Assembly: GCA_031316235.1 (NCBI GenBank)
Contig: JALDRA010000001.1
Coordinates: 1,410,001 to 1,442,000 of the forward strand
Reading direction: 5' to 3'
DNA: 32,000 bases
From: Candidatus Scalindua sp.
Lineage (GTDB): Bacteria > Planctomycetota > Brocadiia > Brocadiales > Scalinduaceae
Every line of letters begins with the position of its first letter. The first letter of the stretch is position 1. Positions 1-32,000 of this stretch are shown here, one piece after another. The notes beneath the pieces were generated by a model that ran no database searches, was not told the DNA's origin, and worked only from the letters and a program-made list of their open reading frames with translations. A program made the translations under genes and the position numbers.

Positions 1-1
1 A

Positions 2-118
2 AATGATCGGACGAAGCAAACGGTGGTAATAGTCACACATGATGAAAGGTTTGCGAAAGCAACAGAGTGTGTAGTGAGAATTGCTGATGGAAAAATTGTC
101 AATTGTGCTAGGAATTGA
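2..118 (+). CDS. ABC transporter ATP-binding protein, C-terminal fragment (gene starts left of window)
   Basis: Frame 2 is open from the window edge and reads NDRTKQTVVIVTHDERFAKATECVVRIADGKIVNCARN*. The VVIVTHD H-loop and the I.DGKIV ending are typical of LolD/MacB/FtsE-type ABC ATPases. Confidence 0.6.
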   Translation, partial: NDRTKQTVVIVTHDERFAKATECVVRIADGKIVNCARN

Positions 119-133
119 AAGGAGCAGTTGTAG

Positions 134-1003
134 ATGGGACTGAAAGTGTATATCAATGGGAAGTTCTACCCGAAGGAAGATGCTAAAATATCTGTTTTTG
201 ACCATGGGTTCTTGTATGGTGACGGTGTTTTTGAAGGAATTAGATGCTATAATGGTCACATCTTTAAACTTAACCAGCACATCGATAGACTTTACAATTC
301 CGCTAAAGCAATTGCCTTAAATATCCCGATTACCAAGGATGAGATGAAGGAAGATGTGAAGGCTACTCTTGAGACCAATAATTTACATGAGGATTCTTAT
401 ATCAGATTGATAGTAACACGAGGGATTGGTAAGCTTGGGCTCGATCCGTTTAACTGTTCTAAAGCACAGATAATCATCATAACAGACTTTATTGAGCTTT
501 ACTCAAAAGAGCTCTATGAAAAAGGATTGGATGCGATAGTCGTTCCTACAATTCGTAACCATTCTGAAGCGCTCAATCCCAAGATAAAGTCACTGAATTA
601 TCTCAACAATATTATGGCGAAAATTGAGTGCATTAATGCAGGGGCAGCTGAAGGCATTATGCTAAATAAAGACGGGTATGTAGCTGAAGGAACCGGAGAC
701 AACATCTTCTTAATAAAAGGTAACACAATTATTACACCTCCTACGTGCGCAGGCATCCTCGTAGGTATCACCAGAAATACTGTTATTGAGTTGGCTGCAA
801 AGGAAGGTATGGTGGTAAAAGAAGAGCAGATTACCCGATACGATCTCTATGTTGCTGATGAGTGCTTTTTGACTGGTACTGCTGTTAGCATCATCCCTGT
901 AGTGAAGATAGATGGAAGAGTGATCGCTTCCGGTCAACCTGGTAACATTACCCTTAACCTGTTAAAGAGATATCAGGAACTCACGAAACAACCCTCAGAT
1001 TAA
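134..1003 (+). CDS. ilvE: Branched-chain amino acid aminotransferase (fold-type IV PLP enzyme)
   Basis: 289-aa ORF with AAAGGAG just upstream. Class IV aminotransferase motifs FLYGDGVFEGIRCY, KSLNYLNN, EGTGDNIF and GITR are present. A D-amino-acid aminotransferase cannot be fully excluded. Confidence 0.8.
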   Translation: MGLKVYINGKFYPKEDAKISVFDHGFLYGDGVFEGIRCYNGHIFKLNQHIDRLYNSAKAIALNIPITKDEMKEDVKATLETNNLHEDSYIRLIVTRGIGKLGLDPFNCSKAQIIIITDFIELYSKELYEKGLDAIVVPTIRNHSEALNPKIKSLNYLNNIMAKIECINAGAAEGIMLNKDGYVAEGTGDNIFLIKGNTIITPPTCAGILVGITRNTVIELAAKEGMVVKEEQITRYDLYVADECFLTGTAVSIIPVVKIDGRVIASGQPGNITLNLLKRYQELTKQPSD

Positions 1004-1434
1004 GCAGTTTTCTTCTGCTCTTTACGAAAGAGTGTTTCCCACACAAGCAGTCCTACACCTATACAGATAAAAGAGTCTGCAAAGTTAAAGGTTGGCCAAT
1101 GGTACCACCTGCCAGCATGAACATCGATAAAATCTCTTACATGGTGGTAAAAAAGCCTGTCCCATAGATTACCTACTGCTCCGGAGAGTATCAATCCAAA
1201 AGCAATATTGGTAGAAAATCCAGACTTGTAAAAGGAGTGGTAAAACCAGAAAATAGTTGCAATAGCAACAAAAGAGAGGATGATGAAAATACGGTTATTT
1301 CCTTGAGCCAGACCAAACACAATACCCTCGTTTTCACTACAGATAATACCGAGAACGTTTGGTATTATGGCTATATACCCTGCCTCTTCAAATTTTTCAA
1401 AGACAAATCGTTTCGTTAAAAGATCAAGCAGCAC
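1000..1434 (-). CDS. lspA: Lipoprotein signal peptidase II
   Basis: LspA motifs NEGIVFGL, GAVGNLWDR, VRDFID and WPTFNFADSFI. GTG at 1434 is the only canonical start, but in-frame upstream codons encode the expected first TM helix (see finding). Its stop shares the TTAA at 1000-1003 with the convergent ilvE stop. Confidence 0.85.
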   Translation of the reverse strand: MLLDLLTKRFVFEKFEEAGYIAIIPNVLGIICSENEGIVFGLAQGNNRIFIILSFVAIATIFWFYHSFYKSGFSTNIAFGLILSGAVGNLWDRLFYHHVRDFIDVHAGRWYHWPTFNFADSFICIGVGLLVWETLFRKEQKKTA

Positions 1435-1480
1435 ACCACAGACTGTAACAAGCAGAAATATTCCGGTATCCCTGGAAACC

Positions 1481-1861
1481 CTAAGATTCGCCAGCTTCCT
1501 CTTCCTCCTTCCGCTGGCAATCTATGCAGCACTTAACATAAGGGAGCGCTTGAAGACGCACTTTAGAAATCTTTTTTTCACACTCTACACAGATCCCATA
1601 TGTTTTATTCGCCATCCTTGCCAGGGCCTCATCAATAGCCCGCAGCTCTTCTTCACTATTTTGAATCAAACCAATAGTCAGATCGCGATCGTAGTTATCT
1701 GTTCCAACATCTGCCATATGAATGGGCACATGAGAAAGATCACCGGAATCATGACCAGATTTCCTTAGTGCCTCATTCTCCATAAAAGTTACATTGCCAA
1801 CAAGCTTTTCTCGGATTGCCAAGAGAGTTTTTTTAAACTGCGCTAACTCTGATACCTTCAA
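1481..1861 (-). CDS. DksA/TraR family C4-type zinc-finger protein
   Basis: 126-aa ORF with a TTG start and a C-terminal CVEC-x17-CIDC zinc finger preceded by a coiled-coil-like region, as in DksA. Confidence 0.8.
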   Translation of the reverse strand: MKVSELAQFKKTLLAIREKLVGNVTFMENEALRKSGHDSGDLSHVPIHMADVGTDNYDRDLTIGLIQNSEEELRAIDEALARMANKTYGICVECEKKISKVRLQALPYVKCCIDCQRKEEEEAGES

Positions 1862-2130
1862 GGTGTCCCCTTTGTTTTCTTTTTTTCAATGTAATAACGA
1901 CGATAGCATCTTAAATCTTCAAAAATCAATTACTGGAATTTATACTCTGCTCAAAGGCGAATGAGCGTTGAATATAACGAATAAAAAAAAGAAAGTCAAG
2001 GGTATTTCCATGGAGCTAATTGCCTCAAATTTCCGCCGCTTCACGCTCCAGATCGACAAAAAAGCCTTCAACCGGAAAAGAAGACCGTTGGTAAGATTAC
2101 AGATTGTTTGTTATTGCTTTGTGAGAAATT

Positions 2131-3381
2131 CTAAGCGCTTTTCCGCAATTTCTGTGGAGTAACATGGGCTTTACCCTCTACAACTTCCGGGGTTATTGTA
2201 TAGACAGCTCCCTTTTCATTCGAAGGCAAATCATACATGATGTCCAGCATGAAACCTTCAAAAAGGGAACGGAGCGCCCTTGCCCCTGTTTTACGTTCAA
2301 TAGCCATCTTACTGATTACTCTCAAGGTCTCTTCCGGGAATTCCAGAGTAGCATCTTCCATCTCAAAGAGTTTTTGGTACTGTTTAACGATAGCGTTTTT
2401 CGGTTCGAGCATGATTGAAACCAGGTCATCTTCGCTGAGAGGATTTAAGGTCGCTGTTATATGGAGCCTGCCGATAAATTCATGGATCAGGCCAAATTCT
2501 GTCAGATCTCTCATATTAACTTCTGACAAAATATTGTCTGCCGATGTATTATCTCCAAGAACTTTTTTTGCATTAAAACCAATCGCCTTCTTGCTGATCC
2601 TTTTTTTAATTATCTCTTCAATGCCGCTGAACGTTCCGCCACAAATAAATAGAATATCCTTGGTTTCCATCTGAATGTACTGCTGTTCCGGATGTTTTCT
2701 GCCCCCTTGGGGCGGAACATTAATTGTAGAACTCTCAAACATCTTGAGGAGTGCCTGCTGCACCCCTTCCCCGGAAACATCTCGCGTTATTGAAGCACTT
2801 GATCCCTTTCTGGCTATCTTATCAATTTCATCTATATAAACAATCCCCTGCTGTGCATGCGAAACATTAAAATCTGCATTTCTGAGCAACTTTAAAAGTA
2901 CATTTTCTACATCTTCTCCAACATAACCAGCCTCGGTAAAACTCGTAGCATCGGTAATGGCAAAAGGCACATCGATCAGTTTGGCAATAACTCTTGCCAG
3001 TAACGTCTTACCGGTACCCGTAGGCCCAATGAGCAGTACATTACTTTTTTCAAGCTCTACATCATCGGTCACATTTGACTCCAGTCTTTTATAATGGTTG
3101 TGAACCGCCACAGCCAGACACTTTTTCGCTTTTTCTTGACCGATAATATACTCATCCAGATGATTTTTTATCGTTGCGGGCGCTATTATCTTCTTATGAA
3201 AGGACTTGGGTGTCTTTGTCTTATCTTTCTGTATGAGTGTGTAACACGCATCAACACATTCATTACAAATATATACGTTGCGGTCGCCCTGGATCAGCCT
3301 TTTCACGACATTGTAATTCCTCCCGCAAAAAGAGCACGACATGTTCTTATCCTTCTTGTCCCGGCCTTTCTTATCCATCAC
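2131..3381 (-). CDS. clpX: ATP-dependent Clp protease ATP-binding subunit ClpX
   Basis: N-terminal zinc-binding domain CSFCG...CNEC, Walker A GPTGTGKT and Walker B VYIDEIDK. Full-length 416 aa. No clpP is adjacent. Confidence 0.95.
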
Positions 3382-3585
3382 TTTCCCTCTTCAATCTACA
3401 GTTACCCGCCTCTCCATGCTCAGGATACGAACATGGCGGCACAATTTATCAATGAATATTTTTTATTTCACACGAAATACACAGGAGATCAATCCTATCA
3501 TAAAAGCGTCCTCAAATCTAGAGTTTTTGGTTAAGAAAATCCCACATCTTTTTTTACTCCCCATGAAAATAGTACCCGCCTCGGC

Positions 3586-5103
3586 CTAATAGCTATTTTC
3601 TACAAGTAACCTGCATATGGCATCCTGAAGATGTTTTGCCTGCCGTATGCCTCCACTGATTTCGTTTACGAGTATTGAAAAGGCCACTATCTCCCCTTCC
3701 AGTGTTTCCACATACCCTGAAAGCGTACTTGTGCCGAGAATATATCCAGTTTTTGCCCTAACTCTTGTTTTATACGGAGGTTGTGTCAGTCGATTCTTGA
3801 GAGTACCTTCGACACCTGAGATTGGCAGTGATTGTAAAAAAATATCACCATCCTCATGATTATACATGTAATTCAATAAAGTTGTTATCATAACAGGCCA
3901 GAGTCTATTCTTTTTTGACAAACCTGAACCGTCATCAATTTGATATTGATTTTTCGAAAATCCTAATTCGGCCAGAAAATCTCTAATCACGTCTAATCCA
4001 GCAGAAAAACTTCCTTCGTTTTTAATATGTGCCCCGACTGTTTTTACTATTTGCTCTGCATAAAATCCCTGACTCCGTTTATTAGTCACCTCAATCGATT
4101 GGCGTAATGAGGAATTCGTTACAGCTAAAGCATAAGAGCTGTGCCTCATCTTTTTCTCTGAAGCATTGACAACACGAGCCTCTCCGAGAACGGAAATACC
4201 CCTGTTTTCCAAGATCTCCTTAAAAACGGTGGCAGTATATAACGCAGGATCGTGAATGGTAATCCATACTTTTTGGGGCCCCGATTTTGACCATATACTT
4301 CCTTTCACATATACAGAGTTTGTAAATGGCCTCCTATACAATGAATAGAGGTGTTGTGATTGTAAATTGGTGGTTTTACACGTGTTAAAAATTTTGACAT
4401 ATGAGGTTTCCGGTTCAATCTGTATACTTGCTGATCCACCGGGCTGCCTGTTAGGTTTCACAATAATATCAATGCAATTATCATTAAATGAAAGCCCACA
4501 AACAGGCGCGCAATACCATTCAGAAAGTTGATCTTTTGGCCAGCTATCACAAACAAACTCTCTATCAAAAATAGTATCATCGGCAATAATATCACCGGTT
4601 ATGGTCTTTATCCCGTGTTCCGCTACTCTTTCAGCCCATGATCTGGGAACAGCGGTGATTTCATCGTTATAAAATCTTCCTGATATGTTTGGATCTCCAC
4701 TCCCCTGTATGATAATATCACCCTGGAGCTTACTACGGGAAGAGAGATCACCGCGATAAAAAACCTTGGTTTCGTATACAAAATCCGGCCCCAGAGAGAC
4801 CAAGGCGGTAGCTGTAGTGAGTAACTTCATGTTAGAAGCAACTACAAACGGCTTGCGGGAATTAAGCTCATAGAGAGGTTTGGCTTTACTTATAGAGAAT
4901 ATACTGATGCCGACCTGCGAGTTCTTGGGCTTGTATCGATATACAAGGGCATCAATCTCTTCCTTTAACTTAAGCCCTTTTGGTGCAGACCATAGAATTT
5001 CAGACAAAAAGCCTTGAAGAGCTATGCAGAAAATGAAGTAAAAAAAAATGCTCTTCTTTGTCGTATTGCTTACGAGAAGGGATTTCATCTGAAACGGCAA
5101 CAT
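3586..5103 (-). CDS. dacB: D-alanyl-D-alanine carboxypeptidase/endopeptidase (PBP4, peptidase S13)
   Basis: 505-aa ORF with an N-terminal signal/TM segment, SxxK motif ASNMK, GSGDP and KTG (RAKTGY). Its start codon shares one base with the stop of the upstream receiver gene (TAATG). Confidence 0.85.
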   Translation of the reverse strand: MLPFQMKSLLVSNTTKKSIFFYFIFCIALQGFLSEILWSAPKGLKLKEEIDALVYRYKPKNSQVGISIFSISKAKPLYELNSRKPFVVASNMKLLTTATALVSLGPDFVYETKVFYRGDLSSRSKLQGDIIIQGSGDPNISGRFYNDEITAVPRSWAERVAEHGIKTITGDIIADDTIFDREFVCDSWPKDQLSEWYCAPVCGLSFNDNCIDIIVKPNRQPGGSASIQIEPETSYVKIFNTCKTTNLQSQHLYSLYRRPFTNSVYVKGSIWSKSGPQKVWITIHDPALYTATVFKEILENRGISVLGEARVVNASEKKMRHSSYALAVTNSSLRQSIEVTNKRSQGFYAEQIVKTVGAHIKNEGSFSAGLDVIRDFLAELGFSKNQYQIDDGSGLSKKNRLWPVMITTLLNYMYNHEDGDIFLQSLPISGVEGTLKNRLTQPPYKTRVRAKTGYILGTSTLSGYVETLEGEIVAFSILVNEISGGIRQAKHLQDAICRLLVENSY

Positions 5104-5486
5104 TACACTAGTTTACTGGTATGGGACGAAAGTACTTTTTTCACGGTGTGGAGAAACGCTATCCTGTCAATGGGGTTTGGGACGTATTCCTGAGCACCCG
5201 CTTTTTTTATCAATGTTTTTGTCCGTTTTGAACCACAGCCCTGTATTAAAATAACAGGAATAAACGGATCCTTGGCCCTGAGCTCTTTTAATATTTCAAT
5301 ACCGGGTATCTCCTGCACCTTAAAGCCTATAATCGCCAGATCCATCCTCCGCTCATCCAGTATGGCCAATGCAACCTTAGACTTTAAGGCAACTTCTGTA
5401 TCAAAATCGTTTAACTCAAAAAAATCTCTCAGCTCATCCACTGTCTCTCTCACATCTGCAACTATAAGGATTCTTATATTTTTCAT
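5103..5486 (-). CDS. CheY-like receiver-domain protein, degenerate (probable pseudo-receiver)
   Basis: 127-aa single-domain protein with a receiver fold pattern (ILIVADV..., DLAIIGF, PVILIQG, GAQEYVPNP). Most phosphorylation residues are substituted (see finding). Confidence 0.75.
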   Translation of the reverse strand: MKNIRILIVADVRETVDELRDFFELNDFDTEVALKSKVALAILDERRMDLAIIGFKVQEIPGIEILKELRAKDPFIPVILIQGCGSKRTKTLIKKAGAQEYVPNPIDRIAFLHTVKKVLSSHTSKLV

Positions 5487-5531
5487 AAGTATTCAGGAGC
5501 AACAAAAATTTGTATTCCGTCTGCAAAGAGA

Positions 5532-5887
5532 TGGTGGAGGCGGCGGGAATCGAACCCGCGTCCCAAAGCATTTCGGTAAAGGCATCTACACACATAGTCT
5601 CTCTATTTTGTTTTCGTCAGATTAAACGCCGGGAGACAGGCTCTCAATCCAACTATCTCAAACAAAAAGTTCACTCAGCCTTCGTTGAGCAAAAAGGCCG
5701 AGCTAACCTGCTGTTTGTCACCCTTTCCAGCCTCGCAGGTTAGACCGGAAGGATGTGACTGGTTTTACGCAGCCAATGCTAAATCATTATCAGCATTTAG
5801 TTTTTGCCAGGTGTTTTATGAGGCCTCCTGGACAACCTCAGAGTGCAGCCTTCACTTCTAACTACTTGGTCGAAACCTTTCGCCCCC
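5532..5887 (-). ncRNA. ssrA: tmRNA (SsrA)
   Basis: The minus strand starts GGGGGCGAAAGGTTTCGAC and ends GGTTCGATTCCCGCCGCCTCCACCA, i.e. tRNA-Ala-like acceptor/T-arm with encoded CCA. An internal tag frame reads GCT GAT AAT GAT TTA GCA TTG GCT GCG TAA (ADNDLALAA*). It lies directly downstream of smpB. Confidence 0.93.
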
Positions 5888-5907
5888 TTAAAAAAACCCC
5901 ACTGCAT

Positions 5908-6348
5908 TTATCTTTTGACATAACGGTCCATTTCACGTTCGATGCTCTTCTTTTTCAAGTCTTCCCTTTTATCAACCAACCGCTTACCTCTCCCTAAAGC
6001 TAACTCAACCTTGATAATCCCTTTTTTTATGTAGAGTGATATCGGCAACAGAGAGAAACCCTTCTGCTGTATTTTCCCAATAAGCTTCTTTATCTCCTGC
6101 CTATGTAAGAGCAATTTTCTTGTACGTGTCGGTTCATGATTTTCCCGATTCCCCTGTTCATAAGGACTTACGTGTAAATTGAGAAGGAAAACCTCATTAT
6201 CCCTTATTTGCGCGTAACTCTCATCAAGGCTTATATTTCCGCTGCGAATTGATTTTACCTCAGTGCCTTTTAACGAGATTCCTGCTTCAAATCTTTCCAG
6301 TATCTCGTAATTAAATCGTGCTTTTTTATTTTTGGAGATGATTTCCAT
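5908..6348 (-). CDS. smpB: SsrA-binding protein SmpB
   Basis: 146-aa ORF with typical SmpB sequence (NKKARFNYEI, GTEVKSIR, KLLLHRQEI). Confidence 0.93.
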   Translation of the reverse strand: MEIISKNKKARFNYEILERFEAGISLKGTEVKSIRSGNISLDESYAQIRDNEVFLLNLHVSPYEQGNRENHEPTRTRKLLLHRQEIKKLIGKIQQKGFSLLPISLYIKKGIIKVELALGRGKRLVDKREDLKKKSIEREMDRYVKR

Positions 6349-6463
6349 GTTGACAAACCAAATAGTGCTTGTGTAAGATTAACAAATATATAAAGAAATT
6401 TCAAGCATTTTATGCATAATTCATTTAACTGCATATATTTATTCTTTCTAATCAATCGAAAAG

Positions 6464-6547
6464 GCCGAAGTGGCGGAATTGGCAGACGCGTTAGGTTCAG
6501 GACCTAATGTCCGCAAGGATGTCGGGGTTCGAATCCCCGCTTCGGCA
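6464..6547 (+). tRNA. tRNA-Leu (anticodon CAG), type II with long variable arm
   Basis: Acceptor GCCGAAG/CTTCGGC, anticodon stem TTAGG/CCTAA with loop TTCAGGA, variable arm TGTCCGCAAGGATGT and T-arm CGGGG-TTCGAAT-CCCCG. CCA is not encoded. Confidence 0.9.
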
Positions 6548-6728
6548 CTCTAACTCACTGATATCTCAAAACTTGCAAACCAAAATTTTGTCCCGGGGCC
6601 GGGTATCGTTTCCGGCCGGAGGTATCGGCATTCCCCTCTTCCATTTTGATAATTTTGTCTTTTATTGCCGGGGCTTGAGCAGGACAACCCATAAAAACCG
6701 AAACACCTGCATTGAATAAATTATTACT

Positions 6729-6756
6729 CTGTCTCGGCAGCACCGAGAAATCAGAC
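6729..6756. terminator. Hairpin between convergent tRNA-Leu and histidine kinase (possible bidirectional terminator)
   Basis: TCTGTCTCGG-cagca-CCGAGA(aat)CAGA forms a roughly 10-bp stem with a 3-nt bulge. No clean U-tract on either side. Confidence 0.4.
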
Positions 6757-6781
6757 GGTTTCCTTACTATAAAATCTACTT

Positions 6782-8815
6782 TCAGGTTTTCCGCTCAAAC
6801 ACTAAATGGCGGGTCTCCCTGCTTACCGGCAATCGTATGGTAATTGTAGTTCCTTTTCCAGCTTCGCTTTCAACCGCTATACTACCGCCATGTCTTTTTA
6901 TTATGCCATAGCTGACACTCATACCCAACCCGGTACCTTTTGGCATTTTTGTGGTGAAAAATGGATCAAATATATGTTTCCGTACCTCTTTGGACATGCC
7001 CTTTCCGGTATCAGTAATATCCAGGAACATATCGCCGTTATTCTTCCGTGTACGAAAAGAGATATTGCCTCCTTCGGGCATTGCATCCAGAGAGTTATTT
7101 ACTATATTTATTATTACTTTTCTCAACTTTATACTATCACCCATTACACGGGGGACTTTTTCCACACCCTTCCTGTCTAAATGATACGTTATTGCTTTTG
7201 CCTGGGCAGCAGAGTTCCACCTGGGCATGGTAAATTGAACCGCCTGCTCTATTATCTCTCCAATATCTAACGGTTCAAATCTGATTTCATCCTCTTCCAT
7301 TCTTGTAAACTCTTGCATCCTGTTAACTATGCCCATACCATCAGTAACACTTTTGAGAATAATGCGAAGCTTATTGCTTAACTCTTTGTGATCTCCATAT
7401 TTCTCCTTTATCAAAACGGTAAAACCCTTAATTATTGCAAGGATATTGTTGAACTCATGGGCAATACCAGAAGTCATAACCCCTAAAGACTTTAATTTTT
7501 CTGCCTGCAGGAGCACCTCCTCCATTTGTCTGCGCTCGGTCACGTCACGAGCTATGGATATTATATAATCACTTCCCTCACAGGTAATATATTTGCAGCT
7601 TACCTCAACCGGAAATTCCTTACCATCCCCCGCTTTAAGATTTCCCTGAAAAAACTGCCACCGATTCGCCTTGAGGGCACGAACATGCTGTTTAAAAGAT
7701 GCCATATCAGATATTTCAGTATCTATATCAACAACTCCGAGATTCTGGAGTTCTTCACGCCGGTATCCTGAAGACTTCACTGCCTGTTCATTAAAATCCA
7801 GAAAACGGCTTGTCTCCGGATCAACCACAAATATTGCATCACCTGAATGATTAATGAGACTTGTAAATATTGATACTTTCTCCTGAGCAGCCATACGCTC
7901 TTCGATTTCGGAATGCAGCTGCCGGTTTTTCCTGACCAGCTCCGCCGTACGTTCGGAAACACGTCTTTCGAGAGAATTATTTACACTCTCCAGTTCTGCC
8001 TCAATCATCTTACGCTCAGCAATCTCCTCTTTAAGCTCCTCATTTGCCTTTCTAATGGAACTTTCAAATTGTTTGTAAGCTATAAATAAATAGCTGAGAG
8101 CAACCATGTAAGCAGAAAGTCTTAAAAAATGCCACCACCACCATCCCGCACTCCACAATTGGGATTGTTCAAACAACAATCCCGCCAATCCGAATAATAT
8201 GCAGTGATTCGTAAATACAAAATACTCGCTTTCCCCGGACTTTCTATACTTTAGATAAAGAGAGAGAGCCGCCGCTAAAAACAGTATCCCCCCTGACACA
8301 TTGAGAGCCCTGGCGACAAACGTGAAGCGGCCTCCAATCAGCATCCCTGGCAAAAACTGAGGAAAAAGTATTGAAAATGTGCCAAAAACAAAGGCAGCAA
8401 AAGCTATAAAGACAGGAATGTATATACTTTTTGAACTATTTGTCATCCGCTGGGGGAGCCATGTCAAAGCAAAAACGATACCTCCCAGTACTGTTGCAGT
8501 GCTATGCAACCAGACAAATGTAACACCTGGATAGACAAAGGAATGTAAAAGATCTAATGTCCCCATTCCGGCAAGGGAGCTCGATGTCCAGATATGGATA
8601 GATGAAACCTTATTCTGCTTAACCAGCCTCATTAAAACAATGGCCATCAGCCATGCAATGAAACCTCCCAGGGACTCAATGGCAGAATGAAAAAGCAGGC
8701 CTTGCCGGAACCAACAGGTCAGATAGATACCGAAGAAGATACTTCCAGCGACCGTAAATATCACACCGCCGGTTATTGCAGCCTTTCCCTCGTTTATCGT
8801 GCGTTTCAGATACAT
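6782..8815 (-). CDS. Sensor histidine kinase with multi-pass membrane N-terminal domain, coiled coil, PAS, HisKA and HATPase_c
   Basis: 677 aa. About 7 predicted TM helices in the first 250 aa (includes a WWWW run), a coiled coil, a PAS-like segment, H-box SGIAHEFNNIL, N-box NNSLDAM, G1 DTGKGM and G2 GTGLGM. No partner response regulator is adjacent. Confidence 0.9.
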   Translation of the reverse strand: MYLKRTINEGKAAITGGVIFTVAGSIFFGIYLTCWFRQGLLFHSAIESLGGFIAWLMAIVLMRLVKQNKVSSIHIWTSSSLAGMGTLDLLHSFVYPGVTFVWLHSTATVLGGIVFALTWLPQRMTNSSKSIYIPVFIAFAAFVFGTFSILFPQFLPGMLIGGRFTFVARALNVSGGILFLAAALSLYLKYRKSGESEYFVFTNHCILFGLAGLLFEQSQLWSAGWWWWHFLRLSAYMVALSYLFIAYKQFESSIRKANEELKEEIAERKMIEAELESVNNSLERRVSERTAELVRKNRQLHSEIEERMAAQEKVSIFTSLINHSGDAIFVVDPETSRFLDFNEQAVKSSGYRREELQNLGVVDIDTEISDMASFKQHVRALKANRWQFFQGNLKAGDGKEFPVEVSCKYITCEGSDYIISIARDVTERRQMEEVLLQAEKLKSLGVMTSGIAHEFNNILAIIKGFTVLIKEKYGDHKELSNKLRIILKSVTDGMGIVNRMQEFTRMEEDEIRFEPLDIGEIIEQAVQFTMPRWNSAAQAKAITYHLDRKGVEKVPRVMGDSIKLRKVIINIVNNSLDAMPEGGNISFRTRKNNGDMFLDITDTGKGMSKEVRKHIFDPFFTTKMPKGTGLGMSVSYGIIKRHGGSIAVESEAGKGTTITIRLPVSRETRHLVFERKT

Positions 8816-9146
8816 GGTACGTCCCCATAAAAGGTTAAACGCTCTTGAGTTTGAATAAAACTGGTGACTCTTCCCAGATCTTTCATATCAGGCTCTTTAG
8901 TATTGCACTTTAATCATTATATCTTGAACAATTTACTTGTCAACCCTGCCAATGCCCACAATATCTGTGAAAGTTTTGCTGATCAAGTGCAACAGAGTCG
9001 TTGCAGATTACCCTTCAGAAGGGTCAGTATACACCCAGGTAAACGATGTTTTCCTCCATTTCTCGGCATAGAGACAAAGGGGTTCAATGACCCATGCAAC
9101 AGCAAATAGTTCTGATATTGAGATATGAAATAACAACCATTACAAC

Positions 9147-9161
9147 CTGTCAGTTTGACAG
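9147..9161. promoter_or_regulatory. Perfect inverted repeat CTGTCA-gtt-TGACAG upstream of groEL (candidate operator)
   Basis: 6-3-6 palindrome about 260 nt upstream of the groEL start. Further TGACA (9168-9172) and TGTCA (9189-9193) half-sites follow. Confidence 0.3.
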
Positions 9162-9417
9162 ATCAGATGACACTGCTTCTTTCATTGTTGTCACGCTGGC
9201 AGTAAATATAAAATATATTTTTCCTATACCCTCGTTTTTTTAATTCTTTTCATCACATGTTGTTAAACCATAGAGAAGCTTTTCATTTCACAGAAAACCA
9301 CCCCGGGAAAGTGGCGGCTTTATTCAACAGATATGCTGTTCGGCATTAATTTTGCGGACTTACTGACCAGTCTTATGATTATTTCATTTTACAGTCCAAA
9401 GAAGGAGGTTTTTAAGG

Positions 9418-11058
9418 ATGAGTGATAAGAAAAAAATTGTGTATGATCTGGATGCATTCGAGGCACTGAAAAAAGGCATTGGCCAGCTTGCCTCGGCAGT
9501 CAAGATAACGTTGGGCCCGAGGGGAAGAAACGTAATATTGCAAAAAAGTTTCGGGTCGCCAACGATAACAAAAGACGGAGTAACCGTTGCAAAAGAGATT
9601 GAGCTGGAGGACCCTATACAGAACATAGGAGCCCAAATGGTAAAATCCGTTGCATCAAAGACAAGCGATGTCGCCGGCGACGGCACCACTACAGCTACCG
9701 TACTGGCAGAATCCATATTTCTTGAGGGATTGAAGAATGTTGTTGCCGGGGCCGATGCCATGGCGATTAAGCGCGGCATTGAAAAAGCGGTAAGTAAAGT
9801 AGTAGAAGTACTGCAGGCTACGAGTATTCCCGTAAAAGGCAGAAAAGAGATAGAGCAGGTAGGAACCGTTTCAGCAAATCATGACGCAGAAATCGGAAAG
9901 ATTATTGCTGATGCAATGGAAAAGGTAGGAAAAGATGGAGTTATTACGGTTGAAGAGGGAAAAAGCCTGGAAACTGATTCAAAATGGATTGAAGGTTTAC
10001 AGTTTGATAAAGGGTACCTTTCACCCTATTTCGTAACAAACCCATCAAAGATGCAGGTTGTGCTTGACGATCCTTATATCCTGATCCATGAAAAAAAGAT
10101 CTCTTCAGCGAAAAGTATACTATCAATTCTTGAAAAGGTGGCACAAAAAGGTAAACCGTTGCTGATAATTGCCGAGGACATTGAGGGCGAGGCATTAACA
10201 CTCCTGGTAGTAAATAAACTCCGCGGAACAATCAAATGTGCGGCGGTAAAAGCTCCAGGATTTGGTGACAGAAGAAAGTCAATGCTGGACGATATTGCAA
10301 TCCTCACCGGTGGGCAGGCGATATTTGAAGATCTTGGCATTACTATGGAAGGATTAGAGCTGAAGGATCTGGGAAGCGCAAAGAAAATTGAGATTGATAA
10401 AGACAATACAACCATTATCGATGGCGCTGGTACCAATGAAGCGATACAGTCAAGGATAGGACAGATTCGCAACGAGATAAAGGCTGCAACTTCTGATTAC
10501 GATCGCGAGAAACTGGAAGAGAGACTCGCAAAGTTGACTGGGGGTGTTGCACTTATTAACGTCGGGGCTGCAACCGAAAGCGAAATGAAGGAAAAAAAAG
10601 CAAGGGTTGAAGATGCGTTGCATGCAACCAGGGCAGCTGTCGAGGAAGGTATCCTGCCGGGTGGAGGTGTAGCGTATCTCCGCGCAGTTGAAAAATTGAA
10701 AACACTTAAACTGCAGGGAGATGAAGCAATTGGTGTTGACATTGTCCGAAGGGCTCTATCAGCACCTTTAAGGCAAATCGCCATGAATGCCGGTGCTAAC
10801 GCAGAAATTATCGTTGAAAAGGTCATTGAAGCAAAAGGAAATGATGGCTACGATGCCGCCCTTGATAGATATTGCGACATGGTAAAAGAAGGAATAGTCG
10901 ACCCAACAAAGGTTGTAAGATCTGCACTTCAAAATGCAGCAAGTATTGCCTCACTTTTATTGACCACTGATGCAATAATTGCAAGAGTGCCTGAAAAGAA
11001 AAAGACGCCGGCTATGCCTCCAGGTGGCGGGTATGGCGGATATGGTGACATGTACTGA
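9418..11058 (+). CDS. groEL: Chaperonin GroEL (Cpn60), not preceded by groES
   Basis: 546 aa with strong SD AAGGAGG. Motifs [21 protein letters not shown] and the equatorial/apical pattern are present. The C-terminal tail is [13 protein letters not shown]. Confidence 0.96.
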
Positions 11059-11102
11059 GAACTTTTTTTCATAGTAGCAGAACCGGGAGTAAGATATAAG
11101 AG

Positions 11103-11140
11103 AAAAGCCGATCTTATTAATTTAAGAATCGGCTTTTTTT
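11103..11140 (+). terminator. Rho-independent terminator of groEL
   Basis: AAAAGCCGATCTTA-ttaattt-TAAGAATCGGCTTTT stem (one bulged base) followed by a T7 run, about 45 nt after the groEL stop. Confidence 0.8.
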
Positions 11141-11141
11141 A

Positions 11142-11170
11142 TTGAATGAAATTTACAAACCTGATATATT
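11142..11170 (+). promoter_or_regulatory. Sigma70-like promoter TTGAAT-N17-TATATT for hsp20
   Basis: -35 TTGAAT (11142-11147), a 17-nt spacer and -10 TATATT (11165-11170), immediately after the groEL terminator. This implies a ~250-nt leader before hsp20. Confidence 0.45.
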
Positions 11171-11210
11171 TGTCTCTTAATTGGACCAAAATATCCGTTT
11201 CGCCGGGGTT

Positions 11211-11333
11211 CAGAATAAAATTACCTGGTATTCTGTCGCACGCAGTTTCAGGTCAGGTCTGTCTGCTACATGATCGAGATGCGCTCCGGCCCGGACCACA
11301 CCGGGTAGTCAGCGAGTGAAGAGCAGACAAAGA
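11211..11333 (+). promoter_or_regulatory. GC-rich nested hairpins in the hsp20 leader
   Basis: H1 is CAGAATA(11211-17)/TATTCTG(11229-35). H2 outer stem is GTCTGCT(11261-67)/AGCAGAC(11322-28), enclosing GCGC/GCGC-type pairing and CCCGG(11290-94)/CCGGG(11301-05). Confidence 0.4.
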
Positions 11334-11423
11334 TGGCGTGAAAATAAAATCTCTGCCAGGATGACAACTGATCTTTTCCTGAATCCTTAACTGAAATTTC
11401 ATCTATATAGAAAAGGGAATACC

Positions 11424-11873
11424 ATGACCTTCATGACCGACAAACTGACTCGCGAATTTATGGCAAAACACGGCAGCATTGAAAAGCTTTTTGAAGAATT
11501 CTTTTTTATGAACAAGAGTTATGATATTGCATCATCAACCCCATGGCAACCTCCTACCGATGTATACGAGACAGAAAAAGATATTATTATAAAAATGGCT
11601 GTCTCAGGAGTGCGGCCCGAAGATATTTCAGTCGTTTTTTCTGATTACATTCTTACCGTAAGTGGAAAAAGGAATGAACACTCTGACCATCAAAAGATAT
11701 GTTTTTACCAGGTCGAGATCAGATATGGGTATTTCGAAAGAAAAATAAAGATCCCAAAGTATGTAGATGCCAGCAATATCCAGGCAACATATGAAGATGG
11801 ATTCCTTGTGATTGTTACACCCAAGGCTGAAAAAGATCTTACTTCCACAATATCGATCAAGATTTCCTATTAA
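11424..11873 (+). CDS. Small heat-shock protein (Hsp20/alpha-crystallin family)
   Basis: 149 aa with an alpha-crystallin domain pattern (WQPPTDVYETEKDIIIKMAVSGVRPEDISV...ILTVSGKR...GYFERKIKIP...A.YEDGFLVI). Confidence 0.9.
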   Translation: MTFMTDKLTREFMAKHGSIEKLFEEFFFMNKSYDIASSTPWQPPTDVYETEKDIIIKMAVSGVRPEDISVVFSDYILTVSGKRNEHSDHQKICFYQVEIRYGYFERKIKIPKYVDASNIQATYEDGFLVIVTPKAEKDLTSTISIKISY

Positions 11874-11981
11874 AAACCCGGGTACTTCGTGTCGACACCC
11901 GTCCCTGACCCGTCCATTCGGGCTGAGGCTCTGTTTGCGCTAGCTACCAGCACCTTTTAAGATCACGGAAAATTATTACCT

Positions 11982-14408
11982 ATGAAAAAAGATCCTGCTG
12001 AACCAAAGGAAGAATTGCTGCCTGACAAAGCAAAGGCTCCTGATTCTTTCAAACCCGAATCCATGGAGGTACCAGAGGAAATACCTGTGTTAAGCCTTAA
12101 GGATGTAGTGGTTTTTCCTCAAATGGTTACGGCCCTGGGCGTCTCAACAGAAAAAGAGCTTAAACTCCTGGATACTGTTTTAGCAGCAAACAGGTTTGTG
12201 GTACTTCTTGCCCAGAAAGATCCCAATAAAGAAAAACTGGAAACTTCGGATCTCTATGAATTTGGTACAGCCTCCGTAGTTTTGCAGATGTTAAGGATGC
12301 CGGATAATACTGCGAAGATGTTAGTGCAGGGAGTGGCAAGGGTACACATCGAGGAGTTTACCGAAACTGATCCCTTTTTTAAAGCGAAGGTCAAGGTGAC
12401 ATCAGACGTCCTCAATAAAGTAGATGTTGAGATTGGGGCGTTGGCAACAAATGCAAAAAACCAATTTACCAAAATGATAACCATTTCTCCTCATTTACCT
12501 GAAGAGTTGAAGATTGTAGTCGTTAACATAGAACCACCGGGCAGGCTTGCAGACTTGATCACCTCACACTTAAACATAAGTGTTCCTGAAAAACAGGAGA
12601 TCCTTGAACTCGTAAACGTGAAAGAAAGATTAAAGAAAGTAAATACTTTTATTAACAATGAACTGCAAGTGCTCGAACTCGCAAGTAAGATCCAGTCACA
12701 GGTAAAAAATGAAATGGAAAAAGGTCAGCGGGAATATTATCTGCGACAACAGCTTAAGGCCATCCATGATGAACTCGGAGAGGGAGATGAGCATGCCGTA
12801 GAGCTGAACGAATTGAGAAAAAAGATCAAGGATGCAAAATTGCCGGAAGAGGCACAGGATGAGGCAGATCGAGAACTTTCACGCCTTTCAAAGATGCATC
12901 CGTCATCAGCTGAATATACCGTTGCACGAACATATTTAGATTGGCTCATCGCACTTCCATGGGCAGTTTCGACCAAGGACAACCTGAATATCTCGATCGC
13001 GAAAAAGGTCCTTGATGAAGACCATTACAATTTAGTAAAGGTGAAGGAGCGAATCCTTGAATACCTGGCAGTCAGGAAACTGAAGAATGATATGAAGGGT
13101 CCGATCCTCTGCTTTGTAGGACCACCGGGAACAGGGAAGACCTCTGTAGGTAAATCAATTGCCAGGGCAATGGGGAGAAAATTTGTGAGAATGTCTCTCG
13201 GGGGCATAAGAGACGAAGCTGAAATCCGTGGTCATCGGCGTACGTATGTTGGTGCACTGCCGGGAAGGATTATCCAGGGCCTGAGGAAGGTCTCTTCAAA
13301 CAACCCTGTCTATATGCTGGACGAGATAGACAAACTTGTATCAGACTTTCACGGAGACCCTTCATCTGCGTTATTGGAAGTACTCGATCCTGAGCAGAAC
13401 TATTCATTCTCTGATCACTATCTTGATGTCCCTTTTGATCTCTCAAGGGTAATGTTTATCACAACAGCCAATGTCCTTGATACCATACCGCCTGCATTAA
13501 AGGACAGGATGGAAGTTCTGGACATGCCTGGCTACACAACAGAAGAAAAGCTGAGTATAGCGAAGCAGTACCTTATCCCGAAACAGTTTGATGCCCATGG
13601 TTTAAAAACAGAAAATTTAAAGATTACGGACGATGCCGTTCAGGTTATAATAAGCGATTATACCAGAGAGGCTGGTTTAAGAAATCTCGAACGTGAGATT
13701 GGGACTGTCTGCAGGAAGATCGCCAAGGAAGTAGCTTCAGGCAAGGAAGGGCCTGTTGAAGTTAATGCGGAAAGGATATACGAATTTCTCGGTCCCGTCA
13801 AGTTCTTCGCGGAAGTAGCGGAAAGAACCTTTGAGTCGGGTGTGGCAACCGGCCTTGCATGGACGCAGGCCGGAGGTGAAATACTCTTTATCGAGTCTAC
13901 GAGGATGACGGGAAGCGGAAAATTAACGTTAACGGGACAACTTGGTGACGTCATGAAGGAATCAGCAGAAGCGGCCATGAGTTATGTCCGTTCAAACACA
14001 AAGACACTGGGTATTTCAATAGGAAATTTTGCAGAGTATGACTATCATATTCATGTCCCCTCAGGTGCCATTCCAAAAGATGGCCCTTCTGCCGGAGTAA
14101 CCATGGCGATCTCCCTGATCTCATTATTCAAGGGTGAGCCGATAAAGCCTTACGTGGCGATGACTGGAGAGATAACATTACGCGGCAGGGTATTACCTGT
14201 CGGAGGGATTAAAGAAAAGGTGCTGGCTGCTAAAAGGGCGGGAATCAACACGATCATACTGCCAAAAAGAAACAAGAACGATTTAGCCGAAGTTCCAGAG
14301 AAGGCAAAGGAAAAATTATCATTTGTATTTGTTGAAAAGGTGGATGACATGATGGACACTGTTTTTGGAACAAAGGATACTCAAAAGGAACCGGGTGCAA
14401 ACAAATGA
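11982..14408 (+). CDS. lon: ATP-dependent protease Lon (LonA)
   Basis: 808 aa with a Lon N-terminal domain, Walker A GPPGTGKTS, catalytic Ser motif PKDGPSAG and Lys in KEKVLAAKRAG. Confidence 0.96.
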   Translation: MKKDPAEPKEELLPDKAKAPDSFKPESMEVPEEIPVLSLKDVVVFPQMVTALGVSTEKELKLLDTVLAANRFVVLLAQKDPNKEKLETSDLYEFGTASVVLQMLRMPDNTAKMLVQGVARVHIEEFTETDPFFKAKVKVTSDVLNKVDVEIGALATNAKNQFTKMITISPHLPEELKIVVVNIEPPGRLADLITSHLNISVPEKQEILELVNVKERLKKVNTFINNELQVLELASKIQSQVKNEMEKGQREYYLRQQLKAIHDELGEGDEHAVELNELRKKIKDAKLPEEAQDEADRELSRLSKMHPSSAEYTVARTYLDWLIALPWAVSTKDNLNISIAKKVLDEDHYNLVKVKERILEYLAVRKLKNDMKGPILCFVGPPGTGKTSVGKSIARAMGRKFVRMSLGGIRDEAEIRGHRRTYVGALPGRIIQGLRKVSSNNPVYMLDEIDKLVSDFHGDPSSALLEVLDPEQNYSFSDHYLDVPFDLSRVMFITTANVLDTIPPALKDRMEVLDMPGYTTEEKLSIAKQYLIPKQFDAHGLKTENLKITDDAVQVIISDYTREAGLRNLEREIGTVCRKIAKEVASGKEGPVEVNAERIYEFLGPVKFFAEVAERTFESGVATGLAWTQAGGEILFIESTRMTGSGKLTLTGQLGDVMKESAEAAMSYVRSNTKTLGISIGNFAEYDYHIHVPSGAIPKDGPSAGVTMAISLISLFKGEPIKPYVAMTGEITLRGRVLPVGGIKEKVLAAKRAGINTIILPKRNKNDLAEVPEKAKEKLSFVFVEKVDDMMDTVFGTKDTQKEPGANK

Positions 14409-15811
14409 AAAAAGCATGGGGAGGCAGATTTACAAAGAAAACTGCCTCATTAGTTGAAACATTTACGGAATCAGTATCTTTTGACCGGAGATTGTATAAA
14501 TATGATATAGAAGGGAGCATTGCACATGCCAGAATGCTGGCACAATGCAGCCTGATTTCGGGCAAAGAGTGTAAGGCCATTATCAAAGGTTTAAAAGGTA
14601 TCCATAAAGAGATCGAATCGGGGACTTTTCAGTTTAAGACAGAACATGAAGATATCCATATGAACATTGAGGCTGCCCTGGTAGATCGAATTGGAGACGT
14701 GGCAAAAAAACTTCATACTGCCAGAAGCAGGAATGATCAGATAGCCCTTGACTTGCGGCTTTGGATTCGAGATCAGATTCAAGACATAATCGAGAGCATT
14801 GTTTCTTTACAACTGGAACTTGTCATACAGGCAAAAGCCTCGGGCAGAAACATACTCCCTGGATTCACCCACCTTCAACATGCACAACCTATCATGGCCG
14901 GGCACTATTTTCTGGCTTACGTTGAAATGTTCGAGAGGGACCGCACACGGCTTGTTGATTGCCGGAAACGCGTTAATGTGTCACCTCTTGGCGCTTGCGC
15001 GTTGGCAGGGACCACCCTTGATATAAATCCTGAAATTACTGCGAAGCTGCTTGGTTTCGATTCGACATTTGAAAATAGCATTGATGCAGTCAGTGACAGG
15101 GATTTTTCTCTTGAATTTGCTTCTGTACTGGCGATTATCTCAGTACATCTCTCTCGATTTTGTGAGGAGTGGATTATCTGGTCAAGTCAGGGATTTGACT
15201 TTCTGGACATCGATGATTCCTACTGTACCGGTTCAAGCATCATGCCTCAAAAGAAAAATCCGGATGTTCTTGAGATCATGAGGGGCAAAAGCGGCCGGGT
15301 ATACGGAAATCTTTTTTCATTACTCACTATTATGAAGGGGTTACCGCTCTCTTACAACAGAGACATGCAGGAAGATAAGGAGGCAATATTTGATTCTTCA
15401 GACACCATCAGGGAGTGCCTGATTATCCTCAAAGAACTCATAAAGAATACCGCATTAAAGTTTGACAACATGGAAAAGAGTTGTGAAAAGGGATTTTTAG
15501 ATGCAACTGGAATAGCAGATTATCTGGTAACGAAAGGGGTTCCGTTCCGGCAGTCGCACGAAATTGTTGGTAAGATAGTGAAGAAATGCAGTGTCAATGG
15601 TATAGCCTTAAAGAATGTCAGCTTAAATGATTTCAAAAAATTTTCACCTCTGATTGATAAAGAGATCTATAAAACAGTTGGTGTATTCAATTATATCAAA
15701 CAGTATAAAAGCCCCGGTTCTACCTCCCCCGCATCAGTACGGAAACAGATAACCGCATGGGAGAGAAAACTTCAAAAGCAGGTACTCAAACAGGAGAAAA
15801 AATTTGTTTAA
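14405..15811 (+). CDS. argH: Argininosuccinate lyase
   Basis: 468 aa starting MKKAWGGRF, with fumarate-lyase signature GSSIMPQKKNP. Its ATG overlaps the lon stop (ATGA). Confidence 0.93.
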   Translation: MKKAWGGRFTKKTASLVETFTESVSFDRRLYKYDIEGSIAHARMLAQCSLISGKECKAIIKGLKGIHKEIESGTFQFKTEHEDIHMNIEAALVDRIGDVAKKLHTARSRNDQIALDLRLWIRDQIQDIIESIVSLQLELVIQAKASGRNILPGFTHLQHAQPIMAGHYFLAYVEMFERDRTRLVDCRKRVNVSPLGACALAGTTLDINPEITAKLLGFDSTFENSIDAVSDRDFSLEFASVLAIISVHLSRFCEEWIIWSSQGFDFLDIDDSYCTGSSIMPQKKNPDVLEIMRGKSGRVYGNLFSLLTIMKGLPLSYNRDMQEDKEAIFDSSDTIRECLIILKELIKNTALKFDNMEKSCEKGFLDATGIADYLVTKGVPFRQSHEIVGKIVKKCSVNGIALKNVSLNDFKKFSPLIDKEIYKTVGVFNYIKQYKSPGSTSPASVRKQITAWERKLQKQVLKQEKKFV

Positions 15812-17108
15812 TTTTTTTCACTATAAAAACAAGGAGCTATTTTGTGAAGACGTAAGCGTCAGTAAAATACTCTCAACAGAAAAGACCCCGGCATATATTT
15901 ACAGTAAAAACTCCATTCTGCAGCATTTTACTGAAATAAGGGAAGCTTTTGCAGAAGCAAGTCCCTTAATATGTTTTTCGGTCAAGTCCAATTCCAATTT
16001 GACAATACTCAAAATCCTGGCAGATGCCGGTGCTGGATTTGACGTTGTTTCCGGTGGTGAACTCTTCCGGATCTTAAGAATCGGTGTATCTCCAGGCAAG
16101 ATAGTTTTTGCAGGTGTAGGCAAGACCCCTGAAGAGATACGATATGCTCTCGAAAACAATATATTCATGTTTAATGTTGAATCTGAATCAGAGCTTGTAA
16201 CGATTAATAAGATTGCAAACAGCTTAAACAAAAAAGCCTGTGTGGCCCTACGTATCAATCCTGACATAGATGCAAAGACACATGCAAAGACTACTACCGG
16301 TAAAAAAGAAAATAAGTTTGGTATAGATTTTGAGATAACCGAAAGAATTATCAACGAAATTGAATCATATAAAAATATAGACTTAAAGGGAGTACATGTG
16401 CACCTCGGCTCGCCAATTTACGATCCAGAGCCTTACGTCCTCGCACTGAAGAAAGTTGACGAGTTTCTTCAAAGACTCACAAAGTTGAAAAAAATGCAGG
16501 GGATTGAATATCTGAATATTGGAGGAGGCTACTGTATATCATATACCGGTGAAGCGGTAAAAAGACCTGCAGATTTTGCCAGAAACATTATCCCCATCAC
16601 GAAAAAATTCAATGCCAGGTTGATCATGGAACCGGGACGTTTTATCGTCGGAAATTCAGGAATTCTGGTAAGCAGGGTAACGTACTCAAAGTCTTCAACC
16701 GGTGGGAAGAAACACGTTATCTGTGATGCTGCCATGAATGATCTTATTCGTCCATCATTATACGATGCTTTCCACCGGATCTGGCCAGTTCACCCTTCTG
16801 TACCAATGCCGGAAATAGAGCTGCCGGGACAAAAACCTGAAACGGGTGGAGATCTGGAACTCGTTGATATCGTAGGACCTGTCTGTGAAAGCAGTGATGT
16901 CTTGGCAAAGGATCGATGGTTTCCTGTGGTCAAAGAAGGGGAGCTGATTGCTGTATTCAGCAGCGGGGCATACGGTTTTACGATGAGTTCTAACTACAAC
17001 TCAAGGCCACGTGCCTGTGAACTGCTCGTAGACGGCTGTAATGTCTCGACTATCAGACGAAGAGAGACTTACGAAGATTTGATTGCCATCGAAGAAGAGT
17101 ATCTGTAA
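15804..17108 (+). CDS. lysA: Diaminopimelate decarboxylase
   Basis: 434 aa group IV PLP decarboxylase (TPAYIYS, CFSVKSN, GGGYCISY, EPGRFIVG, CESSD). A TTG start overlaps the argH end by 8 nt. Confidence 0.9.
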   Translation: MFNFFHYKNKELFCEDVSVSKILSTEKTPAYIYSKNSILQHFTEIREAFAEASPLICFSVKSNSNLTILKILADAGAGFDVVSGGELFRILRIGVSPGKIVFAGVGKTPEEIRYALENNIFMFNVESESELVTINKIANSLNKKACVALRINPDIDAKTHAKTTTGKKENKFGIDFEITERIINEIESYKNIDLKGVHVHLGSPIYDPEPYVLALKKVDEFLQRLTKLKKMQGIEYLNIGGGYCISYTGEAVKRPADFARNIIPITKKFNARLIMEPGRFIVGNSGILVSRVTYSKSSTGGKKHVICDAAMNDLIRPSLYDAFHRIWPVHPSVPMPEIELPGQKPETGGDLELVDIVGPVCESSDVLAKDRWFPVVKEGELIAVFSSGAYGFTMSSNYNSRPRACELLVDGCNVSTIRRRETYEDLIAIEEEYL

Positions 17109-17180
17109 ATAAAAATAGCGGTCATCAAACGGAAACCCTCTTGATTTTGAAACAGCAGAGTACCGTGAACACTCCAGTCA

Positions 17181-18560
17181 CTACCGCCCCCTGCCAAATA
17201 AAACTTCCCGAATGGTCATGAATATGATCAGTAAATCCAGATACCAGGAAAAGTGTTTTACATAATAGAGATCATAATGGAGTTTTTCCCTGCTGTCCTC
17301 AAAGTTATCTCCGTAGGGGTAATTTACCTGCGCCCACCCGGTAAGACCTGGTCTCACGGTATGCCTCAGGTCATAGTAAGGCACCAGCTCTTTCAGCTGG
17401 TTTACAAATACAGGGCGCTCCGGCCTCGGGCCGACCATATCCATATCACCCTTGAATATGTTTATAAACTGCGGAACCTCATCTATCCTGATCTTGCGAA
17501 TAAATACACCTACCCTCGTAATACGGGGATCGTTTTTCCGGGCAAATACCGGGCCGTTTATTATCTCAGCATCCTGACGCATAGATCTGAATTTGAGTAA
17601 ATGAAAGACCCTGTTCCTGCGCCCGACTCTTTCCTGTTGAAAAAATACTGGACCGGGTGATTCAAGCTTAATGGCTGTCGCAACTAAAAGCAGGATAGGT
17701 GAAAGGAACATCAGGAGAAAAAATGAGACAATGATCCCCTGCATTCGCTTGATCGATTTGTGAATGGAAATCTGGAAAAACCCCTCTTCGAACACAAACC
17801 AGCTTGGTTTGAGAAATTCACTCACAATGATTTTACGCTCTACCTTCTCATAAAAAGTAAAACCTTCCTGGATATGTATGTTTTGAACCTTACACTTGAG
17901 AAGTTCATGGACAGGTAATTTTCCACGCCGATCCTGTTGTGTCACAACTATGCTGTCGACAGAATGATCAGAGATGGTCTCCTCTACCTGCTCTCCCAGA
18001 CGCAAAACCGGGATACCGTGAATATCAGTACCCGCCTGACTTTCAAGCGATGTCGCTATACCCACAATCTCATACCCCCTGAACTTCTTTCGCAGTGATT
18101 CCTTAACAATTTTTTTTGCCTGTTCATTTGCACCAAGTATGAGAATCCTTGTCCGGTTTTTCGGCACGGCAAAAAAGAGGAACCAGCGAAAGGTAAACAG
18201 GCAGACGTAAATAATCATAAGAGGCGGCAGAAATCTCCAGTTTATAGAGGAGAGCCCCTTCGTGAAATATCCCAATGTGGCTATAGACGCTAATGCTATG
18301 AAAAATGAGGGAATCATACGTCTCAGAAGATCTACCGGATAGATATACTCGATAAAAGAATAGAGACGGGAAAGGGCTAAGGAAAACACAATAATTGTTG
18401 CAACCACAAGCAGAGAAAGCTGTTTATATAATTCACCGAAACTCAACCATTCAGGAATATCCATTACATGTGAAAAAGCAATCCAATAGATGAGGTAGCC
18501 GGTAATAATATCAGCAACAATAATGGTAATTGCACCAAAGGTTGTACGAACTGAGAACAT
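17181..18560 (-). CDS. Polyprenyl-phosphate glycosyl-phosphotransferase (WbaP/PssY-like priming sugar transferase)
   Basis: C-terminal bacterial sugar transferase domain (PGPVFFQQERVG, KFRSM, DEVPQFINIFKGDMDMVGPRPERP), N-terminal TM helices and a central Rossmann-like segment. I place the start at ATG 18560 (MFSVRTTF...). The longer ORF to 18677 would overlap the upstream cyclase by 110 nt. Confidence 0.88.
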   Translation of the reverse strand: MFSVRTTFGAITIIVADIITGYLIYWIAFSHVMDIPEWLSFGELYKQLSLLVVATIIVFSLALSRLYSFIEYIYPVDLLRRMIPSFFIALASIATLGYFTKGLSSINWRFLPPLMIIYVCLFTFRWFLFFAVPKNRTRILILGANEQAKKIVKESLRKKFRGYEIVGIATSLESQAGTDIHGIPVLRLGEQVEETISDHSVDSIVVTQQDRRGKLPVHELLKCKVQNIHIQEGFTFYEKVERKIIVSEFLKPSWFVFEEGFFQISIHKSIKRMQGIIVSFFLLMFLSPILLLVATAIKLESPGPVFFQQERVGRRNRVFHLLKFRSMRQDAEIINGPVFARKNDPRITRVGVFIRKIRIDEVPQFINIFKGDMDMVGPRPERPVFVNQLKELVPYYDLRHTVRPGLTGWAQVNYPYGDNFEDSREKLHYDLYYVKHFSWYLDLLIIFMTIREVLFGRGR

Positions 18561-18567
18561 AATGAGA

Positions 18568-20010
18568 TCATTCCTCCAGCTGCTCAAACAATTTAATACG
18601 ATTACCCCCCATAATTTTTGCCGAGACAAGCGCCGTCTTCGACCTTTCCACCAGTTCTCCAGATGTAGTCGCATCATCTGGAAATTCTGCTATCCCGCAA
18701 CTAAACGTGATGGGGTATGACAACTTGATTCTCATTTCTGCTGAAATACCTGAAACGGCATCAACTATGCGTTTTGTCACATTAAGGGCAAGTTGCTTTC
18801 CAGTACCATATAATACGATTCCGAACTCTTCCCCTCCAATACGACCCACAATATCAGCAGGCCGAACGCTGCTATTTATCCTATCTGCAATAATACGCAG
18901 CAATTGATCTCCCGCATAATACCCGTGAGCAAGATTGAAGCGATTAAATTTGTCTATATCTATCACAACAAGTGAAATCTTCGTATCACCCTGCCTCCGC
19001 GCACGACTCATCTCTTCGTTAAGACGCCTCCACCAGAGCCCATAATTATATGTGCCTGTCAGATTATCAGTAAAAGCCATTTCCCTGAATTTTTGTCCTG
19101 AGATTGACTCTTCAATAGTCCTTGCTGTAATTTCACAAATTGTTTGAACCAGGTGCTGAGCACTACTATCCAGCTCAGGTGCTGCATCATCAAGAAAAAG
19201 AATATGGCCTTTCACGGTATCATCTGATTTCAGCGGGATGAGGATTAAAGAGTTTTCAGGAAAGAAATTTTTTGATGATGAAGAAAAATCATCCCGGTTG
19301 AATACGGTAATGCTGCGGAGAGAATCGATTCTTGCCTCTTTGAACCAGGGAATCAAATCTTCGTAAATTTCTCGATAATGCCTTATGTTAAACCCATACC
19401 CGAGAACTAGATCAAAAAATCCTGAGTCTTCATTCCTGAGGAGAAAAAAGCCTTTCCTTTTGATTCCCAGAACTTCTGAAATCAGTTGAAAAATATAATC
19501 AAAAATACCTCTCAGTTCTCGAAGTGTACCGTATTCCCGGAAAATATTCATCATATACAGCTGGGAAGGTGGTTCATGATGATTTGCGGGAATTTCCACC
19601 TGAATGAGGTATTCAAAAAAATGGTTGAGAATCTCCTGTACCAAGTGTTCCTTGCCCGGCTTTATTTCATGGTCTGAATGGGTGGAATTGATATTGATCA
19701 CGCCAATCGTTCTGTCGCTGAACTTAATCGGTGCAACAAATGCCGTATCGATCTCCGGATTGACCAAGTCCTCAGAACTTATTTCAAGATAATGTTCTCC
19801 TTCGTTTCCTTTGAGAAAAACAGACTGTCCCTTTGCCGCGACCTTACCCGCAATACCACTTCCCAGGGATACTCGTGCCTTTTTAATTATTTCACGCTTT
19901 AACCCGCGGGCACTTTTCACAGTCAGCTCCTGGTTACTCTCATCAAGCAACATAATAGAGCCACGTTCTGCCCGCATTACTTCCAGAATCACATCCAGCA
20001 TTAAGTCCAA
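18568..20010 (-). CDS. Diguanylate cyclase with N-terminal GAF and a second GAF-like region (GGDEF domain)
   Basis: 480 aa. GAF pattern at the N-terminus; the C-terminal GGDEF domain has an intact GGEEF and an RPAD I-site exactly 5 residues upstream. TTG start (ATG alternative at 20001). Confidence 0.9.
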   Translation of the reverse strand: MDLMLDVILEVMRAERGSIMLLDESNQELTVKSARGLKREIIKKARVSLGSGIAGKVAAKGQSVFLKGNEGEHYLEISSEDLVNPEIDTAFVAPIKFSDRTIGVININSTHSDHEIKPGKEHLVQEILNHFFEYLIQVEIPANHHEPPSQLYMMNIFREYGTLRELRGIFDYIFQLISEVLGIKRKGFFLLRNEDSGFFDLVLGYGFNIRHYREIYEDLIPWFKEARIDSLRSITVFNRDDFSSSSKNFFPENSLILIPLKSDDTVKGHILFLDDAAPELDSSAQHLVQTICEITARTIEESISGQKFREMAFTDNLTGTYNYGLWWRRLNEEMSRARRQGDTKISLVVIDIDKFNRFNLAHGYYAGDQLLRIIADRINSSVRPADIVGRIGGEEFGIVLYGTGKQLALNVTKRIVDAVSGISAEMRIKLSYPITFSCGIAEFPDDATTSGELVERSKTALVSAKIMGGNRIKLFEQLEE

Positions 20011-20252
20011 AATCTGTGGTGAAATCCTGCCAGTGGTGGATTGTTTTTCTATTCTACTTCTCCAAAAAAACTTTAGATATTTCTTTGAAATTTACTCAGT
20101 TTCTGATTTTAATAGTAGAAATCAGGTATATGACTCTCTCATTTCCCCTGCCGAAAGATAATTATAGGGAAAAGGAATTTGAGTGTCAAGGATTGGGTCT
20201 GAAAGGAAGGATTAAATAGTATGATACTACTTTTGTGGGCAGATAAATTGCA

Positions 20253-21125
20253 ATGGTGAAAAAACTTCTCGTTACCGGTGCAAGCGGATTTTTGGGATGG
20301 TACCTGTGTAACAAGGCAAAAGAAGAGTGGATGACGTTTGGAACAACCTTTTACCATCAATGCAAAATAGCGGGCGTAACAATCCTGAAAGTTGACTTGA
20401 CCGATTTTGATGCGTTGAGGAGACTGTTCCAGACGATCAAGCCGGATGCGGTGATACATGCAGCTGCCCAGACTGACCCTAATACCTGCCAGACGCTTCG
20501 ATCTGGATCAAAAATAATAAATGTTGACTCATCAATACGTATTGCCGCTTTATGTGCAGATTTTTCAATCCCCTGTGTCTTTACCTCTACGGATCTTGTG
20601 TTTGATGGGCTTCATGCCCCTTACCGTGAAACAGATTCAGTTTGCCCGGTCAATGTCTATGGTGAACACAAGGTATTGGCTGAAAAAGGGATGATGGCAT
20701 GCTACCCGAAGGTTACTATCTGCCGGATACCCCCATTATTTGGTATCCCGGGTACTGCATCTGCAAGTTTTATTCAACCCATGATGCAGTCAATGAGAGA
20801 GGGTAACGAGTTGCGCTTGTTTGTCGACGAATTCAGAACACCTGTAGGTGTTCAAACAGCTGTTGAGGGGATTCTCTTAGCGCTCGAAAAAGCTGCCGGA
20901 TTAATACACTTGGGTGGAGTTGAACGCATTTCACGATACAGATTTGGCACTCTGCTTGTGGAAATACTCGGCTTTACAAGAGCAAAAATATCACCGTGCA
21001 AACAGAAAGATGTGGTAATGGACGCCCCAAGACCTCCGGATGTCTCTCTTGACAGCACAAAGGCTCTGATGCTGGGTTACTCTCCATTATCCTTAAGCGA
21101 GGAGATAAAAAAGCTTGAATCATGA
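20253..21125 (+). CDS. NAD(P)-dependent sugar-nucleotide reductase/epimerase (RmlD-like SDR)
   Basis: 290 aa with TGASGFLG Rossmann motif and YGEHK (YxxxK). Length and layout resemble dTDP-4-dehydrorhamnose reductases. Confidence 0.65.
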   Translation: MVKKLLVTGASGFLGWYLCNKAKEEWMTFGTTFYHQCKIAGVTILKVDLTDFDALRRLFQTIKPDAVIHAAAQTDPNTCQTLRSGSKIINVDSSIRIAALCADFSIPCVFTSTDLVFDGLHAPYRETDSVCPVNVYGEHKVLAEKGMMACYPKVTICRIPPLFGIPGTASASFIQPMMQSMREGNELRLFVDEFRTPVGVQTAVEGILLALEKAAGLIHLGGVERISRYRFGTLLVEILGFTRAKISPCKQKDVVMDAPRPPDVSLDSTKALMLGYSPLSLSEEIKKLES

Positions 21126-21277
21126 GAATATTGTCGTATGATATTCAGTGGTAGAGCGAAAATTGCCTGTCTACTCCGTTGGTGCAGGAACTTTTTACTC
21201 TCAAGGCACGTGGGTCTTTGGTACCGGTTAGAGAAGAAGCGCTCCTTGCATCCTTTATTGTTCGGGTCAACTGCTGC

Positions 21278-21307
21278 TTTTTACTTTTAAGACATTTTTA
21301 CTTTTAA
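21278..21307 (+). repeat. Tandem 13-nt direct repeat TTTTTACTTTTAA x2 (17-nt period) just upstream of the thioredoxin-like gene
   Basis: Identical 13-mers at 21278-21290 and 21295-21307, ending 14 nt before the ATG at 21321. Confidence 0.6.
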
Positions 21308-21320
21308 AAGATTTTATAAG

Positions 21321-22274
21321 ATGAAGACTACTTTTATTCCTCTTGCTGTTTTTGCAGCCCTGCTTTTCCTGACAACAGCTGCGTTCGCTTCTGATGCTCC
21401 ATGGACAGACAATTTTGAAACAGCAAAAATTGCAGCCAGCAGGGAGGGAAAAGATTTACTTCTGCATTTCACTGGATCAGATTGGTGCCCCTGGTGTATC
21501 AAGCTTGAGAGAGAGGTTTTCAGCCAGGAGACATTTAAGAAAAACGCCCCCAGGCATTTTATTCTCGTAGATATTGACTTTCCGAAGTCCAAGGAGCAGT
21601 CTGAAAAGATAAAAAAGCAGAACAGGGAGTTGGAAAAGGGGTACCAGGTAGAAGGTTTCCCGACTATTGTACTCACCGATTCCAAAGGACGCCCCTATGC
21701 AAGGACGGGGTATCAGGAGGGAGGTCCCGATATTTTCCTCAACCATCTTCAGGAACTCCGCACACTTAAGATAAAGCGTGATGCACTATTTGAAAAGGCA
21801 GAAAATGCCAAGGGCATTGAAAAGGCGAAGCTTTTCGATCAGGCACTGAATTTGCTGAAGAGTAATGGCGTTAACACTCTTCATGAATACAGGGACATTG
21901 TCGACAAGATCGTGGAACACGACAAAAACAATAAAGCCGGGTTGAGGAGCAACTATGAGGCATTGAAAGTCCGGTACGAAAGCGATGAACGAATATCGGG
22001 CATCATGGAAGATCTGGATCGTAACCTCTCAAGTGATTACGACAAAGCCATCGGGGAGTTAACACTATTAATTGAGTTTTCCAAACCTGTGCCCGAGACT
22101 GTCCAAACCATCTACCTTAAAATGGCCGAGTTATACCAGGAGGGAAAAAAAGACAATGCTGCCTGGTTTAAGAGTCTTGAAAACGCCGCCAAAGTTGCTC
22201 CGAATACCGATATCGGCAAACGGATCATTGAGTTGCTTGAAGAGATCGAGAACGGGGAGCTAGGTAGTGATTGA
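21321..22274 (+). CDS. Secreted thioredoxin-fold protein with C-terminal helical domain
   Basis: Signal peptide MKTTFIPLAVFAALLFLTTAAFA, thioredoxin-like core with redox motif WCPWC (LLLHFTGSDWCPWCIKLE), and a ~170-aa helical extension. Confidence 0.75.
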   Translation: MKTTFIPLAVFAALLFLTTAAFASDAPWTDNFETAKIAASREGKDLLLHFTGSDWCPWCIKLEREVFSQETFKKNAPRHFILVDIDFPKSKEQSEKIKKQNRELEKGYQVEGFPTIVLTDSKGRPYARTGYQEGGPDIFLNHLQELRTLKIKRDALFEKAENAKGIEKAKLFDQALNLLKSNGVNTLHEYRDIVDKIVEHDKNNKAGLRSNYEALKVRYESDERISGIMEDLDRNLSSDYDKAIGELTLLIEFSKPVPETVQTIYLKMAELYQEGKKDNAAWFKSLENAAKVAPNTDIGKRIIELLEEIENGELGSD

Positions 22275-22325
22275 ACCAAAACCAGCCACCGTCTGCGTTA
22301 CTGTAATATATCCGTAATCATCAAG

Positions 22326-22456
22326 TTATAATTGTTTTCGGATAAAATCCGGGAAAAAAGGAGCGGGTAAAATCCTCGGCGTTTTTTGTACGGGGATACC
22401 GGCAATCAGGCTTTGGTTTTTAGAAAAATCTGAAACCAAATCGGTTTTGGCATATC
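22326..22456 (+). repeat. Structured intergenic repeat, copy A (131 nt)
   Basis: Aligns over its whole length with the reverse complement of 28224-28355 (87 of the first 99 columns identical by hand count), and at both ends with 29335-29438. Lies between convergent genes, has stops in all frames, and the flanks are unrelated. Confidence 0.85.
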
Positions 22457-22506
22457 AAAAGTATCGTGGATGAAAGTTAGGTAACGCCCGGTCTACAATG
22501 AGAAAA

Positions 22507-23205
22507 TTAGAGCAGAAGGGTACTGAAAAAACCAATCAAGGCTCCAAAAACACCCCCCCAGACAACCAGCCACCCAAGGTGCTGACGGATCATCTCTTCT
22601 ATTATCCCCTTTACATGATCCGGGGTAAGTTCATCCAACCTGGTATCTACCATGTTACCGATCTTTGACTTGAAGGTTTCAAAATCTGTCTCTCTCTGCA
22701 GAACCGATGATATGTCAATATTGTGAATAACTTCGGATACCTGTCTCTCAGACTCCTCTTTAAATGGTCCCCGCAGCGGTTCGATGACCTTTGCACCACC
22801 GATCATGTTCAACATTCCGCCGAAGGGTGATGTCGTAATTACGGATACATACCCATCGAACATCTTGTCAAAATCTATCTTTTCCATTATGAGCTCCGGC
22901 TCTATCTGGTGGGGAAAGGCCTCTTCTGAGACCTTTGCAAAATTCTCTTCGGTAAAAAAATTCTCCATAATCAGAGAACGAATACCCGCCTTAAATTGCT
23001 CAAACCTGAGGGCTATAATTCCTGAACCATAAAGCAAGGGAATTTTTTCAAACAGCATATGTACGGCCAGCCAATTGGTTAAGGCGCCAGACAATGCAAA
23101 CAAACCGGCGCAGCTGAGCGCATGTTTCCCGGGAAATTGGGGGCTTGCAAAAGCCGCCACACAGATTGTGGCGGCAATCAGATTCGTCAATACACTTTTA
23201 TTCAT
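22507..23205 (-). CDS. DUF445-family membrane protein
   Basis: 232 aa with N-terminal TM helices and a C-terminal HLGWLVVWGGVFGALIGF segment characteristic of DUF445 proteins. Confidence 0.55.
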   Translation of the reverse strand: MNKSVLTNLIAATICVAAFASPQFPGKHALSCAGLFALSGALTNWLAVHMLFEKIPLLYGSGIIALRFEQFKAGIRSLIMENFFTEENFAKVSEEAFPHQIEPELIMEKIDFDKMFDGYVSVITTSPFGGMLNMIGGAKVIEPLRGPFKEESERQVSEVIHNIDISSVLQRETDFETFKSKIGNMVDTRLDELTPDHVKGIIEEMIRQHLGWLVVWGGVFGALIGFFSTLLL

Positions 23206-23447
23206 ATTTCTTAAATTATTTATTTAGACAGGATATATACGGTTTTTATCCTGCTTACCCGGTAAATCCTGCCTGAAAAAGGGCTGAAATGGAAATTCAC
23301 ATACAATCACTATCTCTCCAGAATATATGTGCGACACATTGTATAGTAAACAGCGGTGTTTGAAAACAGAAAACTGTCAACACTCAAATATTTCATGATT
23401 ACGTTGAGGAACTACTCTCTTCTCAATTTACCGATGCACAGCAGATC

Positions 23448-23615
23448 ATGGAAAGCGGATCACAGGAAGATATTGTTGGATCAATAAAAATTTACGAGGA
23501 ACAGGAATATTATAAGAAATCAAAGAGATCAATGATTCTCAAGATGATAAAGATTCATAATGATCCATACTATATACCTCTTCGTATCTCTTATCAAAAT
23601 GGGGGTCCTCTCTAG
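23448..23615 (+). CDS. Possible 55-aa ORF or gene remnant
   Basis: ATG..TAG frame MESGSQEDIVGSIKIYEEQEYYKKSKRSMILKMIKIHNDPYYIPLRISYQNGGPL. The frame is open a further 22 codons upstream without a start. It has protein-like composition and is followed by a hairpin, but there is no clear SD and no recognisable family. Confidence 0.2.
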   Translation: MESGSQEDIVGSIKIYEEQEYYKKSKRSMILKMIKIHNDPYYIPLRISYQNGGPL

Positions 23616-23873
23616 TTGGTTAAGGAAGATGGATGCTACTTCCTTACTAACCAGACATAATCGATATCACAATGTCGATCAACAAATGTAAGTAACCGTT
23701 AAGCTGGATATATTTTGGATTTCTAAAATTTCTCTATCGCTCTTTGTGTCTTTGAGGTAAACTGTTGCTTCCTGTTTTCTGCTCAGCAATCCCTAGCCCA
23801 GACCTCAGTACGAATCGCACCAGGACAGGCCGAAACCCGAATTCCGGAATCTGAAATCCCACAATGATATCTA

Positions 23874-23900
23874 TTGACACAATCACCCGATTTTTATACT
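23874..23900 (+). promoter_or_regulatory. Candidate promoter TTGACA-N15-TATACT for the DJ-1/PfpI gene
   Basis: Consensus -35 TTGACA (23874-79) and -10-like TATACT (23895-900), about 47 nt before the ATG. The spacer is only 15 nt, which is short. Confidence 0.35.
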
Positions 23901-23946
23901 GTAGAGTCCATTATTTCGAGAACAAACTGCTTTTAAAAGGATTTCA

Positions 23947-24528
23947 ATGGGAACAAAAAAAATATTGATGATTGTTGGTGATTATGTGGAAGATTACGAG
24001 GTAATGGTACCCTTTCAGGCACTGCAGATGGCAGGACATTCGGTACACGCCGTCTGCCCGGATAAAAAAACGGGTGAATGCGTACGAACTGCCATACATG
24101 ACTTTGAGGGTGACCAGACGTACAGCGAGAAACCGGGACACAATTTCACCCTGAATGCCGCCTTTAACGAAGTGAAGGCATCTGATTATGATGGTTTGGT
24201 AATCCCGGGTGGCCGTTCACCGGAGTATCTTCGCCTCAACGAACGGGTATTGGAGATAGTAAGGCACTTTTCTGAAGTGAATAAGCCTATTGCTGCAATC
24301 TGTCATGGCGTACAACTGTTGGCTGCCGCTGGTGCACTTCAAGGGAAGAGCTGCACAGCCTACCCGGCAGTTGCACCGGAGGTAACACGCGCTGGTGGAA
24401 AATGGGTCGAGGTCCCCATAGACAAGGCACACGTAGACGGTAATCTGGTTACCGCCCCGGCCTGGCCAGCCCACCCGGAATGGCTTGCACAATTCCTTAA
24501 ACTGTTGGGAACGAAGATCACGCCATAA
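23947..24528 (+). CDS. DJ-1/PfpI family protein (PfpI/YhbO-like intracellular protease/deglycase)
   Basis: 193 aa with nucleophile elbow [19 protein letters not shown] and an N-terminal [14 protein letters not shown] pattern. Confidence 0.88.
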
Positions 24529-25368
24529 GTGAATCTTTGTTATGAGGGGGAGGGGCAATTACTGAAAAAATACTGAGCGTGAAACATGCATGGCTCAATG
24601 AAACAATCAAGAGAAACAGTTTGCAGCAAACACTCATTCAAATCTTCAGGCCCGATGATGAAATTCACAAAGAAGCCCTTATGCACAATATACAACTGTT
24701 TTGCAGTGACAGGCTATGGACCGGAGAGGCGGAGTCGCTGTTTATTTCAATTCCAGATTAACATAAATGACTTACCTGACATTATCACTAACCGGAATTT
24801 GTGATTGCTGTGGAGCTCTCTTTTCTTCAGGATTTGCTGTTGCCGGAACTGTCGTCATTGGTAAATGAGTACCATGTCCCGCTTGTGGCAAAACTGGATC
24901 AATCCCCGATGAAACGTATTAAATTGCAGATAATGGCATAGTGATTATCACGAGCACTATACTGTCTGCTGCGGCTTTACCAGAAGATAAAAGCCCAACG
25001 GATGAAACAGTACAAAGACTGCCCGACAAATCAATAATGCAAACCCTTTAAAGAAAAACCGGGACAAGAAAATGGGCAGACCTTCAAGCACCAATCAACT
25101 TCAACCGCACAGAAAAAACCGTGGTCAAAATTGAATGATTGAGAAAGAGTTAAAAATGTTTTTTTAGTTATATGGAAATTCATAAAAATCTGGTATCATG
25201 TTAGGCTAATTGTAAAAAAGACCGACACAGTCTATTTTACTGTTACCTGAGAAAAGAGCTGAAATTAATCCATAAGCGAGTCTAAAAAAGGTAGCAGAAA
25301 ACTGAAACAGGCAGAAGGCCTGAGTCCGGAGTTAATTTCATTTAAATCTAAATATGAAGGAGTTGAGA

Positions 25369-25701
25369 ATGGCAGAAGCAAAAGGATTGAGTAAACCGGT
25401 AAAACTGAAAAGCGAGATGGCAAAGTTTCTGGGAGCAACAGAGCTTCCCAGGACAGAGATCACAAAAAAAATATGGGATTATATTAAAGCAAACAAGCTT
25501 CAGACAAAGACCGAAAATGGCAAACCTGAAAATGCAGGCAAGTTCATTGTGGCTGATGCTAAATTGCTCCCGATCTTCAAAAAAACAAAATCAAAAAGCA
25601 AGTCAGGAAAGGTCACCGACCTTACAAAGCTCAAAGAAGGCCAGACGGTCAACATGATGCAGATGGCCGCTATTGTCGGTGCAAACATAGAACAGGAGTA
25701 A
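25369..25701 (+). CDS. SWIB/MDM2 domain protein
   Basis: SWIB pattern KLKSEMAKFLGATELPRTEITKKIWDYIKANKLQ...FIVADAKLLPIF followed by a Lys/Ser-rich tail. ATG at 25369 sits 6 nt after AAGGAG; the ORF-track ATG at 25354 has no SD. Confidence 0.85.
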   Translation: MAEAKGLSKPVKLKSEMAKFLGATELPRTEITKKIWDYIKANKLQTKTENGKPENAGKFIVADAKLLPIFKKTKSKSKSGKVTDLTKLKEGQTVNMMQMAAIVGANIEQE

Positions 25702-25824
25702 AGAGTTGGGTATGAGATGGGTATGAACTGCATCGATAACAAGTCTGTCAAGCCGTCTGTGTCCGGGTTCAAGCATCCAGATAGCAATCAACACCTAGCA
25801 TCAACGAAGAACCAGGGGGAAAAT

Positions 25825-25852
25825 GCTCCATCAGTGCCGTTTCTGATGGAGC
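25825..25852. terminator. Perfect 10-bp hairpin GCTCCATCAG-N8-CTGATGGAGC
   Basis: Lies 124 nt after the SWIB stop. On the minus strand it is followed by ATTTTCC. Possible bidirectional terminator between SWIB (+) and folD (-). Confidence 0.45.
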
Positions 25853-26159
25853 AGAACTATTAATGCTTCCGCTGAACGTGTAAAATTGGGAGTCACCCGG
25901 TGGGGGCCATACTGTCCCTGAGTAAAATAGCATACGGCGATCTGAGAGGACTTAAGTACGTTTTTGGTGTGGTAATCGTATAAAAAGTTTTATCCAGTTA
26001 CCGGGTGAGAAGGAGTACCGGTCGCCGAAATCGGCTTTAAAGAAATTATATCTGAAGACCAGACAGAAATTACGGAATACTCAGCCTTATTACCGGACTT
26101 CATTGAACAGCCCGCTTTCGACTTCGGGAGAAGACCGTTTTGATACTGTTTGCTTTTAC

Positions 26160-27077
26160 TTAACACCTCTCAATCCCCAATTTAACTTTAAGAGACTTAA
26201 GAGTATTTTTCATAAGCATCGTAATTGTCATGGGTCCAACACCCCCGGGAACTGGTGTGATACTTCCCGCAATTTCCTTAGCCGCTTCAAAATCAACATC
26301 TCCTTTGAGAATTGCAACCATCTTATTGGGGTCGTTTTTGCTCGGTTTTTCACCAACCCTGTTAACACCCACGTCAATTACGCATGCACCCGGTTTTATC
26401 CACTCCGGCTTAACCAGGCCGGGTACTCCTGCAGCGACGATTAGTATGTCTGCACGTTTACAATGGACCTCCATGTTTTTTGTACCTGTATGAACGATTG
26501 TCACCGTTGAATTAGCACCTTTTCCTTTTTGAAGCATCATGTTGGCAATCGGCTTACCAACAATATTTGAACGGCCTACCACGACAACTTCTGCACCGCT
26601 CGTCTCTACACCAGCACGTACAATCATTTCCTGGATACCAGCCGGCGTGCACGGTGGAAATCTAAGCGCATCGCCCCCAATCATAAGTCTCCCCACATTA
26701 ACAGGATGGAAACCATCAACATCTTTATCCGGATCTATGGCATTGAGCACTTTCTTTTCATCTATGTGTCCTGGAAGGGGAAGTTGTACAAGGATGCCAT
26801 TAATAGAGTCGTCATTATTGTATTTATCTATAAGGTTAAGAAGGGCCTCTTCAGAGATATCAACTGATTGAGTATCCTGTACCTCTTTAAAACCTACCCT
26901 GTGAGCGGTTTGTATTTTCAACGTAACGTAGGACATGGAAGCGGGATTTTCGCCAACGAGAATGGTAACAAGCCCGGGCACGACCCCATGCTTTTCCTTT
27001 ATTTCCGCTACTTCAGCTGTAATCTCTTCCAGAATCTGCTCTCGAATCTCTGTACCCTTTATGAGTTTTGCTGTCAT
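26160..27077 (-). CDS. folD: Bifunctional methylenetetrahydrofolate dehydrogenase/methenyl-THF cyclohydrolase
   Basis: Motifs VGENPASMSYV, VQLPLP, DVDGFHPVNVG, VVVGRSNIVGKP and PVPGGVGPMT. Start set at ATG 27077 (MTAKLIKG...), preceded by AAAGGAG/GAGGAG. The 21-codon extension in the ORF track has no support. Confidence 0.93.
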   Translation of the reverse strand: MTAKLIKGTEIREQILEEITAEVAEIKEKHGVVPGLVTILVGENPASMSYVTLKIQTAHRVGFKEVQDTQSVDISEEALLNLIDKYNNDDSINGILVQLPLPGHIDEKKVLNAIDPDKDVDGFHPVNVGRLMIGGDALRFPPCTPAGIQEMIVRAGVETSGAEVVVVGRSNIVGKPIANMMLQKGKGANSTVTIVHTGTKNMEVHCKRADILIVAAGVPGLVKPEWIKPGACVIDVGVNRVGEKPSKNDPNKMVAILKGDVDFEAAKEIAGSITPVPGGVGPMTITMLMKNTLKSLKVKLGIERC

Positions 27078-27116
27078 GCTCCTCAATTCTCCTTTCAAAA
27101 TAAGCAAATGAGATGG

Positions 27117-27148
27117 TATCGTTTTCGCCGAAGGCACCAAAAACGATA
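27117..27148 (-). terminator. Strong hairpin between the TusA-like gene and folD (terminator or leader structure)
   Basis: The minus strand reads TATCGTTTT-TGGTGCCTTCGGCG-AAAACGATA: a 9-bp outer stem plus an inner GCC/GGC stem. It is followed by CCATCTCATTTGCTTATTTT rather than a clean U-tract. Confidence 0.45.
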
Positions 27149-27200
27149 AAATGCCCGAATATTACTTTTTCTCTCGTTGTTTGATAAGGATGATAAAGCT

Positions 27201-27440
27201 TTACTTACCCGGTGACTGTTTCCGTACGAAGGTGTGATACTCATCATCTCTTTCGTCTATCTTCAGTAACTCATTTCCCGTCTTTTCACACCAGGCCTCT
27301 ATGTCAGTCTTTATCCCATCATCAGTCGATATGATTTCCAGTATCTGCCCTATCTCCATCTCCTTAATCTTCTGGGATGCCTTGAAAATTGGCATCGGGC
27401 AGAGGAGACCGTAGCAATCTAAGGTAAAATCAGGTTTCAT
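27201..27440 (-). CDS. TusA/SirA-like sulfur-carrier protein
   Basis: 79 aa with LDCYGLLCPMP (CPxP active-site motif) and ILEIISTDDGIKTDIEAWC, typical of the TusA family. Confidence 0.85.
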   Translation of the reverse strand: MKPDFTLDCYGLLCPMPIFKASQKIKEMEIGQILEIISTDDGIKTDIEAWCEKTGNELLKIDERDDEYHTFVRKQSPGK

Positions 27441-27620
27441 AGCTCACATTCAATTGTTCCGGTTAATAGATTAAAAGGTGGATTATAAATATTTTTGCAG
27501 ATATTGTAAAGTAAGTTGTGTAAATTTTAATGAAGTGCTCATATCCCGGTATCCTTATCTTCCATCATGACTTAGACAACCACATCGAGGTACTGTCCAA
27601 ATGGTTACCTGAAGGAGTAT

Positions 27621-27977
27621 TTACTGAGGCAACGGTTTCAACACAAAATTGTCTTCTTTTTCAACTAAAACAAATTTCTGAGCGCACAATGGACACCTCT
27701 CCTCGTTCCCCACCGAGGGACTTTTCCCAAAGTCAACTGCCCAGCCACACACTAAACAATAGAGACCTACCGTATGATCTTCTGACTCAATAGCCTGGAT
27801 AACTTTTTTAAATGCTTCTTTGTGCCCCTTTGCAGCCCGGGCAAGATGGTTAAAGATCTGCCTGACCTTTGAATCAACAGATTCCATAACGCACTGTTTA
27901 TAAAGCTGTTCCCGTTCCTCTTCTCTTTCCATATTACTCTGAAGCAATTCTATAATGGTTTTAAATCCTTCCCGCAT
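27621..27977 (-). CDS. Hypothetical protein: helical N-terminal part plus C-terminal CxxC...CxxC zinc ribbon
   Basis: 118 aa with SD GAGGAAG upstream. C-terminus is CLVCGWAVDFG...CPLCAQKF. The N-terminal helices vaguely resemble a ferritin/rubrerythrin-like helix pair but lack ExxH. Confidence 0.6.
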   Translation of the reverse strand: MREGFKTIIELLQSNMEREEEREQLYKQCVMESVDSKVRQIFNHLARAAKGHKEAFKKVIQAIESEDHTVGLYCLVCGWAVDFGKSPSVGNEERCPLCAQKFVLVEKEDNFVLKPLPQ

Positions 27978-28001
27978 ATTATCTTCCTCACTCTAAAGAT
28001 A

Positions 28002-28199
28002 TCAACTCCCTAATCTCCGAATCTCTCCCTCAATTTCTGTCCTGAGGATCACTTCATTATGCAAAATACCTTCAAGAAGAGAATTAACAGCAGGATCATT
28101 TAAAGTCTTTATCTGGTCTGAGTAACGCTTGATTGTCTGCTCAATTTCCCCGATGGCCATTGTTAAATTTTTTCTTTCTCTCTCCCTGTTTCTGCTCAT
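28002..28199 (-). CDS. Hypothetical small helical protein (52-65 aa)
   Basis: ORF ends 24 nt upstream of the zinc-ribbon gene, so they are probably co-transcribed. Alternative start at 28160 (MAIGEIEQ...). No recognisable family. Confidence 0.45.
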   Translation of the reverse strand: MSRNRERERKNLTMAIGEIEQTIKRYSDQIKTLNDPAVNSLLEGILHNEVILRTEIEGEIRRLGS

Positions 28200-28223
28200 G
28201 GCAATTGTGTACCCTTCTTGAAT

Positions 28224-28355
28224 GTATACTGAAACCGATTTGATTTTTATACTTTCCTAAAAACCAAGGCCTGATTGCCGGTATCCCCGGACAAAAAACA
28301 CCGAGGACTTTCCCCCTTCCGTTTTTTTCCGGATTTTATCCGAAATCCAGTATAA
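28224..28355 (-). repeat. Structured intergenic repeat, copy B (132 nt, inverted relative to A and C)
   Basis: Its reverse complement aligns with 22326-22456 end to end. Bounded by a perfect 7-bp inverted repeat TATACTG (28225-31) / CAGTATA (28348-54). Confidence 0.85.
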
Positions 28356-28391
28356 GATGAGGACGCCCCAAAATATGATAGAAAGACTGCT

Positions 28392-28431
28392 CAACAAAAA
28401 TCGCAGGGCTGAGAAGGTTCTCAGCCCTGCG
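28392..28431 (-). terminator. Rho-independent terminator of the cytochrome c pair
   Basis: CGCAGGGCTGAGAA/TTCTCAGCCCTGCG near-perfect palindrome (28402-28431), followed on the minus strand by TTTTTGTTG. It starts 41 nt after the cytochrome c stop. Confidence 0.85.
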
Positions 28432-28471
28432 TATGGTAAACCAAAGACGAAAAAATAACCAGAATTTTCTT

Positions 28472-28822
28472 CTATTTGCGCTTTCTCTTTGGAGCAAAAA
28501 ATCTTACATACTTCACCATAGCCTTAATCTCTTCCGCGCTCAAATTACCTTCCTGTTTCGGCATCTTGTTCTTTCCATGAGTTATGGATTTCTCCAACTC
28601 TTCGTCAGTAACAGAATCCTGCCAGGCAGCATCAGTAAAATCGGGAGCTCCAAGTTTCTGACCTCTCTTTGACCCCTTGCCATCAAGTCCATGGCATTTC
28701 CTGCACTCATTCTTGTAGATCTTTTTATAATCAATTTCTCCGCCAGAAGCCTTCGAAAGCTGAAATGAAGTCAAGGACACTATCAGCATTATAATACCGC
28801 CATAAACAACGCCGCTTCTCAT
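28472..28822 (-). CDS. Monoheme class I c-type cytochrome (secreted)
   Basis: 116 aa with SD GGAGGTG, a signal peptide, a single CRKCH heme motif, a distal Met candidate (KNKMP) and a basic tail. Confidence 0.85.
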   Translation of the reverse strand: MRSGVVYGGIIMLIVSLTSFQLSKASGGEIDYKKIYKNECRKCHGLDGKGSKRGQKLGAPDFTDAAWQDSVTDEELEKSITHGKNKMPKQEGNLSAEEIKAMVKYVRFFAPKRKRK

Positions 28823-28912
28823 ATTTCAACACCTCCAAGGTAAAATTTTGTGTATCGAAATTACAGATAACCAGTCTCCATAAAAAGTCTCGATTTGTCA
28901 GCCCTTCCGCAT

Positions 28913-29257
28913 TCATTCCTTTCCAAATGCCCTTATTACCGGTATCAGGGCCACCATCTCTTCATGCGTAAGCTTATCCTTAAAGGGAAACATCGTACCT
29001 TCTGATCCGTTGGTAATTTGCTTGATGATGGCCTCATCAGTTATAGAGCTCTGGAACTCCTTGTTGGTAAAATCCCGTGCCCCGAGCCCCTCTCCCAGGT
29101 CTGTTTTCCCCTTGCCGTCTTCTCCATGACAGATAACACAGTGTTTCTTAAACAATTCCTGCGCATCGATCTCATCAGCAAACACTTTCGATGTTACAAA
29201 ATAACTTACCGCCAGTTGAATCATTATTACCAGACATCCTCGTAAAAATATCTTCAT
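28913..29257 (-). CDS. Monoheme class I c-type cytochrome (secreted), paralog of 28472..28822
   Basis: Heme motif CVICH and distal Met candidate (GTMFP). It aligns with the neighbour around EID...C..CHG.DGKG...LGA.DFT...Q.S.TDE. Start placed at ATG 29257, 5 nt after AAGGAGG, giving signal peptide MKIFLRGCLVIMIQLAVSYFVTSKVFA. Confidence 0.85.
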   Translation of the reverse strand: MKIFLRGCLVIMIQLAVSYFVTSKVFADEIDAQELFKKHCVICHGEDGKGKTDLGEGLGARDFTNKEFQSSITDEAIIKQITNGSEGTMFPFKDKLTHEEMVALIPVIRAFGKE

Positions 29258-29334
29258 TTTTTCCTCCTTCATTTAAAATCTTCTTATATAAAATAACATA
29301 CTCCTGTGCTGTTTATTGACAGTTTTATACTCAT

Positions 29335-29438
29335 CTCATAATGGTTTTCGAATAAAATCCGAGATAAAATGGAGCGAGTATACCTTCACCAAGATTTAGT
29401 TTCCGGTAAAACCGAAAACCAAATCGGTTTTAGTATAA
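29335..29438 (+). repeat. Structured intergenic repeat, copy C (104 nt, shorter variant)
   Basis: The 5' ~46 nt and 3' ~28 nt align with copy A (about 80% and 75% by hand count). The central part is shorter and divergent but preserves the bulged helix. A TTGACA (29315-20) lies 15 nt upstream of its CATAAT 5' edge. Confidence 0.75.
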
Positions 29439-29474
29439 CTCAGCCCTCACAACAGGGTTTTCCGCATTCGGGCA

Positions 29475-30884
29475 CTAATTTGGCAGCCCTGGTTGCGTCA
29501 TTGATTCAAGGGAGAGAGCCTGTTCAATCTTCTCTTCAGACATCAACCCCCACTTTAAAACAATCTCTTTTATCGGCATACCCGTTAAGCTTGATTCTTT
29601 TGCGACCTCTGCCGCCTTTGAATACCCTATGTAAGGGTTCAAAGCAGTTACAACAGCAAAACTATTTATTGCATATTGATAACATCTCTCTTTATCCGCC
29701 GTGATTCCGACTGCACACTTGTTAATAAAAACTTTTAGTGCGTTTGCAATAATCGATATCGAGTCCAGCAATTTGTACTGCATCAGGGGCATCATTACGT
29801 TCAGTTCAAGTTGACCAGCCTGTGCCGCCATCGTAATCGCCAGGTCGTTGCCAATCACTGAAAAACAGACCATAGTCAGCATCTCAGCCATTACAGGGTT
29901 CACCTTTGCCGGCATGATCGAAGAGCCCGGCTGCACTGCCGGCAGATGTATCTCGCTTAAGCCGGTCCTGGGACCGGAACTCAACATTCGTAAATCGTTT
30001 GCAATTCTGATGAGCTCCACCACAAAGACCTTTAAAGAGCCTGAAACCTCAGCAATAGATGCATTGCTTTGCATAGCCTCAAAACGATTTGACGCACCTC
30101 TTACCGGGATTTTTGTCATTTTCTGAAGTTCACGAATAATCCTTACCGCATACTCGGGATGGGTATTGAGCCCTGTTCCGACTGCGGTTCCCCCGATCCC
30201 CAGTTCATACAACGAAGCACTTGAGTTTTCAATTCTCTCAGCAGACTTCGAAACAGCATCTGCATAGCCTGAAAACTCCTGACCAAGTCTGACAGGCGAA
30301 GCGTCTTGTAGATGGGTCCTTCCAGACTTAATAATTGTACTGAATTCCTCGGCCTTCCTGTTAAGAACATCTACTAACTCGTCCATTACAGGAATGAGCT
30401 CCTTCAGTACCAGCAATGCTGCAATTCTCATCGCAGTGGGAAACACGTCATTTGTTGATTGCCCGCAGTTAACATGGTCATTCGGATGAACAATAGAGTA
30501 GTCTCCCTTCTTTCCACCCAGACCTTCAATTGCAATATTGGCTATCACCTCATTTACATTCATGTTAAATGAAGTTCCAGCACCTGCCTGATAAACATCC
30601 ACCACAAATTGATCCTGAAATTCCCCCTTCAAGATCCTGTCGGCAGCCTGGATGATCATTTCACTTCTTGCCTTATTCAAACACCCAAGCTCGTTATTTA
30701 CCTTTGCCGCGGCCTTTTTTATATAGACCATAGACTCCGTAAATTTGGGGTGAGGCCTTATACCGCTTATTGGAAAGTTTTCCAACGCCCTCACTGTCTG
30801 AGCGCCATAATAAGAGTCTTTTGGGACCCTTATTTCTCCTAAAGTATCGTGCTCTATACGAAACTGGTTGTCTGTTGTTTCCAT
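29475..30884 (-). CDS. aspA: Aspartate ammonia-lyase (class II fumarase/aspartase family)
   Basis: 469 aa with signature GSSIMPAKVNPVM (the Ala variant typical of aspartases), N-terminal IEHDTLGEIRVP..YYGAQT.RA.ENF and NDHVNCGQSTND. A class II fumarase is not fully excluded. Confidence 0.85.
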   Translation of the reverse strand: METTDNQFRIEHDTLGEIRVPKDSYYGAQTVRALENFPISGIRPHPKFTESMVYIKKAAAKVNNELGCLNKARSEMIIQAADRILKGEFQDQFVVDVYQAGAGTSFNMNVNEVIANIAIEGLGGKKGDYSIVHPNDHVNCGQSTNDVFPTAMRIAALLVLKELIPVMDELVDVLNRKAEEFSTIIKSGRTHLQDASPVRLGQEFSGYADAVSKSAERIENSSASLYELGIGGTAVGTGLNTHPEYAVRIIRELQKMTKIPVRGASNRFEAMQSNASIAEVSGSLKVFVVELIRIANDLRMLSSGPRTGLSEIHLPAVQPGSSIMPAKVNPVMAEMLTMVCFSVIGNDLAITMAAQAGQLELNVMMPLMQYKLLDSISIIANALKVFINKCAVGITADKERCYQYAINSFAVVTALNPYIGYSKAAEVAKESSLTGMPIKEIVLKWGLMSEEKIEQALSLESMTQPGLPN

Positions 30885-30916
30885 AAGGATTTCACATTAT
30901 GCAATTCAGGCATACT

Positions 30917-31291
30917 TTAATCACTCTTTATCCGAGCAGTGCCCTCCCAGAGACCATGGAGATTGCAGCGGCTTACGGCCCTCAACGTTGAATCAAGACC
31001 GTGATGACTCAGTTTGAGAGGTATCGTAATCTTAGGTTTCGTCATCACCGGTACAAAATCAAACCTGCCGAGATAGACCGATCCGATATAAAATTCTATC
31101 CATTGAATAAAGTGTTCGTTTTCGTTTGAATGCTCGGTCTCACCGACCGTAATTGTAACGTCAAAAAACTCTCCTGTTTTTACTACTTCAGGTACATCAA
31201 TTACCGGTACGTGTTTTTTGGCCAATGGGGAATCCTTCTCCGCATCAGCAGGGATATTAACCTTACAAAATAGCGCTTTTTCGTTTATCAC
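30917..31291 (-). CDS. Superoxide reductase (neelaredoxin / 1Fe-SOR type)
   Basis: 124 aa, GTG start 7 nt after AGGAG. Motifs KHVPVI, H-x5-H (HSNENEH), FIQWIEFY and CNLHGLWEG. No N-terminal desulforedoxin CxxC domain. Confidence 0.85.
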   Translation of the reverse strand: MINEKALFCKVNIPADAEKDSPLAKKHVPVIDVPEVVKTGEFFDVTITVGETEHSNENEHFIQWIEFYIGSVYLGRFDFVPVMTKPKITIPLKLSHHGLDSTLRAVSRCNLHGLWEGTARIKSD

Positions 31292-31924
31292 ATTTTTCTC
31301 CTAATCTTTCATACAGTAAATTAAATTTGACAATTTCTCTTTTTTTGCTTCTACCTGATACAGCACAATTAACGTGCCAAAACATGAGGAATCATTGAAC
31401 AACACTCTGTTTGGAGATAGCATTTCCACGTTACCTTGAATTACGATAACATTGTATCCCCTTTATACTCCCTGATGCTCATAGGCCCGCAGAGGATACA
31501 ACATTGGTTCGACGCAGTGAGATTTGCCGTGATTGGTTGCTGGATGAAGTGCCTGGGCCCCTTCACTCTCTTCAGGTTTTCTTAAAAATTACTGGAATAC
31601 CGTCTAATAATCTGGATTTTACTCTTCAGGATATTATGGTATTTTCTGAGTATGTTTTACGGTAGAGTCAAACATCTACCCTTCAAAAAAAGATAGGGCA
31701 GCTTCATGAAAAACCAGGCAGAGACGTTAAATCGTTAAATCTTACACCTCAGGCTGCCAGGTTCATTTCGTCGCTTTCCCTCCTATACCTTCTCTCCTGA
31801 CAACTTGACGTCGGCAGTCTTTACCCTGATTCCAGACTTTATGCCTGCAGCACATATGGTTTTTTCTGCTTAAAACTCTCAAATCCCCCACTTCTCCTGT
31901 CAGAGGGACTGATACAAAAGTTCA

Positions 31925-32000
31925 TTATTCAAACTCATTTCCTGCAGCCTCAATCATTCTCTTCATGGTATTTACGGCGTTATATTGTGTCCCTTTCCAG
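31925..32000 (-). CDS. C-terminal end of an unidentified gene (continues right of window)
   Basis: The minus-strand frame is open from the window edge: WKGTQYNAVNTMKRMIEAAGNEFE*. Only 24 codons are visible, so no family can be assigned. Confidence 0.35.
   Translation of the reverse strand, partial: WKGTQYNAVNTMKRMIEAAGNEFE

Follow-up and report, generated by a model that had tools for sequence, protein, structure and literature searches.

A TA-inserting family of short non-coding repeats in Candidatus Scalindua, with the features of a MITE probably mobilised by an IS630-family transposase

For the Correia (NEMIS) elements of Neisseria, IHF sites, promoters and processing by RNase III have been demonstrated. 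The RUP elements of S. pneumoniae are 107 nt long, occur in ~100 copies and insert at TA, and their mobilisation by an IS630-family element (IS630-Spn1) has been inferred from the similarity of the terminal inverted repeats (PMC2229807). REPs, by contrast, are hairpins that are short and GC-rich (PMC3184786) and are not known to duplicate their target. IS630-family insertion sequences have been reported in the genomes of Kuenenia, Brocadia and Jettenia (PMC7814187). The current report concerns three related repeats, copies A, B and C, in a 32,000-nucleotide stretch of DNA (the window) from the marine anammox bacterium Candidatus Scalindua sp., and the larger family to which they belong. We consider it highly probable (about 0.85) that these repeats are copies of a non-autonomous bacterial MITE that inserts at TA and is probably moved in trans by an IS630-family transposase. 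The family is previously undescribed, of an ordinary and known kind of element (the Correia/RUP type); searches of the literature on MITEs, IS630 elements and repeats in Scalindua and anammox bacteria, and searches with sequence strings, brought up no description of the A/B/C family, and the analysis gave no sign of a new mechanism.

The homology of the three copies, proposed in the initial annotation, lies far above chance. An nhmmer profile built from copies A, B and C and run against the whole window matched these three (E = 1.3e-49, 5.3e-49 and 3.3e-31, respectively) and nothing else in it, the next match (E = 0.018) being within copy C itself. Copy A and the reverse complement of copy B are identical at 111 of 130 positions (85%), A and C at 78% and B and C at 74%, and two of the blocks quoted earlier as common to the copies, TTTCGGATAAAATCCGG and AAAYCAAATCGGTTT, each have three exact occurrences. 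The copies are real as first located, with ends that need slight shifts against the family consensus. The start formerly given for copy C (29335) had dropped its 5' terminal repeat TATACTCAT, and its true span is 29326-29437 on the plus strand. At 112 nt it represents the short form of the family, with TA dinucleotides at 29326-29327 and 29436-29437, a 5' terminal inverted repeat at 29326-29351 (+; TATACTCATCTCATAATGGTTTTCGA), a 3' terminal inverted repeat at 29412-29437 (+; CCGAAAACCAAATCGGTTTTAGTATA) and 95% identity to the consensus; it is near-consensus and young. Its neighbours, both on the minus strand, are a fumarase C gene (29475-30884), whose 3' end faces the copy, and a cytochrome c gene (28913-29272), whose start faces it. 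An ORF of 111 aa at 29369-29704, antisense to the fumarase gene, overlaps copy C and is presumably spurious.

Copies A and B are old, decayed members of a 140-nt subfamily. Copy B (28225-28365, minus strand; 78% identity to the consensus) is a 141-nt form with an additional hairpin module in its interior (GTCCTCGG...CCGGGGA); at its 5' extremity, decay has left CGTC in place of TATA. Its 3' end is followed, 25 nt downstream, by the ATG (28199) of a 65-aa ORF, the first of a small minus-strand gene group. Copy A (22327-22454, plus strand; 82% identity), of the 140-nt class, has lost ~11 nt of its 5' terminal repeat and is located between convergent genes for a thioredoxin-like protein (21321-22274, plus strand) and a DUF445 protein (22507-23205, minus strand). 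It is nested inside a decayed copy of an unrelated palindromic repeat, here called family X, which it interrupts and whose left half occupies 22264-22325 (plus strand). The intergenic placement claimed for all three copies holds relative to the genes supported by Pfam. At least two repeat families besides the A/B/C family were met in Scalindua DNA, and a second Scalindua MITE family of ~190 nt has the same class of terminal inverted repeats as the A/B/C family.

The abrupt loss of similarity noted at the ends of the window copies is a property of the family as a whole. In 108 copies, conservation of 95-99% (a figure that depends in part on the anchoring of the outermost end positions by the end-finding regular expression) sets in at the first T of TATACT and ceases after the last A of AGTATA, and the flanks are near-random. 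The ends are imperfect 26-nt terminal inverted repeats, TATACTCATCTCATAATGGTTTTCGG at the 5' end as compared with TATACTAAAACCGATTTGGTTTTCGG, the reverse complement of the 3' end; they agree at their outer 6 and inner 10 positions, which are conserved in >95% of the 108 copies, and their invariant parts are an outer TACT and an inner TGGTTTTCGG. The initial description of the copies as unlike the ends of insertion sequences was thus mistaken, given these terminal repeats and the TA target duplication documented below. The unit is AT-rich, measures ~110 nt (112 nt when the doubled TA is counted) and does not code for protein. Copy lengths are discrete, with classes at 112-113 nt, at 139-141 nt and, where GC-rich palindromes are nested in the element, at 162-227 nt; what lengthens the element is a 28-nt hairpin module, present in some copies, and these palindromes, which occupy fixed points. 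Bacterial MITEs are characterised as small (below ~200-300 bp), without coding capacity and with terminal inverted repeats (PMC2229807), a description that fits a family with main classes of 112-113 and 139-141 nt and a longest form of 227 nt.

A scan of species-representative genomes with a 23-nt motif retrieved at least 120 blocks of 8 kb. Among the 120 blocks listed, 106 come from three Scalinduaceae MAGs, and nearly all of the matches listed are from Scalinduaceae, with full copies also in Ca. Anammoxibacter and one further MAG. Within these 120 blocks, nhmmer followed by merging identified at least 159 elements, at least 121 of them full length, dispersed at unrelated sites; the three Scalinduaceae MAGs hold at least 59, at least 59 and at least 32 copies. 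The density is about one copy per 19 kb, counting the copies other than the one by which each block was selected. By a crude gene model, in which 75% of the DNA counts as coding, most of the full copies (104/121) are intergenic, and their orientations relative to neighbouring genes (37, 23, 23 and 22 in the four classes) exhibit no clear bias. The number of copies and their mainly intergenic dispersal are those of a MITE.

Insertion is shown where a filled site in one genome has an empty counterpart in another. At 23912-23913 (no strand assigned) the window carries an empty target TA, whereas Scalindua sp. SCAELEC01 has the orthologous position filled (locus L042, 797-908) by a 112-nt copy with TA on both sides, upstream of a DJ-1/PfpI gene: GTCCAT-TA-TTTCGAG in the window corresponds to GTCCAT-TA-[TACTCATC...TTTTAGTA]-TA-TTTCGAG in SCAELEC01, within a syntenic region of 77-89% identity. 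A second pair consists of an empty site, CCTTG-TA-TCTGGGC, in locus L081 and a filled one in locus L102 (2743-2855). The TA is therefore doubled at two independent filled/empty ortholog pairs, and TA is the duplicated target of the IS630-mobilised (RUP) type of MITE. At the site of copy A, the SCAELEC01 locus has an intact family X repeat and no MITE. The stretches compared thus contain one insertion found in the window only, one in SCAELEC01 only and one in L102 only; no orthologous insertion common to two species was seen in the few syntenic stretches compared. Among further candidate pairs (L107/L118, L089/L063 and L040/L012), sequences were too diverged or synteny stopped at the gene.

The TA duplication points to a DDE transposase of the IS630/Tc1-mariner type, by which the Scalindua MITE is probably mobilised. 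Such an enzyme, supplied in trans, would bind both ends of the element, excise or copy it and insert it at a TA dinucleotide; the TA would thereby be doubled on either side, giving the TATACT...AGTATA ends of almost every copy. The same type of enzyme is indicated by the occurrence of the terminal sequence on a metagenomic IS630-type transposase gene. In a metagenome scan with the terminal repeat pattern, a single sample (Ga0272440) yielded the end TATACTCAAACCGAAATGGTTTTCGGCAAT at three separate sites of insertion (L130, L141 and L143). In L130 the end adjoins a frameshifted transposase gene with an HTH_33 domain (4e-10, above the Pfam cut-off) and a DDE_3 domain (2e-4, below the cut-off), whose homologues are 353-aa HTH_33+DDE_3 proteins labelled as transposases in their sources. 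The L130 end agrees with the 3' end of the MITE at 23 of 26 positions, 17 of them forced by the search pattern; against a variant 5' end it has 26 matches in 30, and 4 of the matching bases lie outside the pattern. One end alone of this element was recovered, and its host, with a lower GC content (33-36%), is not Scalindua.

The homologues of the L130 transposase were considered as direct partners of the MITE and rejected: insertion sequence copies on five contigs end in TACCAATCCGCG..., and the related copies L147, L152 and L153 have these ends, not TATACT...TGGTTTTCGG, so that a single element family carries the link from end to enzyme. A search of ~950 kb of Scalinduaceae DNA for a transposase with matching ends found none; an all-against-all comparison of the 632 ORFs of at least 180 aa in the Scalinduaceae loci revealed no multi-copy ORF. 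Where two ends in inverted orientation are separated by 0.8-3 kb, the DNA between them holds housekeeping genes or the reverse transcriptase of a group II intron, and no transposase.

Effects of the copies on neighbouring genes are possible. Elements of this kind might be partly exapted by their hosts: copies transcribed together with their neighbours would contribute a hairpin, a promoter or a protein-binding site through which expression is adjusted, as is reported of Correia elements. Such a use would explain why, along the entire element and not at the ends alone, a copy resembles those of other species (0.88-0.92) about as closely as those of its own (0.87-0.94), while the syntenic DNA of the window and SCAELEC01 is 77-89% identical. 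It would also accord with the location of some copies in 5' leaders (copy B and, in SCAELEC01, the copy that has a TTGACA...TATACT box on one side and the start codon of the DJ-1/PfpI gene on the other), and with the two variants of the 3' hairpin, GGTTTCCGG...CCGAAAACC and GGTTTTTAGA...TCTAAAACC, both of which retain the stem in an alignment read by eye. The equal identity could thus reflect selection on the interior for a host or RNA function, but recent bursts from conserved master copies or transfer among Scalindua species explain it equally well. Given also that no insertion is common to species in the few syntenic stretches available, that orientation preference is absent and that promoter signals do not rise above chance, we regard partial exaptation as distinctly unlikely. 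A broader conjecture, likewise unlikely, is that the TATACT...TGGTTTTCGG end marks an undescribed, cross-phylum IS630-type subgroup from which several families of MITEs descend, two of them in Scalinduaceae and the rest in sediment organisms unrelated to these, and that, in addition, the Scalindua copies are kept near-identical across species because the host regulates adjacent genes through their hairpins or through the TATACT boxes at their junctions; respiratory and redox genes would be among those regulated, for example the cytochrome c genes that copies B and C flank.

The initial annotation had offered a choice between ERIC/Correia/MITE-type elements and a dispersed sRNA family. The former has stood, in view of the terminal repeats, the TA duplication, the at least 159 copies, their mostly intergenic placement and the lack of a clear orientation bias; the latter receives no support. 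As dispersed genes for small regulatory RNAs, or as cis-acting leader or 3'-UTR RNA elements, the repeats would be transcribed and act through conserved hairpins. They do form local hairpins and fold better than shuffled sequences (z = -2.7 for A, -2.9 for B and -4.8 for the minus strand of C), but such scores are to be expected of any inverted-repeat sequence. The interior is conserved as much as the ends, TATAAT-like hexamers occur at the 5' end of the element and copy B ends 25 nt upstream of an ORF start; sigma-70 promoter-like and terminator-like sites are nevertheless only as numerous as in shuffled sequences and none is consistently placed in the copies, the one terminator-like site inside copy B being weak. 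An Rfam scan gave no match at the elements, either at the gathering score in the whole window or at E<=1 in positions 22000-29700, and Rfam thus offers no described family to which they would belong. RNAalifold, applied to 38 short copies that are too alike for a good covariation test, gave a covariation term of -0.25 and compensatory changes in only 2 of 25 pairs. A family of sRNA genes with their own promoters and terminators, fixed orientation and covariation is not what these results depict: the orientation classes relative to neighbouring genes are near even (37/23/23/22), and insertions that fill a site in one species and leave the ortholog empty in the other, with TA doubled, are the behaviour of a transposon in the syntenic stretches compared. 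We therefore consider an RNA family very unlikely. Extremely improbable are a local segmental duplication, suggested by three copies inside 7 kb and refuted by unrelated flanks and by at least 159 copies at unrelated sites in other genomes, and REP/BIME-type palindromes moved by a RAYT (IS200/IS605-like) tyrosine transposase, which the elements resemble in being palindromic and intergenic but not in being AT-rich, 112-141 nt long and bounded by 26-nt terminal repeats with TA duplication.

Anammox bacteria are not available in pure culture and are known mainly from fragmented MAGs. The TA-inserting MITE, with about one copy per 19 kb, and the other repeat families are likely to make assemblies of Scalindua MAGs break, and the MITE could also cause small ORFs to be mis-called, as the one that overlaps copy C may illustrate. 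Since, in the syntenic DNA compared, one Scalindua species has insertions that another lacks, the family could serve as a strain or species marker; it might also record recent transposition in a lineage without genetic tools. The 26-nt end and its IS630-type partner constitute a candidate transposase-and-end pair that might be adapted for transposon mutagenesis. In other respects the family is an ordinary MITE.

The closest likeness is to the Correia (NEMIS) elements, which are also ~107-155 nt long, non-coding, multi-copy and mainly intergenic, have terminal inverted repeats of ~24-26 nt with TA at both termini from target duplication, and exist in short and long forms one internal segment apart, no cognate host transposase having been identified in either case (PMC2229807). 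They differ in that the host phylum here is Planctomycetota (Scalinduaceae) and the extra segment is 28 nt, as against 50 nt in Correia. The likeness is one of architecture only, and to our knowledge there is no sequence similarity to Correia beyond the TATA created by the TA duplication. With RUP the Scalindua family shares the reasoning from terminal repeat similarity to an IS630-family enzyme, here by way of the L130 element; the partner of RUP is an insertion sequence in the same genome and its terminal repeat is ~9 bp, whereas the terminal repeat here is 26 nt and the sole matching IS630-type end found is on a metagenome contig from another organism. With the IS630 family itself, in the Tc1/mariner superfamily, the Scalindua elements have in common the TA duplication and the terminal inverted repeats, L130 having the HTH_33 and DDE_3 domains of its 353-aa homologues; unlike IS630 elements, they code for nothing.

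That A, B and C, the three homologous repeats of the window, are copies of a MITE can be regarded as well established. Their homology, with B on the reverse strand, had been proposed in the initial annotation and is borne out by alignment and by profile search (E values of 1.3e-49, 5.3e-49 and 3.3e-31 for A, B and C), and two conserved blocks quoted there occur exactly three times each. A profile built from A, B and C matches the 32-kb window at these three places only, and the pairwise identities are 111/130 (85%) for A and B, 78% for A and C and 74% for B and C. As also claimed, all three are intergenic, lying between Pfam-supported genes in an ordinary stretch of chromosome (GC ~42%) that encodes GroEL, Lon, ArgH, LysA, FolD, fumarase C, two cytochromes c, TusA, desulfoferrodoxin, tmRNA and tRNA-Leu. 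The window is syntenic with contig SHMT01000028 of Candidatus Scalindua sp. SCAELEC01 at 77-89% nucleotide identity, and therefore represents another Scalindua species.

The family consensus of the short form is TATACTCATCTCATAATGGTTTTCGGATAAAATCCGAGATAAAATTGAGCGAGTATAACTGCAACCAAGATTTGGTTTCCAGTAAAACCGAAAACCAAATCGGTTTTAGTATA. Between its first T and its last A the element is 95-99% conserved (part of this, at the outermost bases, being due to the regular expression used to find the ends); beyond them the sequence is near-random, the sole preference being for T or A just 3' of the element. The element ends in imperfect 26-nt inverted repeats, TATACTCATCTCATAATGGTTTTCGG at the 5' end and TATACTAAAACCGATTTGGTTTTCGG when the 3' end is read as its reverse complement. 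Copies fall into length classes of 112-113 nt (38 copies), 139-141 nt, with an extra 28-nt hairpin module after GAGCGAGTA, and 162-227 nt, in which GC-rich palindromes are nested within the element at two set positions, each time directly 5' of TAAAA (for example at loci L033, 6078-6247; L041, 995-1145; L018, 4190-4417; L099, 4428-4652). These nested units (CCTGCCTGTGCGATGCACGCAGACAGG; GCCCGCCCGGCCTGTCAGCCGTTCG...) resemble a distinct small insertion element that has a target preference of its own. Copy C (29326-29437, plus strand) is a short form with 95% identity to the consensus; B (28225-28365, minus strand; 78%) and A (22327-22454, plus strand; 82%, with ~11 nt of its 5' end lost) belong to the 140-nt class and have in common a private variant, GGATACCGGCAATCAGGC, that is absent from every other locus compared.

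When a single genome of each species was scanned for the 23-nt pattern TTTCGNATAAAATCCGNNANAAA, at least 120 stretches were returned. Among the matches listed, three Scalinduaceae MAGs account for 106 blocks: those of Ca. Scalindua sp. SCAELEC01 and Ca. Scalindua sp. RBC_AMX3, and a long-contig assembly from the same family. Ca. Anammoxibacter and one further MAG also have full copies, and another Planctomycetota MAG has a partial copy. About a dozen matches in other phyla comprise the bare pattern only, the similarity going no further. With nhmmer and the merging of split hits we count at least 159 elements, at least 121 of them full length, including at least 59 each in RBC_AMX3 and SCAELEC01 and at least 32 in Scalinduaceae CBDCUS01. 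Besides the copy by which each block was selected, 44 copies occur in 839 kb, or ~1 per 19 kb, from which we infer a few hundred copies per genome. A crude gene model, by which 75% of the DNA is coding, places 104/121 copies between genes, and the four classes of orientation relative to neighbouring genes number 37, 23, 23 and 22. Across their whole length, copies from different species resemble each other (0.88-0.92) about as closely as copies from a single species do (0.87-0.94), as would be expected if conserved master copies had given rise to recent bursts, or if Scalindua species exchange copies; selection on the interior is a possible alternative.

Evidence for mobility is drawn from orthologous sites. 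Upstream of a DJ-1/PfpI gene (23947-24528) the window has an empty site, GTCCAT-TA-TTTCGAG, and its SCAELEC01 ortholog is filled: GTCCAT-TA-[TACTCATC...TTTTAGTA]-TA-TTTCGAG. A second pair is empty in RBC_AMX3 (L081, CCTTG-TA-TCTGGGC) and filled in SCAELEC01 (L102), with TA on both sides. The TA is thus duplicated on insertion, the element proper is TACT...AGTA, and the insertions postdate the divergence of these species. At a third polymorphic site, where copy A lies in the window within a decayed copy of an unrelated palindromic repeat, family X, the SCAELEC01 ortholog has an intact family X copy and no MITE. A promoter-like box, TTGACA...TATACT, lies at 23875-23945, and since the SCAELEC01 MITE falls between it and the start codon, it would belong to the 5' leader there; this copy, and the position of B 25 nt upstream of a small operon, make effects on the expression of neighbouring genes possible.

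The alternative that the copies constitute a dispersed family of small RNAs finds little encouragement. Rfam yields no match for the repeats at the gathering score or at E<=1, and promoter-like and terminator-like sites within copies are at chance level. Folding is somewhat better than in shuffled sequences for A and B (z ~-2.8) and, on the minus strand only, for C, as is expected wherever a sequence contains inverted repeats. For the 38 short copies, whose high similarity precludes a strong test, RNAalifold gave a covariation term of -0.25 and compensatory change in 2/25 pairs.

Other repeats accompany the MITE. Family X (~125 nt, with ends GGTTGAACCAAAACTRCCCA...GTTTTGGTTCAACC) occurs at 22264-22325 of the window, where it contains the stop codon (22272-22274) of a thioredoxin-like gene, at L042 (reverse complement, 2511-2276), at L081 (~1517-1690) and at L102; its ends match 66 times, in 37 of the Scalinduaceae blocks compared, and on at least two occasions a MITE copy has inserted at a TA within it. 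Scalindua also has a second MITE family, ~190 nt long and with near-perfect ends (TATACCCATCGCAAAWTGGTTTTCGG), which is found at L052 (5917-6098), L069 (~6545-6726, adjoining a main-family copy through a TATATATA junction), L073 (5114-5295) and L014 (~3190-3373). Comparison of its ends with those of the main family gives a shared motif, TATACY.A...C....TGGTTTTCGG, and because both families are in this end class the same enzyme probably moves them. At L088 (583-1839, minus strand), two ends of the second family flank a group II intron reverse transcriptase/maturase (RVT_1, 6e-41; GIIM, 1e-18), the arrangement that invasion of a MITE copy by the intron would produce.

No candidate partner transposase was found in the ~950 kb of Scalinduaceae DNA examined. 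Metagenome contigs were scanned for the shared end motif with a G or C after it, a condition that leaves out the known MITE interiors, and 25 stretches were obtained, several being Scalindua-family variants or further small elements whose inverted partner is 105-195 nt distant. Elements of ~105-195 nt with TATACT...TGGTTTTCGG ends and different interiors occur on contigs L124/L136, L131, L135, L138 and L139, where there is no Scalindua-family copy; they suggest that the end class is widespread, together with its IS630-type enzyme. An identical end, TATACTCAAACCGAAATGGTTTTCGGCAATTAAT, is present with three different flanks on three contigs of a single sample (L130, L141 and L143). Beyond this end L130 encodes, on the opposite strand, a frameshifted transposase whose coding sequence reaches the tip of the element. 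Its HTH_33 domain (4e-10) is above the Pfam cut-off and its DDE_3 domain (2e-4) below it; its homologues, labelled 'transposase' at source, are 353-aa HTH_33 plus DDE_3 proteins, which we take to be of IS630-family architecture. TATACTCAAACCGAAATGGTTTTCGGCAATTAAT matches the MITE 3' end at 23/26 positions, 17 of them forced by the search pattern, and a variant MITE 5' end at 26/30, including four bases beyond that pattern. The L130-type host (GC 33-36%) has no DNA in common with Scalindua, and one end only of the element was recovered. The related IS copies examined are rejected as direct partners, their ends (TACCAATCCGCG...) differing from those of the MITE. Genomes of Kuenenia, Brocadia and Jettenia are reported to contain IS630-family ISs (PMC7814187). 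In view of these reports, the L130 end and its caveats, the MITE assignment and the IS630 assignment are graded separately: mobilisation of the MITE by an IS630-family enzyme is the best-supported reading, but unproven.

Several features of the window may be recorded in their own right. B and C, in opposite orientations and 960 nt apart, bracket two small, adjacent cytochrome c genes (28472-28822 and 28913-29272, minus strand) with the Cytochrome_CBB3 domain. The tmRNA gene (5532-5887, minus strand; Rfam 178.9 bits; tag peptide ADNDLALAA) lies ~600 nt from tRNA-Leu(CAG) (6464-6548, plus strand), and a 115-aa ORF (25354-25701, plus strand) has a SWIB/MDM2 domain (1.5e-17), which appears to be uncommon in bacteria.

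Full-text searches of the literature turned up neither an account of MITEs in Scalindua or other anammox bacteria nor the sequence strings themselves. Judged against that literature and Rfam, the Scalindua repeats are a new family of a familiar kind, useful mainly in Scalindua genome assembly and annotation, in strain typing and as a candidate transposase-and-end pair. Their host belongs to a different phylum from that of the Correia elements, and we recognise no similarity of sequence between the two; for both reasons they are not classed as Correia elements. In architecture they are like the Correia and RUP MITEs, being small, non-coding and AT-rich, with terminal inverted repeats, TA termini, a duplicated target and both a long and a short form (PMC2229807).
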